Source: Colwellia sp.
GTDB lineage: Bacteria; Pseudomonadota; Gammaproteobacteria; Enterobacterales; Alteromonadaceae
DNA: 64,000 nt
Assembly: GCF_013215345.1 (NCBI RefSeq)
Contig: NZ_JABSOV010000010.1
Location: 1,564 to 65,563, forward strand
Reading direction: 5' to 3'
Part shown: piece after piece, positions 1-64,000 of the stretch
How positions within the stretch are numbered: the first letter of the stretch is position 1
How the letters are laid out: each line of letters begins with the position of its first letter
Translations under genes and position numbers: made by a program
Notes under the pieces: model-generated
What the model saw: the letters and a program-made list of their open reading frames with translations, nothing else
What the model was told of the DNA's origin: nothing
Databases searched by the model: none

Positions 1-700
1 GCACATGTTTATCTTTTTTAGCATATTTTTGCCAACGAGATTTACTTAGTATTGCCGAGACCAAGATATTTTCAGGAGTGAAATTAGCCGGCAAGGTAAA
101 TTCACCACTAATAATCTGGAAATATTGAAAACTGAACTTTACATCTTTCTTATTTAATTTAGAGACTTGGCCAAGTTTAAGCTTTATTGATTTTTCACCT
201 TCATAACCTTCAAAGACCAATTCTATATAGCCTTTACTATAGCGCCGCTTCAATTGCTGTTGCACTAAGGTCACTTGAAAATGGTATTGATTAGGTGTTT
301 TACTGGCGGTTATTTTCACACTTTCGACCAACAAGCCTGCAGCTTGTTTTTCTGGTGCCATTATTTTTTCGTAAAAAGCCAATTGCTTTTTCACTTCAAA
401 CTGTTGCACGGCTTCGGCTTTAAGTAAACTTTGTGCCTTTTTATTAGCAAGTTGTTCAACCGCTAACTCAACCTCTAAGGAGTGAATTCGTGCTGTACTC
501 TGCTCTTGTTGATGATAGAGTTGTTCCAATCTAAGCTTTTGTTGTTCAAGGCTGGTCACTTGAAAATAATGATAATAATTTCCCATTCGGTAGCCGATAA
601 AAAGACAAAGACCTATCACTGTGCATAAAAACAAAGCCGATTTAAAGGTGCCTAGGCGCTCAATGACTACCCTTAGATTTATTTTTGCTAACCATTTCAT
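1..700 (-). CDS. Membrane-anchored coiled-coil protein, DUF6776-like; 3' end runs off the window start
   Basis: Hand-translated minus frame open from ATG at 700 (MKWLAKINLRVVIERLGTFKSALFLCTVIGLCLFIGYRMGNYY...QLAFYEKIMAPEKQAAGL...FSFQYFQIISGEFTLPANFTPE) to position 1. Absent from the ORF track, presumably because there is no stop in the window. Family call from recalled motifs and the ClC/hemL context. Confidence 0.7.
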   Translation of the reverse strand, partial: MKWLAKINLRVVIERLGTFKSALFLCTVIGLCLFIGYRMGNYYHYFQVTSLEQQKLRLEQLYHQQEQSTARIHSLEVELAVEQLANKKAQSLLKAEAVQQFEVKKQLAFYEKIMAPEKQAAGLLVESVKITASKTPNQYHFQVTLVQQQLKRRYSKGYIELVFEGYEGEKSIKLKLGQVSKLNKKDVKFSFQYFQIISGEFTLPANFTPENILVSAILSKSRWQKYAKKDKHV

Positions 701-723
701 TTGTAAAGTATTATAATCCCGTA

Positions 724-2445
724 ATGATAATCTCAATCGCAGCAATAAGAAAACATCTAGCTCTACCAACAACCTCTTGGCAAATTTGTTTGCTGGCCAT
801 TATTGGTGGCTGCGCTTCCGCTTTATTAGTGGTGTTATTTACGCTTACTATCGAAGAAATTCAGCAACTTTACCTAATAAAGCGCGATAACTATAGCAGT
901 TTAGATGAGTTAAGTCGTTTTGATTTACCCATAATCGGCGCTCTTATCATCTTACTTATTGGTTGGCTTACCGGTTATAAATATTTACGCACCGGTATCC
1001 CCTTTGTTCTGCATAGATTAAAAGTTGCTCATGGTGTCATTCCCTTTAAAAACACCCTTAACCAATTTTGGGGCAGCGCGGTAGCACTAGCCTCTGGATT
1101 TTCTGTTGGCCGTGAAGGACCTGCGGTACACCTTGGCGCGGCCTGTAGTAGCTATATAGGTAGTGTTTTGAAACTACCTTATAACAGTATCCGTACCTTG
1201 TGCGCTTGTGGTATAGCCGCAGGCATAGCAGCAACATTTAACACCCCGATTGCCGCGGTTATTTTTGTTATGGAAGTAATAATGCGTGAATACAAGGTCC
1301 ATATTTTTGTGCCTGTTATGCTTGCTGCAATTGTTGGCTCCTTGATTACCCGAAGTGTCTTTGGCACCAGTCATAACTTTGAATACTTTCATACCATAGC
1401 ACTTGGCCAACACCACTACTTTTCCTTAGTAATGCTAGCCATAGTATTAGGCATATTGGCGGCAGCATTTAATAAGTACCTGGTTTTAATCATTAAACAC
1501 AGTGTTAAATACCATATAGTACCGCGCTTATTACTTGCTGCTTTTATTACCGGTACTTTAGGCTATTTAGTGCCTGGTGCTATGGGTACAGGCACAAGTG
1601 CCATAGATATTTCCTTAACCAGTAACTTGCAGCTAGGTTTGTTATTTAGCTTACTTATCGCAAAATTATTAATGACCATGTTTGCTCTTGGCTTAGGTAT
1701 ACCGGGCGGTATTATTGGCCCGACACTCGGTATAGGAGCTATAGCTGGCGCTTGCGCTGGTGCGTTAGTGATACAAGTATTACCCGGTGAGCACCTTGGC
1801 AGTGATTTCATTCTCATGGGCATGGCCGGTTTTATGGCTGCCAGCTTGAATGCGCCACTTGCCGCTCTACTCACTGTGGTAGAGCTATCTGGTCAACTTG
1901 AGTTGGTTGTTCCCGCCATGATTGTCATTACCATTGCCAGTATAGTGTCTCGACAACTTTGTAAAAACGAGTCTATTTTTATCATGCAATTAGATGCGCA
2001 AAACTTATCCTATCGCAAACCGCCCATTGAAGAATCATTGCAAAATATTGGTGTCTTAGCGGTAATGAAAGATAATTTTTTGATGTTAGAGCAAGCCAGT
2101 AATCGCTCTATTATCGGTGAACTACTAAATTGTGATGAATCACAACTCATTATTAATAAAGCACCAGCACAGTCGGCAAAGATAAATGATTACTATTGGG
2201 CGCAATTCGATGCTGAGATAGCTGACGATGAAGGTGAGGACATTGAACATAACCTTGCTAAGAAGTTGATATTACATAAGCTTATTCCACTGAATCATCA
2301 AGCAACCTTGGCAGAAGCATATTTAGCATTAGTTGAGCAACGTTCAGGGGCGGTATACATTTATCATAAAGATATCAACGACTGTATTGGTCTAGTCACT
2401 TTTGAACAACTTAGAATTTATTTAGTAGCAGGAAAACTCCTTTAA
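724..2445 (+). CDS. ClC-family chloride channel/transporter with degenerate C-terminal CBS-like region
   Basis: GREGP motif, AATFNTPIAAVIFVME, multiple TM helices. ATG at 724 is preferred over the TTG at 685, which overlaps the divergent gene. Confidence 0.9.
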   Translation: MIISIAAIRKHLALPTTSWQICLLAIIGGCASALLVVLFTLTIEEIQQLYLIKRDNYSSLDELSRFDLPIIGALIILLIGWLTGYKYLRTGIPFVLHRLKVAHGVIPFKNTLNQFWGSAVALASGFSVGREGPAVHLGAACSSYIGSVLKLPYNSIRTLCACGIAAGIAATFNTPIAAVIFVMEVIMREYKVHIFVPVMLAAIVGSLITRSVFGTSHNFEYFHTIALGQHHYFSLVMLAIVLGILAAAFNKYLVLIIKHSVKYHIVPRLLLAAFITGTLGYLVPGAMGTGTSAIDISLTSNLQLGLLFSLLIAKLLMTMFALGLGIPGGIIGPTLGIGAIAGACAGALVIQVLPGEHLGSDFILMGMAGFMAASLNAPLAALLTVVELSGQLELVVPAMIVITIASIVSRQLCKNESIFIMQLDAQNLSYRKPPIEESLQNIGVLAVMKDNFLMLEQASNRSIIGELLNCDESQLIINKAPAQSAKINDYYWAQFDAEIADDEGEDIEHNLAKKLILHKLIPLNHQATLAEAYLALVEQRSGAVYIYHKDINDCIGLVTFEQLRIYLVAGKLL

Positions 2446-2891
2446 TGGACACATTTTTAATCAACAATATCCTCTGGCTCAAAGCCTTCCATGTTTTTTT
2501 TATGGTCGCTTGGTTTGCTGGTATCTTTTATTTACCACGTTTATTTGTCAATCACGCAGAAACCAAATCAACTGAAGTCGCTCAGCACCTTAAGGGCATG
2601 GAAAAACGTTTACTGTATTTTATCACTCCTTTTGCCATTTTCACCTTAATAATGGGTTTAGCAATAATCTACACTTACGGACATGACTGGTTTATTGCTG
2701 CTAAGTGGCTACACATTAAATTGAGCTTAGTGATAGTGCTATTTGTTTACCACGGCTATTGTTTTAAGTTAGTGAAAACCTTTGCCCAAGATAAAAATAC
2801 CCGTTCAGGTCGCTTCTATCGTATTTTCAATGAACTTCCGGTACTTATTTTATTAGCAGTTATTATTTTAGCTTACGTTAAGCCGATGTAA
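2445..2891 (+). CDS. hemJ: Protoporphyrinogen IX oxidase HemJ (CopD/UPF0093 family)
   Basis: WLKAFHVFFMVAWFAGIFYLPRLFVNH and RIFNELP signatures; start overlaps the ClC stop (TAATG). Confidence 0.9.
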   Translation: MDTFLINNILWLKAFHVFFMVAWFAGIFYLPRLFVNHAETKSTEVAQHLKGMEKRLLYFITPFAIFTLIMGLAIIYTYGHDWFIAAKWLHIKLSLVIVLFVYHGYCFKLVKTFAQDKNTRSGRFYRIFNELPVLILLAVIILAYVKPM

Positions 2892-3333
2892 CTTCCACTC
2901 ACCTATTACATTCGGTTAAGGCCAACTAAGGTAAGTTATGCTGTACTTATATTTGGGTTATGTAGCCACGCAACTTTATGCCATTACCGAAGTGTTTTCA
3001 AAAAACACCGTGGCGCTCAAGGCCAAGCAAACAAAGTCACTTTATTTATTTCGGGTATCGTTATTGCGTTAGTCGAGCATGGTTTTAGTTATTTTAATTT
3101 ATTGACTGATAAGCCCCATGACATCAGTACCGCAATCGTTTTTTATTGTTTTTCCTAGTAGCTTATTTACCGTTAAACAAACAACAAACCGCCGATTTGT
3201 AGACAAAATAAATAACAGTGAACCCCACTTCATTTTTCATACATTACAGTTATAATCTAAATAGGGTAACTTGCCCACAATATAAAAAAAATGTTAATCC
3301 ACTTATGGATAACCTAAATTAGGGAACATTTTA

Positions 3334-5421
3334 ATGAAGTACATTTTAGTCGCTTGCTTAGCATTCACTACTCTTTTATCAACAGTCAATGCCAATAGCC
3401 AATCAACGTTACCAATAATCAAGCCCAAGATTGTTGGTGGTCAACTTGCAGACAAAAATGACTGGCCTTGGATGGCTGCCTTAGTCTCTACCTATAATGA
3501 GGTCAACACCTCTTTAGAGGTCGCCGGTATTCCCTATATTAGTTCGCCTTTTTCATATAGCCCATCGGGTCAAGCCAGTGCCACTATGGCTGACTGTGGT
3601 ATTGGCGATAGTCAATGTGACTCGGCAGCAGAGAAAATATGTCTAATTGCTCGCGGGGAAATCGATTTTTCCGTCAAAGTTAATAATTGCCAAAGCGGTG
3701 GCGGTATTGGTGCAATTATCTTTAATAATGTTTTAGGTGATCTCAATGGCACCTTAGGCGAAAATTTTACTGGCACTATTCCTGTGGTAGCCATTAGCCA
3801 AAACGATGGTGCTACTTTACTGAATAACCTTGGTAGTATCGCCAGCCTTAATGTTACAGCCCAACAGAAAATTACTCAAAGCGCTACTTGTGGTGCTAGT
3901 TTTATCGGTGAGCAATGGGTACTTACCGCTGCTCATTGTGTTGTTGATGCCAATATTAACTTGCTAAAAGTCAATGTCGGTGAATATGACTTAAATGATG
4001 GTGCTGAAAATGCCACAGCCATTAAACGTATTTATATTCATCCAGAATATAATGAAGGTGCATCTTTTAATAACGATATTGCCCTGATAGAACTAGTTGA
4101 AACTATTGACAATCCAGCGGTAACGCTAGCTGATTTAGATTCGAGTAAACAGCTAGCCTTAGACAACGCAGCAGTAACAGTTATAGGTTGGGGCAATGTT
4201 AACGCTTATGGGGCAAATGAAGAATCCCCGCCCAATAGTCAGCCCGATAAATTGCGTCAAGTTGAGCTCTCATTACTCAGTAATGAGCAATGCAAAGATA
4301 AATTAGTGCAGGCTTATAGTGATTTAGATAACATTACTTATTTACCTAGTCAGGTAGGTATTACTGACAGCATGATCTGTGCTGAGTTCTTAGGCGAACC
4401 TAAAGGTTCATGCCAAGGAGATAGTGGCGGGCCATTGTTAGTTAACACTAATCAAGGCTGGCAACAAATTGGCATAGTCAGTTACGGTGTCGGCTGTGCC
4501 GTTGCAGCGTTTCCAGATGTTTACGCCCGTGTTGGCCAGTTTACTACTTGGATTAACAAAATTACCAAAGGCATAGCCATAGAGCCAAGTTATGATTTTG
4601 CCATTACCCCACAAAACACTGCACAAACAACTCAACTAACAGTCACCAATAATAGTAATTTAACCGCTAATTTAACTTTCACCCTAATAGCAGACAAAAT
4701 TGGCAGTACTGGCTTTAGTTTGACTACCGATAATTGCACTACGTTAGCAGCAAAACAAAGTTGCCAAATTCAACTTGCCTTCGATGCTAAAACGGCTGGC
4801 ATACATAAAGTTAGGATTATTATTAATAGTAATGATGAAGCTATTCCAACTAGCCAAAGCTATATAAGTGCACAAGCGATTGCCGCCAATAATAACATTA
4901 ATACTCAGTTATCTAATGGCTCCACTGAACTACTTTGGTTTAGCGGTGGTGATCAACCTTGGTTACTTGATAATAGCGAGGCAGCAATTTTCAGCGGAGA
5001 CATAACTGATGATCAGCAAAGCGCGGTTATGCTGACATTCTCTGGCGCGGGTAGCTTATCATTTGATTGGAAAGTTTCTTCAGAAGAAAACACCGATAAT
5101 CCTGATGATCCCTATGATGCCTTGTATCTATTTGTTGATGGTGAACAAATAGATTTTATCTCTGGCGAAGTCCTTTATACCAAGGTAACTGTCCCTGACT
5201 TTCCTGTCGGTGAACATCAAATAACATGGCTTTACCTCAAAGATGGAGCTACTAGCGAAGGAAGTGACCAAGGGTATTTAAAGAACATCGTTTTTACCCC
5301 AACTGCTGCACCTGTTTTCCTACCTGTTCCAGCTCAAGACACGGGGAAATCAAGCGGTGGTAGCGTCTATTATATTCTGATGCTACTAACCTTACTAACC
5401 TTTAACCGTCGACGAAGTTAA
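3334..5421 (+). CDS. Secreted S1 (trypsin-fold) serine protease with inserted PA domain, Ig-like and beta-sandwich domains, and GlyGly-CTERM anchor
   Basis: Signal peptide, IVGG, TAAHC / NDIAL / GDSGGP triad, PA motif CLIARGEIDFSVKVNNCQSGGGIGAIIFNN, C-terminal SSGGS + TM + RRRS. Confidence 0.9.
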   Translation: MKYILVACLAFTTLLSTVNANSQSTLPIIKPKIVGGQLADKNDWPWMAALVSTYNEVNTSLEVAGIPYISSPFSYSPSGQASATMADCGIGDSQCDSAAEKICLIARGEIDFSVKVNNCQSGGGIGAIIFNNVLGDLNGTLGENFTGTIPVVAISQNDGATLLNNLGSIASLNVTAQQKITQSATCGASFIGEQWVLTAAHCVVDANINLLKVNVGEYDLNDGAENATAIKRIYIHPEYNEGASFNNDIALIELVETIDNPAVTLADLDSSKQLALDNAAVTVIGWGNVNAYGANEESPPNSQPDKLRQVELSLLSNEQCKDKLVQAYSDLDNITYLPSQVGITDSMICAEFLGEPKGSCQGDSGGPLLVNTNQGWQQIGIVSYGVGCAVAAFPDVYARVGQFTTWINKITKGIAIEPSYDFAITPQNTAQTTQLTVTNNSNLTANLTFTLIADKIGSTGFSLTTDNCTTLAAKQSCQIQLAFDAKTAGIHKVRIIINSNDEAIPTSQSYISAQAIAANNNINTQLSNGSTELLWFSGGDQPWLLDNSEAAIFSGDITDDQQSAVMLTFSGAGSLSFDWKVSSEENTDNPDDPYDALYLFVDGEQIDFISGEVLYTKVTVPDFPVGEHQITWLYLKDGATSEGSDQGYLKNIVFTPTAAPVFLPVPAQDTGKSSGGSVYYILMLLTLLTFNRRRS

Positions 5422-5439
5422 GGGCAAGCTATCGATAAT

Positions 5440-5467
5440 AAAAAGGCAGTTTTATCTGCCTTTTTTT
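5440..5467. terminator. Intrinsic terminator after the protease gene
   Basis: AAAAAGGCAG-ttttat-CTGCCTTTTTTT hairpin with A/T tails. Confidence 0.8.
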
Positions 5468-5577
5468 ATTTTCATCGTGTACTGACAGCAGGTTAAAATA
5501 TTGTTTACCATTCGCAAATTGGTCATTTTATGCTATATTCTTGGCAAATTTTTCCCCTTTCAATGTAACTAATCACG

Positions 5578-6591
5578 ATGATGAAATTTCAAGGTAACCA
5601 TATTCTATCGGTATCACAATTTGACCGAGAGGCTATCGTAAAGATTTTACAAATTTCCGCACAAATGGCACCTTATGCGTCACGACAAAAACGTTGTCAT
5701 GTGCTCGAAGGTGCGATATTAAGTAACTTATTTTTTGAACCAAGTACACGTACCCGTGTTAGTTTTGGTACCGCCTTTAACTTACTCGGCGGTTTTGTCC
5801 GTGAAACCGTTGGTCAAGAAAACTCATCACTAAGTAAAGGTGAATCTTTATTTGATACCGCGCAAGTGATCAGCGGCTATTCCGATGTCATTGCCATGCG
5901 TCATCCACAAATGCACTCGGTAGATCAGTTTGCTCTAGGCAGTACAGTGCCAGTTATCAATGGTGGTGATGGTGCCAATGAACACCCTACTCAGGCTTTA
6001 CTAGATTTATTTACTATTCAGTCTGAAATGATGCACTTTAATAAAGGCTTAGATGATTTAAATATTGTTTTGATGGGTGACTTAAAACATGGTCGTACCG
6101 TACATTCATTATCCAAATTACTCAGTCTTTATGACAATGTTAAAGTGACTATGGTGGCACCCAAGGCCTTACAAATGCCTGACAGTGTAATTTCAACATT
6201 AACTGATGCCGGTCATGAAGTGATTTTGACAGAAACTATGGCGGGAAATTTATCTGCTGATGTTATCTATCAAACCAGAATTCAGCAAGAGCGCTTTGCC
6301 AGCAAAGATGAAGCAGAATTATATCGCGGACATTTCAGTTTGAATAAGAGTGTTTACCAAAAATATTGTCAAGAAAATACCGTTATCATGCATCCATTGC
6401 CGCGTGACTCTCGCCCTGAAGCCAATGAATTAGATACAGATTTAAATGACTTAGATAACCTAGCTATTTTTAGGCAAGCACAAAATGGTGTTTTAGTGCG
6501 TATGGCCTTATTTGCCTTAACGTTAGGTGTTGAAGATCAAATCACAAATTACGAAAAGCCGGTAAACTGGTTCACAAATAAAAATACTTAA
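5578..6591 (+). CDS. pyrB: Aspartate carbamoyltransferase catalytic subunit (no adjacent pyrI)
   Basis: FEPSTRTR, HPTQALLD and HPLPR motifs. Confidence 0.95.
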   Translation: MMKFQGNHILSVSQFDREAIVKILQISAQMAPYASRQKRCHVLEGAILSNLFFEPSTRTRVSFGTAFNLLGGFVRETVGQENSSLSKGESLFDTAQVISGYSDVIAMRHPQMHSVDQFALGSTVPVINGGDGANEHPTQALLDLFTIQSEMMHFNKGLDDLNIVLMGDLKHGRTVHSLSKLLSLYDNVKVTMVAPKALQMPDSVISTLTDAGHEVILTETMAGNLSADVIYQTRIQQERFASKDEAELYRGHFSLNKSVYQKYCQENTVIMHPLPRDSRPEANELDTDLNDLDNLAIFRQAQNGVLVRMALFALTLGVEDQITNYEKPVNWFTNKNT

Positions 6592-6634
6592 TTGCCATTA
6601 TGGAGCTAGCCTGAGCATGGGCTATCTCCTTGTA

Positions 6635-6709
6635 TTAACGTTAGGTGTTGAAGATCAAATCAGCAATTATGAAAAACCAGTAAACTGGTTGAAAAATAAA
6701 AATGCTTAG
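6635..6709 (+). repeat. Diverged direct copy of the last 75 bp of pyrB (6517-6591)
   Basis: 66/75 nt identical by manual alignment; encodes LTLGVEDQISNYEKPVNWLKNKNA* versus LTLGVEDQITNYEKPVNWFTNKNT*. Confidence 0.95.
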
Positions 6710-6753
6710 CGGCAATACTCCCTATAAGTAACGACTTTTAGAAGAAATATATT

Positions 6754-8037
6754 ATGAATAAATCAGAACAGTTATTTGAACAAGCTCAAAAAATAATTCC
6801 CGGTGGTGTTAACTCGCCAGTGCGTGCTTTCAATGGTGTTGGCGGAACTCCTTGCTTTATAAAACGTGCCCAAGGTGCTTATATTTATGATGCAGATGAT
6901 AAAGCTTACATTGACTATGTTGGCTCTTGGGGACCAATGATTTTAGGGCATAACCACCCAGCCATTCTTGATGCCGTTATTACTACGGCAAAAAATGGCT
7001 TGAGTTTTGGTGCGCCAACTGAGCTTGAAATTACCATGGCTGAAAAGGTTCGTGAGTTAGTGCCATCAATGGAATGTTTACGTATGGTTAGCTCTGGTAC
7101 TGAAGCTACCATGAGCGCTATCCGTTTAGCGCGTGGTTATACTGGCCGCGATAAAATATTAAAATTTGAAGGTTGTTACCATGGTCATGCTGACTCATTG
7201 TTAGTAAAAGCAGGCTCAGGTGCATTGACTATGGGTATACCTAATTCACCAGGTATTCCTGCTGACTTCGCTAAACACACACTAACGGTTAGCTATAACA
7301 ATATCGAAGAAGTAAAAGAGATTTTTGCTAAATACGCCGATGAGATAGCTTGTATTATTGTTGAACCTGTCGCCGGCAACATGAACTGTATTCCTCCAGT
7401 TGCTGGTTTTCTTGAAGGTTTACGTGCGGTGTGTGATCAGTACAGTAGCGTATTAATCTTTGATGAAGTAATGACTGGTTTTCGTGTCGCACTAGGTGGT
7501 GCACAAGCTCTTTATAACATTAAACCGGACCTTACCACTTTAGGTAAAGTTATTGGCGGCGGCATGCCTGTTGGCGCATTTGGTGGTAAACAAGAGATAA
7601 TGGACTATATCGCCCCAATTGGCCCAGTTTATCAAGCCGGTACTTTATCAGGTAACCCAATTGCTATGGCGGCAGGTTTAGCGTCATTAACTGAGCTAGC
7701 TCAAGGTGATAAACATCAACAATTAAGTGCTGCTACTGAAAAGCTAGCTATGGGCTTTAAAGCCGCCGCTGAACGTAATGGTGTTAGCTTAAGTGTAAAT
7801 TATGTTGGTGCCATGTTTGGCTTCTTCTTTACCGACGACAAAAACCCTATCACCAGCTACAAACAAGCAACTCAATGTGATGACGAGATGTTCAAACGTT
7901 TCTTCCACTTGATGCTAGCTGAAGGGATTTACTTAGCACCATCGTCTTATGAAACTGGATTTTTATCAACCGCACATAGCGATGACATTATAGAAAAAAC
8001 ATTAGTTGCTGTTGATAAGTGTTTCGCTCAGCTATAA
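6754..8037 (+). CDS. hemL: Glutamate-1-semialdehyde 2,1-aminomutase
   Basis: [24 protein letters not shown] lysine in LGKVIGGG. Confidence 0.97.
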
Positions 8038-8074
8038 CTAGCAATTTATTTTGTAAACTATAATTCTTGATATA

Positions 8075-8108
8075 AAAAAGCGACTTAAATTCATTTAAGT
8101 CGCTTTTT
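8075..8108. terminator. Bidirectional intrinsic terminator between hemL and the convergent gene
   Basis: AAAAAGCGACTTAAA...TTTAAGTCGCTTTTT. Confidence 0.85.
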
Positions 8109-8173
8109 CTTTAATAAATTGCTTCTATCTATTAAAGCAGCTCTTTTCAGTTCGGCTCCTGACAGCGTTGCCT

Positions 8174-8566
8174 TCAATTAGCCAATAAATCAAGCTCAGC
8201 TTGTAGCCAATCATAACCTTGCTGCCAGCCAAATTCTAATGCTGGAAATACTTTTAAATTCCAATCATCGATGGCTCGTAGCGACATGACATCGTCTATT
8301 ATTTTCTGGTCTTCATCTTTATAAACAATCACCGCAATAGCAACTAACTTCTCATGTGAAGCCATGGTCATTTTTGCCTCAAAAGTGTAGCTATAGCTAT
8401 TTACTTTATTGATCAGCAAGACAAAGTTATCATTCAGCTGCTGGCTAAGAAAATCATCGAATTCATCAAGCATCTCCATTGATACTTCAATGCCTTCAGC
8501 TATAATTAGTTCAACAATACAATCACTTAATAAATTTACCGTTGCAAAACTTAACTGCTGTTTCAT
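8174..8566 (-). CDS. Small hypothetical protein, probably STAS/SEC14 (SpoIIAA-like)
   Basis: 130-aa ORF with a plausible RBS; family call from general resemblance only. Confidence 0.55.
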   Translation of the reverse strand: MKQQLSFATVNLLSDCIVELIIAEGIEVSMEMLDEFDDFLSQQLNDNFVLLINKVNSYSYTFEAKMTMASHEKLVAIAVIVYKDEDQKIIDDVMSLRAIDDWNLKVFPALEFGWQQGYDWLQAELDLLAN

Positions 8567-8665
8567 GGTTACACCCCGCCTACTACTATTTTATTACTCT
8601 ATAGTAAAGCTACGATTTTTACCAATAACCTGCTCATTTATTGTACACGCACCCTAAAATAGCCA

Positions 8666-9898
8666 CTATAAAAACTGATCAAATAATTGTACGGTGACCA
8701 TTTCACCTGCCGCGACCTTACCTTGTTCACTTGGCAGAATAATATAACAGTTAGCCTTAGCTAAACTAGATAAGATACCTGAACCCTGCGCGCCAGTAGA
8801 ACTAACGATATTTTCACCTTGTGAGTTAATCGCTAAGACACCTCGTTGAAAATCCATGCGTCCTGGAGATTTACGCAAGTCAGTACTGCATTTCACTGTT
8901 AAATGCGTACGCTTTAAAGGTTGAGCATTTTGCATTTTAGTTAAGGCAACCAAGGCTAATTGATGAAAAGTTACCAAGGCTGAAACTGGGTTACCTGGCA
9001 AACCAAAAAATAGGCTGTTGGCTAGCTTGCCAAAAGCAAAGGGCTTACCTGGTTTCATTGCTATTTTCCAAAAAGCTATTTCACCCAATTCATCTAGCAC
9101 AGTTTTAGTGTAATCCGCATCACCTACCGAAACACCGCCAGAAGAAATTACTGCATCAGCTTGCTCATCGGCACTAATAAAGGCTGATTTTATTGCTGAA
9201 AAATCATCTTCAATAATACCAAAATCAATGACATCAACATGTAGTTTTTGCAGCATGGCAGCTAAAACAAAACTGTTAGACTCATAAATATCACCAACTC
9301 GTAATGTTTGTCCCGGTAATTTTAATTCATCACCGGTAGCGATCAAAGCTACCTTTAATTTACGATAGACTTTAACTTCAGCCACACCCAATGAAGCAAG
9401 CACACCAATATCAACCGCCGTTAATTTTTTGCCTAATTGCAATACTTGTTGACCGAGTTGAATATCTTCCCCGGCATTACGGACATGGCAGCCAAAACTT
9501 TTATCTTGTAAAAAAGTAATTTGTTCTCCATCCGCGCTAACATTTTCTTGCATCTCTACTGAATCACAACAGTCAGGCATTTTAGCCCCGGTCATAATAC
9601 GAATGCATTCTCCAGCCTGACATACACCTTGAAAAGGTGCTCCTGCCATAGAGCGGCCAACAAGGGTAAGGATTTTATTAGCCGTAAAACTCCCAAGAGC
9701 AAAAGCATAACCATCCATTGCAGAGTTATCATGAGGTGGTACATTTAATGGGCTAGCAATATCTTGTGCTAAAACATAGTGCAAGGCTTGGTCAATGGCT
9801 AAGGTTAATGTTTCGGTGACAGGTGAAACTTGCGCTAGCATATTCGCTAAAGCTTGTTCAAAAGGTAAAAGCCCTGGAGCTGAGCAACAATCAGACAT
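8666..9898 (-). CDS. moeA: Molybdopterin molybdotransferase MoeA
   Basis: NSAMDGYA, IRIMTGA, SSGGVSVGDAD, GLPGNPVS. Confidence 0.96.
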   Translation of the reverse strand: MSDCCSAPGLLPFEQALANMLAQVSPVTETLTLAIDQALHYVLAQDIASPLNVPPHDNSAMDGYAFALGSFTANKILTLVGRSMAGAPFQGVCQAGECIRIMTGAKMPDCCDSVEMQENVSADGEQITFLQDKSFGCHVRNAGEDIQLGQQVLQLGKKLTAVDIGVLASLGVAEVKVYRKLKVALIATGDELKLPGQTLRVGDIYESNSFVLAAMLQKLHVDVIDFGIIEDDFSAIKSAFISADEQADAVISSGGVSVGDADYTKTVLDELGEIAFWKIAMKPGKPFAFGKLANSLFFGLPGNPVSALVTFHQLALVALTKMQNAQPLKRTHLTVKCSTDLRKSPGRMDFQRGVLAINSQGENIVSSTGAQGSGILSSLAKANCYIILPSEQGKVAAGEMVTVQLFDQFL

Positions 9899-10046
9899 AA
9901 AAAACTCGCTTAAATACGTTAATACATGAACATCACTCTAAACTAGGTAAATCTACCAGCCTGATTAGAAAGATATTGGTTAAATCCGTTATAGATAGTA
10001 TCGCTTAAGTACCCACAAAATTAATAGTGATAAAACCGCAACTTTA

Positions 10047-10088
10047 TTGATTTTGATCAATATTAAGGTCGGCTAAAAAAATTATTAT
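10047..10088 (+). promoter_or_regulatory. FNR box with class II promoter for the moaA operon
   Basis: Perfect TTGAT-TTTG-ATCAA at 10047-10060; a -10 TATTAT at 10083-10088 lies at the spacing expected for a site centred at -41.5. Confidence 0.75.
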
Positions 10089-10177
10089 CACGTCAGCAAA
10101 GTAATATATGCCATCCGCCTGAACTTGCATCTTAAAGTAGAGCAGGTATATACTAAATATTGAACAGAATTTTATTT

Positions 10178-10350
10178 ATAACACCGAGCTGTCATAACTA
10201 CCGTGGCTTTCTTTTTAGGCTATATCAAGCCTACTTATTGTAAACCATCATGTTGTGATATGCCGTAACTAAAGCAATGTATTTATTGCACTTTTAGTTA
10301 CCAGGGTTAACAAGGAAACGCGTTAGCCTCCCTACATTTGGAAAGGTGAC
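10178..10350 (+). ncRNA. Moco riboswitch (Moco RNA motif) in the moaA leader
   Basis: 3' part CCAGGG...GGAAAC...GCCTCCCTACATTTGGAAAGGTG directly before the ATG matches the gammaproteobacterial moaA leader. Internal hairpin GTAACTAAA...TTTTAGTTAC. 5' boundary approximate. Confidence 0.85.
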
Positions 10351-11322
10351 ATGTTAACAGACAACTATGGCCGTAGGTTTTCTTACCTGCGCTTATCGAT
10401 TACTGACGTGTGCAATTTTAGCTGCACTTACTGCTTACCTGACGGTTATCAGTGCGATCAGCCACGTGATTTCTTATCACTATGTGAAATCAAACGTTTA
10501 ACCAAAGCTTTCGCCGAGCTAGGCACAGAGAAGATCCGCATTACTGGTGGTGAACCTGCCTTGCGTAAAGACTTACCTGAAATAATTCAAATTTGTAAAG
10601 AAACACCAGGTATCAAGAAAGTTGCCATAACCAGTAATGGTTTTAAATTACCTGAGCACTTACCTCAATGGTTGGATGCCGGCATTGATGCCATTAATAT
10701 CAGTATCGATAGTTTAGATCCACGCCAATTTCTCGCGATAACCGGGCACAATAAACTTAAGACCATTCTCAAGGGTATTGATATGGGCTTAGCCGATGGC
10801 AGAGCAACCATTAAAGTGAATACGGTATTAATGCGTGAGCATAGCGGCAGAGATATTCAAAGCTACCTTGACTGGATAAAAGATACCCCGATAACGTTAC
10901 GTTTTATTGAGTTAATGCAGACCGGTGATAACAAGGCATTTTTTGATGCACAACATGTACAAGGCTCACGCATTAAACAAAACTTAATCCTCGATGGTTG
11001 GCTGCCTGTTATTCAGAATAAATCAGCGGGTCCTGCCCAAGAATTTTATCATCCTGACTATCAAGGTAAAGTCGGTTTGATCATGCCCTACTCGAAGGAC
11101 TTTTGTAATAGCTGTAATCGCTTACGAATTAGCTCAAGTGGCAAGTTGCACTTGTGCCTATTTGGTGATGAAGGTTTGTCACTACGTGAACAATTGCAAA
11201 GTGATGATATAGTGCCAATACAACAGAAAATCGTATCGTTACTCGGTGACAAAAAAGCCACCCATTTTTTACATGAAAAGCTTACTGGTGCTACGAAACA
11301 CCTTGCCATGCTTGGGGGTTAG
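10351..11322 (+). CDS. moaA: GTP 3',8-cyclase MoaA
   Basis: CNFSCTYC radical-SAM motif, C-terminal FCNSCNR...C cluster, terminal GG. Confidence 0.97.
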   Translation: MLTDNYGRRFSYLRLSITDVCNFSCTYCLPDGYQCDQPRDFLSLCEIKRLTKAFAELGTEKIRITGGEPALRKDLPEIIQICKETPGIKKVAITSNGFKLPEHLPQWLDAGIDAINISIDSLDPRQFLAITGHNKLKTILKGIDMGLADGRATIKVNTVLMREHSGRDIQSYLDWIKDTPITLRFIELMQTGDNKAFFDAQHVQGSRIKQNLILDGWLPVIQNKSAGPAQEFYHPDYQGKVGLIMPYSKDFCNSCNRLRISSSGKLHLCLFGDEGLSLREQLQSDDIVPIQQKIVSLLGDKKATHFLHEKLTGATKHLAMLGG

Positions 11323-11324
11323 TT

Positions 11325-11990
11325 ATGAACCATCAAGCTATTGATTGTTTAGGTGTAGTACTTGCTGGCGGTTTATCTTCTCGCATGGGACAAGATAAGG
11401 CACAACTAACACGACTGAAAATTGGTGCCGATATCTCGGTAAAACCCGTAAGTAACATGCTAGATTTTTCCAAGCAGCTGCTTAGCGATGCCGGCATAAA
11501 AGATATCGTTGTTAGTGGTGATAACTATCAAATTCCAGACCTAGTACCATGCTCTGGCCCTGTTGGTGGAATTTATAGTGTTTTAGCTCATTACCCTGAA
11601 CACTTACAGCCGAAAGCATTATTATTATTACCCGTTGATTTACCCTTAATGACAGCCGCAGATTTAGCTAAACTGCGGCTGAAAGGTGAACTGAGTCACA
11701 AAGCGACTTTTTTCAGTGATGGTCAAAAACAAGCGCATCATATTCCGTTATACTTGCCCAACAATGCTTTTTTGCAACTGTTTTTAGCTCAGGCATTCCA
11801 GCGAGAAAGCTTGCTCGCCCTCGGCAATGAAAAGAGTAATAGAAGCGGTCATAAAAATAATAAAAATGGTCCTTCAGTTAGAGCCCTGCTAGAACAAGTG
11901 CCTCACCAAGCCATTACTAGTCCAAAAAATCAGGCGCTATTCAATACCAATACGCCAGAGCAGTGGCAACAAGCAAAAAAACAATTTTAG
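11325..11990 (+). CDS. mobA: Molybdenum cofactor guanylyltransferase MobA
   Basis: VLAGGLSSRMGQDKA, GPVGGI, PVDLP, NTNTPEQW. Confidence 0.9.
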   Translation: MNHQAIDCLGVVLAGGLSSRMGQDKAQLTRLKIGADISVKPVSNMLDFSKQLLSDAGIKDIVVSGDNYQIPDLVPCSGPVGGIYSVLAHYPEHLQPKALLLLPVDLPLMTAADLAKLRLKGELSHKATFFSDGQKQAHHIPLYLPNNAFLQLFLAQAFQRESLLALGNEKSNRSGHKNNKNGPSVRALLEQVPHQAITSPKNQALFNTNTPEQWQQAKKQF

Positions 11991-12032
11991 AGCGAACGTA
12001 TTGGTTAGCAATACACTCACTGTCAAGAGAAT

Positions 12033-12062
12033 CAATGGCAGCAAGCACAACAACAGTTTTAG
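12033..12062 (+). repeat. Diverged direct copy of the last 30 bp of mobA (11961-11990)
   Basis: 25/30 nt identical; QWQQAQQQF* versus QWQQAKKQF*. Confidence 0.75.
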
Positions 12063-12147
12063 TCTAAGCATATTGAGTAGCAATACGCTGCAATATGAGT
12101 AGCAAAAAATTTAATTTAATCTAAAAGATTTAGTAAAGGATAAACCT

Positions 12148-12723
12148 ATGTCAGCACATGGCGGCAACACTTTCGTTCCCTTAAATATCGCCGTTTTAAC
12201 GGTTTCAGATACACGCACCGAAGCGAACGATACTTCGGGGCAAGCGCTAGTTGAGCGTTTAACCCAAGCAGGTCACAACTTAGCTGATAAAGCCATTGTT
12301 ATAGATGACGTTTATCAATTGCGTGCGCAAGTTTCCAAATGGATTGCCGATGATACTATTCATGCCATTATTTCTACCGGTGGTACTGGCTTTACCGATC
12401 GTGATAATACGCCTGAAGCATTAACACCATTATTTGATAAGGCCGTAGAGGGATTTGGTGAAGTTTTTCGTCACGTGTCCTTAATTGAAATAGGCACCTC
12501 TACTATTCAATCTCGTGCATTTGGCGGCATCGCCAACAAAACGGTAGTCTTGTGTGTTCCAGGCTCAACTAATGCTTGTAAAACGGCTTGGGATAAAGTG
12601 ATTAAAGAGCAGCTCGATGCTAGTCATCGTCCTTGTAATTTTGTCCCACACTTAAATATCACGGCAGAGCCGTCAGCGAGTAAAGAGTCTTCAATTGTTG
12701 AAAAATGTGGGACTCGCGGTTAA
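12148..12723 (+). CDS. moaB: Molybdenum cofactor biosynthesis protein MoaB
   Basis: [31 protein letters not shown]. Confidence 0.93.
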
Positions 12724-13244
12724 TGACTAACTCTACATCAAAAAATAGCACGCCTGAGGCAGCACCTGAGCTAAGCCATCTGAACCAGCAAGGTGAAGCT
12801 AACATGGTCGATGTCACGGAAAAAGCCATGACATCGCGTACGGCAACCGCGCAAGGTTTTATTAAAATGAATCGTGCGACTTTTGAATTAATTACTACAG
12901 GTAAACATAAAAAGGGTGATGTGTTTGCTGTTGCTCGTATTGCTGGCATTCAAGCGGCGAAAAAGTGCAGCGACTTGATTCCTTTATGTCATCCATTGAT
13001 GCTAACTAAGGTACAAGTAGACTTCACCCTTGATAGTCAAAACAACCAAGTACAAGTGAATAGCTTATGTCGCTTAACAGGACAAACAGGCGTAGAGATG
13101 GAAGCATTAACGGCTGTTTCTGTTGCTTGTTTAACCTTGTTTGATATGTGTAAAGCCGCCGATCCTGCCATGCAGATTAACGGTATAGAAGTATTAACAA
13201 AAGAAGGCGGTAAATCGGGCCATTGGCAAACACCATCAACCTAA
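12723..13244 (+). CDS. moaC: Cyclic pyranopterin monophosphate synthase MoaC
   Basis: LSHL...[31 protein letters not shown] at 12723 overlaps the moaB stop. Confidence 0.95.
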
Positions 13245-13273
13245 TTTAACGAGAACTAATAGAGAGAATTAGT

Positions 13274-13522
13274 ATGATTAAAATTGTTTTTTTTGCCGCT
13301 TTAAGAGAGCAGCTAGATTGTGCTGAACTGTCTTTAAACGCCGATGATGTAAAAACAGTCAATGACGTTAAACAGCGCTTAAGTGATAAAAATTCCCAGT
13401 GGCGACAAACCTTTAGCAATGCCTCACTGTTATCGGCAGTGAACCATGACATGGTGGATGGCAGTCATTTAGTGAAATCTGGTGATGAAGTTGCCTTTTT
13501 CCCTCCTGTGACCGGCGGATAA
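13274..13522 (+). CDS. moaD: Molybdopterin synthase sulfur carrier MoaD
   Basis: FFAALRE and C-terminal AFFPPVTGG. Confidence 0.95.
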   Translation: MIKIVFFAALREQLDCAELSLNADDVKTVNDVKQRLSDKNSQWRQTFSNASLLSAVNHDMVDGSHLVKSGDEVAFFPPVTGG

Positions 13523-13525
13523 CAG

Positions 13526-14008
13526 ATGATAAGCCAAGACGTTTTGAAAGAGATATCCATCCAAACTAAGGATTTTAGTTTAGCCGATGAAGTTGCCTTA
13601 CTTGAAAAAGACAACTTAACCGATGGCGCTGTGGTGACCTTCACCGGCAGAGTTAGAAATAACAATAATGGTAATAGCGTAACTAGCTTAACGCTAGAGC
13701 ATTACCCAGGTATGACTGAAAAATCATTAGCTAAAATTATCAACCAAGCTAAAGAGCAATGGCGGATAGGACGAGTTAAAGTCATTCATCGCATTGGCGA
13801 ACTGCATATAGGTGAGCAAATTGTTTTTGTGGGCGTCACCAGCAAACATAGACAAGATGCTTTTGCTGCCAATGAATTCATCATGGATTATTTGAAAGTT
13901 AAAGCGCCTTTTTGGAAGAAAGAGCAAATTACCGAGGCTGGAAAAACTTCAGAAAACTGGTTGGATGCTAAAACCAGTGATACTGACAAAGCAGAGCTGT
14001 GGAGCTAG
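13526..14008 (+). CDS. moaE: Molybdopterin synthase catalytic subunit MoaE
   Basis: GAVVTFTGRVR, LEHYPGMT, HRIGEL, APFWKKE. Confidence 0.95.
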   Translation: MISQDVLKEISIQTKDFSLADEVALLEKDNLTDGAVVTFTGRVRNNNNGNSVTSLTLEHYPGMTEKSLAKIINQAKEQWRIGRVKVIHRIGELHIGEQIVFVGVTSKHRQDAFAANEFIMDYLKVKAPFWKKEQITEAGKTSENWLDAKTSDTDKAELWS

Positions 14009-14009
14009 C

Positions 14010-14858
14010 GTGCTACGTTTTCTTTTATACAGCTTGCTATCTTGCTGTTTTGTCATCAGCTTACTTACCAGTGTTAGTAGCAATGCACAACCAAGCGCGG
14101 ATAAAGGCAAGCAAGCTTCCAGCACACCTTTACGCATTGCCGTTGCAGCTAACTTCACCCCAGTATTAAAAGTATTACTCGAAGACTTCCGCAAACAAAC
14201 AGGTATAAAAACCCAGATAATTAGTGGTGCTAGTGGCGCGATTTTTTTGCAAATTAAACACGGCGCGCCTTATGATATTTTCCTCAGTGCTGATAGTCGC
14301 CGTCCAAAGCAACTTGAGCAAGCCGGTTTTACGCTGAAAAATAGTCGTAAAACCTATGCTATTGGTCAGCTAGCATTATATTCCGCCACTAAAAATTCAC
14401 TTGAACCATTATCTCTTGAACAATTACCTCTTAACCTGTTAAAAAGTCCGCCGGCACGCTTGGCCATTGCTAATCCCGACATTGCTCCTTATGGCAAAGC
14501 AGCCAAAGAAGCGCTAAACCATATGGGTTTGTGGCAGGCTTATCAAAATAGATTAATAAAGGGTATTAATATCGGGCAAACCTTTGCCCAAGTACGTAGC
14601 AAAGCGGTTAGCAGTGGTATCGTTGCCAATAGCCAATTAGTGATAAATAATTTATCAGGGGTGCTTATCCCAACAAGTTATCATCAAGCGATTGAGCAAC
14701 AGTTAATTATTATTCGCGCCAGTAAGCAGCAAGTAGCCGCGAAAAAATTAAGTGACTATTTACTCTCAGCCAAGAGCCAAGCTACTATCGTTAGTTATGG
14801 TTACGCCGCAATGACTCTAACGAATAACAGCGAGCTAATGATAGATCATGAATTCTGA
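14010..14858 (+). CDS. modA: Molybdate ABC transporter substrate-binding protein
   Basis: AVAANF, SGASG, DIFLSAD, ANPDIAPYG. GTG at 14010 with GGAG RBS chosen over the track start at 13965. Confidence 0.92.
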   Translation: MLRFLLYSLLSCCFVISLLTSVSSNAQPSADKGKQASSTPLRIAVAANFTPVLKVLLEDFRKQTGIKTQIISGASGAIFLQIKHGAPYDIFLSADSRRPKQLEQAGFTLKNSRKTYAIGQLALYSATKNSLEPLSLEQLPLNLLKSPPARLAIANPDIAPYGKAAKEALNHMGLWQAYQNRLIKGINIGQTFAQVRSKAVSSGIVANSQLVINNLSGVLIPTSYHQAIEQQLIIIRASKQQVAAKKLSDYLLSAKSQATIVSYGYAAMTLTNNSELMIDHEF

Positions 14859-15567
14859 CTTACAAGCACTGATCACCACCTTAGAAATGGCGGCATTAAC
14901 CACGATAATTTTACTGATTATTGGTACGCCACTGGCTTGGTATCTAGCCAAAATGACCAGCCGTTTTAAAGTTATCATTGAAGCTGTGGTCGCTTTACCG
15001 CTAGTGTTACCACCAACGGTACTAGGTTTTTATTTACTCATTGCTTTTTCCCCTGAATACTTACCCGGACAACTTTGGCAGCAAGCAACGGGTCAACAGC
15101 TGGCCTTTAGTTTTTCCGCCATCGTTATTGGCTCAGTTTTATACTCACTGCCTTTTGTCGTTCAGCCACTGCAAAAAGCCTTTGAACAATTAGGTGATTC
15201 GCTACTCGAAGCGGGCGCTTTACTTGGCGCGGGGCCAATCGATAGATTTTTTTCTATTGTGCTGCCATTAACAAAAGCCAGCTTTATTACCGCCGCCAGT
15301 TTAGGTTTTGCTCATACGGTCGGCGAATTTGGAGTCATATTAATGATTGGTGGCAATATACCCGGTGAAACACGGGTACTTTCCATTGCGCTATTTGACC
15401 ATGTTGAGGCTTTTGATTATGCCAGAGCACATCTGCTTTCCATCAGTTTATTAATAACTTCTATGGTGCTATTAGCCGCTATCTATTGGTTAAATTTACC
15501 GAAAAAAAACAGCAGTAAGAATTTAATGGTTAACACTGTGCGAGAAGAGAAAAGTTCTCATGAATAA
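14848..15567 (+). CDS. modB: Molybdate ABC transporter permease
   Basis: LPLVLPPTVLGFYLL, FAHTVGEFG, GGNIPGET. Confidence 0.95.
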   Translation: MNSDLQALITTLEMAALTTIILLIIGTPLAWYLAKMTSRFKVIIEAVVALPLVLPPTVLGFYLLIAFSPEYLPGQLWQQATGQQLAFSFSAIVIGSVLYSLPFVVQPLQKAFEQLGDSLLEAGALLGAGPIDRFFSIVLPLTKASFITAASLGFAHTVGEFGVILMIGGNIPGETRVLSIALFDHVEAFDYARAHLLSISLLITSMVLLAAIYWLNLPKKNSSKNLMVNTVREEKSSHE

Positions 15568-16744
15568 TTATCCTATAAGTCACTCTCCTGTAAATAATGC
15601 TGCTTTGAATAGTCGGTCTAACAATAAAACACCACAACTCGACCTTAATATTAGTATTGAATATCAGCAATTTGATTTAGCCATTGAGCTAGCAATCCCC
15701 TTAATAGGCATCACTGGAATTTTTGGCCACTCGGCATCAGGTAAATCAACATTATTGCGCGCCATTGCCGGTTTAGAAACATCGTTGCGTGGTGAGATAA
15801 CCTTAACCGATACAAGCTTGCCCAGTAGAACCTTTGTCAGTAGAACTTTAGTCAACAGTGAGCGAGGTTTGTATCTCAAACCTGAGCAGCGCCAAGTAGG
15901 CTTAGTGTTTCAAAATAGTCGTTTGTTTCCACATTTAACTGTGCGGGGTAACTTAGAATATGCGGTCAAACGTTGTAAAAATAACCGCCTGTCATTAGAT
16001 GAAGTAATTAAACTCACCGAGTTAGGCGCCTTGCTTGATCATCGAGTCAATCAACTCTCCGGTGGTCAACAGCAAAGAGTCGCCTTAGCCAGAGCAATAC
16101 TAGCCGAGCCGAAATTATTACTACTCGATGAGCCATTAAGCGCCCTTGATCGACACAGTAAAACCCAATTATTAAAAATGATGCTTAATATTCAAAAACA
16201 GCTGAACTTACCTATGTTATACGTTAGTCACTCTTTAGATGAATTACAGCAAGTTTGTGACAACTTACTCGTGCTAGCTCAAGGTAAGGTGGTCAATTTT
16301 GGTAATATTCACCAAGTTATTCATCAGCTCAACAATGACAATAATAGTGATATTATTCATCAACAAACCAGTTTATCACTGCCCATTAAAACCTTTAATA
16401 ATGGACATGGCTTAACGGCTTTAGCGTTAAATGCCCACGAAGACATTTTTATGGTTTGCGATCAGACATTTGAGCAGCAAACTCATTTACGTTGCTTTAT
16501 TTTGGCTAGCGATATTAGTATTACCCTAACAGAGCCAACTAATAGCTCTATCGTTAATCACCTCTTTGGCACGATAAAACAAATAAACCATCAGCAGAAT
16601 AATGTGCTGTTGACGGTTCATTGTGGCTCACAAGACTTTTTTGTCACTATCAGTGCTTTTTCTCAACAAAAGTTATCACTAACCATCAGACAACAGGTAT
16701 ATTTGCAGTTTAAAGCAAGTGCTGTGCGTACTTTTATCCATTAA
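15560..16744 (+). CDS. modC: Molybdate ABC transporter ATPase
   Basis: Walker A GHSASGKST, LSGGQQQR, C-terminal TOBE-like domain. Confidence 0.93.
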   Translation: MNNYPISHSPVNNAALNSRSNNKTPQLDLNISIEYQQFDLAIELAIPLIGITGIFGHSASGKSTLLRAIAGLETSLRGEITLTDTSLPSRTFVSRTLVNSERGLYLKPEQRQVGLVFQNSRLFPHLTVRGNLEYAVKRCKNNRLSLDEVIKLTELGALLDHRVNQLSGGQQQRVALARAILAEPKLLLLDEPLSALDRHSKTQLLKMMLNIQKQLNLPMLYVSHSLDELQQVCDNLLVLAQGKVVNFGNIHQVIHQLNNDNNSDIIHQQTSLSLPIKTFNNGHGLTALALNAHEDIFMVCDQTFEQQTHLRCFILASDISITLTEPTNSSIVNHLFGTIKQINHQQNNVLLTVHCGSQDFFVTISAFSQQKLSLTIRQQVYLQFKASAVRTFIH

Positions 16745-16780
16745 AGCCAATAACTAATAGCCAATAAACTAGGAACACAC

Positions 16781-17548
16781 GTGTTAAGTAATCAAGAGCA
16801 ACTTAAATACTCCCGCCAAATCATGTTGGATAAAATTGGCGAGCAAGGACAATTAGCACTGCGTAACGCTAAGGTGCTTATTTTAGGCGTCGGCGGCTTA
16901 GGCAATCCCGCCAGTTTATATTTAGCTGCCGCCGGTGTTGGCACCCTTTATCTTGCCGATGGCGATTGTATCGAGCTGAGTAACTTACCCAGACAGATCC
17001 TCTTTAGTGAAAGTAATATTAATGAAAATAAAGCTGACGTCGCCGCAGAGAAACTACAGCAACAATTTCCTGATGTAACTATTGAAGCTATTGATGAAAT
17101 GCTCGATGCAGAGTTATGTGAATATTATCTGCCACAAGTCGATTTAGTGCTCGATTGCTCTGACAACATTCAAACGCGTTACTTGATCAACCAAGCCTGT
17201 GTGCAACATAAAGTGCCTCTGATAGTGGGTGCTGCAACGGGCTTTGATGGCCAACAGCTCACCATAGACCCCCGAGATGACAGCAGTGCTTGTTACCACT
17301 GCCTTTTTCCTGCCAGTGAAAAAGCGCCGGCCACTAATTGTCAAACTGTTGGTATAATTGGCCCTGTATTAGCCATGATTGCCGGGATGCAAAGCTTACA
17401 GGCCATTAAACTGTTAACAGGAAATAAAGTGCAGCTTAACCAACTGAACTTACTCGATGGTCTAGCCAATCAATGGCAACAATTTAACATGAAAAAACAA
17501 AAAAGTTGCGTGGTATGTGGTACAAGCGATAAAACTATTAACGGCTAA
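16781..17548 (+). CDS. moeB: Molybdopterin-synthase adenylyltransferase MoeB (ThiF/MoeB family)
   Basis: RYSRQI-like KYSRQI, GVGGLG, SNLPRQ, two CxxC Zn motifs; Moco context. Confidence 0.9.
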   Translation: MLSNQEQLKYSRQIMLDKIGEQGQLALRNAKVLILGVGGLGNPASLYLAAAGVGTLYLADGDCIELSNLPRQILFSESNINENKADVAAEKLQQQFPDVTIEAIDEMLDAELCEYYLPQVDLVLDCSDNIQTRYLINQACVQHKVPLIVGAATGFDGQQLTIDPRDDSSACYHCLFPASEKAPATNCQTVGIIGPVLAMIAGMQSLQAIKLLTGNKVQLNQLNLLDGLANQWQQFNMKKQKSCVVCGTSDKTING

Positions 17549-17559
17549 TACCAGCTAAG

Positions 17560-17670
17560 AAAGTACAGCTTAACCAACTGAACTTACTCGATGGTCTAGC
17601 TAATCAATGGCAGCAATTTAACATGAAAAGCAAGCCAGTTGCACCGTGTGTGGTTCAAATAGTAGTTGAG
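17560..17670 (+). repeat. Diverged direct copy of the moeB 3' end (from 17426)
   Basis: First 25 codons differ at 4 positions, all synonymous; CxxC is retained (CTVC versus CVVC); ends in its own TGA. Confidence 0.95.
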
Positions 17671-17691
17671 CTAACCAACAAGATACCGCGC

Positions 17692-18258
17692 TTAATAACT
17701 ACCTAAAGTAAATTGGCACTTAGCACTGGTAATTATTAATTCAGTGCCGTTTTTTGTCTGTTGTTCTTTGGCAATAGCAGCCCATTGGTAATAGACATTA
17801 CGATGAACTTTTGCAGTTAAATTTCGTCGTACTGTCACATACAAGTCGCCACTTTCATTAACAATTAATGGGTGCTGTTTATCAAGGGTAAACTCATCAC
17901 CTAAGTTAGTGGTAACTTGCATAACAGTCTCTTTTTCATCTAGCCAGCGCCACAGGGTAAGGACAAAAGGAGCGTCATCCACCTGAATTTTCACTTTCTC
18001 AACCGGTGTCACTAAGAAATACTCGGCCATATTTTTAGATAAGTCGTCACTTACATCTTTGCTTACATCTTTAATAAGTACAGAAGCAAACATTTTTACC
18101 AGTGCTAAACGCTTAAAAATAGTGCCGTTGTAATACCAGTCGCCATTCGCTTTAATCTGTATATCAATTTCACCACAATAGGGCGGGTTCCATGACTCGA
18201 CTGGCGGTAATGATTTTTTACTGCCCGCAAGCTGAGCTGAGATTTTATCTAATGACAT
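17692..18258 (-). CDS. DUF1285 family protein
   Basis: PPVESWNPPYCGEIDIQIKANGDWYYNGT...YFLVTPVEKVKIQVDDAPF. Confidence 0.85.
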   Translation of the reverse strand: MSLDKISAQLAGSKKSLPPVESWNPPYCGEIDIQIKANGDWYYNGTIFKRLALVKMFASVLIKDVSKDVSDDLSKNMAEYFLVTPVEKVKIQVDDAPFVLTLWRWLDEKETVMQVTTNLGDEFTLDKQHPLIVNESGDLYVTVRRNLTAKVHRNVYYQWAAIAKEQQTKNGTELIITSAKCQFTLGSY

Positions 18259-18488
18259 AATGGCGGAATTTCCTTACAAAATTACGTTAATTGGTAAAAC
18301 GGGTTAGCCTAACGGTATTACGCGACAAGTGCATTTGATTATAATTAATATCATGCTAACTTATTGCCGATACAATTTTTTAACATTTGAGCCAGTTCAA
18401 CAAGCACTTGCTTAAGATAATACCAAATCTATTACGTTATTTCCCACTAAGGAAGAATTTAATAGCATTGGTATCACAAGGAATAGAC

Positions 18489-20648
18489 ATGAAAATAGCG
18501 ATATCTAAGACTAAGCTAAGCTTAATAGTCTCCTCTGCCCTGCTTATTGCAGCGTGCAGTAATCAAAATAATGAGACGACTAACACAATGGCAAATATAA
18601 ATGCCCCTGTCGCTAAAAAAGTCCCCCATGAAATGGTTATTCATAACCATACTCGTGTCGATGATTATTACTGGATGCGTGATGACAGTCGTACCAACCC
18701 TGAAATTTTAGCGCATTTAGCCGCTGAGAATGATTATACCACGGCGCAATTAAAGCATACCGAAGCCATGCAAGAGCAGATCTTTGAAGAGATCAAAAGT
18801 CGTATTGAAAAAGATGATAATTCAGTGCCAACCAGAGAAGGGGATTTCTACTATTCACGCCAAATGCAAGGCGAGAATGAGTACCCAATTTACGTTAGGT
18901 CCACTGACTTTAACGGCACTAACCTTGAAGTTTTACTGGACGTTAATGAATTAGCCAAAGCGCACGATTACTATGACGCTCGTGGTTTAAGCGCGAGTCC
19001 AGACGGTAAGTTACTCGCTTATGGTGAAGATACCGTAAGTCGTCGTATTTATACCATGTTATTTAAAGATATCGCTGGTAATACTTTACTTGCTGACAAG
19101 CTTGAAGGTACTAATGGCAGTGTTGTTTGGGGTAATGACAATAAAACAGTTTATTACATCAAAAAAGATCCACAAACCTTATTAGGTTACCAAGTATTTC
19201 GTCACACCTTAGGCACATCACAAGCTGATGACGAGATGATCTATGAAGAAAGTAATAAATCTTACTACACAAGTATTAGTAAATCTAAAGATGGCAGCAG
19301 TGTCTTTATCTGGCATTCAAGTACTGAAGCCAGTGGTGTCTCGGTAATTGACGCCAATAATGCTAAAGCCATGCCTAAAAAGTTTATTGAGCGTGAAGAA
19401 GGTCATGAGTATTCCGTTTCTAAATTAAATGACTGGTATTACATCAGTACTAACTGGCAAGCAACCAATTTTCGTTTAATGAAAGTTAATACAAAACACC
19501 TTGGCGATAAAACAAAATGGCAAGATGTCATCCCTGCCAATGATGCCGTTAAACTTGAAAATTATGAATTATTTACCGACCACCTTGTTTATCAGCAACG
19601 TGAAAATGGTATTAGTCGCGTTACTATTCAGCAAATTTCTACAGGTAAAGAGCAGCAGCTAAGCTTTAATGACACTGCCTATAGCTTAAATTTATACGGT
19701 AATAACGAAATAGATAATAAAGCGTTACGTCTTTATTACGCTAGTTTTACTACTCCAGGCACCCATTACGATGTTGATTTAAATTCGTTTAATAAAACGG
19801 AATTAAAACAAACGAAAGTACTAGGTGATTTTGACAGCAACAACTATGCCTCTGAACGAATTTTTGTTAAAGCGCGTGATGGCAAACAAGTACCCGTATC
19901 ATTAGTTTATCGCAAAGATAAATTCAAAAAAGATGGTACTAACCCATTATACCAATATGCCTATGGTTCTTACGGTACAACTATTGACCCTTACTTTTCG
20001 GTGAGTCGTTTAAGCTTACTTGACCGAGGCTTTGTTTATGCCATTGCTCATATTCGTGGTTCAGAAATGCTTGGCCGACCTTGGTATGAAGACGGTAAAA
20101 AGCTAACTAAAATGAACACCTTTACTGACTTTATTGATGTCACTAAAGACCTAACCGCACAAGGATACGGCGATAAAGACAAAGTATTTGCTGCCGGTGG
20201 TAGTGCTGGTGGTTTACTCATGGGCGCGATAATTAATATCTCACCTGAGCTTTATAAAGGCATTGCTGCAGCAGTACCCTTTGTCGATGTTGTCACCACT
20301 ATGCTTGATGAAAGTATTCCATTGACCACTAATGAATTTAAAGAATGGGGTAACCCAACAGACAAAGTTTATTACGATTATATGATGACATACTCGCCTT
20401 ATGATCAAGTTAAGGCACAAAACTACCCTAACATCTTAGTTACCACTGGATTACATGACTCACAAGTACAGTACTTTGAGCCAATGAAGTGGGTAGCTAA
20501 GTTGCGTGATTATAAAACCGATGACAACTTGTTAGTATTTAAAACTGATATGGAAGCTGGACACGGCGGTGCATCGGGACGATTTAAACGCATTCATAAT
20601 ACAGCTTTAGAATATAGCTTCTTTATTGATTTACTTAATAAAGGTTAA
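18489..20648 (+). CDS. ptrB: Oligopeptidase B (S9A), with lipoprotein-like signal
   Basis: DDYYWMRD, GGSAGG nucleophile, HDSQV, GHGG; lipobox LIAAC. Start at ATG 18489 preferred. Confidence 0.92.
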   Translation: MKIAISKTKLSLIVSSALLIAACSNQNNETTNTMANINAPVAKKVPHEMVIHNHTRVDDYYWMRDDSRTNPEILAHLAAENDYTTAQLKHTEAMQEQIFEEIKSRIEKDDNSVPTREGDFYYSRQMQGENEYPIYVRSTDFNGTNLEVLLDVNELAKAHDYYDARGLSASPDGKLLAYGEDTVSRRIYTMLFKDIAGNTLLADKLEGTNGSVVWGNDNKTVYYIKKDPQTLLGYQVFRHTLGTSQADDEMIYEESNKSYYTSISKSKDGSSVFIWHSSTEASGVSVIDANNAKAMPKKFIEREEGHEYSVSKLNDWYYISTNWQATNFRLMKVNTKHLGDKTKWQDVIPANDAVKLENYELFTDHLVYQQRENGISRVTIQQISTGKEQQLSFNDTAYSLNLYGNNEIDNKALRLYYASFTTPGTHYDVDLNSFNKTELKQTKVLGDFDSNNYASERIFVKARDGKQVPVSLVYRKDKFKKDGTNPLYQYAYGSYGTTIDPYFSVSRLSLLDRGFVYAIAHIRGSEMLGRPWYEDGKKLTKMNTFTDFIDVTKDLTAQGYGDKDKVFAAGGSAGGLLMGAIINISPELYKGIAAAVPFVDVVTTMLDESIPLTTNEFKEWGNPTDKVYYDYMMTYSPYDQVKAQNYPNILVTTGLHDSQVQYFEPMKWVAKLRDYKTDDNLLVFKTDMEAGHGGASGRFKRIHNTALEYSFFIDLLNKG

Positions 20649-20989
20649 TTCACTTAACTAAAGTCAGTACCCTCACCTATGCCCAAGCCACATGCAGCTG
20701 TATTTTCATGTGCTTTGGGTAGTTGCCGCAATAAGGTGAGGATACTTATTCCCCCTCCTCTGTGCTTGGTTGCCGCTAAACATTAAGCAGTTAATTCAAT
20801 AAGGTGATAACTGAATGTGCGTAAAACAGAGTTGTTAATACTTACTTTTTCCCACTAATACCTTAGCAATGCCAACAGAATTTTCTTTAGCACACACCCT
20901 CTGTAAATTTATGTAAAAGCTGTATCCCCTCAAAGTAACTTTGATTACACTAGTATTAGATAATTTATTTAAACTGAGTCACCCTTGTT

Positions 20990-22384
20990 ATGACACGTCG
21001 ATTCCGACAACTACTGCCACTGCTTACAAGCTTTTTTTTACTGGCTTGTAGCAATACTTCCGAAGTAGATAAAAAGCTAACAAACCCAAGCCTTCCCGAT
21101 AACTGGCAAGAAAGTAAACAGGCACTTAGTGTTGAACATAACTGGCTATCGCAATTAGATAATCTACAAGTTCAGCAATTAGTGACTAAAGCTTTGGCCG
21201 CTAACCACCAGTTTGCCATGCAGGCTTATGCACTAAAAATTGCCGAGCAGCAACTCATTGTCTCAGGCAGTCAGCTTTGGCCTGAGCTTGATTTGTCTTT
21301 TCGTAGTGGTCGCAGTAAAGACAACCAAAGTGATAGTTATGCCAATAGCAATTCTGTTAATTTGAATTTAAGTTACGAACTTGATATTTGGGGCAAGTTA
21401 TCTGCCGCCGATCAAATCAGTAACTATAACTACCTGGCGCAAAAAGCCACTTTTGAGCAGTACAAACAACAGTTAGTTGTTAATGTGGTTACTACATGGT
21501 TTAAGGTGATTGAAGCAGATAAACTGCTAAGCCTTTATCGCAGCCGAGTAGAAAATTCCCAGCAAAATTTAGCCATAATTGAAGGCAGATATCGCTCAGG
21601 CTTAACCGCTGCCCTTGATGTTTATTTAACCCGTAACGATTTGAACAACGAATTAACGCGAGTATCTGAGCAAGCAACTGAAAAAACCAAATTAATTAGA
21701 AAACTTGAGCGTCTCATTGGTGAATACCCAAAAGGCGAGTTATTAGTAAACGCTAACTTACCACTGCTGACCAATGATATTCCTATTGGCCTACCGTCAG
21801 AATTAATCAGCCGAAAACCTGAATTAAAAGCCAGTTGGTATAAATTACTGTCACAAGATGCAGCTTTAGCCTATGCCCATAAACAACGTTTCCCTAGTAT
21901 AATATTATCGGGCTCTGTTGGTGATGCGACTACTGATATTGGCGATTTATTATCAGGTTCGTCATTAGCCTGGTCACTCCTGGGCAGTATTAGCGCACCG
22001 ATTTTTAATGCCGGTCGCCTGCAAGCAAATGAAGAAAAATCCCGTATCGAATTAAGACAAGGTGAACAGCTATATCTAGATACTTTATATGAAGCTTTTA
22101 GTGATGTTGAAAACGCCATCACCACTGAAAAGAATTTAAAGCACAGTTATTACACCATGTTGGCCGCACAGGAAAACGCAAAAATAGCGGCAACATTATC
22201 TTTTGAGCAATATCAAAGTGGCTTGGTTAGCTATACCACAGTACTTGATGCGCAAAAGCGCTCGTTCGAAGCGCAAACTACCTTGATAAAAATTAAAAAC
22301 CGACTCATTGCCAATCGCATCAATTTACATCTTTCCTTGGGTGGCGACTTCTCCGCACAGTCACTTGAAAATAAGGTCGAATAA
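20990..22384 (+). CDS. RND efflux outer-membrane lipoprotein (NodT/OprM type)
   Basis: Lipobox LLACS, YELDIWG, ELISRKPE, ANRINLHLSLGGDF. Confidence 0.9.
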   Translation: MTRRFRQLLPLLTSFFLLACSNTSEVDKKLTNPSLPDNWQESKQALSVEHNWLSQLDNLQVQQLVTKALAANHQFAMQAYALKIAEQQLIVSGSQLWPELDLSFRSGRSKDNQSDSYANSNSVNLNLSYELDIWGKLSAADQISNYNYLAQKATFEQYKQQLVVNVVTTWFKVIEADKLLSLYRSRVENSQQNLAIIEGRYRSGLTAALDVYLTRNDLNNELTRVSEQATEKTKLIRKLERLIGEYPKGELLVNANLPLLTNDIPIGLPSELISRKPELKASWYKLLSQDAALAYAHKQRFPSIILSGSVGDATTDIGDLLSGSSLAWSLLGSISAPIFNAGRLQANEEKSRIELRQGEQLYLDTLYEAFSDVENAITTEKNLKHSYYTMLAAQENAKIAATLSFEQYQSGLVSYTTVLDAQKRSFEAQTTLIKIKNRLIANRINLHLSLGGDFSAQSLENKVE

Positions 22385-22386
22385 CC

Positions 22387-23784
22387 ATGTCTGACACAAA
22401 AAAAATTAAAAAAAAACGCTATAATAAAATTCTAGTACCTGTCGTTATCATAATCGCCACCATAACGTTAATCATGGTTATATTTAACAACCCACCGACC
22501 AGTAATAGAGCTCAACCTTCAAAAGCCGCACAAATGACGGTAGCTACCACCACACTTACTCCGCAAAGCTATCAAGTGATGGTACAAAGTTTTGGTACCG
22601 TGAGACCTAGAACTCAAAGTGTGCTTTTCGCGCAAGTTTCAGGACAAATTAATTACGTCAGCAAACAATTTAGAGCAGGTGGATTTTTTGAGCAAGGCGA
22701 TATTCTTATGCAACTCGATGACAGGGATTACCGCGCCGAAGTTAAAATAGCGCAAGCTAGCTTAATGTCAGCCAAACAAAGTTTGCAAGAAGAAGGCGCA
22801 CGGGTAAAACAAGCAGAAGCTGATTGGCAGAGATTAGGCAAGGGTAAAGCACCAAACGCACTCCTTTTACGTCAACCACAGTATGAAGCCGCCAAAGCGC
22901 AAGTACTCTCTGCAGAAGCACAGCTTGATAAAGTGGAGCTTTCCCTAGAACGTACCAAGATCATCGCACCTTATGCCGGTCGCATCTTAAAGAAAAATGT
23001 TGATATTGGTCAGGTGATTTCAAGTAATACTCAGCTAGCCGATATCTTTGCCGTTGATTATGTCGAAATTCGTCTACCGATAAAAAATAAAGACTTACCA
23101 CTAATGAAGTTGCCGGAAGAATATCGCAATGCCCATGAGCAATCTGAGGCACATAGTGGCGAGGCTAAGCACTCAATGATCAGTAATGTGGTTATTTCAT
23201 CCGATTTAATGGGTGAGCAAGTGTGGCAAGGCAAGATTGTGCGCACTGAAAGTGCTATCGATGAAATGTCGCAACAACTTTATGTCGTTGCGCAAATTAT
23301 CCGTCCTTACGATGGTGAATATAACCAAGGCGCGCAAATTAAAATGGGCCAATATGTCACCGCACAAATTACCGGCCGTGAAGTTGAAAACGCTTTAGTG
23401 ATTCCCAGCAGCACAATATACCAAGGCAGCTATGTTTATATCGTTGAAGGCGGCCTACTAATGCGTAAAGAGATTAAATTAGGCTGGCAAAATGGCACTG
23501 AAGCTATTGTCATTCAGGGCTTAACCGCCGGTGATGAATTAGTATTAACTTCCTTAGGACAAGTAAGCTCTGGCACGCCAGTCGCAATTTCAGGACAAGC
23601 GCCGGAAAAGACTGCCCCTAAGCGAAAGATGTCAAAAGAACGTCTTGCCAAGTTAGAAAAAATTGCCGCTGAAAAAGGTACCACAGTTGCAGCATTAATT
23701 GCCGAGCGCAAAGCAAAAGGCATCCAAAAAGCTAAAGCATCTCAAGCAACACAGCCAAGCCAATCAGCTAAGGTGAATCACTAA
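22387..23784 (+). CDS. RND efflux periplasmic adaptor (MFP) with long charged C-terminal tail
   Basis: N-terminal TM, biotinyl-lipoyl/hairpin motifs, IIAPYAGRI. Confidence 0.9.
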   Translation: MSDTKKIKKKRYNKILVPVVIIIATITLIMVIFNNPPTSNRAQPSKAAQMTVATTTLTPQSYQVMVQSFGTVRPRTQSVLFAQVSGQINYVSKQFRAGGFFEQGDILMQLDDRDYRAEVKIAQASLMSAKQSLQEEGARVKQAEADWQRLGKGKAPNALLLRQPQYEAAKAQVLSAEAQLDKVELSLERTKIIAPYAGRILKKNVDIGQVISSNTQLADIFAVDYVEIRLPIKNKDLPLMKLPEEYRNAHEQSEAHSGEAKHSMISNVVISSDLMGEQVWQGKIVRTESAIDEMSQQLYVVAQIIRPYDGEYNQGAQIKMGQYVTAQITGREVENALVIPSSTIYQGSYVYIVEGGLLMRKEIKLGWQNGTEAIVIQGLTAGDELVLTSLGQVSSGTPVAISGQAPEKTAPKRKMSKERLAKLEKIAAEKGTTVAALIAERKAKGIQKAKASQATQPSQSAKVNH

Positions 23785-26700
23785 TGATTGCTTGGTTTGC
23801 ACGAAATCATGTGGCAGCAAACTTACTATTAATTACCATCTTAATAGCGGGTTTATTCAGTTTAACTAATCGTATTCCACTGGAAGTGTTTCCGTCTTTT
23901 GCCACCGATCGCATTAACGTGAATGTATCACTACGCGGCGCAACACCCGAAGACGTTGAAAAAAGTATTTCTATTCGTATTGAAGAAGCGGTGCAAGACT
24001 TAGAAGGGGTCAAGCAAATTGCTAGCAAGTCATCTGAAGGATCTTCTTCGGTCAACATTGAAGTAGAGTCAGGCTATGATCCACGCGAAATGCTCGCCGA
24101 TATAAAAAGCCGAATTGATGAAATAAATACCTTTCCAGCCGAGGCAGAAAAACCGGTAGTGTCTTTAGCCACACGTAAACGTGAAGTGATTGCCGTTACT
24201 ATTGCCAGTATTTATAGCGAAAAAGAGACCCGTGAATTTGCCGAGAAAGTCAGAGATGATTTATTAAAGATACCGGCTATCACCCAAGTTGAGCTCAGCG
24301 GTGTGCGTGACTACGAAATATCCATTGAAGTGCCACAAGATAAGTTACGTCAATATGGTTTGACCATAGCGCAAATATCCTCAGCAATATCCGACTCAAG
24401 CACAGATATCTCTGCCGGTAATTTAAAAACCAAGGGTGGTGATATTTTATTACGCTCAAAAGGCCAAGCCTATCGTAAAGACGAGTTTGAAAGAATAGCC
24501 ATTAAAACCAATATTGATGGTTCTATCATTCGCCTAAGTGACATCGCCATCATTAAAGATGACTTTGAAGAAACGCCAGTGCGCACACGTTTTAACGGTA
24601 AACAAGCGGCCTTTCTCGATGTTTATCGTATTGGCCAACAAAGTGCCATTGAAGTTGCCGATGCGGTGAGAACTTATATTAACGACCAACAAAGTTCATT
24701 ACCGGTCGGCGTTGAATTAAGCTTTTGGGATGATGACTCACAGATAGTTAAAAATCGCATTTCTACCCTGACCACCAGTGCCTTGCAAGGAGGTATTTTA
24801 GTACTTGCCTTATTAAGCCTATTTCTTAGACCTTCCATTGCCTTTTGGGTATTTCTTGGTATTCCCATCTCTTTTATGGGCGCCTTTATCATGATGCCTT
24901 TTTTTGGTGTTACCTTAAATATCATGAGCTTATTTGCCTTTATCTTGGTGTTGGGTATTGTCGTTGATGATGCCATAGTCACCGGGGAGAATATTTACAC
25001 CCACTTAAAAACGTCTGAATCCGGTGAAATGGCCGCCATTCGTGGCACCCAAGAAGTCGCCACGCCAGTGACTTTTGGTATTTTAACCACAGTAGCCGCC
25101 TTTCTGCCGCTGGCGTTTATTGAAGGTAACCGCGGCGCCTTGTTTGCGCAAATTCCGGTTATTGTTATTCCGGTACTTATTTTCTCCTTAATCGAGTCAA
25201 AATTCGTTTTACCCTCTCATTTGAAAAACTTAAAACTGCGCTCGGCAAAAGACCAGCAATCTAAGTTCAGTCGATTGCAACAAGGCTTTGCCGACGGTTT
25301 CGAACGCTCGATAATCCGTTTTTATCAGCCCTTACTAAAACGAGCCATTGATAACAAAGCTACCACTTTAGTTGGCTTTACTGCGGTATTTTTGGTTATT
25401 CTTGCGCTAATAATGAGCGGTTGGACAAAGTTTGTTTTCTTCCCACGTATACCGAGTGAAACCGTACGAGCAACACTAACCTTGCCTGCAGGCACGCCCT
25501 TTGAAGTAACCAATAAATATATTATTAAAATGGCCGAAAAAGCCGAGCTGCTAAAAGCGAAGTACATTGAGCCATCAACCAACGAAAGTGTCATTATTAA
25601 TATATTAGCCACTACGGGTGGCCGCGGCGGTGTATCAAATAAAGGCAGTGTTCGTTTTGAAATTACTCCGCCAGAATCGCGAGAGCTGTCGGTTACTTCA
25701 CGTGAATTAGTGCGTGAATGGCGTAATTTAATTGGCCCTATTCCCGGCGCTGAAAGTATTACTTTTAGAGCAGAAATTGGTCGTTCATCAGACCCTATTC
25801 ATGTGCAGTTTAAAGCAAGCTCATTAGATACCTTAAAAGAAGTCACCGATAAAGTGAAAATTCGCTTAGCCACCTACCCGACCGTATTCGACATTGCTGA
25901 TAGTTTATCGAACGGTAAGGAAGAGCTGCAAATTGAATTAACCGAGCAAGGTAAAGCGCTAGGATTAACCCGTACCAGTATTTCCAATCAAGTACGTCGC
26001 TCTTTCTTCGGCTCACAAGTACAACGTATTCAACGTGGCAGAGATGATGTCCGCGTTATGGTGCGACTGCCATTAGATGAGCGCCGTACTATGGCTGATT
26101 TAGAAGATATTCTTGTTATCACACCTTCCGGTGGCTCAGTGCCGCTATCCCATGTTGCTAAGCTTATCCCCGGAAAAAGCCCGTCAACAATTTCAAGAAT
26201 CGACCGCTACCGCACCGCCAATGTCAGTGCCGATGTGGAAAAATCGAATACTAATATGACAGTGCTACAAGCCGACTTAAAAGCCTACTTGGATGAATTG
26301 ATGGTGCAATATCCAGGGGTTAGTCACTCACTTGAAGGTGAAGCCAAAGAACAAAGAGAATCGTTTGGCTCGCTCGGTTGGTCATTGCTATTTGTCTTTT
26401 TTATTATTTACGCACTATTGGCCATTCCTTTTAAATCTTATTTACAGCCCCTTATTGTCATGAGCATTATTCCTTTTGGCATGATTGGCGCGGTAATTGG
26501 TCACTGGATCATGGGCATGGAATTAACCATCATGAGCTTACTAGGCATGTTGGCGTTAATTGGCGTGGTGGTAAATGATTCACTGGTACTGGTCGATTTT
26601 ATCAATAAAAAACGTAGTGAAGGCGGTGAGTTAATGGAAGCAGTGTTAACTGCAGGGGCAGCTCGCTTTAGACCGGTAATGTTAACCAGTTTAACCACCT

Positions 26701-26909
26701 TTATTGGCTTAATGCCCTTGCTGTTTGAACAATCGACTCAAGCCCAGTTCTTAATTCCAATGGCGGTATCATTAGGTTTTGGTATTTTATTTGCCACTTT
26801 TATTACCTTAATATTAGTGCCGGTAAATTACCTAATTGTTGAGCGGATAATAGCTGCATTTGCCCATAAGGCCGTCGATAAAAAAGCCAGTGGTAAGCAA
26901 TTCGCCTAG
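23784..26909 (+). CDS. RND efflux permease (AcrB/AcrD/AcrF family)
   Basis: MIAWFARNHVAANLL, GIVVDDAIV, GVVVNDSLVL, RFRPVMLTSLTT. Confidence 0.93.
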   Translation: MIAWFARNHVAANLLLITILIAGLFSLTNRIPLEVFPSFATDRINVNVSLRGATPEDVEKSISIRIEEAVQDLEGVKQIASKSSEGSSSVNIEVESGYDPREMLADIKSRIDEINTFPAEAEKPVVSLATRKREVIAVTIASIYSEKETREFAEKVRDDLLKIPAITQVELSGVRDYEISIEVPQDKLRQYGLTIAQISSAISDSSTDISAGNLKTKGGDILLRSKGQAYRKDEFERIAIKTNIDGSIIRLSDIAIIKDDFEETPVRTRFNGKQAAFLDVYRIGQQSAIEVADAVRTYINDQQSSLPVGVELSFWDDDSQIVKNRISTLTTSALQGGILVLALLSLFLRPSIAFWVFLGIPISFMGAFIMMPFFGVTLNIMSLFAFILVLGIVVDDAIVTGENIYTHLKTSESGEMAAIRGTQEVATPVTFGILTTVAAFLPLAFIEGNRGALFAQIPVIVIPVLIFSLIESKFVLPSHLKNLKLRSAKDQQSKFSRLQQGFADGFERSIIRFYQPLLKRAIDNKATTLVGFTAVFLVILALIMSGWTKFVFFPRIPSETVRATLTLPAGTPFEVTNKYIIKMAEKAELLKAKYIEPSTNESVIINILATTGGRGGVSNKGSVRFEITPPESRELSVTSRELVREWRNLIGPIPGAESITFRAEIGRSSDPIHVQFKASSLDTLKEVTDKVKIRLATYPTVFDIADSLSNGKEELQIELTEQGKALGLTRTSISNQVRRSFFGSQVQRIQRGRDDVRVMVRLPLDERRTMADLEDILVITPSGGSVPLSHVAKLIPGKSPSTISRIDRYRTANVSADVEKSNTNMTVLQADLKAYLDELMVQYPGVSHSLEGEAKEQRESFGSLGWSLLFVFFIIYALLAIPFKSYLQPLIVMSIIPFGMIGAVIGHWIMGMELTIMSLLGMLALIGVVVNDSLVLVDFINKKRSEGGELMEAVLTAGAARFRPVMLTSLTTFIGLMPLLFEQSTQAQFLIPMAVSLGFGILFATFITLILVPVNYLIVERIIAAFAHKAVDKKASGKQFA

Positions 26910-27120
26910 TAGCAGATAATGACCTTCTAATTAGCTGGGGTAAGTTCTAATATTATTATCTCTCAACAAAGCAACTACTCTAATTATTAGCCAGTTGAAC
27001 AAGTTGACCAACTGGTCTATTATTTAGAGTAGTTGGTCAATATCTTTAATCACCCCGCTTGATTAAAGGCAAGTTTAGCCCCATATTTAACTTATAGATA
27101 AAATATTAGGAGGTTTGTAG

Positions 27121-27237
27121 ATGAAGTTAAAAAAGAAAAAAATGATGGTTCGAAAAAACAAAAACAATTTAAAAGTTAAGGCATTACGCTCTCTTAAACG
27201 ACGTAATATCGCTCACTTCTATAAATTAGACGATTAA
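27121..27237 (+). CDS. Small highly basic protein, 38 aa (MKLKKKKMMVRKNKNNLKVKALRSLKRRNIAHFYKLDD)
   Basis: Perfect AGGAGG at 27108-27113, 7 nt before the ATG; below the ORF-track length cutoff. Confidence 0.6.
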   Translation: MKLKKKKMMVRKNKNNLKVKALRSLKRRNIAHFYKLDD

Positions 27238-27628
27238 GTCACTCGTTAATTCGCAGATTCAGTGCAAGTAAATTAAGCACCCTTACCAGTTTTGCTGTCA
27301 ATGACCTTATAAAATCGGTTTATTGTCGCATCACTGAGCTTTCCCCCTTAATAAAACCGCTCACTATTAGATACTTTTTGGTTACTCATCCCTACCTTTG
27401 TTAAATTTTATGATGTTAGCTGTAGATTAATTACACAAAGATAGTAAAACAAAAAGAATTATCTATAAACACCATCAAAATAGCAGACTTTACTGATAGT
27501 TTTATCATGAACATCTACAAAAATTTTATCTGTTTTACTTCTTTCAAATCCACATAAATACTAAACTTATTTTAATTTTTCTGAAGTACTTTCAGTCTAC
27601 CTCCATTTGTATCCTCATTTCTTAGCTC

Positions 27629-27706
27629 CTAGGCAGTGATAATTCTATGGCAAGTTTTTCTCTTCTTAAAATTGTATTCAACTTCGGCAAAGGTCAATAA
27701 GCTCAT
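27629..27706 (-). mobile_element. IS5-family transposase N-terminal remnant
   Basis: Translates MSLLTFAEVEYNFKKRKTCHRIITA*, matching the typical IS5 start (MS.QLTFA..EY..K+RKTR+E.FL); no further transposase sequence recognised. Confidence 0.6.
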
Positions 27707-27905
27707 GATTTACACCAAAACTAATAGGTATAACACCTTTTTATAAAGTCAACTATGCTACATAAGTGCCATACTAATTTAGTCAAGTATTAATACCAAC
27801 GGAGTATCAAATAATTTTGTCTACTACCTATTTTTTGAAAACTGCCAAGGGCTCAAAAGCAATGCAATTGTTCACAAGAACATAGGGTAAAAAGGGACTT
27901 CTCTC

Positions 27906-28174
27906 ATGAAATTTTTCGCCAACATTAAGTTATCAAACAAAATATACTTCCTGATCAGTCTTGTATTACTCTGTCAGTTATTTATAGTCGAGAAAGCTAT
28001 TACTTCGATGAATAAAATTAGTGATGAGTTAAGAGACATTACCGAGTTTGATATGCCTTTAACCGAAAAACACACCAAATAACCATTCATCAGTTAGAAC
28101 AAGCTATTTGGTTTGAACGGGCATTACGTTTTGGTGAAAGTGAAACATTTAAGACACACCAAAAGTATTTTTAA
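27906..28174 (+). pseudogene. Frameshifted, truncated N-terminal fragment of an MCP paralog
   Basis: MKFFANIKLSNKIYFLISLVLLCQLFIVEKAITSMNKISDELRDITEFDMPLTEKHTK* continues in the -1 frame as ITIHQLEQAIWFERALRFG, which parallels [27 protein letters not shown] in the next gene. Confidence 0.75.
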
Positions 28175-28249
28175 AATTCGAAGGATCAGATCAATTTTTA
28201 TGCCCATAAAGTTTATGAGGTAATTAATTAACAGCCTAAAAGGAAAGAT

Positions 28250-29929
28250 ATGAAAAAATTAACGCTCACACAAACCATTATGTTGATTGCCATTGTTATG
28301 TTTTCTTTGCAATTAATTTATGGTGCTATTAACAGTACTCGTGTTATGAAAATGGGCCATCATATTTCAACTATTGAAACCCAGTATATGCCAATCACTG
28401 AGCATATTACGTTGATCACAGAATACCAACTTGAACAAGAAATAGAATTTGAACGGGCTTTTCGATATGCCCTTGAAATGAAAGATAATGATGCTGCGAC
28501 TGACCATTTTATGCATGCAGTAAAAAAATTCAAATTACTTACGATAAAATTCAATAAAGAAATAAAATCAACAGAAAAAAGAATTTTATCTGCTGCTGAA
28601 AAGATGGAAAATAAGGAAAATAAGGAAAATAAAACCAAATTATTTACATTAGAGCATAACTTAGAAATCATTGAAAAACAGCATGAAAAATGGGACTTAC
28701 ATGTTGTAGAAGTACTAGATTTACTTAAGGTAAATCAATTTACTGTCGCTATTAAAAAAGCAACAAAGGTTGAAGAAGAAGCACTAATACTTGAAAAAAA
28801 TGTCACTCAGATTTTAAGTTCAATTGAACATCTTACCGAGGAAGTATTACATAATCTTAAACGGGAAGAGGAAAGCATTTTAAATATTGGCATCGTTTTA
28901 TTAATTATTTCTTTAGTCATAGCGGTTATTATCACTCGATGGGTAATTAATCAGCTTAATGCAGATTTGTCTGCACTAAAAGAAGAAATTTCTCGCATTT
29001 CAAAGGGGGATTTAGTGACTAAAGTATCCTCAAAACTAGGGACAGAATTTGGGCTAAATACGATGAGGCAACATTTAAATGAAACCTTATTGATTGTAGA
29101 AAACACTTCAAACGAAGTACTTGGAGCCAGTGATGAACTCGCAAAAGCTAGTGCCGAAGTCAATCAAAATTCAAAGTTGCAAGCCCAAGAGTTTGAGTTG
29201 ATTTCAACAGCAATGACACAGATGGAATCAACTTCATTAGAAGTGGCTCGTCATGCTGAAAGCACTCAGAATTTTACAAAAGAGGCAACGAGTACAACAT
29301 ATAAAACAAAAGAAAGCACAAATGATGCAATGACATCAATATTAAAACTAACAGAGAGTCTTAAGCAGAGTAGTGATAATATTTCTGAATTAGCAAAAAG
29401 CAGTGAAAATATAACTTCAGTACTAGGTGTGATTAAAGGAATTGCCGATCAAACAAACTTACTTGCATTAAATGCCGCTATTGAAGCAGCACGAGCAGGA
29501 GAGCAAGGAAGAGGTTTTGCCGTTGTCGCTGATGAAGTCAGAAATCTAGCTAAGCGTACACAAGACTCCACCGTTGAAATTGAAAGCATGATTGAATTAT
29601 TTTCTCAAGGGACTGCTAACGCGGTAAATTCAATGATGGATTGTTTGACCCATGGAAAAGCAAGTGATCTGGCAGCAAACGAGTCTAATAATAAACTTGA
29701 TGAAATTCAAACGGCGATTGAAGAAATCAATGATATGAATAGTCACATTGCTACTGCGGCTGAAGAGCAGTCTTGTACCTCCCAGGAAATATCAAAAAAT
29801 ACGGTTAAAGCTAGCCAGTTGACAAGTGATAATGCTACTTCAATTGCCCGAATATCAGCAGCATCAGAAGAGCTAGCGCAAATATCATTGGTATTACAAG
29901 AGAGTCTATCAGGTTTTTCTCTTAATTAG
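28250..29929 (+). CDS. Methyl-accepting chemotaxis protein
   Basis: Two TMs flanking a periplasmic helical sensor; [34 protein letters not shown]. Confidence 0.96.
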
Positions 29930-30249
29930 CGCATAAATGATACACCTGCTCATGAAGCTCTCGTTAATACATTTACTCATGCTGAATAGCGTTATGTAAA
30001 AGTCTGGAGGTAAATATTTAAAACTTGCCCAGCTCGCTGAATTTCTTGGTAGAGATGCAGATACACTTAGAAATAATTATTTAAGTCCTATGTTAAAACG
30101 CCAACAATTAGAATTAGCTTTACCAACAAAACCAAGCCATCCGAACAGGGTTATAAAGTTAAATAAAATTAGAAGCTGCACATTAGTTGCACAAATATTG
30201 TAAAGTTTGAACAACTGAGTATAAATACAATTAAAATAGCAGATTTTTC

Positions 30250-30286
30250 TTGTCAAGTCGGGCTTAAATACAATATACTCCACGCG
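30250..30286 (+). promoter_or_regulatory. Sigma70 stable-RNA promoter for tRNA-His
   Basis: TTGTCA-18 bp-TATACT followed by the GC-rich discriminator CCACGCG. Confidence 0.65.
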
Positions 30287-30318
30287 TCTCAGAAAGAGGC
30301 ACTTTAAGTCTGTTCAGT

Positions 30319-30395
30319 GGTGGCTATAGCTCAGTTGGTAGAGCCCCGGATTGTGATTCCGGTTGTCGAGGGTTCAAGTCCCTTTAGCCACCCCA
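30319..30395 (+). tRNA. hisR: tRNA-His (GUG), including G-1 and encoded CCA
   Basis: GGTGGCTATAGCTCAGTTGGTAGAGCCCCGGATTGTGATTCCGGTTGTCGAGGGTTCAAGTCCCTTTAGCCACCCCA, 77 nt. Confidence 0.98.
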
Positions 30396-30900
30396 TTCTT
30401 TTCTTCCTTTGTAAAACTTATACTCTAAACAATCACGAGTGATTCCATTTTCGATTTACCGTGAATTCAAGTCCCTTTAGACAGCCCATCTTTTACTATT
30501 CCCATAAAACATTTAGAACTAGAAAGAATCACCAATGATTCCGTTATTCACTTACCGTGGATTCAAGTTCCTTTAGCCACCCCATCTTTTCTTCCTGTTT
30601 TAAACTTATACTCTAGACAATCACGAGTGATTCCATTATCGCTTTACCGTGGATTGAAGTCTTATTAGCCACGCCATTTTTTATCTCTATTTCAAATATA
30701 TTCCTGCTTAATTAAATCACGGGTGATTCCACTATTACTCTGCCGTGGATTGAATTTCCTTTAGCTACGCCCATTCTTTTATTATTCTCGTAAAACATTT
30801 AGAACTCGAAAAAATCACCAATAATGCCATTATTCATTTCCGTAGATTCAAGCTCCTTTAACTAGCCAGCCTTTTATATTCTTTGAAAAGCTCTAAACAA
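30396..30900 (+). repeat. Degenerate tandem array (period 92-97 bp), each unit carrying a tRNA-His 3'-end copy
   Basis: TT(C/G)AA(G/T) anchors at 30373 (tRNA), 30466, 30562, 30654, 30750, 30847; recurrent AATCAC-NN-(G/A)TGATTCC...TTACCGTGGA. Confidence 0.92.
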
Positions 30901-31116
30901 TCCAGTATCTCAAATAGCATACTGATTTTCGTCTACTGTTAACTTAACTCAATTGTTCATACTCTAGTTCTAGGTACTGCCAATAACGAGCAATCTAACT
31001 CGCATTTTGCAAAATAAAAAGCACTCTTCCACACTGTAAGCTATATGCAAATCCATAGATTAAAAATATAGAGCAAATCACGATGTAGATCATAAAATTA
31101 AGCGCTGTTAGTTAAA

Positions 31117-31133
31117 CTGGAACGTCACTTGCA
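31117..31133 (+). promoter_or_regulatory. Putative sigma54 -24/-12 promoter upstream of the sensor kinase
   Basis: CTGGAACGTCACTTGCA, GG-N10-GC with good flanks. Confidence 0.55.
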
Positions 31134-31288
31134 TTATTTTTTGGCAATTACTGCCAATTCCCGTAGACACTCAAGTCGGCGGAGAAAATGAAGCCATAAA
31201 GAGGATTTTAGCTCGGTATGCAAGTGCATAAAACAGCAGTTGAGTAATCTGCATGGGTAGTATTATCAGTCTTGTTCGAGGTATTACT

Positions 31289-33067
<1,779 letters not shown>

Positions 33068-33174
33068 CACTACTTCGCCAGTTATACTGGCATATACGGC
33101 TAAAAAAACCAATGTTACTTGGCTTCATTTGCATTGATATGACTGAAAGTATTCTGTGGTCTCAGCTAGTGTTT

Positions 33175-33226
33175 GATTGATTCCTTTGCTTCGTTTCTTT
33201 GGGTTTAAGCCCCTTTAGTCACGCCA
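33175..33226 (+). repeat. Distal copy of the tRNA-His 3'-end repeat unit (attR-like)
   Basis: 33201-33226 is 22/26 identical to 30370-30395 and is preceded by TTGATTCC at the same spacing as in the array. Confidence 0.8.
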
Positions 33227-33287
33227 ACCTTTTAAGTTTATTCCCCCCTAAAATTCTTAGTTGAAATACACTAGCTTAAAATCAAAC

Positions 33288-34196
33288 TCAGCTTGTTTGA
33301 TTATATCGAGCAATATTATTACGAACAAAATCAATGAAGGCTTTTAATCGTGCCGGCTGATATTTATCTTGTACATAAACCAGATAAAAAGGTGACTTGG
33401 CTACAGCCCAGTCGGTAAAAACGGAGGTGAGTGTGCCATTGGCGATTTCTTGCTGACAATATAAGTAAGGCAAACGTACTATGCCGTTACCCGCTAGCGC
33501 GCTGTTTATCATGGCACGACCATTTTTGCATTTGAACGATCCATCGACGCTAACATCAATATTTTTACTAGCTGTTTTAACATTGATAAAGGACCAGTTA
33601 TTTAATGAGCCGGTAATACACTGATGCTGCTTTAGCTCTTTTGGATGTGATAATTGACCATTCTTTTGTAAATAGCCAGGACTCGCTAAAGTACAGATTG
33701 AGATATCCATTAACTTTTGGGCAATCAAGTTTGAATCTTCTAACTGCCCCATACGAAAGACAATATCAAACTCACCAGCAATCAAGTCTACACGTCGACT
33801 ACTAAAATCAAGATTAACCTTAACGTCTGGGTATTGCTGAATAAAATCACTCACTAAAGGGGCAATTATATCTTCGCCGATATAACCGCCCACACAGTTA
33901 ATGTTTATGAAGCCTTTCACAGTACCTGCATCATTTATCGCTTGCTCAATAGCATAATCAACCCCATCAAACGAGCGGCTGCATTGTTCAAAGAAAAGCT
34001 TTCCCTGTTCTGTCAAACACTGTGTACGCGTGGTACGTATGATCAGCTTCACCGCAAGCGCAGATTCTAGTTGCGATAATTGCTTAGACAAATGTGAGCG
34101 TGAACATAAAATCTGCTCAGCCGCGGCAGTGAAGCTGCCTGCTTTAACAATTAAGACAAAAGCACGGATATCAGCAATATTTATATCGTCATTCAT
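33288..34196 (-). CDS. LysR-family transcriptional regulator
   Basis: N-terminal HTH (GSFTAAAE...SHLSKQLSQLE), divergent from the SDR gene. Confidence 0.92.
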   Translation of the reverse strand: MNDDINIADIRAFVLIVKAGSFTAAAEQILCSRSHLSKQLSQLESALAVKLIIRTTRTQCLTEQGKLFFEQCSRSFDGVDYAIEQAINDAGTVKGFININCVGGYIGEDIIAPLVSDFIQQYPDVKVNLDFSSRRVDLIAGEFDIVFRMGQLEDSNLIAQKLMDISICTLASPGYLQKNGQLSHPKELKQHQCITGSLNNWSFINVKTASKNIDVSVDGSFKCKNGRAMINSALAGNGIVRLPYLYCQQEIANGTLTSVFTDWAVAKSPFYLVYVQDKYQPARLKAFIDFVRNNIARYNQTS

Positions 34197-34370
34197 AACA
34201 GCTCAAATTCAGTTGATTGGTCATAGCACTATATTATCAAAACCATTATTAGATCGCATCTGTAAACAATGATGTAACTAATACACCATATATCAACAAT
34301 TTCTTATTGCATAGAATAGCTGTATCACAAATAAGTAGTATTTAAGATTAACCAAATAAGTAGAGACATT

Positions 34371-35090
34371 ATGAAAAAATTAGTTGTTATCACTGGTGCA
34401 AGTTCAGGTATCGGCCAAGCAGTTGCCAAACATTTTAGCGATCAGGAACACCCATTATTATTGATTGCCCGTCGGGTAGAGAACTTAGTAGCACTGGAGT
34501 TACCAAATACATTATGTGAACAAGTTGATGTAACCAATAAAGTCACATTTGATGCTGCTGTAGCAAAAGCAGAAGCACTTTATGGTCCAACAGATTGCCT
34601 GATAAATAATGCTGGCGTTATGTTATTAGGACAAGTTGATAGTCAGGATGCCAATGAATGGAAAAACATGTTTGATGTCAATGTCATCGGTTTATTAAAT
34701 GGTATGCAGACTGTTTTATCACCGATGAAAGCGCGTAACACTGGCACAATTATTAATATCAGCTCTATTGCTGGCAGAAAAACCTTCGCTAACCATGCCG
34801 CATACACAGGCACTAAATTTGCTGTACATGCCATTTCAGAAAATGTTCGCGAAGAAGTCGCTGATAGCAATGTCCGTGTTATTACCATCGCCCCTGGCGC
34901 AGTAGAAACCGAGTTGTTGTCACATACAACCAGTGATGAAATCAAGGACGGTTATCAATCATGGAAAGAAAGCATGGGCGGCGCAATACAGCCTGAAGAT
35001 ATCGCTAATACGATCATGTTCGCCTACAGCCAACCACAAAATGTTTGTATTCGAGAAATAGTCATCGCAGCCACCAGACAGCAAGCTTAG
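34371..35090 (+). CDS. Short-chain dehydrogenase/reductase
   Basis: TGASSGIG, NNAG, YTGTK (YxxxK). Confidence 0.93.
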   Translation: MKKLVVITGASSGIGQAVAKHFSDQEHPLLLIARRVENLVALELPNTLCEQVDVTNKVTFDAAVAKAEALYGPTDCLINNAGVMLLGQVDSQDANEWKNMFDVNVIGLLNGMQTVLSPMKARNTGTIINISSIAGRKTFANHAAYTGTKFAVHAISENVREEVADSNVRVITIAPGAVETELLSHTTSDEIKDGYQSWKESMGGAIQPEDIANTIMFAYSQPQNVCIREIVIAATRQQA

Positions 35091-35134
35091 AAATACCTGA
35101 TTGCCATCAACAGATGATTGTTGAACTTAAAATA

Positions 35135-35163
35135 AGAGTGGTTAAATTCTATTTAGCCACTCT
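35135..35163. terminator. Hairpin/terminator after the SDR gene
   Basis: AGAGTGG...CCACTCT inverted repeat. Confidence 0.55.
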
Positions 35164-35442
35164 GATATTTATAGCCTACTGGCCATAACCTCTTATTAAT
35201 GCAACTAAGCACTCGGTAACATTCTAAATTATTTCAATCCCTCAAGGGCTTTATTGATTCCTTTTAGATAAGCTATTATCATCGGGAGTTATTGGACAAG
35301 AGCTTTTCATATCCTTATGACTAATGAAAAATAATAAAAACAAAAATAAGACTCGCCAATAACGTTACTGACTGGTTTTGCCAGGCTTAGCAATAACAAC
35401 ACTAACAAAAATAATTTTAGTTATTTAAAAAAGGAATATAAT

Positions 35443-35970
35443 ATGAAATCTCTTAAGAACATCGCCTTAAAAACAGTACTAGCCGCTACTCTGGCACTTT
35501 CAGCAACGCAAGCAAGCGCTGACGGCTTCTATATCGGCGCAGGTATTTATAGCCCTGAAGTTGATTATGCTACGGTAACTGATAGTGATACGACGCCAGC
35601 ATTTTTTCTAGGTTACCAGTTTATTGATACCAGCATTTTTATGTTCTCTGCAGAAGTTGGCTATTATGATCTAGGTAGTGTCAGCAGTAACGGCACTAAA
35701 ATTGATTCCGATGCATTAAGCATATCTGCTGTAGCTTACTTACCTATCGGCCCTATCTTTGAAGTTTATGCCAAAGCCGGTGTTGCGCAAACAAATGTTG
35801 ATGTATCTTTTGAAGGGACGAAAACTGATTTCGGTGGTACTGATGGCTTTGGTGGTATCGGTGCATCCCTTGATATTCTTGATACGGTGGATATCTATGT
35901 CGAGTATTTAGTTTTTGATACCGAAGTTAAAACTGAATCTATCGGTGTCGGTGTTCGTTTCGACTTCTAG
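35443..35970 (+). CDS. Small outer-membrane beta-barrel (OmpA-like TM domain)
   Basis: Signal peptide, DGFYIGAG, alternating beta pattern, terminal F. Confidence 0.85.
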   Translation: MKSLKNIALKTVLAATLALSATQASADGFYIGAGIYSPEVDYATVTDSDTTPAFFLGYQFIDTSIFMFSAEVGYYDLGSVSSNGTKIDSDALSISAVAYLPIGPIFEVYAKAGVAQTNVDVSFEGTKTDFGGTDGFGGIGASLDILDTVDIYVEYLVFDTEVKTESIGVGVRFDF

Positions 35971-36299
35971 GTTTATGCTTAGCTAGGTGTTTAAGCAGAA
36001 CTCATACCTGTACAACACCTGTAAAATATAAAAATTGAAGTGGCCAATAGTTCTCGGCCACTCCCCCCTCTATTCTTCATTCTCCATGCCTGCAACACAA
36101 GCCCGCCTAATAGATGCTCATCCATAGTTGCCTCCCCCTAACATCACCAAGCAAGCCATAAAATCATTAACTAATCGTTACCTTTTCCACCATAGATAAT
36201 ATTTATGCTGTTTTAATAAGCGTTTTTCTATAGCTATCTAACTGATAAAGCGTTAATTTAGTTATCTGGTACGATCAGTAACTTTATCTAAAGGATTAA

Positions 36300-37919
36300 A
36301 TGATGAACAGCACACAGGCTAAATTTGATTATATTATTGTTGGCGCTGGCTCCGCGGGTTGTGTGCTTGCGGCGCGCTTGTCTGAGGATGAAAATAACTC
36401 AGTCTGTCTTTTAGAAGCGGGCGGTCCTGATAAAAGTATCTTTATTAAAGCACCTATCGGTTTGGCGGCCATGTTACCCACCAAACTTCATAATTGGGCT
36501 TTTAAAACTATTCCTCAAAACGGATTAAATGGCAGAAAAGGTTATCAGCCAAGAGGAAAAACCTTAGGTGGTAGCTCGTCCACTAATGCCATGTTATATG
36601 TACGTGGCAATAAATGGGATTACGATAATTGGGCTGCACTTGGCAATGACGGCTGGAGCTATAAAGACATACTGCCTTACTTTAAAAAGTCAGAGGGTAA
36701 TGAAGCATTTAAAGATGAATACCATAACGAAAGAGGACCATTAGGTGTTTCTAATGCCACAGCTGCCAGTGACCTTAATCAGATGTTTATCGATTCATGT
36801 GTCCAGCAAGGTATTAAATATACCAATGATTGTAATGGCGCAGAGCAAGCAGGTGCTTTTTACTATCAACGTACCATTAAAAATGGTGAGCGCTGTAGTG
36901 CTGCCAAGGCTTATTTAACCCCTAATACCAAACGAAAAAATTTAACCATTATTACCCATGCATTAACTGAAAAAGTACTGTTTGAAGGAAAAAAAGCCGT
37001 AGGTGTACGCTACAAAAAAAATAATAACTCCATTGATATCACCTGCAATAAAGAAGTGATATTGAGCAGCGGCGCTTTTGGCTCACCACAAATTTTGATG
37101 TTATCAGGTGTTGGGTCTAGTGAACATTTAACAGATAAAGCCATTACACCTGTGCATGATCTACCTGGTGTTGGCCAAAACTTACAAGACCATATTGATT
37201 ATATACAAACCTTTAAAGTCGATAGTAAACACGATACGTTTGGCTATTCGGTTAAAGGTAGCTTTCGCATACTTAAGTCGATGTTTGAATGGCACAAACA
37301 TCGCACCGGCAAAGTGACCAGCACCTTCGCTGAGTCGGGCGCTTTTTTTAGTACTCAAGCAAACTTAGTTGCCCCCGATGCCCAGTTGATATTTGTGCCT
37401 GCTATTGCTGATAATCATGCCAGAACAGTAAACTTTGGTCATGGTTATAGTTGCCATATAACCTTGCTACGTCCTGAAAGTATTGGCGAAGTAAAACTTA
37501 ATAGTAATAAGCCTGAAGATTCATTGGCAATCGATCCTAAATTTTTCAATCATGTAAATGACATGAAAATAATTAAGCGTGCAGCTAAAAAAATGCAAAA
37601 TATTCTTGAGGGAGCACCTTTTTCGCCTATTCGCAAAGACATGCTTTATAGGGTTGAAAATGGTAATGACGAACAACTAGAACAAGATATCCGTAATAGA
37701 GCAGATACCCAATATCACCCCTGTGGTACTTGTAAAATGGGGCCTGCAACTGATGGAATGGCTGTGGTCGACCCACAACTAAGAGTTCACGGCATGGAAA
37801 ATTTAAGAGTGGTTGATGCCTCAATCATGCCTAAGATTATCAGTGGCAATACCAACGCCCCTACCATTATGATTGGTGAAAAAGCAGCGGATATGATTTT
37901 AGCAAAGCAACCTCTATAG
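36300..37919 (+). CDS. GMC oxidoreductase (alcohol/choline dehydrogenase family)
   Basis: GAGSAG, GKTLGGSSSTNAM, GQNLQDH, YHPCGTC, GNTNAP. Confidence 0.93.
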   Translation: MMNSTQAKFDYIIVGAGSAGCVLAARLSEDENNSVCLLEAGGPDKSIFIKAPIGLAAMLPTKLHNWAFKTIPQNGLNGRKGYQPRGKTLGGSSSTNAMLYVRGNKWDYDNWAALGNDGWSYKDILPYFKKSEGNEAFKDEYHNERGPLGVSNATAASDLNQMFIDSCVQQGIKYTNDCNGAEQAGAFYYQRTIKNGERCSAAKAYLTPNTKRKNLTIITHALTEKVLFEGKKAVGVRYKKNNNSIDITCNKEVILSSGAFGSPQILMLSGVGSSEHLTDKAITPVHDLPGVGQNLQDHIDYIQTFKVDSKHDTFGYSVKGSFRILKSMFEWHKHRTGKVTSTFAESGAFFSTQANLVAPDAQLIFVPAIADNHARTVNFGHGYSCHITLLRPESIGEVKLNSNKPEDSLAIDPKFFNHVNDMKIIKRAAKKMQNILEGAPFSPIRKDMLYRVENGNDEQLEQDIRNRADTQYHPCGTCKMGPATDGMAVVDPQLRVHGMENLRVVDASIMPKIISGNTNAPTIMIGEKAADMILAKQPL

Positions 37920-37935
37920 CCAAATCGTTCAGCCA

Positions 37936-38862
37936 TTATAACGAAAAGTCATCCCAATACGGTTTATCGCCAAAACGCTGAGCAATAAAATCAATTAGTG
38001 CTCGGCAACGCGCCGATAAAAAACGTGTTTGTGGATATACCGCATAAGCATGCAATGCTGGTAACTTAAAATCATTCATCAAGGTGACTAATTGACCAGT
38101 TTGTATCGCTTGGTATGAAATAAAGTTAGGCAAGTAGCAAAGTCCTTTGCCTTTAATGGCCATTTCCTTTAAAAAATCACCATTGTTAGCTTTCATAATA
38201 ACGTTAAGGTGTACCGTATGAGCGACGCCTTTGTTATCAGTTAGCTCAACCTTACCTTGAGCGGTATGACTTGCACCGATATTTCCATATTGTAAATAGT
38301 TATGGTTACTAAGCTCTGCTAAGGTTTCAATACTGCCGTGTTTTTCAAGATACTCTGGGCTGGCACATAATTCATGGCGAATAGTGGTTAGCCGCTTAGC
38401 TTGTAAGTTCGAATCTTTGAGCTCAGCAATACGTATTGCCAACTCATAACCTTCTGCTAATAAATCAATATGACGGTCAACGAAGTCTATTTGTAAATTT
38501 AGCTCAGGGTGCAATTGCGAGAACTCATCTATTACCGGCGTTAAATGCAATAAGCCAAACGATAACGGCATGGTGATTTTTAACGTACCGGATAATGACG
38601 TTTTCACCCCATGAGTTTGTGCATTGAGCTCAGCCACCTCATCAATAATAGTTATCGCTCGCTGATAATATAACGAGCCGGCTTCGGTCAGCGCTGATTT
38701 ACGTGTCGTTCTCGACAGTAATTGTGTACCCAGCCTATTTTCTAATTCTTTTAAGCGTTTACTCACCGCAGATTTTGCCATATTCAGCTGAACCGCGGCT
38801 TTGCCTATACCGCCTGCATCAACAATACGCACCAGCAACGCCATATCTTCTAACTGTCCCAT
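37936..38862 (-). CDS. LysR-family regulator divergent from pirin
   Basis: HTH SAVSKRLKELENRLG, RTTR. Confidence 0.92.
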   Translation of the reverse strand: MGQLEDMALLVRIVDAGGIGKAAVQLNMAKSAVSKRLKELENRLGTQLLSRTTRKSALTEAGSLYYQRAITIIDEVAELNAQTHGVKTSLSGTLKITMPLSFGLLHLTPVIDEFSQLHPELNLQIDFVDRHIDLLAEGYELAIRIAELKDSNLQAKRLTTIRHELCASPEYLEKHGSIETLAELSNHNYLQYGNIGASHTAQGKVELTDNKGVAHTVHLNVIMKANNGDFLKEMAIKGKGLCYLPNFISYQAIQTGQLVTLMNDFKLPALHAYAVYPQTRFLSARCRALIDFIAQRFGDKPYWDDFSL

Positions 38863-38981
38863 AACCTACTCACGTTAGCTATTGTTCACTTTTAGAGAAC
38901 TATCTTTTATAAATATCACTGTTTATTGAAATTTAGTCAACAAGTAAACTTAGCTTATTGATTACTTAACGACCAAGTAAA

Positions 38982-39839
38982 ATGGAGTTACAGATGAAAG
39001 CTAGAACACTTATTAAAACCTTTTCCGGTATTGATACCGCTGACGGCGATGGCGTTAAACTTACCCGCATTATTGGGTCGCCACAGCTAAACATGCTTGA
39101 CCCGTTTTTATTGCTCGACTGCTTTGCCAGTGACCAAGCACAAGATTACATTGGCGGGTTCCCTGAGCATCCTCATCGCGGCTTTGAAACGGTGACTTAT
39201 TTACTCAACGGAAAAATGCGTCATAAAGATAATGCTGGTAATGAAGGTATTATTGAACCGGGCGGTGTGCAATGGATGACGGCAGGTCGCGGTATATTGC
39301 ACTCTGAAATGCCTGAGCAAGAAGACGGTTTACTGCAAGGTTTTCAATTGTGGGTCAACCTACCACGCTCAGCAAAAATGACGGCGCCGCGTTATCAAGA
39401 ATATGCGCCTGACACTATCGCCGTTGAACACTTAGCGGGGGGCGGAAGTATTAAAGTCATTGCCGGTAAAACCGACCTCGGAACTATCGGTCCAGTAATA
39501 AACGATTACGTTTTTCCAACCTATATGGATATTAGTTTGCCTGCTGGCAGCAGCTTTAGCCAAACCATAACTCATGGTCATAACGCTTTTATTTACTTGC
39601 TTGAAGGTGAAATAGTTATTAGTGCTGACAATGAGCAACAAACCCTGCCCGCCAAAAATTTAGGCATCCTCAGTGATGGCGAGCAAGTTAGTGTAACGGC
39701 TGGTGAGCAAGACAGTCGATTTTTATTAATCGCCGGTAAACCTTTAAACGAGCCTGTCGCCCGTGGTGGTCCTTTTGTGATGAATACTGAGGCTGAAATA
39801 CAACAAGCCTTTGTAGATTATCAGCGCGGGTTATTTTAA
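38982..39839 (+). CDS. Pirin-family protein
   Basis: DPFLLLD, HPHRGFETVTY, HSEMP, QLWVNLP, GGPFVMN. Confidence 0.93.
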   Translation: MELQMKARTLIKTFSGIDTADGDGVKLTRIIGSPQLNMLDPFLLLDCFASDQAQDYIGGFPEHPHRGFETVTYLLNGKMRHKDNAGNEGIIEPGGVQWMTAGRGILHSEMPEQEDGLLQGFQLWVNLPRSAKMTAPRYQEYAPDTIAVEHLAGGGSIKVIAGKTDLGTIGPVINDYVFPTYMDISLPAGSSFSQTITHGHNAFIYLLEGEIVISADNEQQTLPAKNLGILSDGEQVSVTAGEQDSRFLLIAGKPLNEPVARGGPFVMNTEAEIQQAFVDYQRGLF

Positions 39840-39924
39840 TTAAATCATTTCACGCTAAACAAGCAGAACAATTTTTAAGACCTTATTTAAGGCAATATTT
39901 CACAATAATATTTGGAGTAAGAAC

Positions 39925-40941
39925 ATGGGATTATTAGTAGACGGTAAATGGCAAAATCAATGGTACGATACTAAATCATCGGGCGGCCGTTTTGAGCGTA
40001 AAGCCCCCAGTTTTCGTAATTGGATAACCGCGGACGGTAGTGCTGGTCCATCTGGCGTTGGTGGCTTTAAAGCCGAAGCCAATCGCTATCACCTTTATGT
40101 ATCACTGGCATGTCCTTGGGCACATCGCACCATCATTTATCGTAAGCTCAAAGGATTAGAAGAAATGATTTCAATGTCGGTGGTAAATGCTTTTATGGGT
40201 GATGAAGGCTGGACTTTTGCACCGGGTGAAGGCGTTATTGCCGACCCTATATTAAATGCTACTAACGTCCATGAAATTTATACTGCGGCGCAAGCAGATT
40301 ATACCGGCCGAGTGACTGTACCTATATTGTGGGATAAAAAAACCAACACTATAGTGAGTAACGAATCGCCGGAAATCATTCGCATGTTTAACTCTGCCTT
40401 TGATCAAATAGGTGCACTGCCAGGTGACTTTTCACCGCCAGAATTATTGGCTGAAATTGATGAGCTGAATGACTTTATTTACCCAACCATTAATAACGGC
40501 GTTTATCGGGCTGGTTTTGCCACCACCCAAGAAGCTTATGACGAAGCTGTAGTAGAAGTATTTGACGCCCTCGATACCATAGAAGCACGCTTAGCTAAAC
40601 GTCGTTACCTAACCGGTAACACCATTACCGAAGCAGATTGGCGCTTATTCACCACCTTAGTAAGGTTTGATGCCGTTTATGTTGGTCACTTTAAATGTAA
40701 CTTACGCCGCATTGTTGATTACCCAAACATTTGGGGCTATTTACGCGACTTATACCAAGTAGAAGGTATCGCTGACACAGTAGCTATGGACTACATCAAA
40801 GCGCATTACTACGGTAGCCACGAAACCATTAACCCAACACGAGTAATTCCTGCAGGACCAGTAATCGATTTTACTAGTGCCCATCATAGAGAGAAGTTAA
40901 CCAATGTTGTAGAGAATAGCGCTGTTACATCAAGTATTTAA
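39925..40941 (+). CDS. yqjG: Glutathionyl-hydroquinone reductase (YqjG-like GST)
   Basis: MGLLVDGKW, ACPWAHR, TVPILWD, NNGVYRAGF, RFDAVY. Confidence 0.92.
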   Translation: MGLLVDGKWQNQWYDTKSSGGRFERKAPSFRNWITADGSAGPSGVGGFKAEANRYHLYVSLACPWAHRTIIYRKLKGLEEMISMSVVNAFMGDEGWTFAPGEGVIADPILNATNVHEIYTAAQADYTGRVTVPILWDKKTNTIVSNESPEIIRMFNSAFDQIGALPGDFSPPELLAEIDELNDFIYPTINNGVYRAGFATTQEAYDEAVVEVFDALDTIEARLAKRRYLTGNTITEADWRLFTTLVRFDAVYVGHFKCNLRRIVDYPNIWGYLRDLYQVEGIADTVAMDYIKAHYYGSHETINPTRVIPAGPVIDFTSAHHREKLTNVVENSAVTSSI

Positions 40942-40951
40942 ACTTTAATCT

Positions 40952-40974
40952 CAAGCCTTTACGGTAAAGGCTTG
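40952..40974. terminator. Hairpin between convergent yqjG and GNAT genes
   Basis: CAAGCCTTTA-CGG-TAAAGGCTTG. Confidence 0.65.
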
Positions 40975-41047
40975 CTGCAATATTGTTGGCTCGTATGCTA
41001 ATTAAGCTACTTGCCAACTTTATTATTTAGCTATGTTAAAAACATGT

Positions 41048-41590
41048 CTACAAACATAGTCCGTAAAGGTAATCATCAACCAATTCATTATTGATCAGCG
41101 TGTTTTGACGTAAACAGCCTTCACGGGCAAAACCTAGTTTTTCTAACAGCTTATACGAACCTAAATTGTTAACTGAACAGATAGCCGTTAGCTTATTTAA
41201 CTTTAGTTCAGCGAAAGCATATTCTTTCAGCAGACTTAAGGCTTCTGAGGCAAAACCTTGACCCTGGGCACTTGGCTTCATCATAAAACCCACTTCGCCA
41301 ATTTTTGCCTCATGATTAACAATTTTAACGCCTATACTACCCAACTTTTCAGCGGTCGCTAGTTCGGTTATGCCCAAGGTAAACCAGCTATCACTTGTTT
41401 CATTCCAAGGCTGTGCTTTCGCCACAAAAGCAGCCTTTGCTTCATCATAAGTACAAGGGGTGTAAACATGCTCCATCATTTGTGCAGACATAGATAATTC
41501 AATGAAAAGATCTTTGTCTGAATGATCGAGGGGAGATAGTTGTATTCTTTTTCCAGTAAGTTGCACGATACTTCCTTGGTTATGTTCCAC
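41048..41590 (-). CDS. GNAT N-acetyltransferase (RimJ/RimL type)
   Basis: GEVGFM...QGQGFASEAL, N..S.KLLEKLGF.REG. Confidence 0.88.
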   Translation of the reverse strand: MEHNQGSIVQLTGKRIQLSPLDHSDKDLFIELSMSAQMMEHVYTPCTYDEAKAAFVAKAQPWNETSDSWFTLGITELATAEKLGSIGVKIVNHEAKIGEVGFMMKPSAQGQGFASEALSLLKEYAFAELKLNKLTAICSVNNLGSYKLLEKLGFAREGCLRQNTLINNELVDDYLYGLCL

Positions 41591-41779
41591 CTTGTTATGC
41601 GTGGGATATTAATTGCTTGGTCATTAATATCCCATATTTTCAATACAGTAGAAACCACAACATGTGAATTAACAATCGCACCAATTAATAGCTAAATCAT
41701 ATTATTAATAACAGCCGAAAACCCCAGAAAACCTGGCACTCACTGTACTTCACTTCCTTTTCACGTTTTTCAGAAACCC

Positions 41780-42895
41780 TTCCCTGTTTCGGTAAGGGCT
41801 AAGTCACCCTTTAGTCAGGGCATTGTCGCTAAATTATTCAATGAGCTATCCAGTCTTAGTCAAAGTTTGCAAGTAAGTAAAAGCCGCTATGATCAACAAA
41901 TGTTTTTACTGTATGGCTTAATTGAGCAGCTAGAATCACCGGTATTAATTTTAGATAAAAACGATCAACTACAACATGCCAACCCTGCGGTAAGCCGATT
42001 ATTTTCAGTACCTTGGCAAACATTAAAACAAAAATCTGCACAAAAACTAGGGCTAATAAAACTTAATGGTTTTTGGACTTTCGATGAAAAAAATCCCCTG
42101 AGTGCGCAAAACTCACAGAAAAAATGGCAAATACGACAAAGTGAATTCAAAGATAATAACAATAATTATCAACTACTAATGCTCAATAATATTAGCCAAG
42201 AGTTACAAAAAAATGAGCAACAAGCTTGGCAAAATATTATCCGTATTTTAAATCATGAAGTGCGTAATTCTTTAACGCCTATTTCGGCACTGAGCCAAAA
42301 CTTGTTGGAAATGCCAGATCTCAGTCCTGAACAATACCAACAAGCAATAACGATAATTGATAGCCGCAGTAATAACCTCTTAGCATTTATTGATAGTTAT
42401 TCCGATTTAGCCAAACTGCCCTCACCTACTTATCAGCAGTTCGATTTAGCGGAACTGTTACAAGGAGTCGCCCGCTTAGTACAGCAAGTCACTGTTAACC
42501 TTTCTAGCCCGCTAATGATCAAAGCCGATAAAGGCCAACTGGAGCAAGTATTACTCAATTTGATAAAAAATGGCAAAGAAGCGCAGCTTGCCAATGGTAA
42601 AGTAAAAGATAAAAAAACCATGGGCACCTTAGCAAAGGATATTGAAGTACAGGTGTTTAAAACCGGGCAGCAGGTGATCATCAAGGTGCTAGATCAAGGC
42701 TGTGGCATCGCTAATAGCGCCAATTTATTTGTGCCATTTTATACCACTAAAGAGACAGGTTCGGGCATTGGTTTAGCGCTAAGCAGACAAATAATATCAA
42801 ATCATCAAGGTGAACTTACCTTGAATAATCGCACGGATTTAGCTGATACTAGCGGTGCAGTTGCTACCATTACTTTGCCCTTGGTCTATAAATAA
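41780..42895 (+). pseudogene. PAS/HisKA/HATPase sensor kinase lacking its N-terminal membrane region
   Basis: NHEVRNSL H-box, N/G1/F/G2 boxes. The frame stays open upstream of the TTG at 41867 (SVRAKSPFSQGIVAKLFNEL), but there is no upstream ATG, no TM helix and no response regulator. 5' boundary approximate. Confidence 0.6.
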
Positions 42896-43031
42896 TTAAA
42901 CCTTAACAAATGACGATAAAAGTTAGCTCGGATTAGATTTTCTATCAATGAGGCTAAATAATTGAAAGTTGAAATTTCGTGACAATAGGAAAACAGTCTT
43001 AATTTGTCACAGTGTCTATTGTGTTAGACAT

Positions 43032-43061
43032 AAAAAAGTCCCGATACAATCGAGACTTTTT
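43032..43061 (-). terminator. Intrinsic terminator of the PEP-CTERM gene
   Basis: AAAAAAGTC-CCGATACAATCGA-GACTTTTT. Confidence 0.75.
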
Positions 43062-43082
43062 CTACCAAGCTGTTACTTTTAA

Positions 43083-43736
43083 CTACTTAGCTTTATTCTT
43101 TCTTGCAAAGCTAAGTCCTACTAAACTAAGACCAAGTAATACTAATGATGTTGGCTCTGGAACTTCAACTGGAGTGCCAATTAAAACATACCGTTGAAAT
43201 GTATTGTTAGAATTCAGTCCAGTATTAGAACCACTACGCCATCCGCCGACTCCTGTAGTATTGTTGTCGCCAGAAATAGTATGCCATGATAATGCAGCGC
43301 GGTTACTAGAATTGAATGTATCTGCCTGACCTTGAGTAATGGTACTTACATCACTGAAGCCTACAGAGAAATCATTATGGTACCAAAAAGCTCCATTATC
43401 AAAAATAGTAGCATTCTTACCTGTAATTGTATTTAATATGCCTGCGGTTGTCGCGGAAAAAACATCAAAGTTAATTGCACCATCAGAAGTAGCTCCTGCT
43501 AAAGCAACTGATACGTTAGAATCCAATCCGCTGATTAAAGAATTCAAATCAAAGCTAGTTCCGTAGCCACCTTGGTAAACAATACTCCAACCATCACTAA
43601 GCGTTTGGGTTTTGCTATAATCATTTTCCACGCCAAATGGAATAACTGTAGCATGTGCCATTCCAGTAAATACAAATAACAAAGCAACTAAACACGATTT
43701 CATTTTTATCTCCATATTTTTCAAATTAAAAATCAA
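43083..43736 (-). CDS. PEP-CTERM sorting domain protein
   Basis: Signal peptide ending AHA; C-terminal VPEPTSLVLLGLSLVGLSFARKNKAK. Confidence 0.93.
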   Translation of the reverse strand: MIFNLKNMEIKMKSCLVALLFVFTGMAHATVIPFGVENDYSKTQTLSDGWSIVYQGGYGTSFDLNSLISGLDSNVSVALAGATSDGAINFDVFSATTAGILNTITGKNATIFDNGAFWYHNDFSVGFSDVSTITQGQADTFNSSNRAALSWHTISGDNNTTGVGGWRSGSNTGLNSNNTFQRYVLIGTPVEVPEPTSLVLLGLSLVGLSFARKNKAK

Positions 43737-43749
43737 TTAGCACAATCTA

Positions 43750-43844
43750 AGCAATATTGGAGCCACATACATATCTACTTGTTATTTAAGTGTTTATTAC
43801 TTTCAATCTCGTTACATAGCTCAAAGTGTAAAAAAAAACGACAC
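43750..43844 (-). promoter_or_regulatory. Sigma54 promoter plus upstream enhancer (PrsR-type PEP-CTERM box)
   Basis: Minus-strand TGGCTCCAATATTGCT (43750-43765, GG-N10-GC) and GTGT-N11-ACAC palindrome at 43826-43844 containing TTTACA about 60 bp upstream. Confidence 0.7.
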
Positions 43845-44169
43845 TCCTTCTATGCTAAAACAAATGGCCTAACTGTATCTTATGAGTACGTCTGAGTAAT
43901 ATGACAAGAATAATTCATTAGAAAATATATGAACATTTATTTAGGATAATTCCCGCAATTTTTGACGGCTGACTTGCTAAAAATAACCTCACCTAATGGT
44001 CACTTACTGTTCACTTAATACCAAAGCGAACCTTATTAATTGAATATAAAATAGTTATAGCTCTGACACTGCAAAAAATCAGCTTTATACTGTTACCATG
44101 CTTGTATTTTTTACCGATGAATCTATACAATGCTGTATGAGCAGTAAATAAATTAAAGGTCGCCATTTA

Positions 44170-45333
44170 ATGTTTAAAAAAGTGCTGTTGTTACTTATAA
44201 TTATGGGTTTAATCAGTTGTAAAAGTACTCCAAATCTCGCCTCACTCCGTAGTGTTGAAACCTTAATTGAGCAAATAAATTCTGATGATACTGATCTCAT
44301 TACTATTGCTGATCAAGCAGTTAAAACTAATGAGCTTATTCAACAAGATATCCATAACATCAAATCTTTGCTTGATGAATTGAGTAAACACATCAGCGAT
44401 GCGTGGGGCGAAGATAATCCGCAAATCCCTAACAATAAAAAGCTGGTTAAATACACTAACAACTACAAAGCACGGGCAATTGTTGATTTTGAAAAAGGCA
44501 TCATTTTAATCGAAACGTTAGCTGATAAGTCGCAAGTTAAAACGTTGGAAAACTTACAAAATGCCATAGTCACTACCTTATTATCGACATCCGATCCTCG
44601 AAAAACGGACATATTTTCAAGCGACGCACCACAACTATCAGGCAAACCTTATTTGTACCAACAGGTGGTTGACCGCGACAATAAACCCATTGCATATCAA
44701 TGGCGCGCCAATCGATTCGCCAACCACTTAACCGAATTCAACCTACAGAAATACAGTAAAAATGAAAAACAAATTTATGCTGTTAAAATTAAGATGGTTG
44801 AAAAGCATCAACATTTACGCGAACAAAAATACAGTAAATATGTACTTGCCGCGGCTAAACGTTATCAAATATCACCACAACTGATATACGGCATAATTGA
44901 AACCGAAAGCAGCTTTAACCCATTTGCGGTAAGTACAGCGAATGCCTACGGTTTAATGCAGGTAGTACCTACAACAGCCGGAGCCGATGTTTTTCAACGT
45001 ATTAAAAAGAAAAATGGCATACCAACCAAACAGCAACTATTTGATCCGGCGTTTAATATTGATATTGGCTCAGCCTATTTACACATTCTCAATAACAATT
45101 ATTTGAAAGATGTGACAAATACAACCAGTCGCCATTATTCCATTATTTCGGCTTACAATGGCGGCGCCGGAAATGTATTAAAAACCTTCCATGGTAATCG
45201 TAAAACAGCGATGAAAATACTTAATACTAAGTCATCTAAAGATGTTTATTATTTACTAACCAAGAAACACCCCAAAGCCGAGTCTCGTCATTATTTGGAG
45301 AAGGTAACTAAGGCTGAAAAAACGTATTTATAA
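44170..45333 (+). CDS. mltC: Membrane-bound lytic murein transglycosylase C
   Basis: Lipobox LISC, DUF3393-like KYTNNYKARA.VDF, SLT IIETESSFNP, GLMQV, AYNGG. Confidence 0.9.
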   Translation: MFKKVLLLLIIMGLISCKSTPNLASLRSVETLIEQINSDDTDLITIADQAVKTNELIQQDIHNIKSLLDELSKHISDAWGEDNPQIPNNKKLVKYTNNYKARAIVDFEKGIILIETLADKSQVKTLENLQNAIVTTLLSTSDPRKTDIFSSDAPQLSGKPYLYQQVVDRDNKPIAYQWRANRFANHLTEFNLQKYSKNEKQIYAVKIKMVEKHQHLREQKYSKYVLAAAKRYQISPQLIYGIIETESSFNPFAVSTANAYGLMQVVPTTAGADVFQRIKKKNGIPTKQQLFDPAFNIDIGSAYLHILNNNYLKDVTNTTSRHYSIISAYNGGAGNVLKTFHGNRKTAMKILNTKSSKDVYYLLTKKHPKAESRHYLEKVTKAEKTYL

Positions 45334-45603
45334 AATGCTCAACTTTAGCGTGCAGAAGATCTAAAAAGCCACCGAAGACTAACTTTCCAGTCCCACGCCA
45401 GACTTTATCTACACTAAAAATTCTCGTATCAGGACGTCTAAATCCTGCATTTTGAGATGGCTGGGTATATATTTATCTTCATACATTATTATTGTATTAC
45501 CTTTATCCCTGCTATCTTAAAATTGCCTATCAGTTAGCTTTGCAGCTCACTAATAGCTATTACCTCACTCCCTTATTACTACCATTTCCCTCAAAAACCT
45601 AAA

Positions 45604-45667
45604 AACTAATTAATTAGTTGATAAAAAATTAACCAGCCGCTATAGTATTTAAAACTAATTAATTAGT
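45604..45667 (+). promoter_or_regulatory. Sigma70 promoter flanked by two identical palindromic operators
   Basis: TTGATA(45618)-17 bp-TATAGT(45641); ACTAATTAATTAGT at 45605-45618 and 45654-45667. Confidence 0.8.
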
Positions 45668-45677
45668 AGGAATAAAA

Positions 45678-46058
45678 ATGGCTCGTAAAAAATCAACCCA
45701 ACTCACTGACAGTGAACAAAGCATTATGCAAATTCTTTGGCAGAAGGAGCAAGCCTCAGTTAGAGAAATCGCCGATATACTCAGTGAAGAAAAAACCACG
45801 GCGTACACCACAGTACAAACCATGTGTAAAATTTTAGCAGATAAAGGTTACGCCGACTTTCACAAGGAAGGTAAGGCTTTTATTTATACCCCTAAAATTA
45901 CCCAGAAAGATGCCAGAAAAGGCGCACTGACTTCTCTGCTGAATAAGTTCTTTGGTGGTTCACCCGAAGTACTGGCGCAACATTTAATGGAAGAAACCGA
46001 CATTGAATTGGATGATTTAGCGGCATTGCAAAAACAAATTGATCGCGCCGACGATTAG
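45678..46058 (+). CDS. BlaI/MecI/CopY-family repressor
   Basis: LTDSEQSIMQILW, AYTTVQT, L..KG, LLNKFFGGS. Confidence 0.92.
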   Translation: MARKKSTQLTDSEQSIMQILWQKEQASVREIADILSEEKTTAYTTVQTMCKILADKGYADFHKEGKAFIYTPKITQKDARKGALTSLLNKFFGGSPEVLAQHLMEETDIELDDLAALQKQIDRADD

Positions 46059-46119
46059 CTGCATTGAGACTTTTCGCTCTAGATAAAAAGTAAAAAATAA
46101 AAGATAAAGGTATTTCACT

Positions 46120-47679
46120 ATGATTGCTCAATACACATTGTTAACCACATTAGCATTACACCATATTGTTATTGGTGGCTTGCTGCTACTGATTCTTTTA
46201 GTGCTAGGTAAGGTACTAAAAACCAGTGCAGAAATGCGTAGTTGGGTATTAATGACTGCCTTTATCACCTCAACGATAGTGCCAATAACATTACTTTCAA
46301 CCACGTCAGCATTACCTATTGCGGCCAAGCCAGCATCTACACCAGCAAGCACTGTGATTGATGCAAGTGCAACTCAACCGAACTTAGAAAACGTTGTTAT
46401 GCCGTTGCAGGAGCAAGCCTTATGGCATATGCCCAGTGAAATTATTTTTCAATTTAGTGAAATATTAACGGTACTTGTTGTGGTTTGGTTTATCGGCAGC
46501 TTATGGCGCAGCCTGATGGTTTTCGGTTCATTTTTACGGACTCGAACATTAATCAAAATGAGCAAGCCCGTTGAGAAAAAAAGTATCCAAGCACTCGTGT
46601 ATAAGACTGATATTAAAATTTTCAGCGCTAGCCAAATTAACTCCCCTATGGTGGTGGGTTTAACTAGCCCTAGAATCATTTTACCTGAAAACATGATGCA
46701 GCAATTAAGCAGCGAACAATTAGCGCCGATAGTGTTGCACGAACTTGCTCATATTCAGCGTAATGACATTTGGTTTAGCCATTTTCAAGAGTTTATTGCC
46801 GTGGTGTTTTGGTGGAGCCCGGTGATTCGCTTACTCAATAACAAAATTCATATCGATAGAGAATTAGCTTGTGATTTACGAGCGGTTAAACAACTGAACA
46901 ACAATAAACAATATGCCCAATCACTGATCGATTGTGCAAAATTAATGATTACCCAACAACGGAGCGTATTAGCCATGGGATTATTTAGCCAGAAGAAAGA
47001 ATTGAACAATCGTATTAGCACTGTACTTAAAAGTAAAAAAATGAAAACACCAAGCATGTTAACAATTATTGCTGTCTGCCTAGGTTTATCTGTACTGACC
47101 ATTAAAGTTTCACAGGCATTTGTACCAAAAATTAGCATCAGTGATACACGACAAAATGCTCAACATTATTCATTACTGCCATCTGCACAAGGTGAGCAAT
47201 TGATTGCTGCGGTAATGCAAAATGATATTGCCACCATTGAGCAAATGCAAAACCAAGGTGTTGATATTAATACGCCAGCGATTGGTGATGGCACAGCGTT
47301 AATTATTGCCGTCAAACAAGATAATCGCCAAATGGTGCAAGCACTAATTGATTTAGGCGCCAATGTTAACCAATCATCACGGGGTGATGGTAACCCATTA
47401 ATTACTGCAGCCATGACTAACAATATCGCCCTAGCGCAATTACTTATTGATAATGGCGCAGATATAAATGGCATCGTAAGAGGTGATGAAACCCCTTTAA
47501 TTAATGCCACTAGAAGAGGGTATTTTGAGATGACTCAGTTACTTGTTAATCAAGGTGCTGATGTTAACTTATCGGTCAAAACAGGTTTATCTGACGGTCT
47601 TAAAATACGTTCACCACTAAACATGTCAAGTAACAGCGAAATAACTAGCTACCTTATTGAAAACGGTGCCATTGAATAA
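46120..47679 (+). CDS. BlaR1-like M56 metallopeptidase with C-terminal ankyrin repeats
   Basis: TMs, SPMVVG, HELAH, DRELACD; then repeats GTALIIAV, GNPLITAA, ETPLINAT. Confidence 0.9.
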   Translation: MIAQYTLLTTLALHHIVIGGLLLLILLVLGKVLKTSAEMRSWVLMTAFITSTIVPITLLSTTSALPIAAKPASTPASTVIDASATQPNLENVVMPLQEQALWHMPSEIIFQFSEILTVLVVVWFIGSLWRSLMVFGSFLRTRTLIKMSKPVEKKSIQALVYKTDIKIFSASQINSPMVVGLTSPRIILPENMMQQLSSEQLAPIVLHELAHIQRNDIWFSHFQEFIAVVFWWSPVIRLLNNKIHIDRELACDLRAVKQLNNNKQYAQSLIDCAKLMITQQRSVLAMGLFSQKKELNNRISTVLKSKKMKTPSMLTIIAVCLGLSVLTIKVSQAFVPKISISDTRQNAQHYSLLPSAQGEQLIAAVMQNDIATIEQMQNQGVDINTPAIGDGTALIIAVKQDNRQMVQALIDLGANVNQSSRGDGNPLITAAMTNNIALAQLLIDNGADINGIVRGDETPLINATRRGYFEMTQLLVNQGADVNLSVKTGLSDGLKIRSPLNMSSNSEITSYLIENGAIE

Positions 47680-47914
47680 GTTATCCATAACAATGCTAAC
47701 CACATTGCCAGAAGTCACTTCATATAAATTGAGACGATAGAACTCAAAGCCACATAAGCATTTAACGTAAAGACAGCTACGTACTTTTCCTAATCCACGC
47801 CAATCATTTTAAAAATGTTAGGCCTTAGGCTCGATAGACTCGTCTTTAAAAAAGAGCACAACATGAATTTATTACTTAACAAACGCGCTGTAGAGCAGAA
47901 AACAGGAGGTCACA

Positions 47915-49327
47915 ATGATATTTAATACTCCGATATTCTTTTGGTTCTTTTGCATTTTTATTTTGTTTTATGGCTTCGCCTTTTTAAAACAAACCCCTAA
48001 AGTTTACCTGTTGTTAGTTAGTAGCTTGATCTTTTACGGCGGCTGGAATTACAGCTTTATTCCGTTATTAGTGGGTAGTGGTATTGCCGATTATTTCATT
48101 GCTCAAGCCATTGACAACTCATCGAGTCAAGGCAACAAAAAACGTTGGCTAACCTTATCACTGCTGCTCAACTTAGGCATTTTAGCAACCTTTAAATATG
48201 CAGATTTTGCCATAGCCTCTGTTGCCGACTTATTTTCAGTACTGGGCTATCAAGCCTCATTCTCCACTCTTTCTTGGGTGCTACCTGTGGGTATTTCTTT
48301 TTATACTTTCCAAAGTATGAGTTACACCATAGATGTTTACCGTGGTGATATGAAGCCACGTAAAGGCCTAGTTGAATTTGTCGCCGCCTTGTCTTTTTTC
48401 CCGCAATTAGTTGCCGGTCCTATTCTTAGAGCTAAACATATATTGCCGCAGATGCACGCGATATCTATGCCCAAATGGCTAGAAGCAAAACATGGTTTTT
48501 TATTAATTACTGTCGGTTTAATTAAAAAAACTGGTGCCGATATTCTCGCTATTCCAGCAGATAAAGCTTTTACTGCGCAAGAGTCATTAAGCACCTTAGA
48601 AATGTGGACTGGTGTACTGGCATTTTCCGGGCAAATCTATGGTGATTTTTCTGGTTATACCGATATGGCTATCGGCTTAGCGATTTTGCTCGGCTTTAAT
48701 ATTCCACTCAACTTTAGAGTACCTTACTTTGCTATATCGCCGGTCGATTTCTGGCGTAGATGGCATATTTCCTTATCAAGCTGGTTAAAAGATTATTTGT
48801 ACATTTCCTTAGGTGGCAATAGAAATAATAACCGTACCCGTAATGTATTTTTAACCATGTTATTAGGTGGTTTATGGCATGGCGCTGCCTGGACATTTGT
48901 TGCTTGGGGCGCATTTCATGGCGCAATTATTACCCTTACCCATTACCTTGCTAACTTGCAGATATTCAGCAGCTTTAATCGCAGCAATACCTTAGCTGTT
49001 AGCTTGGTTAAATGGGCGGTAACCTTCTATTTAATTCTCATTGGCTGGGTATTTTTTAGAGCAATCGACATCAATAGCGCAATAACCATTATTGGTAATT
49101 TACATACTTTTGGTAGCGCGAGTCAGTTAGGTACTAACGCCTGGAGCATATTTATCTTAACGTCGGTGTGGATATTACTGATGCATGTCATGGACTACTT
49201 TGTCATTAAGTCGGCAGATAAATTGGAAAAGAAAAACTGGCAGTTTTGGTTGTTAATTATTTTAGGCCAAGCCCTTTGTTTATTAATAGGAGAACCAAGT
49301 AATGAGTTTATCTACTTCCAATTTTAA
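47915..49327 (+). CDS. MBOAT O-acyltransferase (AlgI/PatA/DltB family)
   Basis: LPVGISFYTFQ, FFPQLVAGPI, DFSGYTDMAIG, FWRRWHISLS, GLWHG. Confidence 0.93.
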   Translation: MIFNTPIFFWFFCIFILFYGFAFLKQTPKVYLLLVSSLIFYGGWNYSFIPLLVGSGIADYFIAQAIDNSSSQGNKKRWLTLSLLLNLGILATFKYADFAIASVADLFSVLGYQASFSTLSWVLPVGISFYTFQSMSYTIDVYRGDMKPRKGLVEFVAALSFFPQLVAGPILRAKHILPQMHAISMPKWLEAKHGFLLITVGLIKKTGADILAIPADKAFTAQESLSTLEMWTGVLAFSGQIYGDFSGYTDMAIGLAILLGFNIPLNFRVPYFAISPVDFWRRWHISLSSWLKDYLYISLGGNRNNNRTRNVFLTMLLGGLWHGAAWTFVAWGAFHGAIITLTHYLANLQIFSSFNRSNTLAVSLVKWAVTFYLILIGWVFFRAIDINSAITIIGNLHTFGSASQLGTNAWSIFILTSVWILLMHVMDYFVIKSADKLEKKNWQFWLLIILGQALCLLIGEPSNEFIYFQF

Positions 49328-50606
49328 TGAGATGAAATCAGCAGAGATGAATGAAGCAATGAGCTTAGGTGAACAAGCACCAACTGAACAGGTATCTGCT
49401 GAGCAAATCACCAGTTCAACCACAGCCCAAGCCGAAGATAGACGGGTTTTTATAAAAATAACCTTAGCCATTGTACTGGGCATGATGGCAGCCATGGGCT
49501 TAGTGCGCCTTTTGCTCGATGCCAATGGTGCCAATAAACAAGGTATTTTAGGACGGGTATTACAGGCACAAGCAGCAATCCCGCAAATAATAGCTGAGCC
49601 TAATGATTTGGTGATGTTTTACGGCTCTTCCATGACCCGTGCTGGTTTTTCACCACGAAAATTTGATGGTGATTTAAAAGCCATGGGTAAAGACATTAGT
49701 TCGTTCAACTTCGGTTTTGGTGGCTTAAATCCTTACTATCAAGACTTATTATCTAGGCGTATTGCTGAGCAATTTATCGAACAAGACAGAAAACTTAAAT
49801 TGGCCTTAATTGAATTTAATCCCTTTCAAACTACAAGCACACGCTGGAACAGAGCTAAATTCTCTTTAGATTCGTTTATTACAATGTTGTCTAACGATGC
49901 CGAGTTATGGCAAATATTGCAAGAAGACCTGAGCCGAGGTATTCATTTATTTAACATTAAATATATCCGCAATCATGTCTCGGCTGAAATGGTCACTAGC
50001 TATTACTCTCGGGAGTTATTTCCGCCACAAAGAGGCCAGCGCTTTAAAGATGATGAAGAAACGGTAACTGTCCGTAGAAGTTTGGGTAAAGAGTTAAACG
50101 CAGCATTCGAAAAAGACTATCCAAACTACTCAGGTGAAGAGTGGTATTACCCTTGGCAAGGTGCTGGTACTATTCCTGAAGAACGTTCTGCCGAGACGCT
50201 AGCAATATTTGATAACTATTATGCCGCCTCACAAACTGAGGCACGGATGAAAAATGATAGATTAAGTCGTATAAGAAGTGCTGACATTGAAGAGTTACAT
50301 TTTGAACCCTTTTTAGTAGAGAGCTTTATTGGTATTGTGAAAAACTTCCAACGTTTTTCTGATAAGGTGGAAGTAGTTATGCTGCCAAAAAATAGCCGTT
50401 ATATTGACTACACCCCCGAGGCAAAAATACGTCTTGCTAAAGCAATTAAACAAATTGAACAGGCGACTGGTATAAAAATAAAAGATCATCAAGACATTAA
50501 AGAGGTTAATGCTGATATGTATAGAGATACCACGCACTTATCACGCTATCGTGGTGATATTGCTTACACCGACTTCTTAGTTAGCGAGTATGCTCAGGCA
50601 TTGTAA
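49302..50606 (+). CDS. Membrane-anchored SGNH-like protein (AlgJ/PatB/DltD-like partner)
   Basis: Single TM, FYGSSM (block I Ser), NFGFGG, C-terminal DTTH (DxxH); adjacent to the MBOAT gene. Confidence 0.7.
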   Translation: MSLSTSNFNEMKSAEMNEAMSLGEQAPTEQVSAEQITSSTTAQAEDRRVFIKITLAIVLGMMAAMGLVRLLLDANGANKQGILGRVLQAQAAIPQIIAEPNDLVMFYGSSMTRAGFSPRKFDGDLKAMGKDISSFNFGFGGLNPYYQDLLSRRIAEQFIEQDRKLKLALIEFNPFQTTSTRWNRAKFSLDSFITMLSNDAELWQILQEDLSRGIHLFNIKYIRNHVSAEMVTSYYSRELFPPQRGQRFKDDEETVTVRRSLGKELNAAFEKDYPNYSGEEWYYPWQGAGTIPEERSAETLAIFDNYYAASQTEARMKNDRLSRIRSADIEELHFEPFLVESFIGIVKNFQRFSDKVEVVMLPKNSRYIDYTPEAKIRLAKAIKQIEQATGIKIKDHQDIKEVNADMYRDTTHLSRYRGDIAYTDFLVSEYAQAL

Positions 50607-50619
50607 AACTTACCTGGGC

Positions 50620-51762
50620 TCACTCTATCGGGTAGCCCAGCGCTTGCCATTCGGCTATGCCTGAATGACTAACGCAGGTGATATTCGCCAGCCCCAACAT
50701 GGCTAAATTAGTTAATGCGGTTTGAGATCTACGGCCAGAATGGCAATAAATAAATATATGTTTGAAACCCTTAAGCCTCTCTAAATGATCAGGCTCTGTG
50801 CCTAAGGGGATATTTTGGCTGTCGGGGATATGCCCTTGTAAATATTCCTCTTCAGTGCGGTTATCAATTATTAAGTTTTCCGGATTTTGTTGTTGCCATA
50901 TTTGATAAAGCGCATTCATGGAAAAGTCATCATGGATATAGGCATTCGCCTTAAAGTTGATGCCGCAAGCTTCATTGGCAGGTACGGCTTCATTAATTCT
51001 TTTGGGTAGCGCTAGGTTCAGATTACTCATAATAGCGATAAAATGAGCCAGAGATATTTGTTTACCAAGCCTAGGGTTCCATTGCTTTTCTTCCGCAATA
51101 GTAGAGCTGGTATTGCCATTATAATCATGGCCTGGATAAACAATGGTTTTATCATTTAAGCTAAACAGCTTTTCAGTGACACTACGGTAGAGTTCTACTG
51201 AACTACCCTGTTGAAAGTCTGTCCGACCGCAACCTCTTATCAGCAAAGTATCACCAGTGAAAACCATTCCCGTAAAACCTGCACTACCATGAGCTTCACC
51301 ACCAAGGTAAAAACTCATACAAGCGCTGGTATGGCCAGGTGTGGTTATGGCTTTAATATGACTATGGCCAAGGGGAAGTATATCGCCATCATTCAGCGCA
51401 ATATCAATAGACTTAATACCTGCCGCTTGGTTATAAACTATTTTGGCACCAGTTTTTTGTCTGAGTAAACCTGCCGAGCTAATGTGATCGGCATGAACGT
51501 GGGTTTCAATGGCATAAAGTAGTTCAATGCCCAATTCCTCAATATATTGCAGATCACGCTTGAGTTGCTCCTTAACCCCATCAATAATCGCACCTTGGTG
51601 AGTTTTAGCGTCAACTAATAAGTAGGTATAAGTACAGCTATCTCTATCAAAGAACTGTTTTATCGTTAATTTATTAATAGCTGATTCATTGATAGTTAAG
51701 GGCTGCTGGTAAGGGGAAATGCTCATAGCTATGCTCAGGTATTTAAATCTACATACCTGCAA
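50620..51762 (-). CDS. Persulfide dioxygenase (ETHE1-like MBL) fused to rhodanese
   Basis: ETHVHADH, TPGHT, FTGDTLLIRGCGRTDFQ, PGHDY; rhodanese YCHSGRRS. Confidence 0.88.
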   Translation of the reverse strand: MQVCRFKYLSIAMSISPYQQPLTINESAINKLTIKQFFDRDSCTYTYLLVDAKTHQGAIIDGVKEQLKRDLQYIEELGIELLYAIETHVHADHISSAGLLRQKTGAKIVYNQAAGIKSIDIALNDGDILPLGHSHIKAITTPGHTSACMSFYLGGEAHGSAGFTGMVFTGDTLLIRGCGRTDFQQGSSVELYRSVTEKLFSLNDKTIVYPGHDYNGNTSSTIAEEKQWNPRLGKQISLAHFIAIMSNLNLALPKRINEAVPANEACGINFKANAYIHDDFSMNALYQIWQQQNPENLIIDNRTEEEYLQGHIPDSQNIPLGTEPDHLERLKGFKHIFIYCHSGRRSQTALTNLAMLGLANITCVSHSGIAEWQALGYPIE

Positions 51763-51840
51763 GTATAGCTAGTGGAATTAGGGGGGGAGATTAAGGCTCA
51801 AGTTAAGGTTAAAGTTAAGCTAATGTTGAGAGCATAAAGA

Positions 51841-52221
51841 TTAGCTTAAGGCTTGCAGCCAACTCATCGCATCTTCTTCATTATCAAAGCTGCGTGTTTG
51901 TTGCGATGCTCTGGAGGGTGATAACTTATTGATGACATCTAAGATGGTATTTGAGGTGATAACCATGGCTTTGGCAATGAGCTTTTGCTGGTTCAACCAA
52001 ACATTATACTTTTCCAATTCTTGATAGGCTTCAGGAGTAGCCCCTTGAAATTCTAAATTATTAACGAGAATCGAAAAGCTGGTATCCTTTAAATCATCTA
52101 CAATAGCCTCGACACCATTAGTATATTTTTGTGCGCCGTATTCATTAAAAGCACCAACATTTCGGACAACAATGATATTGCCCTTTAGGCTAATAGATAC
52201 TTCACCGTGTTCAATACCCAT
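51841..52221 (-). CDS. Small hypothetical protein, probably STAS/SEC14 (SpoIIAA-like)
   Basis: 126 aa with RBS; ends SFDNEEDAMSWL, typical of the family. Confidence 0.55.
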   Translation of the reverse strand: MGIEHGEVSISLKGNIIVVRNVGAFNEYGAQKYTNGVEAIVDDLKDTSFSILVNNLEFQGATPEAYQELEKYNVWLNQQKLIAKAMVITSNTILDVINKLSPSRASQQTRSFDNEEDAMSWLQALS

Positions 52222-52314
52222 ACATTACCTCTAGCCCAAGAAATGAATTTAAGTTATATCACAATTATTCATGAAATAATTACTATAGCCTATAAAAACC
52301 AATTAGCTAAAAGC

Positions 52315-52349
52315 AAAAAAGCGCAATAATCTCTTATTACGCTTTTTTT
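52315..52349 (-). terminator. Intrinsic terminator of the DUF4097 gene
   Basis: AAAAAAGCG..AATAA-tctc-TTATT..CGCTTTTTT. Confidence 0.7.
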
Positions 52350-52399
52350 ATTACTCGATATAACGGATTATCTAGGGCTTAATCACTGCTAGATTAAAC

Positions 52400-53245
52400 T
52401 TATATTTCTTTAATACGGACACTACCACCACTGGTTTTTAATACCAGTTCAGGACCACCGCCATTGATAGTACCTTCAATTTTGCGTTTGCTGATTGAGC
52501 CATTGACGGCGAACTCACTAGAGACACGCCCACCACTTGTTTTAGCGGTAAGGTTTACCGCAACATCTTTAGCTAAATAAGCGGTGATAGAGCCCCCAGA
52601 AGTTTTTAACTTACTATCTTTGGTTGGATTTTTCGGTAATTTCAGCTTAATACTGCCACCTGAGGTTTTCGCATTAATTTTTCCAATAATATTATCAAGA
52701 TCTAAACTACCACCCGAGGTTTTAATATTTACATCACCGACGACCTCTTCAACAGAAATAGAACCACCCGAGGTGTAGGCATCAACTTTACCTGTTAAGT
52801 TTTCAATTTCAATAGAGCCGCCACTCGTGTTTACATCAATATTATAGTTTTCCGGCAAGGTTATTTTATAAGTCACTCTGATACTTGTTGAGCCAAAACC
52901 AAAGCCACTGCGATTTAATTCACCATGAATACTGACATTATCACCAGACTTCTTAATGTTTACCTGCATCTTATCTTCATCTTTACCGCTGATATTTACT
53001 TCAATCAATACCGTATCTTTGGCATGAGTTTCAATATCAATAGCACCAACATCAGTCTCTAGCTTTAATAAACCACCAGCTGCGACATTCAATTCTTCAT
53101 TATATGTTTTTGCTTGCAAGCCACCTGCCATTAAGAACAGTGCAATTGGTGCATATTTAAAAGTATTTTTCATGTTTAACATAAAGTATCTCCGTATATT
53201 TTTTATTAGTATGGTCATCACTAAGCATTTGCAGTTTCCAAACAC
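52400..53245 (-). CDS. DUF4097 beta-strand repeat protein
   Basis: Signal peptide; six xTSGGx repeats. True start probably downstream (MLNMKN). Confidence 0.85.
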   Translation of the reverse strand: MFGNCKCLVMTILIKNIRRYFMLNMKNTFKYAPIALFLMAGGLQAKTYNEELNVAAGGLLKLETDVGAIDIETHAKDTVLIEVNISGKDEDKMQVNIKKSGDNVSIHGELNRSGFGFGSTSIRVTYKITLPENYNIDVNTSGGSIEIENLTGKVDAYTSGGSISVEEVVGDVNIKTSGGSLDLDNIIGKINAKTSGGSIKLKLPKNPTKDSKLKTSGGSITAYLAKDVAVNLTAKTSGGRVSSEFAVNGSISKRKIEGTINGGGPELVLKTSGGSVRIKEI

Positions 53246-53350
53246 TTAGCTAGATTTTTTGGTCAGTGCTAAGTGAGATGCAACTTGAACAAAAAAGGTT
53301 TAAATTTATTTTTAATCAATGCAACTTATACTCAGCTAGCTCAAGTAACC

Positions 53351-54343
53351 TTAACTTAACCAAGAAGTTAAGAAAAAACCACCAAAAATTAACATGATGA
53401 AAAGTAATGTAGCTAATAATAACGGTTTAGGACCTGCTTCCTTGATAGTTGCCCAACGAGTGTGTGCTCCTAATGCCGCCATCGCCATAGCTAATGAAAA
53501 TTGACTCGCAAAACTAAAACTGATTTTAACTATTTCAGGTATAACGAACATACTATTGATCATAGCTGTTGCCATAAAGCCAAAAACAAACCAAGGAATA
53601 GCAACAACACTTTTTTCGTTACTGCCAGCGTCATCGCTGCGATTCAAACGTGTTAACACCAGACTCAACATGATAATAAACGGCGCTAACATCATCACCC
53701 GAATAAGTTTTACCACTACCGCCGTTTGCATCGTTTCAACATTAATACTTTGCCCAGCAGCCACTGCTTGCGCAACTTCATGAGCAGTACTGCCAATATA
53801 AATACCAAAAGTGTGATCATTCATCGCAACCAACTGATAAATGAAAGGATAGCTAAACATTGCTAACGTGCCAAAGAGCACTACCGTGGCAATAGCAATG
53901 GTAATATGTTGTTGTTTTGGTTTCAGCACAGATTCAGTTGCTAAAATAGCTGCTGCACCACAAATAGCGCTACCTGCGGCAGTTAATATCGCAACATCCC
54001 GGTGTAACTTAAATACTTTTATACCAACAAATGTTCCGACACTAAAAATGACGGTAATCACTACTAGATCAATACCCACAGCTTGCCAGCCCACAGCAAC
54101 TATTTGCTGAAAACTTAAACCAAAGCCAAATAAGATAATGCCTAACCTGAGCATTTTTTGTTTACAAAAATGTGAAAACTGATGGTCTTTTTCATCTTCT
54201 ACTCTTAATGAAAAATGGCCATAACTCATCCCTAATAGGATAGCTAAAGGTAGTGCACTTAAACCAAAAGCCGATACTTGTGGAATACTTGCTAGGGCAA
54301 TTGCCACTAAGGCAATAATGGGTAGAACTATATAGGTAGGCAT
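53351..54343 (-). CDS. yeiH: YeiH-family putative sulfate/sulfite exporter
   Basis: LRLGIILFG, GSAICGAAA, STAHEVAQ, KLIRV. Confidence 0.88.
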   Translation of the reverse strand: MPTYIVLPIIALVAIALASIPQVSAFGLSALPLAILLGMSYGHFSLRVEDEKDHQFSHFCKQKMLRLGIILFGFGLSFQQIVAVGWQAVGIDLVVITVIFSVGTFVGIKVFKLHRDVAILTAAGSAICGAAAILATESVLKPKQQHITIAIATVVLFGTLAMFSYPFIYQLVAMNDHTFGIYIGSTAHEVAQAVAAGQSINVETMQTAVVVKLIRVMMLAPFIIMLSLVLTRLNRSDDAGSNEKSVVAIPWFVFGFMATAMINSMFVIPEIVKISFSFASQFSLAMAMAALGAHTRWATIKEAGPKPLLLATLLFIMLIFGGFFLTSWLS

Positions 54344-54504
54344 AATGGACCTCTTTCTGATATTGAGTATACGAGTGAATCAACGATTCATCACTTTATG
54401 GAATATAATATAACGCAAGCAATTTGATAAGAATAATGGATAGTTTAAATGTATAGTATCGGATAATCCGAACTATAAATCTGCGATTAAGGTCAAAACC
54501 AGTT

Positions 54505-55389
54505 ATGACTATTTCAATAAAGAAACTACAACTTTTTGAGGCGACGGCACGTTTAGGTAAACTGACTCAAGCCGCTAATGAAATAGCTTTAAGCCAGTCA
54601 GCGGCGAGCCAAGCATTAAAAGAATTAGAACAAAGCTTAGGATATCCACTGTTTGAACGGGTTGGTCGAGATTTGTTGATCACTGAAAATGGCCTTAAAG
54701 CACTACCTAAAGTTCGCCAAATTGCTGATATTCTTGATAGTTTGCAGTTGGCTAATTTAAACCCGATGAGCGGCGTATTGAAAATTGTTGCAAGTGCCAC
54801 CATTGCTACCTATTTACTACCTAAGCTGATCGCTAATTTTATAAAAACCTATCCTGACGTTTCCCCTGAAATACACATTGGCAATACCCAAATGGTGATA
54901 GATTACTTAGATAAAGGCCAAGCAAATATTGGCCTTATTGAAGGCCCAGCATTACATCCTCACTTACAAATAATCCCTTGGCAAGAAGATAAATTACAGG
55001 TCTTTTGCCCACCTAATCACCCGTTAGCAAAAAATACAACTATCAATCTAGAGCAGATTCAACAACAGTCTTGGGTATTGCGAGAACAAGGCTCTGGTAC
55101 ACGGGCTATTTTTGATGCCGCCATTGAGAAAATGGGGGCACAAATTAATTTAGCTATGGAGCTGACCAGACAAAGTGCGATTAAAGAATCAGTTAAAGCC
55201 GGTTTAGGTCTAGGTTGTCTGTCTAAACTATCTATTGCTGAAGAGTTAAAAAATGGCGGCTTAGTGGCGTTGAAATCACCACTGAACTTATCAAGACGTT
55301 TTTCATTGGTGACTCATAAAGATAGTCATCACAACTTGCTTACCCAAACATTCATTGATTATTTGATAGCAGAAAGTCCGAGTAAGTAG
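54505..55389 (+). CDS. yeiE: LysR regulator YeiE/CysL-like, divergent from yeiH
   Basis: LSQSAAS..L.ELE, ASATIATY, GNT, GLIEGP, LREQGSGTR. Confidence 0.8.
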   Translation: MTISIKKLQLFEATARLGKLTQAANEIALSQSAASQALKELEQSLGYPLFERVGRDLLITENGLKALPKVRQIADILDSLQLANLNPMSGVLKIVASATIATYLLPKLIANFIKTYPDVSPEIHIGNTQMVIDYLDKGQANIGLIEGPALHPHLQIIPWQEDKLQVFCPPNHPLAKNTTINLEQIQQQSWVLREQGSGTRAIFDAAIEKMGAQINLAMELTRQSAIKESVKAGLGLGCLSKLSIAEELKNGGLVALKSPLNLSRRFSLVTHKDSHHNLLTQTFIDYLIAESPSK

Positions 55390-55492
55390 CAGTTTAAAGT
55401 AATAAGACAACGGACAAAAAGGGCAATAAAAAACGACAGTGAATACTACTCACTGCCGCGCTCTTTATTTATCTGATCTTATTCATACGCTG

Positions 55493-55846
55493 TTATTCAT
55501 ATCTAAGGGCTTTAATTGGATTTTTTCTCGCCACTTTCGCCGCATTAGCACCAACGGTACTCCAAGCAATAATCAGTGATAGTAAACCTACGCCCAAACA
55601 AATAGGTATCAGCAAAATAGCACTTATGCGATAAGGAAAAGCTTCTAACCAAGTTAGCATTAAGTAAGCGGCAATAGGCCAAGCAATTAAATTTGCTAGC
55701 ACCACCGGCTTAGAAAATTGCCAGATGAGTAAAGCCACTATATCTTTTACACTCGCTCCCATTACTTTTCTAATACCAATTTCTTTGGTTCTTCTTTCTA
55801 CGGTAAAGGCAGATAAACCTAAACAAGCTATCACGATGGCAAAGTT
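55493..55846 (-). pseudogene. C-terminal remnant of a MacB/FtsX-type ABC permease
   Basis: IACLGLSAFTVERRTKEIGIRKVMGAS...PIKALRYE*; the frame is closed by TAG at 55898-55900, so the usual several hundred upstream residues are missing. Confidence 0.85.
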
Positions 55847-55944
55847 GCCGTACGTAACAATAGCTAAGGCGGTGCGACTTTTAGCCTTACTTTTTAGCTA
55901 GATTTTAATTGAATTTTATAGCTATTTAAACTTTAAGAAAAATA

Positions 55945-57042
55945 CTATTCAACTTGCTCAACCAATTGCTGCATCAAGCTATATGAAAGTTGACTATAGG
56001 GCGGAACAAATAAATCAGCACTAAACAGGTTTGGGTAGTCATCTAATAATCCCCTGCTCTCAAGGTTAACCGCTGCAGGTAACATAGAAAGTTCATCGAC
56101 TATTCTTTGCTGAACTTTTTTATTAATAAAATAATTAGCAACTATTTCTGCAGCCTCTAATTTTTCATCTTTTAAACCACGAATAAAATTAATGGTATCA
56201 AGCCAAGCCATATGACCTTCTTCAAAATCAATTAACTGCCACTTAGCTCCTTTATCATTTTGACTCTTTATCTCTGGTCCCCAGCTAGAGACTATTTCAA
56301 GATCTTCGCTAAACTTAGTGGAACTTTGCCAAAACCCTCCGGCATTATTATAGAGTTTTTTGAATTTACTGAGCACAACCCCATGTTCTGAAAGTAATTC
56401 CTTTAATTTACTACGATTGTTTTTTTGTGCTAACTGCTCTAAGTAAAAGGGATGAAAGTCTAAGGCTTGCAGTGTTAAGCCAACGTTATACCAAAACTGT
56501 CCTTGATTTAATGAAAACTTATTGCGCCACTTACTACTCCATAAATCTTTTACCGATGTCGGTATGTCCTGTTGTTTAACCTTATTAGCATTGACAAAAA
56601 AGCCATAAATACCTCCGCCCCAAGGGATATATAGTGGTTTACCTGACTGCATTCCCATGGATATTTGAGTCAGTTCTGGATCTAGGTTTTTGTAGTTACT
56701 TAATCTAGGAGAGTTAATATCTATCGGTTGTAACAGTCGAGAAATCTGTTCGCCATGCATTTTAATAAAAAAAAGCGTTAAGAAAGTGATATCACATTCC
56801 TTATTGCGGATAACTGAAAACATTTGGTCGGCATCTTCGGCTTTAGTCGCAATGACTTCAACTTGATAGTTATAGCCCTTCTTTTCCAGTATTTCATTTA
56901 CTTGAGTAATATCTTCAGCAGTCACATAGCCCGCCCAAGTAAAAATTCTAAGCTTTTCCACTGCCAATAATTGCCAGGGTAAAAGTAATAGAAAACTAAA
57001 TAATAATAGTTTACTCACAACAGCGCCCCCCTCATTTAACAC
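55945..57042 (-). CDS. Extracellular solute-binding protein (PotD/PotF-like), orphan
   Basis: Signal peptide, LRIFTWAGY, IPWGGG, WLDT; no ABC partners adjacent. Confidence 0.75.
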   Translation of the reverse strand: MLNEGGAVVSKLLLFSFLLLLPWQLLAVEKLRIFTWAGYVTAEDITQVNEILEKKGYNYQVEVIATKAEDADQMFSVIRNKECDITFLTLFFIKMHGEQISRLLQPIDINSPRLSNYKNLDPELTQISMGMQSGKPLYIPWGGGIYGFFVNANKVKQQDIPTSVKDLWSSKWRNKFSLNQGQFWYNVGLTLQALDFHPFYLEQLAQKNNRSKLKELLSEHGVVLSKFKKLYNNAGGFWQSSTKFSEDLEIVSSWGPEIKSQNDKGAKWQLIDFEEGHMAWLDTINFIRGLKDEKLEAAEIVANYFINKKVQQRIVDELSMLPAAVNLESRGLLDDYPNLFSADLFVPPYSQLSYSLMQQLVEQVE

Positions 57043-57133
57043 TTATTAATTCAGTATAGAATGCTCTTTAATTTAAGTTAGATATTTAGTAGATAAAGCC
57101 ACTGCAGCTAAAGTGACTTCGCCTGCTTTAGCT

Positions 57134-58120
57134 TTATTTTTTATTGTTAACACTGGGCAACTGCCATTGCTCAAATAAGCCATCGCTATTGGAGGTAACC
57201 ACTTTATCTTGCCCTGAATAGGCAACACTGAGTACGGATGAGCGGCCCCGAGTCATTGTCGATTGCCACTGGGCAACTAGAGCACCATCAGTTACTCGCC
57301 AAAGTTTAATCACTTGCTTAGGAGAACCGGTTAAAAGCAGCGAGTTATCACTCGAGAATATTGAGTCATTAAACTCAAAAAAGCGTAAGTTAGTATCTAA
57401 TTCAGCCAGGACTTCTCCCGTTGATAAATCCCAAAAAGTACGATCTTTTATCGCATCAAGGGTAAAACCAACCTTACCGTCACTACTTATACTGACATGA
57501 TTAACTCGCGAGCCATGAGAGAACTCATGCACATTTTCCCCTGAGCTTGTGTGCCATACCAGTGCTTTCTTATCACTTGACCCGGTGAAGGCCATTTCAC
57601 CATCATCGGACAAGCTTACCGAATTAATATCCAGTCTATGTTTATCAAAACTAGTGACTTCATTTCGTTGAACATCAATGATACTCGCTTTACCACTGCG
57701 AAAACCTAATAATATTTTGCTGCCATTAGCGGAGATATCCATACCGTTAATGATATTTCCTGCCACTCCCCACTCCCCCAGTGGTTTATGACCCAGCACC
57801 GAATATAAACGCACTGTTACTTGATTAGAGACTAAATAAAACTGATTATCTTCACTAATATCAAGCAATTCCATAAACTGGGCTTCATTGCCTTTTAAGC
57901 AGTGCAATGGCGATTCCACTTGGGTGTTTTTCCATAAGCAAACGGTTTTACCATCTGCAACCAAGTTTAACTGGCCATCTTTAGACAATGCCGAAGCTGT
58001 GATTATATTATCACTATGACTCAACGCTAAGTCTGATTTTCCGGTATGAACGTCTTGCTGGCTACAGCCGAAAAGAGTTAATGCGCTTAGTGCACTTATT
58101 AGCATGACAACTTTTACCAT
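57134..58120 (-). CDS. WD40-repeat lipoprotein
   Basis: Lipobox LFGC; repeats HRLDINSVSLSDDG..AFTGSSDKKALVW, TLDAIKDRTFWD, VIKLW. Confidence 0.85.
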   Translation of the reverse strand: MVKVVMLISALSALTLFGCSQQDVHTGKSDLALSHSDNIITASALSKDGQLNLVADGKTVCLWKNTQVESPLHCLKGNEAQFMELLDISEDNQFYLVSNQVTVRLYSVLGHKPLGEWGVAGNIINGMDISANGSKILLGFRSGKASIIDVQRNEVTSFDKHRLDINSVSLSDDGEMAFTGSSDKKALVWHTSSGENVHEFSHGSRVNHVSISSDGKVGFTLDAIKDRTFWDLSTGEVLAELDTNLRFFEFNDSIFSSDNSLLLTGSPKQVIKLWRVTDGALVAQWQSTMTRGRSSVLSVAYSGQDKVVTSNSDGLFEQWQLPSVNNKK

Positions 58121-58293
58121 TGAAAATATTCCTTTAAAATTTTGCGATAAACGAGTTAATTACAGTGACTATAAACGATTATGCCCTTAGCCTAAAATAC
58201 AAAAGCTAGATAAATGACCTCACAAGTCAAGAACTAGGTAACTGAGATCTTACGATGTATACTCACAAGCTATTGGTCAAAAAGGAAGTCACC

Positions 58294-58761
58294 ATGGCAA
58301 GCATAACTACTCAAGTCCCAAACTTAGCGCAGAACACTGCAACAACCACAACAGTTTCCCCCATTGTAACTACACCTGAAAAAACGGCAGAAACTATTCA
58401 AACTAAAAGTAAGCAACTACAACCAGATAAAGTAGCCTTGTCAGAAGAAGCTAAAGCCAAATCGGCTGAAGCGGAAGAAACTGAACACAAGAACAACATA
58501 GATGCCAGCAGCTTAAATGGTGTTAAGAGCACTGCAGAGGTTGCAGCTGAAAATAAATCCAGTGAAAGTGAGTTAGATAAAGAAATTCGTGAATTATCAA
58601 TAGAGATCCTCGAGCTAAGCGTCAAAATTCAAATGTTACAAGACAAGGAAGATAAAGAGTCAGTAAAAGAGCTACAAAAACTTGAAGTAGACTTGGCTAT
58701 CAAAAAAGGTCAACTTGAAGCCGCTATTGATAGAAAATTACAATTAGCAGCAGTGAGCTAA
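58294..58761 (+). CDS. Hypothetical coiled-coil protein (possibly FlxA-like)
   Basis: Low-complexity N-terminus with DKVALSEEAK, C-terminal coiled coil. ATG at 58294 preferred (track start 58255). Confidence 0.5.
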   Translation: MASITTQVPNLAQNTATTTTVSPIVTTPEKTAETIQTKSKQLQPDKVALSEEAKAKSAEAEETEHKNNIDASSLNGVKSTAEVAAENKSSESELDKEIRELSIEILELSVKIQMLQDKEDKESVKELQKLEVDLAIKKGQLEAAIDRKLQLAAVS

Positions 58762-58800
58762 TCCTATAAAAAGAATCATTACCTCCCTTATGGAACCCCT

Positions 58801-59604
58801 ATGGCAAAGATAATTTTAATGCTTGCTTACGCTTTAGCAGTTTTTCCAACCTCAGCTACACAAATGGCAAAAATTGGCGAGTTTGAAATCGAATATGAAA
58901 TTTCAGGCTCCGGAAAATATACAATATTACTCGAAGCAGGAGGAACTGCTGGCTTAAGTGATTGGCAACCTGTGTTTAATGAAATAGCCAAATTTACGCG
59001 TGTGATCAGATATAGCCGTGTAGATAACGGTGGCTCTAGTAAAATTCAGCGTCACTTTAGTTCAGAGGATTATGCAAAACATACCCGTGATTTTCTGCAA
59101 AGCATCGATGTGCATAGCCCTGTGGTCTATATGGCGCATTCTTACGGTGCCTATATAGCTCGAACCTTTGCCGCCACTTATCCTGAACAAATTAATGCTC
59201 TAATGCTCGTTGAGCCCGCTTCTGAGCACGATGTTGATATTATTCGTGCCATAGATCTAAAGAAAGGTAATCAGGAAATAGCACAAATCAAGCTGGATGA
59301 TTCTTCTAATGGTATGTCGAACCAATACTTAGATTTTTGGAGTAAACGACCATTACCAGATTATCCTGCTATCAAAGACATTCCAGTCACAGTTATTGCC
59401 TCGGTGAAAAAATATCAAAAGCCCACCATGATATTTTTTACCGATGAAGCAAGAGAGGCATGGGGTAAATTACACCAAGCATGGGCGGAAGACTTCCCAC
59501 AAGGTAAAGCAGTTCTTACCAAGAAAAGTTATCACTATGTTCAGTTTGACGAGCCTGAACTGGTTATAACTGAATTACGTAAGCTATTAGCCAGAATGAA
59601 ATAG
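58801..59604 (+). CDS. Alpha/beta hydrolase, secreted
   Basis: Signal peptide, LEAGG, AHSYG nucleophile elbow, HYVQFDEP. Confidence 0.85.
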   Translation: MAKIILMLAYALAVFPTSATQMAKIGEFEIEYEISGSGKYTILLEAGGTAGLSDWQPVFNEIAKFTRVIRYSRVDNGGSSKIQRHFSSEDYAKHTRDFLQSIDVHSPVVYMAHSYGAYIARTFAATYPEQINALMLVEPASEHDVDIIRAIDLKKGNQEIAQIKLDDSSNGMSNQYLDFWSKRPLPDYPAIKDIPVTVIASVKKYQKPTMIFFTDEAREAWGKLHQAWAEDFPQGKAVLTKKSYHYVQFDEPELVITELRKLLARMK

Positions 59605-59632
59605 CATTTACATAAACGATATTTATAAGCTG

Positions 59633-60202
59633 ATGTTTAGACGCATAGTAGAAATAGGAAAATCAATCCAGCTAATTTCTCAATTAGTAAATCAAGATAA
59701 ATTGCGCCTGCAAGCGTTAGAGTGCCTACGTGTACTTGATTTACCAGATGGTTATATTGCCGCCGGCTTTGTTCGTAATCTAGTATGGGATCATTTGCAT
59801 AACAAAAACGTATCCACCCCTTTGAACGATATAGATGTTATTTATTTTGATTTAAACGAAAGTCATGCAGAACAATATAAAGACTATCAACAAGCGCTTA
59901 AGGTAATGATGCCAGAGGTTAATTGGCAAGTAAGAAATCAAGCCTTGATGCATAGCCGAAATGGCGACCAGCCTTATCAAAACAGCTTAGATGCCATGAG
60001 TTATTGGCCGGAAAAAGAAACGGCGGTGGCGATACGTAAATTACCTTCAGGTGAATTGGAATGTATTGCCGCATTTGGTTTTGAATCGCTATTTAACCTA
60101 CAGCTGACTCATAACCCCAAACGAGAAAAAGCTGTATTTACTCAACGTGTCAAAGCCAAAGGATGGCTTAAGCAATGGCCCAAATTAACTATTACTCAGT
60201 AA
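59633..60202 (+). CDS. Nucleotidyltransferase-family protein (DUF925)
   Basis: AAGFVRNLVWD, DIDVIYFD, WQVRNQA, WPEKETAV. Confidence 0.85.
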   Translation: MFRRIVEIGKSIQLISQLVNQDKLRLQALECLRVLDLPDGYIAAGFVRNLVWDHLHNKNVSTPLNDIDVIYFDLNESHAEQYKDYQQALKVMMPEVNWQVRNQALMHSRNGDQPYQNSLDAMSYWPEKETAVAIRKLPSGELECIAAFGFESLFNLQLTHNPKREKAVFTQRVKAKGWLKQWPKLTITQ

Positions 60203-60251
60203 CCTAATAAATAGTTAATAAAAGGCCAGTAGTTGGATTTTTCCTGCTGAC

Positions 60252-60641
60252 TTATTCTTGCTGAAGGTTCTTCAATATCTGACAATCACCGACCTTATCA
60301 TTAGGGCAAGATGTAGCTAAGGTATGCAAGGTTTGCTCTAGTAAGGTCAATTCTGCAATGGTTTTTCTTACCTTATCTAACTGCTGATCAATCAAAGCAT
60401 CAACTTCCTGGCACGATGACTTTTGATCCACTTGCACGGCTATCAAAGTTTTAATTTGCTCTAGCGGAATTTGTAATTCCCGGCAGCGTCTTATAAACAC
60501 CAAACGTTCAATATCACTGGCACTGTATTCTCTGTAGCCATTATCATTTCTATAAGCCTCAGGCAGTAAACCTATCTCTTCATAATAACGAATGGTTTTA
60601 CTGGCGACATTGGTTGTTTTAGCAAGTTGACTTATTTTCAT
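60252..60641 (-). CDS. MerR-family metal-sensing regulator (C77, C112, C120)
   Basis: TIRYYEEIGLL, NGYR.Y, three metal-site cysteines. Confidence 0.93.
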   Translation of the reverse strand: MKISQLAKTTNVASKTIRYYEEIGLLPEAYRNDNGYREYSASDIERLVFIRRCRELQIPLEQIKTLIAVQVDQKSSCQEVDALIDQQLDKVRKTIAELTLLEQTLHTLATSCPNDKVGDCQILKNLQQE

Positions 60642-60669
60642 AAAAATTGAATACCTGTATTTATAACAG

Positions 60670-60700
60670 TTGACCTTACTGTGACTGGAAGGTTTATTAT
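60670..60700 (+). promoter_or_regulatory. MerR-type promoter/operator for the efflux operon
   Basis: TTGACC-19 bp-TATTAT with dyad ACCTTAC-N7-GGAAGGT (60673-60693). Confidence 0.85.
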
Positions 60701-60854
60701 GCCGCCATTATAGCGATAAGCCTTAGTAGGTGTTAGCTGAAAATGTCAGAAAATTGTAACTATCGTGCAAATAAATAGTCGTTATTTAACCGTTAACTTA
60801 GCTAAGTAACTCACCGACCTAAGTGACCAAATTTAGTAAATATTAGGAATATCA

Positions 60855-62309
60855 ATGTTTTCGTATTATTACCGCTCGTTAATACACCATCATCATGGAT
60901 GGAAAACAACTAGCTTGTTAACTTATCCACTAACCTATCTAGTTATTGGCGTCGCATTATTGCTACTTAGCCCTAACGCAATAGCACAGGGCAATAACCC
61001 TGCTACTGATAAGCCAACAACTTTAACTTTAGCCACAGCAATTAAGCGTACTTTAGCTGAAAACCCCGCCTTTAAAGTATTCACCCTGCGCCAAGCTGCA
61101 CTTGATGGCCAACAACAAACGCAAGCGCTATCGCCCGGTTATCAGTTAGGATTTGAAGCAGAAAACTTTGCCGGCACCGGTGAGTTAAAAGGCTTTGATG
61201 GCGCTGAATTTACCGTGTCTTTATCATCTGTTATTGAAATGGGTGGTAAACGTGATGCCCGTCGAGATTTGGGTACCCATAGAAGTGCCATGTTAGCTGC
61301 TGAACGGAAAATTACCGCCTTAACGCTATTAGCCGAAGTTACCCGTCGTTATATTGATGTACTGGCCAGCCAAGAAATTTTGCAGTTGGCCTTTGATGCA
61401 ACAAGCTTGGCCGAAGAGACTTTATTGACCGTTAAAAAGCGTGCCAAAGCGGGCTCGACGCCAAAAGCCGAAATAAAACGTGCCCTAGCCGCCGTTGGTA
61501 ATGCTCGCTTAAATGCTTCATCAAAACAGCAGAAATTAGTAGCTGCGAAAATGTCCTTAGCCTTATTATGGAATGAAAAGTGGAATGAAAACTCGAATGA
61601 AAGTTCGAATGACAGCTCACCGACATTTAATACCGTTGCCGGAAACTTGTATCACTTTTCACAAGACGTCTCTTTTGATCGACTTTATGGCAAGATAAAA
61701 CAAAATCCTGCCATCCTCGCCTTTGCTAGTGAAGAGCGACTTAAAAGTGCGCAATTACGCTTAGCTCAAAGCCAGTCAAGTACCGATATACAATGGACAC
61801 TTGGAGTCAAACAACTACAAGATGTTGGTGATACTGCCCTCGTAGCAGGTTTTAGTATTCCGTTGTTTAGCTCAAGTAATAATTCAGGCGCTATTCTTTC
61901 AGCGCAAGCAAAGCGAGATGAAGTACAAGCAAGAAAACTCACCGCTATGTTGCAGTTACATAACCAATTACAACAAGCCTATTCAAGTCGAAAACAAGCA
62001 ATTTACAGCGCAAATAGCTTGAGAAATACCATTATTCCGCTACTTGAAGAAGCGCTAGCTGAGACACAAACTGCTTATCAGCGCGGCCTATACAGCTACC
62101 TCGATTATTTAAACGCTAGGCAAGAGTTATTACTCGCTAGACGTGCGTTAATTAAATCGGCAACAGCCGCTTTGCGTTATGGCGCCGACATTGAACAATT
62201 GATAGCAGAGCCCCTGCCCGCGTCGCAACATTTTCAGCAACAAGCCTCATATGAAAATATTTCACCGATAAACTTTTCACCGATCAACAAGCGTTTCACC
62301 CAAGGATAA
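60855..62309 (+). CDS. czcC: Heavy-metal RND outer-membrane factor (CzcC-like)
   Basis: TolC fold, IEMGGKR.AR, operon context. Confidence 0.8.
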   Translation: MFSYYYRSLIHHHHGWKTTSLLTYPLTYLVIGVALLLLSPNAIAQGNNPATDKPTTLTLATAIKRTLAENPAFKVFTLRQAALDGQQQTQALSPGYQLGFEAENFAGTGELKGFDGAEFTVSLSSVIEMGGKRDARRDLGTHRSAMLAAERKITALTLLAEVTRRYIDVLASQEILQLAFDATSLAEETLLTVKKRAKAGSTPKAEIKRALAAVGNARLNASSKQQKLVAAKMSLALLWNEKWNENSNESSNDSSPTFNTVAGNLYHFSQDVSFDRLYGKIKQNPAILAFASEERLKSAQLRLAQSQSSTDIQWTLGVKQLQDVGDTALVAGFSIPLFSSSNNSGAILSAQAKRDEVQARKLTAMLQLHNQLQQAYSSRKQAIYSANSLRNTIIPLLEEALAETQTAYQRGLYSYLDYLNARQELLLARRALIKSATAALRYGADIEQLIAEPLPASQHFQQQASYENISPINFSPINKRFTQG

Positions 62310-62313
62310 TTTA

Positions 62314-63396
62314 ATGAACAATCATTTTTTAACTAGCAGCCAGAAGACCTGCCTATTACTGGGTACTGTGATGGCTACCTTATTATTTACCCTGCCATTT
62401 TCTCTAACAAGTTATGCGACTTCCCATGCAGATAAGCCTGTAGATAGTCATACTGATAAAAAAGTAGCTGAACACTCTAATGATCACGGTGATCCTCTAT
62501 CTATTTTAAATAGCGACGAACATAACGATGAGCATGGTGAAACCAATACCGATGAACACGGTGACGAACATGGCGATGAGCACGGAGAAGAAGGACATAT
62601 AGAAATGTCAGCCGATATGATGAAAACCGTAGGTATTACTACTTTAACGGCAAGTTCTGGTGAGATAAAACAGCGATTGACCTTATATGGCACGTCGACG
62701 ACTGAGCCAAGTGCGGTTAGTCACGTACGGGCCCGCTTTGCAGGTATGATCACCAAGCTCAGCGTCAATGTCGGCGATAAGGTAAAAAAGGGTCAGCTTA
62801 TTGCTGAAATAGAATCCAATAACAGCCTAACACGCTATAGCATTCACGCTGCTATTTCCGGTGTTATCACCCAGCGTAATGCTAACCCCGGCGAATTAGC
62901 CAATGAACAAGTATTAGTCACTATTGAGGATCATCAAAAGTTATGGCTTGAGTTGCAAGTATTTGCCACGCAAAAGCCTAAAGTCGCCATCGGCCAAGCT
63001 GTACGTATTACGAGAGAGCAGCAATTTACCGACTCAGTTATCAGCCAACTTTTACCTAGCCGAAAAGATAGCCCTTTTAGTATCGCCAGAGTGCCTTTGG
63101 ATAATAGCCAAGGTACTTGGTCTGCCGGCAACTTACTTAGTGGCTCTGTTGTTATTAACAAAAAATCAGTGTCGCTCATTATTGATAATCGTGCCGTGCA
63201 AGTGATGGCTGGTAAAGCAGTGATATTTGTTAAAAATGAACATGGATTTGAAGTACGCGAAGTGATGTTAGGCCTTAGCGATAGTCAATTTTCACAAGTA
63301 TTGTCAGGCTTAAATCAGGGCGATGTCTACGGCGTTAAAAATAGCTACTTACTCAAAGCCGATCTGGAGAAATCCAGTGCTGAACATCACCACTAG
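62314..63396 (+). CDS. czcB: Heavy-metal RND periplasmic adaptor (CzcB-like) with His/acidic linker
   Basis: DEHG repeats, RARFAGMI, LLKADLEKSSAEHHH. Confidence 0.85.
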   Translation: MNNHFLTSSQKTCLLLGTVMATLLFTLPFSLTSYATSHADKPVDSHTDKKVAEHSNDHGDPLSILNSDEHNDEHGETNTDEHGDEHGDEHGEEGHIEMSADMMKTVGITTLTASSGEIKQRLTLYGTSTTEPSAVSHVRARFAGMITKLSVNVGDKVKKGQLIAEIESNNSLTRYSIHAAISGVITQRNANPGELANEQVLVTIEDHQKLWLELQVFATQKPKVAIGQAVRITREQQFTDSVISQLLPSRKDSPFSIARVPLDNSQGTWSAGNLLSGSVVINKKSVSLIIDNRAVQVMAGKAVIFVKNEHGFEVREVMLGLSDSQFSQVLSGLNQGDVYGVKNSYLLKADLEKSSAEHHH

Positions 63397-63405
63397 GGGG
63401 CAATT

Positions 63406-64000
63406 ATGATTGAATCACTTTTACGCTTCTCCATAGCCAAGCGTTGGCTAATTATTTCATTAACCCTAGTTTTAATGGCCGTTGGCTCTTGGAGTTATCA
63501 AAAACTGCCCATTGATGCCGTACCAGATATCACCAATGTGCAAGTACAAATCAATACCCGTGCCGATGGTTATTCACCATTAGAAACCGAGCAACGCATC
63601 ACTTACCCGGTTGAAACAGCTTTGACGGGATTGCCAAATTTATCCTATACCCGTTCGCTGTCACGTTATGGTTTATCACAAGTGACCGTGGTTTTTGAGG
63701 AGGGGACGGATTTATATTTCGCCCGCAGTTTAATCAACGAACGACTTAATGCTATCAAGGGCAAACTACCCGCAGGTCTTTCGCCAGAAATGGGGCCCGT
63801 TTCTACAGGTCTAGGCGAAATTTTCATGTATACCTTAGATGCTGAAACTGATGCTAGGCAAGCCAATGGCAAGCCTTACGATGCCACGGCTCTTAGAGAA
63901 ATACAGGACTGGATCATCAAACCGCAGCTCGCCTTGGTAAAAGGTGTGACCGAAATAAACACTATCGGTGGTTTTGATAAGCAGTATCACATCACACCAT
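63406..64000 (+). CDS. czcA: Heavy-metal RND permease CzcA/CnrA type, 5' part only
   Basis: Hand-translated MIESLLRFSIAKRW...LPIDAVPDITNVQVQINT...SPLETEQRITYPVE...GPVSTGLGEIF; runs off the window end. Confidence 0.92.
   Translation, partial: MIESLLRFSIAKRWLIISLTLVLMAVGSWSYQKLPIDAVPDITNVQVQINTRADGYSPLETEQRITYPVETALTGLPNLSYTRSLSRYGLSQVTVVFEEGTDLYFARSLINERLNAIKGKLPAGLSPEMGPVSTGLGEIFMYTLDAETDARQANGKPYDATALREIQDWIIKPQLALVKGVTEINTIGGFDKQYHITP

Follow-up and report, generated by a model that had tools for sequence, protein, structure and literature searches.

The diverged copies of gene 3' ends that follow pyrB, a mobA-like gene and moeB in Colwellia sp. are probably distal units of locus-specific minisatellites, which were duplicated head to tail and reshuffled by recombination. 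The three genes lie in the window analysed here, a stretch of 64,000 nucleotides. The original prediction that each is trailed by such a copy (an echo) is confirmed by alignments, with the following features involved.

5578..6591, plus strand: pyrB (aspartate carbamoyltransferase), intact, ending in array unit 1 (NCBIfam NF006046, 613 bits; ORF list)
6491..6608, plus strand: pyrB array unit 1, 118 bp (unit register; spacer collinearity)
6609..6726, plus strand: pyrB array unit 2, the echo (core alignment; homologous unit in relatives)
11325..11990, plus strand: mobA-like gene, MobA-like NTP transferase (Pfam PF12804, 1.8e-16; weak NCBIfam MobA match)
11961..12032, plus strand: mobA array unit 1, 72 bp (final 27 coding nt, stop codon, GTATTG..CAATAC hairpin and tail)
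12033..12104, plus strand: mobA array unit 2, the echo (matches unit 1 at 45 of 72 positions)
12705..13244, plus strand: moaC, with a single-copy end in this genome (array at the same site in relatives)
16781..17548, plus strand: moeB (NCBIfam MoeB family matches; junction analysis)
17398..17521, plus strand: moeB array unit 1, ending right past the CxxC-G motif, short of the original stop
17522..17669, plus strand: moeB array unit 2, the echo (cross-genome and junction alignments)

The last 75 nt of pyrB (6517-6591) are repeated at 6635-6709 after 43 nt, with 66 of 74 positions identical and the stop codon changed from TAA to TAG. The repeat extends beyond this core. Unit 1 consists of the last ~100 nt of the gene, the stop codon and ~13-17 nt downstream, and in unit 2 the upstream part (6609-6634) is decayed and the TAG-terminated core well kept. 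The spacer between gene and core aligns, in one register across 8 genomes, with the part of the gene that precedes the core, and this collinearity is significant in TT2012, C. marinimaniae and C. piezophila (P<0.0005-0.006). The unit and its homologous spacer are found in 2-3 copies in 9 other Colwellia genomes. Genomes with 2-3 units include DT_22, TT2012, C. marinimaniae, C. piezophila, 12G3, 75C3 and two metagenome-assembled genomes (MAGs); interleaved species have a single unit.

The final 30 nt of the mobA-like gene return 42 nt further on, at 12033-12062, with 25 of 30 positions identical. In full, the repeat is a 72-bp unit, in which the downstream GTATTG..CAATAC hairpin is copied too. 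TT2012 has seven units of 71 bp at this locus, and DT_22 and C. piezophila have two. Another array, with a 96-bp unit derived from the 3' end of moaC, is found only in relatives: TT2012 (3 copies), C. marinimaniae (4) and C. piezophila (2).

The best NCBIfam match of moeB is NF004281, at 248.8 bits slightly below the 266-bit cut-off. Positions 17415-17525 are repeated at 17549-17658, where 94 of 110 positions are identical and there is one 1-nt gap. The copy stands as originally described, but the 11 nt taken for its spacer are part of unit 2, and the units (~130 bp) are collinear throughout, apparent spacer included. The gene takes its last eight codons (TSDKTING*) from the beginning of unit 2, read in a shifted frame, and the current MoeB end is derived from the junction. 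Unit 2 has a 9-nt insertion (ccagctaag) in common with the C. piezophila echo, then a core (17560-17630) near-identical to unit 1, then a diverged tail. The in-frame stop attributed to the echo stands only with a qualification: in the parent's frame there is no stop, and it takes a 1-nt deletion in an A-run to bring TGA (17667-17669) into frame, the shifted frame reading ...ASCTVCGSNSS*. This tail, SCTVCGSNSS, resembles the functional ends of moeB in C. marinimaniae, TT2012 and GAB14E. A 310-bp tract (17301-17610) that ends inside the echo is 100% identical to ALOHA_DT_125, against a background of about 92%. moeB arrays exist in three relatives as well, with copy numbers from 1 to at least 2. 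The C. piezophila contig terminates within its moeB array.

The same organization is seen at other genes. Spacers collinear with the gene's own upstream segment are found at prfB, YchJ-like, MCP, proA and response-regulator loci as well as at mobA and moeB. Copy number at the same locus, compared with one genome per species, ranges from 1 to 7 across Colwellia (pyrB 1-3, mobA 2-7, prfB 1-3, moaC 1-4) and also varies at rnt, proA and the C177 TPR gene. Both head-to-tail collinearity over the whole unit and copy-number variation among relatives are properties of variable-number tandem repeats (VNTRs). prfB has 2-3 units in four relatives and one in ALOHA_DT_125; its arrays share a 7-nt insertion across species, and the upstream part of its echo is decayed. 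At the response-regulator locus the echo tail is ALOHA_DT_125's functional tail, and the downstream flank is 98-99% identical versus 92% in the gene body. In each of 12G3, 75C3 and TT2012 the internal units are near-identical to one another, and terminal units are nearest to the single functional copy of a sister species. For example, unit 3 of 75C3 matches ERR599125 bin at 70 of 72 positions and its own parent at 66 of 72.

In the genome as a whole, the last 150 nt of each of 3150 ORFs were aligned to the next 350 nt, with a permuted control. Scores of at least 16 were obtained 20 times in the real data and never in the permuted data (maximum 15), which excludes chance. A tRNA artefact accounts for one of these 20 and was discarded. 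Therefore 19 of 3150 ORFs have a diverged copy of their own 3' end downstream, against 0 in the control, and the phenomenon is genome-wide as anticipated. The proposal that the lineage exchanges alleles in a way not yet described is not supported: the rate cannot be distinguished from that in a distant congener (5/999 ORFs) or an out-group genome (about 2/1062, with one clear case). Units in these arrays measure about 70-225 bp, cover the 10-45 final codons with the stop codon, and are 76-96% identical to one another. When all 19 second units were searched against the genome with blastn, each matched only the adjacent copies. The units are thus locus-specific, and a dispersed intergenic repeat family (MIRU, REP or MITE) is ruled out.

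Echoes are not evenly distributed. Five pairs lie within 15 kb of each other genome-wide where 0.86 would be expected (P=0.004), and three echoes in 11 kb, as in the window, are denser than random. They are also more frequent at 3' than at 5' ends (19:4, p=0.003). A simple tolerance filter does not explain this asymmetry and clustering. A 3'-biased duplication process, acting for example at transcript ends or where replication and transcription meet, with the copies retained because unequal recombination between units allows remodelling of C-termini (as at MoeB and MoaC) or tuning of read-through into downstream operon genes (mobA-moaB, prfB-lysS), could be imagined, and we consider it unlikely.

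Echo and parent differ mainly at synonymous positions, as the original prediction held. This is weak for pyrB alone (3.5 synonymous versus 4.5 non-synonymous differences) and clear when all loci are pooled: the three codon positions contribute differences in the ratio 43:28:78 (chi-square p=2e-6), with a dN/dS of 0.26 (0.175-0.38). The value lies between 0.064, found for orthologous functional ends, and the value of about 0.5 that neutral decay of the echoes should give. Its likeliest cause is ordinary homologous recombination with tracts ending inside the repeat. Truly ancient neutral arrays should differ from the parent by far more than 10-16%, so their persistence would need gene conversion or recombinational refreshment, to which a few loci point.

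In the mechanism we propose, a segment of the size and content given above would be duplicated head to tail, perhaps through microhomology or slippage; at moeB it would stop a few codons short of the stop codon. Such stop-spanning duplications would be tolerated because the proximal unit still completes the ORF, whereas intragenic ones would break genes, and the arrays are presumably neutral. They would be old enough to be common to several deep-sea Colwellia species, and would expand and contract between 1 and 7 units via unequal recombination or slippage, the units being partly homogenised. Homologous-recombination tracts that start in the flank and end in a repeat unit would leave adjacent units with different functional alleles, and this would add a synonymous-biased, allele-like component to the divergence that neutral decay produces. 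As side effects, C-termini would be remodelled (that of MoeB in this genome, that of MoaC in relatives) and the spacers between genes lengthened.

The original prediction explained each echo as the scar of a one-sided recombination event, with homologous exchange within the gene and an illegitimate join downstream, by which a foreign 3' end arrives together with the DNA that follows it and displaces the native one. The pooled dN/dS, far under the neutral-decay expectation, agrees with this, and at some loci (moeB, response-regulator) the echo tail, beside the native downstream flank, is indeed the relatives' functional version. However, the spacers derive, in decayed form, from sequence that lies upstream in the gene itself and not from foreign flank: at the loci examined every spacer aligns to its own gene, and no donor lineage was found whose gene-downstream flank matches a spacer. 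Arrays reach seven units where two copies are predicted, homologous spacers and shared indels (9 nt at moeB, 7 nt at prfB) span species, and two-sided homologous recombination accounts for the mosaic tracts seen. Self-collinear spacers, arrays of 3-7 units and sharing among species speak against such an origin locus by locus and lead to tandem duplications followed by two-sided homologous recombination; one-sided scars are very improbable. The same arrays at the same loci in other Colwellia exclude a separate illegitimate event for each locus, and equally an assembly artefact in which two strain alleles of a mixed sample are concatenated. The latter would suit a 257-contig draft (95.5% complete, 2.2% contamination) such as this genome, but the arrays recur in independent assemblies, including a MAG with a 1.3-Mb contig and the cultured isolates C. 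marinimaniae MTCD1, Colwellia sp. TT2012, C. piezophila ATCC BAA-637, 12G3 and 75C3. This cross-genome evidence effectively refutes an artefact at pyrB, mobA, moeB and prfB, and we give that explanation almost no credence.

Selection might instead maintain the echoes, whether as silent cassettes for the C-terminus or for a cis-acting role in adjusting downstream genes of operons such as mobA-moaB and prfB-lysS; the elements in question would be hairpins (terminator or insulator), small ORFs or sRNAs of the 3' UTR. Arrays do persist across species with stop-proximal cores 85-96% identical to the parent, the single copies of ALOHA_DT_125 at prfB and the response-regulator gene resemble parent/echo chimeras, and junctions have changed the MoeB and MoaC termini. 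In mycobacteria, where VNTR3239 sits in the rnc-fpg spacer, it is reported that an intergenic VNTR correlates with downstream gene expression (PMC2734929). Against selection, this genome's moeB echo, the pyrB echo of C. piezophila and the upstream part of the prfB echo carry frameshifts or indels or are decayed, and the closest relative, DT_22, has lost the ATG from which translation of a pyrB-echo peptide could begin. A search of the units returned no Rfam match and no predicted terminator, and their hairpins show no excess stability over shuffled sequences (z -0.6 to -2.2). Many close relatives do without arrays and show no visible compensation, and no recombinase or partner gene lies nearby; the neighbours of the window's echoes are hemL, moaB and an unrelated convergent ORF. 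The idea that the echoes are cassettes to be swapped in is not supported, as they are often frameshifted or decayed and lack dedicated machinery, and selection of either kind is improbable.

As tandem duplications, the Colwellia arrays are closest to bacterial minisatellites such as the mycobacterial VNTR/MIRU typing loci, where units ranging from tens to a few hundred bp are arranged head to tail between genes and differ in copy number between related genomes through slippage or unequal recombination. MIRU units, however, are dispersed and related to one another across many loci, whereas each Colwellia unit is specific to its locus and comes from the 3' end of the adjacent gene. VNTR units are also near-identical, unlike the diverged Colwellia units. 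Microhomology-mediated tandem duplication, described in fission yeast as fresh, identical and subclonal duplications (Dan et al. 2021, PNAS, PMC8639346), is a plausible route of origin and reversion at this size, with only gene-preserving duplications surviving. The Colwellia junctions, unlike those in fission yeast, are old; a 2-nt 'ag' at the YchJ-like locus is the sole candidate for junction microhomology, the other junctions being eroded by divergence. CDI, Rhs and other polymorphic-toxin loci keep orphan C-terminal cassettes and exchange tails by recombination. The moeB echo is similar in having short parent homology followed by a different C-terminal tail beyond an intact gene, but it belongs to a set of housekeeping genes with tails of only 4-10 codons, often frameshifted, and no immunity gene, toxin domain or sign of selected switching was found with the Colwellia echoes. 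Scars of homology-facilitated illegitimate recombination are known from natural transformation work in Acinetobacter and pneumococcus. Such an event would likewise leave a displaced native 3' end beside an imported allele, but it predicts a foreign spacer and only two copies, where the Colwellia spacers are self-derived and arrays reach seven units.

The arrays are mainly a caution for annotation and population genetics, since stop-spanning duplications make pseudo-3' ends that mimic allelic cassettes. They can silently alter a protein's final residues, and they break short-read assemblies, as at the C. piezophila contig end. They lengthen intergenic spacers, and a lower coding density is reported for piezophilic Colwellia (PMC7542103). 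They also form a fine-scale record of homologous recombination among Colwellia lineages. Should the 3' bias and clustering prove to have a mechanistic cause rather than arise from a survival filter, they would indicate that gene ends are subject to a local mutational process.

A further repeat in the window, next to a tRNA gene, had been counted as a fourth 3'-end duplication.

30320..30395, plus strand: tRNA-His (GTG) (ARAGORN; Rfam RF00005, 67.9 bits)
30373..30860, plus strand: tRNA-His 3'-part array, 4-5 decayed copies (TRF period 96, 5.2 copies)

Decayed copies of the 3' part, from tRNA position ~30/45 to 76, are present (unit-to-tRNA alignments score 15-24 versus a shuffled maximum of 15.5), but there is only one tRNA gene. 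In extent these units match usual integrase att sites, which start in the anticodon loop or the T-arm of a tRNA and run to its 3' end, and for this array alone it is possible, though doubtful, that the repeats are att-site remnants of successive genomic-island integrations. In ALOHA_DT_125, tRNA-His lies about 21 kb from the array remnant and its downstream gene, which marks it as an insertion hotspot and counts for the att reading. On the other hand, the 10 largest of the 15 ORFs of at least 150 aa in that 21-kb insert contain no integrase domain, no ORF lies between the units in the present genome, and the array combines its period of ~96 bp with a higher-order period of 188 bp (TRF), a tandem periodicity typical of unequal crossing-over.

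Copies of gene 3' ends downstream of pyrB, a mobA-like gene, and moeB (echoes; the gene copied is the parent) are present as described in the original prediction. Alignments of each gene end with its downstream copy gave the following features.

pyrB, 5578-6591: final 75 nt copied at 6635-6709 after a gap of 43 nt; 66 of 74 positions identical; TAA in the parent is TAG in the copy.
mobA-like gene, 11325-11990: final 30 nt copied 42 nt downstream; 25 of 30 positions identical.
moeB, 16781-17548: 17415-17525 copied at 17549-17658; 94 of 110 positions identical, with one gap.

Since the mobA copy includes a downstream hairpin (GTATTG..CAATAC), the repeat unit in fact measures 72 bp (11961-12032 against 12033-12104, with 45 of 72 positions identical). 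Each echo was also expected to end in an in-frame stop. In moeB the copy is genuine, but its TGA (17667-17669) lies outside the frame inherited from the parent: the echo has lost 1 nt in an A-run, and the shifted frame reads ...ASCTVCGSNSS*. The identities of pyrB, hemL, moaA-E, modC, and moeB are borne out, and the mobA-like gene has a MobA-like domain. The only Rfam families found in the window are tRNA-His and the Moco riboswitch (10170-10364; RF01055, 62 bits), which is located immediately upstream of moaA, as expected for this operon.

The window is contig C2 of the source assembly (G000, GCF_013215345.1; 4.24 Mb, 257 contigs). In this assembly, the last 150 nt of 3150 ATG-ORFs (100 or more amino acids) were aligned to the 350 nt downstream, and permuted downstream regions served as the control. 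Twenty genes scored 16 or higher compared to none in the control, where the maximum was 15. Excluding one tRNA artefact, 19 of the 3150 ORFs have echoes, and the phenomenon is genome-wide as had been suspected. The mirror scan of 5' ends found 4 (1 in its control), a 3':5' asymmetry of 19:4 (p=0.003). The echo loci are clustered, with five pairs no more than 15 kb apart where 0.86 are expected (P=0.004). Repeat periods range from 21 to 225 bp, chiefly 70-210. TRF alone was dropped as a detector and replaced by local alignment, because the upstream part of the second copy is too decayed for TRF to detect most echoes. Echo-bearing genes are ordinary (prfB, rnt, proA, ffh, hutI, an ilvI-like gene, flagellin, MCP, a response regulator, GspM, a YchJ-like gene, and others). 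Ten identities are from Pfam; ffh, hutI, the ilvI-like gene, and MCP were named by sequence alone without a domain search. In the flagellin-like gene (contig C13), a 14-nt motif (gcgatgccttaatt) occurs three times in tandem within the 66-nt spacer preceding the echo, as a smaller repeat nested in the 208-bp unit.

The proximal and distal (echo) copies of such a stop-straddling array are denoted here as units 1 and 2, and the well-kept part of unit 2 as the core. Unit 2 was taken as the one period that follows the parent stop and was aligned with the last period of the gene. These unit-against-unit alignments identify the apparent spacers as decayed copies of the gene segment immediately upstream of the core. 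Such self-derivation is seen at the YchJ-like gene, the MCP gene, proA (2.6 units), prfB, a TPR gene on contig C177, and the response-regulator gene. In each of the eight genomes that carry the pyrB array (8/8), the 3' 30 nt of the spacer align in the same register with the part of the gene that lies upstream of the core; shuffle P values for this alignment are <0.0005 in Colwellia sp. TT2012, 0.004 in C. marinimaniae, and 0.006 in C. piezophila. In moeB, unit 1 terminates directly after the CxxC-G motif, and the present C-terminus of MoeB, TSDKTING*, is the start of unit 2 (a copy of ...LQAIKLLT...) in another reading frame. C. piezophila has a longer, more legible version of moeB unit 2, which has a 9-nt insertion (ccagctaag) in common with the window. 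Within the genome each second unit matches only its adjacent copies, and therefore these units are not dispersed elements of the REP, MITE, or MIRU type. Judging from these alignments, the echoes are tandem duplications rather than foreign inserts. Local tandem duplications are known to arise afresh by microhomology-mediated tandem duplication (PMC8639346), a candidate mechanism here.

The echoes are locus-specific minisatellites spanning stop codons. The original observation holds, and part of its interpretation is supported. Arrays that span the stop are tolerated, as the gene is already complete with the proximal copy. A different kind of repeat is found on contig C218 about 170 nt 3' of the prfB stop (query 2368-2403). 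This palindromic motif of about 35 nt (GTCATTCCCGAAGTGTCTTGTCGGGAATCC) has dozens of matches across all five Colwellia genomes searched and is a dispersed REP-like element unconnected with the echoes.

The arrays are common to deep-sea Colwellia, have been resized among them, and have been made mosaic by ordinary recombination. G000 belongs to this clade, and its closest relative is the MAG DT_22 (99% identical in pyrB). The 118-bp pyrB unit, with a homologous spacer, exists in two copies in DT_22, C. piezophila, and two MAGs, in three copies in TT2012, C. marinimaniae MTCD1, 12G3, and 75C3, and in a single copy in ALOHA_DT_125 (ALOHA), GAB14E, C. demingiae, ND2E, and sister taxa of 75C3. Single-copy species are interleaved with array-bearing ones on the pyrB tree. 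For mobA, there are seven units of 71 bp in TT2012 and two in DT_22 and C. piezophila. C. marinimaniae also has two (L227, the mobA-moaB spacer on contig C24), parted by an insert of about 190 bp. This insert is absent from the other genomes, and the final unit persists beyond it. moaC has a single end in the window and a 96-bp array in TT2012 (three copies), C. marinimaniae (four), and C. piezophila (two), where proximal copies end in ...HWQTPK* and the native tail survives in the last copy alone. Four genes of the pyrB-moeB stretch carry arrays in one species or another. At prfB, DT_22 and C. piezophila have two units of a 118-bp array and TT2012 and C. marinimaniae have three; insertions in the decayed part are common to these arrays. 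ALOHA lacks the prfB array, and its flanking sequence there is 98-99% identical to that of G000. Copy number also varies for rnt, proA, and the C177 gene. In C. piezophila (G061), contig C4 ends inside the moeB array (L228) and more array pieces are found on contig C20; since short-read assemblies break at the moeB repeats, its copy numbers there are minimum values. Arrays at these loci are present in independently assembled isolates, which excludes an assembly artefact for them.

Echo divergence was predicted to be allele-like and biased to synonymous positions, and this is upheld. For the 19 loci pooled, echo and parent differ by 67.8 synonymous and 81.2 non-synonymous changes (43:28:78 by codon position), and dN/dS is 0.26 (bootstrap 0.175-0.38), not near 1. 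Orthologue comparison of the same 150-nt ends gives 0.064, and about 0.53 is expected for a functional parent with a neutrally decaying echo. The intermediate value indicates that about half of the divergence arose under coding constraint.

Individual loci show how such divergence could arise. Across the region the window and ALOHA share about 92% identity, which rises to 100% between 17301 and about 17610. This tract spans moeB unit 1, the junction, and the unit 2 core and stops inside the echo, after which identity is 84-90%. In the proximal unit and junction, the window and ALOHA do not differ and DT_22 differs only slightly, while the echo tails of the three are distinct versions of one CxxC tail, in frame in ALOHA and DT_22 and with the 1-nt deletion in the window. 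At the response-regulator locus, ALOHA has a single functional end whose 5' part equals the parent of G000 and whose final 20 nt equal the echo of G000; identity is 98-99% in the downstream flank and 92% in the gene body. In pyrB arrays, the terminal unit most resembles the single functional copy in sister species (e.g., unit 3 of 75C3 matches the ERR599125 bin at 70/72 positions and its own parent at 66/72), and internal units are near-identical within a genome. Ordinary homologous recombination would be anchored in a flank and end inside a repeat unit, and unequal crossing-over and conversion between units would act alongside it. Together they would account for the moeB tract, the response-regulator chimera, and the pyrB unit relationships. 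The original prediction regarded each echo as the displaced 3' end of another allele, left by recombination anchored by homology in the gene and illegitimate downstream. An echo can indeed be a formerly or elsewhere functional allele, but the illegitimate joint is not needed, nor is a new mode of allele exchange, as ordinary recombination covers the observations at these three loci. Note that G000 and DT_22 are 99% identical in pyrB (5578-6500) and only 92% in the mobA-moeB stretch (11300-17900) 5 kb away, a contrast that marks recombination between close lineages, with tracts forming a mosaic.

Several functional explanations were rejected. A 31-aa small ORF (ATG GGC TAT ...) in the pyrB echo has ATA for ATG in DT_22 and a broken frame in C. 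piezophila. For terminator or insulating hairpins in the spacers, no terminator is predicted and the fold z-scores (-1.8, -0.6, -2.2) are not compelling; the array units include no Rfam family, predicted terminator, or significantly stable hairpin. A diversity-generating retroelement, with a template/variable repeat at the 3' end, was dropped by inspection: the changes show no adenine specificity, and many loci are involved. Nor are echoes shown to be a habit of this lineage, as had been proposed. Scans of 1.2 Mb each found five hits in 999 ORFs of a distant congener (G016) and five in 1062 ORFs of a same-order out-group (G032), rates not significantly different from 19/3150 (p=0.82 and 0.13). 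Of the G032 hits, three come from neighbouring paralogues, and in another a 484-aa membrane-protein gene is followed by a clear stop-spanning tandem duplication of 147 bp (C1, ~974552-976006, - strand; score 67.5); therefore the phenomenon is not confined to Colwellia. No specific named description of stop-codon-spanning duplications in bacteria was found in the literature searched, and a Colwellia comparative-genomics paper does not mention repeats. The excess of 3' over 5' echoes, their local clustering, and the long-lasting similarity of the cores leave a slim chance that something mechanistic or selected is behind the pattern.

The predicted tRNA-His array is a genuine tandem array of the tRNA 3' part, according to TRF (period 96, 5.2 copies) and unit-tRNA alignments. 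It consists of one tRNA-His (30320-30395, ARAGORN) followed by four to five decayed copies of its 3' part. In ALOHA (L268/L269, contig C257:5500-28500), about 21 kb separates tRNA-His from the array remnant and the downstream gene, which makes this site a hotspot for insertions. A scan of the 10 largest ORFs in the insert detected no integrase domain. The units may be either att-site remnants or products of a slippage-type process as at the echoes. The ALOHA insert encodes a redoxin, a MarR regulator, an SLT transglycosylase, and an FHA-domain protein.

What the first reader, a model, noticed from the sequence alone, without database searches (positions are those of the whole stretch)
17426..17670. 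moeB 3'-end echo preserving the zinc-binding CxxC
17560-17670 copies the last part of moeB. Over 25 codons all 4 changes are synonymous third positions; it then reads ASCTVCGSNSS* instead of KSCVVCGTSDKTING*. This is the clearest sign that the echo evolved under coding constraint, so it was once, or can become, the functional end.
Basis: partly seen in the sequence, partly recalled or inferred. Interest (0 to 1): 0.65.

Follow-up and report, generated by a model that had tools for sequence, protein, structure and literature searches.

The report
Leftover duplicated end of moeB/thiF gene
Behind this deep-sea Colwellia's moeB/thiF-type gene lies the gene's own displaced original end, left by an old tandem duplication and a later small deletion that gave the working protein a new eight-residue tail; it is real and neatly traceable, but most likely an untranslated relic.

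Summary
The repeat is real. Window 17426-17495 recurs at 17560-17629 with 67 of 70 bases identical. It is not an assembly error: seven other metagenome assemblies carry it unchanged, two sister Colwellia MAG species carry the same junction, and the C. piezophila isolate carries a longer form.

- The echo starts at 17522, inside the gene. It is the second unit of a tandem duplication (first unit 17399-17521).
- The junction lies right after CxxC-Gly. The present tail TSDKTING* is therefore the echo's QAIKLLTAN stretch read one base out of frame.
- The echo reads QASCTVCGSNSS* only after a 1-nt frameshift, and it also holds a 10-nt insert with a stop.

Relatives' working genes end like the echo, so the echo is the ancestral end. 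C. piezophila keeps a complete first copy, about 40 nt of filler and a fully open echo with the same odd insert. This genome's form is that one minus 60 nt.

The two copies are more alike within a genome (3-4 differences) than between genomes (12-15), which points to gene conversion. One population variant has a stop and a second frameshift in the echo, which points to decay. Collapsing the repeat here would remove the second CxxC.

Verdict: an ordinary relic with a well-resolved history. Similar echoes are common in this genome.

The parts
16781..17548 (+). MoeB/ThiF-family adenylyltransferase gene (255 aa). It lies just after modB/modC and ends ..KKQKSCVVCG-TSDKTING*.
   Evidence: ORF. NCBIfam best hit is the MoeB subfamily NF004281 at 248.8 bits (cut-off 266). 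Among solved structures it is nearer E. coli ThiF (232 bits) than MoeB (173 bits), and the alignment ends just after CxxCG.
17399..17521 (+). First unit of the tandem duplication. It is working coding sequence, from QAIKLLTGN through KVQLN..NMKKQKS to CVVCG.
   Evidence: Coordinates and frames. Alignment to C. piezophila.
17521..17522 (+). Junction (TGTGGT|ACAAGCG). Relative to the C. piezophila arrangement, 60 nt are missing here: the old tail, its stop, about 40 nt of filler and the first 11 nt of the echo.
   Evidence: Alignment A2, columns 151-210. The same 24-mer across the junction is present in G055 and G059.
17522..17549 (+). Echo part A'. It is a diverged copy (20/27 identical, 6 of the 7 differences at third codon positions) of 17399-17425. 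Read one base out of register, it now encodes the gene's last residues TSDKTING and the stop (17546-17548).
17550..17559 (+). 10-nt insert (ACCAGCTAAG) found only in echoes. It breaks the echo's frame and places a TAA in it. C. piezophila has a 9-nt version that stays in frame.
17560..17629 (+). Echo part B', the 70-nt core. It is 67/70 identical to 17426-17495, with all 3 differences synonymous. One A is missing from the terminal A run relative to the sister species.
17630..17669 (+). Echo part C', the ancestral tail QASCTVCGSNSS plus its stop TGA (17667-17669). It is in a different frame from B' in this genome.
   Evidence: Its closest DNA matches are the working gene ends of L004 (91% over 34 nt) and L006 (88% over 33 nt).
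17715..17755 (+). Terminator-like hairpin (GGCACT..AGTGCC) followed by a T run. It lies inside the 3' end of the convergent DUF1285 gene, so the echo probably sits in the gene's 3' untranslated region (inferred).
   Evidence: Regex. The tool's own terminator scan did not list it because the loop is too long for its rule.
17692..18258 (-). Convergent DUF1285 gene, the native downstream neighbour in close relatives.

Best explanation
The echo is the displaced ancestral 3' end of the gene. It is the second unit of an old head-to-tail partial duplication and is now an untranslated relic in the 3' untranslated region.

History, in order:
1. In an ancestor of a deep-sea Colwellia clade, the last ~145 nt of the gene were duplicated in tandem with ~40 nt of filler. 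C. piezophila still has this form: a complete first copy with its own stop, then a fully open echo.
2. The echo acquired a 9-10-nt insert in a loop-coding stretch.
3. In the ancestor of this genome and two sister species, a 60-nt deletion removed the first copy's tail, its stop, the filler and the echo's first bases. That fused CxxC-Gly to the echo one base out of frame and created the new tail TSDKTING*. The zinc-binding CxxC is kept, and family profiles and solved structures end there, so the protein should still work.
4. The 70-nt core of the two copies is kept alike by gene conversion, or by recombination with working alleles. The short flanks on either side of the core have drifted apart.
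5. In this population the echo has begun to decay (1-nt deletion; in a variant, a stop and another deletion).

Steps 1-3 and 5 are read from sequence comparison. Step 4 and the lack of function are inferred.
For: - Anatomy: offsets between matching landmarks of the two units are 124, 134 and 133 nt, and the three echo parts lie in three frames.
- Direction: none of 24 congeners examined has an echo, and their working tails are of the echo type. The echo tail is followed by the native intergenic DNA.
- Reality: 7 of 8 independent metagenome contigs carry the identical echo. The same junction 24-mer is found in 2 more of 55 species of the genus.
- Longer form: C. piezophila shares the CCAGCTAAG insert, and the alignment shows a clean 60-nt gap in the window.
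- Phylogeny: the tree of the gene's 5' part puts the four echo-bearing genomes in a clade with strain TT2012 and one C. psychrerythraea strain.
- Concerted evolution: core versus echo core differ at 3-4 sites within a genome, but at 12-15 sites between C. piezophila and the trio.
- Decay: variant L040 has TGG->TAG, TTT->TTA and a 1-nt deletion in the echo, in an otherwise identical background.
- Exclusions: no integrase on the contig, no reverse transcriptase in the genome, and no significant Rfam family match.
- Parallel case: the pyrB echo in the same window behaves as a 118-nt tandem unit with 1-3 copies across species, again with copies more alike within genomes.
Against: - All of at least 9 copy-versus-echo differences in the core are synonymous, whereas only 18% of random changes would be. 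One-way conversion plus neutral decay does not fully explain this.
- The echoes of C. piezophila, G055 and G059 are still open through CxxC to a stop.
- A single origin requires at least one loss (strain TT2012). The gene tree rests on 615 nt with moderate support (89/77 and 94/91).
- The ~40-nt filler and the insert share a short motif that I cannot explain.
Confidence: 0.72

Rival explanations
1. Spare end kept by second-order selection. Recombination between the two 70-nt cores regularly collapses the duplication, and the echo tail then becomes the working end. Lineages whose echo is broken would throw off defective segregants, so the echo would be weakly selected to stay a valid CxxC end, acting as a reversible switch or reserve.
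For: All core differences are synonymous in four genomes. Between G000 and G059 the first 5 tail differences are all third-position synonymous. The echo is open and CxxC-bearing in three of four species. Strain TT2012 inside the clade and, at the pyrB locus, G059 have single copies ending the echo's way, as expected after a collapse.
Against: In this genome the echo is frameshifted in 7 of 8 assemblies, and a variant has a stop codon. Collapse here destroys the second CxxC. The synonymous pattern can also arise from recombination with working alleles. No collapsed form of this species was seen, though read data were unavailable.
Confidence: 0.12
2. Scar of foreign DNA entry. Either an integrative element that carried its own copy of the gene's 3' end was later lost (as phage 21 and e14 do at icd in E. 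coli), or a diverged allele was imported with one homologous and one illegitimate joint.
For: The flanks of the core differ by about 26-35%, mostly at synonymous sites, as alleles from different lineages would. A' matches other species' working genes at 90-96%. There is ~40 nt of filler of unknown origin in C. piezophila.
Against: Only 0-40 nt lie between the copies in every genome seen. There is no integrase on this contig. Gene order modC-gene-DUF1285 is the same in relatives without the echo. The within-genome similarity of the copies fits conversion after an in-place duplication.
Confidence: 0.1
3. Assembly artefact from merging two haplotypes of a metagenome-assembled genome.
For: The genome is a 257-contig draft with 2.2% contamination. 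The C. piezophila scaffold breaks inside its echo.
Against: The same arrangement occurs in 8 separately assembled samples, 2 other MAG species and, in a longer form, an isolate genome.
Confidence: 0.01
4. Template repeat of a diversity-generating retroelement: a gene end plus a nearby non-coding copy.
For: Only the layout: a near-identical copy of a gene's 3' end lies just downstream.
Against: No reverse transcriptase anywhere in the genome. The mismatches are G/A, C/T and A/G, not adenine-specific. The target is a housekeeping enzyme.
Confidence: 0

Closest known systems
Partial tandem gene duplication leaving a truncated pseudogene copy, homogenised by gene conversion (concerted evolution of bacterial repeats)
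   Same: Head-to-tail units, an identifiable junction, a single copy with the same flanks in relatives, and copies more alike within than between genomes.
   Different: The working gene now borrows its last 8 codons from the second unit in another frame. The relic, not the working copy, holds the ancestral end.
Displaced gene 3' ends at prophage attachment sites (phage 21 and e14 in the E. coli icd gene; from my own knowledge, not checked in a paper here)
   Same: An intact gene with a slightly altered 3' end, followed by a displaced, mostly synonymously diverged copy of the original end.
   Different: In those cases a whole prophage with an integrase separates the copies. Here nothing does (0-40 nt), and no integrase lies on the contig.
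E. coli tRNA-linked repeats
   Same: Tandem units that start inside a gene and straddle its end. Copy number varies between relatives, as at the pyrB locus in this window.
   Different: Those involve tRNA genes rather than a protein-coding gene. Their origin is also unsettled.
E. coli ThiF and MoeB (structures 1ZFN/1ZUD and 1JW9)
   Same: Same fold family. Both CxxC pairs are present, and the alignment runs to just past the second CxxC.
   Different: The 8-residue tail after CxxCG has no counterpart. The protein scores nearer ThiF although the gene sits beside molybdate-transport genes.

Membership tests
Tandem partial gene duplication relic | The second copy is homologous to the first over a continuous stretch, head to tail, with no foreign element between. 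| tested here: met
   Parts A', B' and C' match A, B and C in order. Only a 10-nt insert interrupts them, and there is no spacer at the junction.
Tandem partial gene duplication relic | Relatives have one copy with the same flanks. | tested here: met
   24 congeners examined directly have no echo within 1.4 kb, and the closest ones have the same neighbours. Of 55 genomes in the genus, only 4, counting this one, show a second copy at this locus.
Concerted evolution by gene conversion | Paralogous copies are more alike within a genome than orthologous copies between genomes, despite a shared origin. | tested here: met
   3-4 differences within a genome against 12-15 between genomes in 69 nt. Shared origin is inferred from the shared CCAGCTAAG insert.
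Integrative-element attachment-site duplication | A recombinase gene or element body lies between or beside the two copies. | tested here: not met
   No PF00589 match on contig C2. The copies are 0-40 nt apart in all four species.
Diversity-generating retroelement (template/variable repeat) | A reverse transcriptase nearby and adenine-specific mismatches. | tested here: not met
   No PF00078 match in the genome. The mismatches are G/A, C/T and A/G.
MoeB (molybdopterin-synthase adenylyltransferase) as opposed to ThiF | A score above the curated cut-off of a MoeB model. | tested here: inconclusive
   NF004281 scores 248.8 against a cut-off of 266, and TIGR02355 scores 206 against 376.6. The ThiF model TIGR02356 scores 235.9 against 275.3. 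The protein is nearer the E. coli ThiF structure. No second full-length paralogue was found in the genome.
MoeB/ThiF family | Two CxxC pairs that bind zinc. | tested here: met
   CYHC and CVVC are both present and aligned to ThiF. Zinc binding itself was not tested.

The most novel reading that the evidence does not exclude
Colwellia genomes may carry a class of roughly 90-200-nt tandem units that straddle stop codons. At least 15 such loci occur in this genome, and the pyrB unit has 1-3 copies across species. These units expand, collapse and convert. The downstream units could then serve as spare, recombination-refreshed C-termini that are indirectly kept valid by selection, which would be a built-in way of varying or restoring protein ends. 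The echo studied here would be one such spare that has just been lost in this population.
Probability: 0.1. Interest if true: 0.6.

Novelty: new member of a known kind. Interest (0 to 1): 0.3.

Why it matters
The echo itself is a neutral relic, so it matters little for the cell. Its value is as a clean worked example. One locus shows, step by step across four species, how a tandem duplication, a small deletion and gene conversion can replace a protein's C-terminal tail with out-of-frame sequence while keeping the catalytic and zinc-binding residues. It also shows that 'synonymous-only' divergence of a non-coding copy need not mean that the copy is translated. The abundance of similar gene-end echoes in this genome and its relatives deserves a systematic look. 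For annotation, the gene is nearer ThiF than MoeB by sequence.

Tried and rejected
- Source of the present tail: I looked for it elsewhere in the genome by blastn-short and found only chance 13-15-mers. The tail turned out to be the echo's own A' read out of frame.
- Wider scans: the exact-pattern scan for the echo insert found nothing in JGI metagenome contigs. In the species-representative genomes it found only the three echo-bearing genomes outside the window.
- RNA families and signals: the Rfam search of 17300-17900 gave only a chance miRNA match at E = 0.41. The promoter/terminator scan gave nothing in the echo.
- Retroelement and integrase readings: rejected.
- Literature: a search for Colwellia with 'tandem duplication' found no paper on this. 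The comparative paper on piezophilic Colwellia (PMC7542103) does not mention duplications, repeats or pseudogenes.
- Polarising the three core differences with outgroups: one (GCC->GCT) is derived in the echo, and two are ambiguous.
- A nested two-duplication history, suggested by the motif shared between the C. piezophila filler and the echo insert, could be neither confirmed nor excluded.

Full report
**What is in the sequence.** The gene at 16781-17548 (+) follows modB and modC and encodes a 255-residue MoeB/ThiF-family adenylyltransferase. Window 17426-17495 recurs at 17560-17629 with 67 of 70 bases identical. Against the 1.4 kb downstream of the gene this match has E = 4.6e-30. The three differences (GTG/GTA, GCC/GCT, CAA/CAG) are all third-position and synonymous.

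**The echo is longer than reported.** A search with the gene's last 73 bases hit relatives' genes about 100-130 nt upstream of their stops. That showed the gene's own tail is homologous to an internal part of the gene. Exact landmarks are as follows.
- CAGGCCATTAAA lies at 17399 and its echo CAAGCGATAAAA at 17523, an offset of 124.
- AAAGTGCAG lies at 17426 and AAAGTACAG at 17560, an offset of 134.
- The first CxxC-Gly block starts at 17507 and the second at 17640, an offset of 133.

The echo is therefore the second unit of a head-to-tail duplication, with the first unit at 17399-17521. It has four parts.
- A' (17522-17549) matches A at 20 of 27 bases. Six of the seven differences are at third codon positions.
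- A 10-nt insert (17550-17559) carries a stop.
- B' (17560-17629) is the 70-nt core.
- C' (17630-17669) reads QASCTVCGSNSS and ends in TGA.

A', B' and C' lie in three different frames. This is because of the insert and a missing A in an A run.

**Consequence for the protein.** The junction TGTGGT|ACAAGCG falls directly after the Gly that follows the second CxxC. From there the gene reads the echo's QAIKLLTAN stretch one base out of register. This gives TSDKTING and a stop. Alignments to E. coli ThiF and MoeB structures and to the family profiles end just after this CxxC. All family-conserved residues are therefore kept, and only a variable tail is replaced. By sequence the protein is nearer ThiF (232 bits) than MoeB (173 bits). 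All curated MoeB and ThiF models fall below their cut-offs, and no second full-length paralogue was found in the genome. The name moeB is thus provisional.

**Which end is ancestral.** I examined 24 genomes of the same genus directly. None has an echo within 1.4 kb of the stop. Their working proteins end ..KKQ(K/A)SCTVCGS.., for example ..KKQASCTVCGSNNSPK in a C. psychrerythraea strain and ..KKQASCTVCGSS in strain TT2012. That is the echo's reading. The echo's stop is followed by the same intergenic DNA and convergent DUF1285 gene as in those relatives. The echo is therefore the original end in its original place, and the present tail is the novelty.

**Not an artefact, and not unique.** The exact protein is encoded on eight contigs from eight separately assembled deep-sea trap metagenomes. 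Seven carry an echo identical to the window's, including the missing A. A back-translated pattern for the new tail found the same 24-mer across the junction in two other species out of 55 in the genus. These are Colwellia MAGs DT_22 and ALOHA_DT_125. Both have the echo with the same insert. There the B' and C' parts read in one frame through CxxC to a stop, as ..KKQENCSVCGSKG* and ..KKQASCTVCGSNSSLS*.

[quoted passage not shown] Its first copy is complete (..CTVCGSNN*). About 40 nt of filler follow. The echo then starts further upstream (MQSLQAIKLLT..) and is open throughout. It carries a 9-nt in-frame version of the same CCAGCTAAG insert. That insert is absent from every working copy seen, so it marks a common origin of the echoes. 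The three-way alignment shows the window and DT_22 lacking one clean 60-nt block relative to C. piezophila. The block comprises the old tail, its stop, the filler and the first 11 nt of the echo. The window's arrangement is thus a deletion derivative of the C. piezophila arrangement. A tree of the first 615 nt of the gene places the four echo-bearing genomes with TT2012 and one C. psychrerythraea strain in one clade, with support 94/91. One origin plus one loss, in TT2012, would suffice.

**Why the core is so alike.** Within each genome, core and echo core differ at 3-4 of 69 sites. Between C. piezophila and the other three genomes, both the working cores and the echo cores differ at 12-15 sites. 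Given a common origin, this is concerted evolution, that is gene conversion between the two units. In the window the 27-nt A part is hemmed in by the junction and the insert, and the 26-nt C part ends at the junction. Both are probably too short for efficient recombination (inference). They have diverged to about 74% and 65% identity.

**Is the echo under coding constraint?** All of at least nine distinct core differences in the four genomes are synonymous, whereas only 18% of random single-base changes in this stretch would be. Between the window and ALOHA_DT_125, the first five tail differences are also third-position synonymous. One-way conversion followed by neutral decay does not predict this. 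Two explanations need no translation of the echo.
- DNA imported by homologous recombination from strains without the duplication would replace the echo rather than the first copy, because the echo is the copy contiguous with the downstream flank.
- Two-way conversion or occasional collapse would expose echo mutations to selection.

Against any strong constraint, this population's echo is frameshifted. In addition, one metagenome variant (L040), identical elsewhere, has a patch in the echo with TGG->TAG, Phe->Leu and another 1-nt deletion. Collapse of the repeat in this genome would give a product ending ..FNMKSKPVAPCVVQIVVELTNKIPRLITT*, without the second CxxC. Here the duplicated state is therefore locked in.

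**Other readings tested.**
- No tyrosine-recombinase gene lies on this contig, and nothing but 0-40 nt separates the copies in any genome. An attachment-site scar is therefore unlikely.
- No reverse transcriptase is present in the genome, and the mismatches are not adenine-specific. A diversity-generating retroelement is excluded.
- No significant Rfam family matches.
- A hairpin with a T run at 17715-17755 suggests that the echo lies in the gene's 3' untranslated region (inference).

**Context.** The genome holds many similar gene-end tandem echoes. A self-comparison found at least 15 further loci with periods of 86-206 nt and 75-95% identity whose first copy ends at a stop codon, or whose units span a gene junction. 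The pyrB echo in this window (6517-6709) is a 118-nt unit made of 74 nt of gene end plus a 44-nt hairpin spacer. It is present in 1-3 copies in different Colwellia species, with copies again more alike within genomes. The closest sister species has a single copy ending the echo's way. Earlier notes of this scan had listed the pyrB, mobA and moeB echoes and a tRNA-His 3'-half array. I checked only the pyrB and moeB cases.

**Verdict.** The echo is the ancestral end of the gene, left behind by a tandem duplication and a 60-nt deletion, kept similar in its core by recombination, and now decaying. This is a known kind of event with an unusually well-resolved history. Its interest is modest, and the genome-wide pattern of such echoes is the more promising lead.

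Noticed in passing
window 6517-6709: The pyrB-type gene end is followed by a 118-nt tandem unit (74 nt of gene end including the stop, plus a 44-nt spacer with an imperfect hairpin). The unit is present in 1-3 copies in at least 9 Colwellia species. Copies are more alike within genomes, and the closest sister species (G059) has a single copy with the last-unit type of end.
   Followed up: partly
whole genome G000, e.g. C1:50309-50480, C1:62530-62790 (three units), C13:52062-52408, C28:5549-5847, C72:1210-1456, C101:44070-44353, C177:4885-5181, C177:43044-43272, C183:1916-2258, C193:2082-2263, C218:3552-3719, C221:20423-20662, C223:7081-7255: At least 15 further short tandem echoes (period 86-206 nt, 75-95% identity) sit at gene ends or span gene junctions. 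Some echoes keep the reading frame and stop, and others are frameshifted. Whether this density is unusual for a bacterium was not tested.
   Followed up: partly
window 30320-30900: tRNA-His (30320-30395) is followed by four or five decayed copies of its 3' part at a 92-96-nt period. An earlier follow-up of this scan treated it as tRNA-linked repeats.
   Followed up: no
L040 (ENA metagenome contig), echo region equivalent to window ~17580-17660: A patch of about 11 differences is confined to the echo in an otherwise identical 380-nt background. It includes a stop codon and a 1-nt deletion, and its start matches the first copy's KKQKS coding. It looks like a recombination or conversion tract.
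   Followed up: partly
L036 (C. piezophila contig C20), reverse strand, first 400 nt: Between the echo's stop and the DUF1285 gene, C. piezophila has about 330 nt more than the window, with internal inverted-repeat-like stretches. This may be a small inserted repeat element. The main scaffold (C4) breaks inside the echo.
   Followed up: no
window 16781-17548: The gene called moeB is nearer E. coli ThiF than MoeB by sequence, and no second full-length paralogue was found in the genome. In more distant relatives (L027-L030) the orthologue seems to be followed by a short thiS-like ORF (judged by eye from the raw sequence, not translated or searched). Here it follows modABC. It may serve both pathways.
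   Followed up: partly
L035 ~1105-1145 and ~1150-1170 (C. piezophila): The ~40-nt filler after the first copy's stop and the echo-specific insert share a motif (TAAGC..CCAGCTA.G..AAAG). This hints at an older nested rearrangement that I could not reconstruct.
   Followed up: no

Follow-up and report, generated by a model that had tools for sequence, protein, structure and literature searches.

The window analysed here is a stretch of 64,000 nucleotides from contig C2 (83 kb) of a draft Colwellia genome, G000, with an assembly of 4.24 Mb. Near its centre lies an intact tRNA-His(GTG) gene, the single tRNA called here by both ARAGORN and Rfam, in which the G-1 residue (at 30319) and the terminal CCA are both encoded. 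The stretch upstream of the tRNA is about 85% conserved across ten genomes of the same genus and contains a predicted promoter some 40 nt before the gene; further upstream are a gene for an MCP (28250-29929) and, further out, an AcrB-family gene. At the base directly after the CCA (30396), and on the same strand as the tRNA, begins an array of repeated units, which is followed by two small gene blocks, or islets, and by remnants of further units. The features are given below, where R1 denotes a covariance model built from 16 units.

30250-30279, plus strand: predicted sigma-70-like promoter of tRNA-His (TTGTCA-18-TATACT; 10/12 matches)
30320-30395, plus strand: intact tRNA-His(GTG) (ARAGORN; Rfam tRNA model, 67.9 bits)
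30396-30488, plus strand: unit 1, spacer type A (R1 65.0 bits; T-stem broken, GTGAA vs CCCTT)
30489-30584, plus strand: unit 2, spacer type B, the best preserved (R1 75.5 bits)
30585-30676, plus strand: unit 3, spacer type A' (84% identical to unit 1; R1 64.3 bits)
30677-30773, plus strand: unit 4, spacer type C (R1 64.2 bits)
30774-30871, plus strand: unit 5, spacer type B' (81% identical to unit 2; R1 29.8 bits)
30872-30903, plus strand: left part of unit 6, spacer D followed by AATCC, a collapsed palindrome/core (read from the sequence)
30904-33172, plus strand: islet 1, 2.3 kb, a sensor histidine kinase only, without recombinase (Pfam HATPase_c, Tll0287-like)
33173-33226, plus strand: displaced right part of a unit, consisting of TTGATTGATTCC, a 17-nt unit-type linker and GGTTTAAGCCCCTTTAGTCACGCCA (R1 29.6 bits, E = 1.2e-5)
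33227-35249, no strand assigned: islet 2, a LysR regulator and a short-chain dehydrogenase (Pfam; comparison with the close relative G059)
35250-35273, plus strand: last core remnant, TTTATTGATTCC and then linker-like TTTTAGATAAGC, where sequence shared with G059 resumes

The sequence-only reading had described a tandem array following the tRNA-His gene, and the array is real, with all of the descriptive statements made about it holding. Its periodicity is recovered by Tandem Repeats Finder, which reports a period of 96 with 5.2 copies (score 365) over 30373-30860, and within the same interval a higher-order period of 188 with 2.2 copies (score 479). Five head-to-tail units of 92-98 bp occupy 30396-30871, and a truncated sixth follows at 30872-30903. 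Each is composed, in order, of a T-rich or AT-rich spacer of 34-39 nt, the sequence AATCAC-NN-(G/A)TGATTCC, a linker of 19 nt, and a TTCAAGTCCCTTTAGCCACCCCA-like end that copies the T-loop, acceptor strand and CCA of the tRNA. The palindrome at the heart of the unit is AATCAC-NN-GTGATTCC, and the distance from GTGATTCC to TTCAAG is 12 nt in the tRNA versus 19 nt in the units, the spacing being essentially that reported earlier. The previously noted spacer order A-B-A-C-B-D also stands, D being the spacer of the truncated sixth unit. Identity is 84% for units 1 and 3 and 81% for units 2 and 5, their spacers being 86% (A pair) and 85% (B pair) identical; other pairs of units have spacers that are 52-63% identical and blocks that are 69-83% identical. 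Because the units are mutually diverged and lie inside an 83-kb contig, an artefact of assembly collapse is unlikely. Unit 2 matches 22 of the 23 bases of TTCAAGTCCCTTTAGCCACCCCA, the tRNA 3' end, units 1, 3 and 4 carry two to seven mismatches to it, and unit 5, the most decayed, departs from it further and has lost the palindrome (AATCACCAATAATGCC). The palindrome AATCACNNGTGATT occurs four times in the 4.24-Mb assembly, three of them in the array, against 0.46 expected; the idea that it is a regulon operator was rejected, as it is present only in the array and at one chance site. Pseudo-3'-half repeats of a similar kind are found after tRNA-Ser(TGA) in the same genome.

In the covariance-model alignment the units follow tRNA positions 34-76 in order, beginning at GTGATTCC and continuing over the variable loop, the T-arm and the acceptor strand as far as the CCA. 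After the anticodon stem and before the variable loop, the tRNA rows have a gap of 10 columns, corresponding to approximately 7-10 extra bases in the units. That these bases are inserted in a copy which is otherwise colinear with tRNA 34-76 had escaped the sequence-only reading; they disable the tRNA fold in the units. A view of the linker as a collapsed acceptor and D-arm, as in a permuted tRNA, was dropped, given that the model alignment yields plain colinearity with an insertion. To the left of the tRNA copy is an arm of non-tRNA sequence, which in most relatives reads C(A/T)CGACCG(A/T)(A/C)ATCAC-NN; the six bases that end it are reverse-complementary to GTGATT, and it is this complementarity that creates the palindrome. 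The left arm ending in (A)ATCAC-NN and the insert of about 7-10 bases are two marks common to all members of the family. In sequence the spacers are as close to the native trailers of tRNA-His in relatives as to anything else, or closer; their similarity to the ends of the conserved gene blocks, of which they might be fused copies, is weak (z up to 4.5) and no better than that to native trailers. With trailer-like spacers and a colinear tRNA copy, a unit thus amounts to the back half of the tRNA plus its trailer and a short joint, and the tRNA segment in it, from anticodon to CCA, is the same one that inserted gene blocks duplicate in relatives.

The conservation of this module beyond the genome at hand is a point that the earlier reading had missed. 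The exact pattern AATCA-N4-TGATTCC-N12-30-TTNAANTNCC is present in four of 55 genomes of the genus, and Colwellia asteriadis JCM 15608 is a same-genus genome that carries the element. In a wider scan of one genome per prokaryote species, those of the matches listed that continue into a tRNA-like end all come from Colwellia, Cognaticolwellia, Colwelliaceae or Thalassotalea, the remainder of the matches listed being chance occurrences in the number expected. The R1 model, which gives about 39 bits over 57 nt for the tRNA itself and 42-80 bits over approximately 70 nt for true units, detects units in 18 of 151 sampled genomes of the family, from 12 genera. Every locus inspected has one to five units, which follow tRNA-His on the same strand; most arrays follow a solo tRNA-His gene, while in two species the units are situated within a Pro-Arg-His-[unit]-Pro operon upstream of tig. 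The genes around the arrays are ordinary ones, partly conserved upstream and different in each genome downstream. Between genera the spacers cannot be aligned, whereas the left arm, core and insert can (alignments A1 and A3), and the T-arm/acceptor copy carries the substitutions of the resident tRNA-His (CCCAT, CATCAGCC and ATATGCC, for example), such that the units of many relatives differ by no more than one change from the last 23 bases of their own tRNA. The repeat family, which is undescribed, was encountered behind tRNA-His alone, and at least 12 genera of the Colwellia/Thalassotalea family have it. The shared derived characters point to a single origin of the module, which would then have persisted behind tRNA-His in many of these genera, and the match of units to each local tRNA suggests that continuing gene conversion or unequal crossing-over keeps the tRNA-derived end similar to the resident gene.

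Searches beyond bacterial chromosomes bear on where such a module might have come from. All 16 matches in viral contigs and both matches in a metagenome scan are chance occurrences, and BLAST searches of phages and plasmids return matches to the tRNA-His 3' end only, with no copy of a unit; an origin of the units from a mobile element was rejected on these grounds. The same searches weigh against the suggestion that the units are gene-less relics of a tRNA-nesting homing element, in which a small nuclease cassette travels with a disabled tRNA copy that is immune to cutting. Such an element might leave behind a tandem series of disabled tRNA fragments, bearing an insert and a hairpin, beside the intact gene, but there is no ORF within or beside the arrays at the eight large loci inspected, and GIY-YIG matches are confined to contigs C211 and C157 rather than C2, so that we regard this origin as highly improbable.

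The array is likely to be transcribed from the tRNA-His promoter, judging from the predicted promoter and from the finding of no terminator-like site in 29900-31400 and no predicted intrinsic terminator before the kinase gene, which together imply read-through into the array. This raises the alternative that the units are functional RNA, with cleavage of a long 3' trailer at every CCA/U-rich boundary releasing fragments of about 95 nt that could serve as small RNAs, sponges or processing signals, in the manner of the rRNA-linked members of the Escherichia coli tRNA-linked repeats. The strong predicted promoter and the lack of an intrinsic terminator between tRNA and array are consistent with such a role, as are the conservation of non-tRNA parts across genera and the complementarity, read from the sequence, of AAUCAC to the GUGAUU of the tRNA-His anticodon loop. 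There is also a precedent in RrA, RrB and RrF, which are processed and bind Hfq and CsrA (PMC8144298). The units inside the tRNA operon of two species must be transcribed there, and this too is compatible with an RNA role.

RNAalifold, applied to 16 and to 33 units, gives no consensus fold beyond a hairpin of 3-5 bp, and the mini-hairpin that had been proposed earlier finds no support as an RNA structure from covariation, there being no compensatory change in it. Single units mostly fold no better than shuffled sequences, with z-scores of -0.2 to -3.0 that are mostly weak, and only unit 1 of the window (-2.97) stands out. A second pairing behaves differently: the left-arm tetramer C-X-C-G is complementary to C-G-Y-G, which consists of the base before the T-stem and the three bases that open its 5' strand, and a change in X is accompanied by one in Y. 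Colwellia-type units have T:A as the pair X:Y, Thalassotalea-type units have A:T and a single genome has G:C, and the switch between T:A and A:T is also seen inside a single genus (G123 versus G165). In alignment A3, columns 11 and 57 contain AU in 11 cases, UA in six, CG in two and GC in one, a covariation score reached by none of 500 shuffles, with counts that are inflated by kinship among the sequences; the named structure is paired in 81.5% of cells, against 29-44% for slid controls. Formation of the left-arm pairing excludes the T-stem, which is itself supported about equally well, and the only structures seen in the units are the palindrome of 5-6 bp and this co-varying outer pairing of 4-5 bp. 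The covariation of the left arm with the 5' strand of the T-stem, which speaks for a functional RNA, is suggestive of a folded strand that could be either RNA or single-stranded DNA. Against an RNA function stand the poor folding of the units, the T-stem that can be formed in none of the five window units, the loss of the hairpin from unit 5 and the absence of a match to any Rfam family, RtT included; moreover, the gene-block junctions described below are left unexplained by it, and on the whole we consider it unlikely. The units of the window look like decayed copies rather than working tRNAs, and they are now probably no more than a co-transcribed trailer.

The sixth unit is cut at 30903|30904 (AATCC|AGTAT) by the kinase block, a split that had escaped the earlier reading; the junction is kept in the close relative G059 and nearly kept in a second one, G055, and in both of these a kinase orthologue 94% identical to that of the window (ORF at 31253-33067) is found in the same setting. 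On the far side of islet 1 the remnant at 33173-33226 provides the T-arm/acceptor/CCA copy after its linker, and beyond it lies the second block, with the LysR gene on the minus strand (33288-34196) and the short-chain dehydrogenase gene on the plus strand (34371-35090). This block is flanked by TTGATTCC cores and is missing from G059, where 85 nt are found instead. The segment 35113-35164 is a possible further remnant, in which the model gave no detection.

Comparable arrangements occur elsewhere in the genus. Many Colwellia genomes have blocks of 2.8-11.5 kb after tRNA-His, with cargo that includes efflux pumps and regulators, and the conserved right end of these blocks (...CCTATACCGACAACGTGATT) abuts a displaced tRNA-His fragment. 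In same-genus genomes the displaced fragments at the far ends of the blocks begin at ATTGTGATTCC (A31), three bases upstream of the point (G34, GTGATTCC) where identity between unit and tRNA starts. In C. asteriadis the second unit ends in AATCACGCATGATTCC|AGTAT (GATTCC|AGTAT) and the DNA beyond it is unrelated to that of G000; a shared origin of the two junctions was rejected on the grounds that the downstream DNA is not homologous, and they are therefore independent. Colwellia sp. DT_19 contains two hybrids in which a block right end is joined to GTGATTC and a unit-type linker, beside a regular unit, and in Colwellia sp. ALOHA_DT_126 the left end of a block directly follows a unit, a module of 'displaced tRNA half + spacer + unit' being present at the ends of two successive blocks. 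The block ORFs in these two genomes, both MAGs, encode pumps and regulators, and in both the solo tRNA-His gene is itself interrupted after GTGATTCCG. Junctions at the core in several genomes thus mark the copied anticodon core as a recurrent point of breakage and joining.

We favour the interpretation, to which we would assign a probability of about 55%, that the array consists of attachment-site modules which have been amplified at a hot spot of insertion, the tRNA-His gene, and which appear to be decaying in this genome. The possibility of stacked att sites had been raised from the sequence, and the blocks do join exactly at (G)TGATTCC in the window, in C. asteriadis and in DT_19; a protective role for the units as decoys was not borne out, and integrases targeting tRNA-His, which had also been invoked, were found at none of these loci. 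In the favoured interpretation the array would be a local expansion of a conserved module acting as a docking site at tRNA-His, the units would provide extra points of docking or exchange downstream of a working tRNA gene, and blocks without a recombinase would have joined either the tRNA itself, a unit or what is left of one by way of the (G)TGATTCC core. The exchange processes that maintain the tRNA-derived end would also change copy number quickly, with arrays growing by unequal crossing-over. The enzyme would presumably be a tyrosine integrase acting in trans; homologous exchange anchored on the repeated tRNA halves is a possible alternative to an integrase. We use the term 'attachment site' on the strength of the junction positions alone, no recombinase being tied to the system, and searches with PF00589 and PF00239 gave no match on contig C2 of G000 or at the tRNA-His loci of G001, G003, G004 and G015. 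Non-Xer tyrosine recombinase genes of G000 lie on other contigs, at C69:2758-3243 and C224:19184-19597.

Several observations count against an attachment-site function. The two bases to the left of GTGAT are NN in the units as opposed to TT in the tRNA, and exchange by a classical tyrosine integrase with a 7-bp overlap should be impaired as a result. A perfect palindrome of 14 bp is untypical as a core site, this interpretation assigns no role to the conserved insert and left arm, and the covariation of left arm and T-stem is not required by it. Furthermore, the difference seen in G059 does not represent a clean empty site. A more far-reaching possibility is that the units are the dedicated docking sites of a tRNA-His-anchored platform for gene exchange in marine bacteria of the Colwellia/Thalassotalea family, with the recombinase supplied in trans and the module of about 70 nt recognized as a folded strand. 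The module would then comprise the left arm, the palindrome with its anticodon copy, the insert and the T-arm copy, the left arm would pair with the 5' strand of the T-stem, and integrase-less blocks of pumps, kinases and regulators would be swapped at the GTGATTCC core. We regard this more elaborate proposal as doubtful. If correct, it would describe an integron-like system that arose from a tRNA gene and would account mechanistically for one class, or more, of tRNA-linked repeats.

Short imperfect palindromes that stand in rows and bound small blocks without a recombinase are also known from integron attC arrays and from cis-mobilisable, recombinase-less elements. The array resembles integron attC arrays in having palindromic sites in rows and recombinase-less blocks that differ between strains, the attachment activity here being deduced; it differs in that there is no IntI gene or attI beside the array and no PF00589 match on the contig, the sites are derived from a tRNA, and some blocks are multi-gene or reverse-oriented units. 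As in islands bounded by attL and attR, the repeated segment begins in the anticodon loop, the crossover site of many tyrosine integrases, partial tRNA copies separate successive blocks, and older blocks or remnants lie further out. Displaced tRNA fragments and tandem accretion at the tRNA genes of islands are documented by Islander (PMC4383910), and accretion with separation by partial tRNAs is described for the tycheposons of Prochlorococcus (bioRxiv 10.1101/2020.12.28.424599). Unlike integrase-borne islands, the loci have no integrase in the genomes inspected, units 1-5 enclose only 34-39 nt with cargo only beyond unit 6, and the units share derived non-tRNA features, which mark them as one propagated module rather than independent scars.

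The comparison with the tRNA-linked repeats of E. coli that had been drawn earlier is an apt one, in position, copy number and 3' identity (PMC8144298). Those repeats, described by Egan & Landy (1978) and Rudd (1999) and summarized by Stenum et al. (2021; PMC8144298), number 22 sequences at ten loci, with one to five per locus, the last 18-19 bp of each being those of the upstream tRNA or rRNA; the tRNA-linked members have been without known function since 1978. In both cases the repeats are non-coding, immediately follow a tRNA gene within its transcription unit and share its strand, with one to five copies per locus (5.2 here and 1-5 in relatives) and with each copy ending in the tRNA's own 3' end. 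The copied tRNA segment is 18-19 bp in E. coli but extends from the anticodon to the CCA (43 nt) with some 7-10 extra bases here, and the palindrome with its anticodon copy, the conservation across at least 12 genera and the gene-block junctions also set the array apart. Homology to RtT is not detected, as an Rfam scan of 28000-33000 at E <= 5 returned the tRNA and chance matches only. On balance we view the array as a variant of these long-known repeats, of which the tRNA-His family is an unusually clear case, combining a conserved module, fast copy turnover and junctions at the anticodon core. If the units are used as sites of attachment or exchange, tRNA-linked repeats would be connected to the build-up of flexible blocks at integrase-less tRNA loci in marine bacteria.

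The dynamics of the array are best seen among three close relatives, which have five (G000), two (G055) and one (G059) units respectively. G055 has the tRNA-His gene, two units of A-type and B-type and a partial D unit, and G059 has a displaced tRNA half, one unit of a 'classical' subtype and a partial D unit; the kinase block and its left junction are common to all three genomes, and the arrays differ. These copy numbers, together with spacers that are related copies of a tRNA trailer, agree with the view of the sequence-only reading that the array grew by duplication and not by CRISPR-like acquisition, and a CRISPR is excluded by repeat blocks that are only 69-83% identical and by spacers that are related to one another and to tRNA trailers. 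Duplication alone could also mean that the array is neutral, with slipped or unequal recombination having duplicated the tRNA 3' half and trailer to no functional effect; the A-B-A-C-B-D order, the rapid change in copy number, the decay of units in this genome, the likeness of spacers to the native tRNA-His trailers of relatives and the repeats after tRNA-Ser(TGA) are all compatible with this, and the units would then be an ordinary by-product of a recombination hot spot. Such an account appears rather improbable, because the left arm, palindrome and insert are kept in at least 12 genera while the spacers diverge beyond alignment, because independent scars would not have these characters in common, and because the junctions recur at the core. 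Lastly, homology between G000 and G055 starts only 6 nt upstream of the tRNA, indicating that the tRNA serves in addition as the pivot at which upstream contexts change.

The gene blocks inserted downstream of tRNA-His in Colwellia genomes have conserved ends across loci L003, L004, L012, L022-L033, L257 and L258, opening with TTCTTCCCCTTTAGATTCAAAGCCTCTGGGCA... on the left and closing with ...CTAGCTTGATACACGTTAATCCAAGTAAATCCTATACCGACAACGTGATT on the right. AcrB/HlyD pumps, MacB-type pumps and regulators are among the genes carried where the cargo was examined, and no recombinase genes were found at the block loci checked. Two Colwellia metagenome-assembled genomes have a solo tRNA-His gene that is interrupted:

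G071, contig C88, 52460-52501 (locus L201): interrupted solo tRNA-His
G072, contig C164, 23857-23898 (locus L209): interrupted solo tRNA-His

At both, the break falls directly after GTGATTCCG, the promoter is present with the tRNA-His gene, and the DNA entering the gene does not restore the tRNA. Within the window, a weak tRNA-His-like end (GATGATTG...GAGTGGTTAAATTCTATTTAGCCACTC) lies at 35113-35164, directly past a dehydrogenase gene; the unit model gives no hit there, and the end could be another remnant or a chance resemblance.

The upstream side of tRNA-His is variable too, since an AcrB-family gene lies ~300-460 bp from it in genome G017 and in C. asteriadis, whereas in the window (26910-30200) the two are 3.4 kb apart, a distance that includes the following gene:

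28250-29929: MCP chemoreceptor gene

Units also occur within a Pro-Arg-His-Pro tRNA operon, located upstream of tig, in two relatives:

G008, contig C186 (locus L043): units in the operon, the array reading partly as N
G057, Colwellia sp. NORP201 (loci L042/L051): units in the operon

These operon units are placed between tRNA-His and tRNA-Pro and have an intact T-arm.

Elsewhere in the source genome, at least five units of ~120 bp, with the same architecture as the tRNA-His units, follow tRNA-Ser(TGA) (contig C191, 23897-25900). In most of them a pseudo 3' half, made up of the variable arm, ~10 extra bases, T-arm, acceptor and CCA, is combined with the trailer and a terminator hairpin; the variable arm is missing from one unit, and a reverse-strand gene of 268 aa lies between units. 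Downstream of tandem tRNA-Asn genes (contig C228, 15900-16683) there is a pseudo-tRNA-Asn in which ~19 nt stand in place of the anticodon loop (GGACTGT-ACTCTCTATAATAAATAGC-ATGTGTC).
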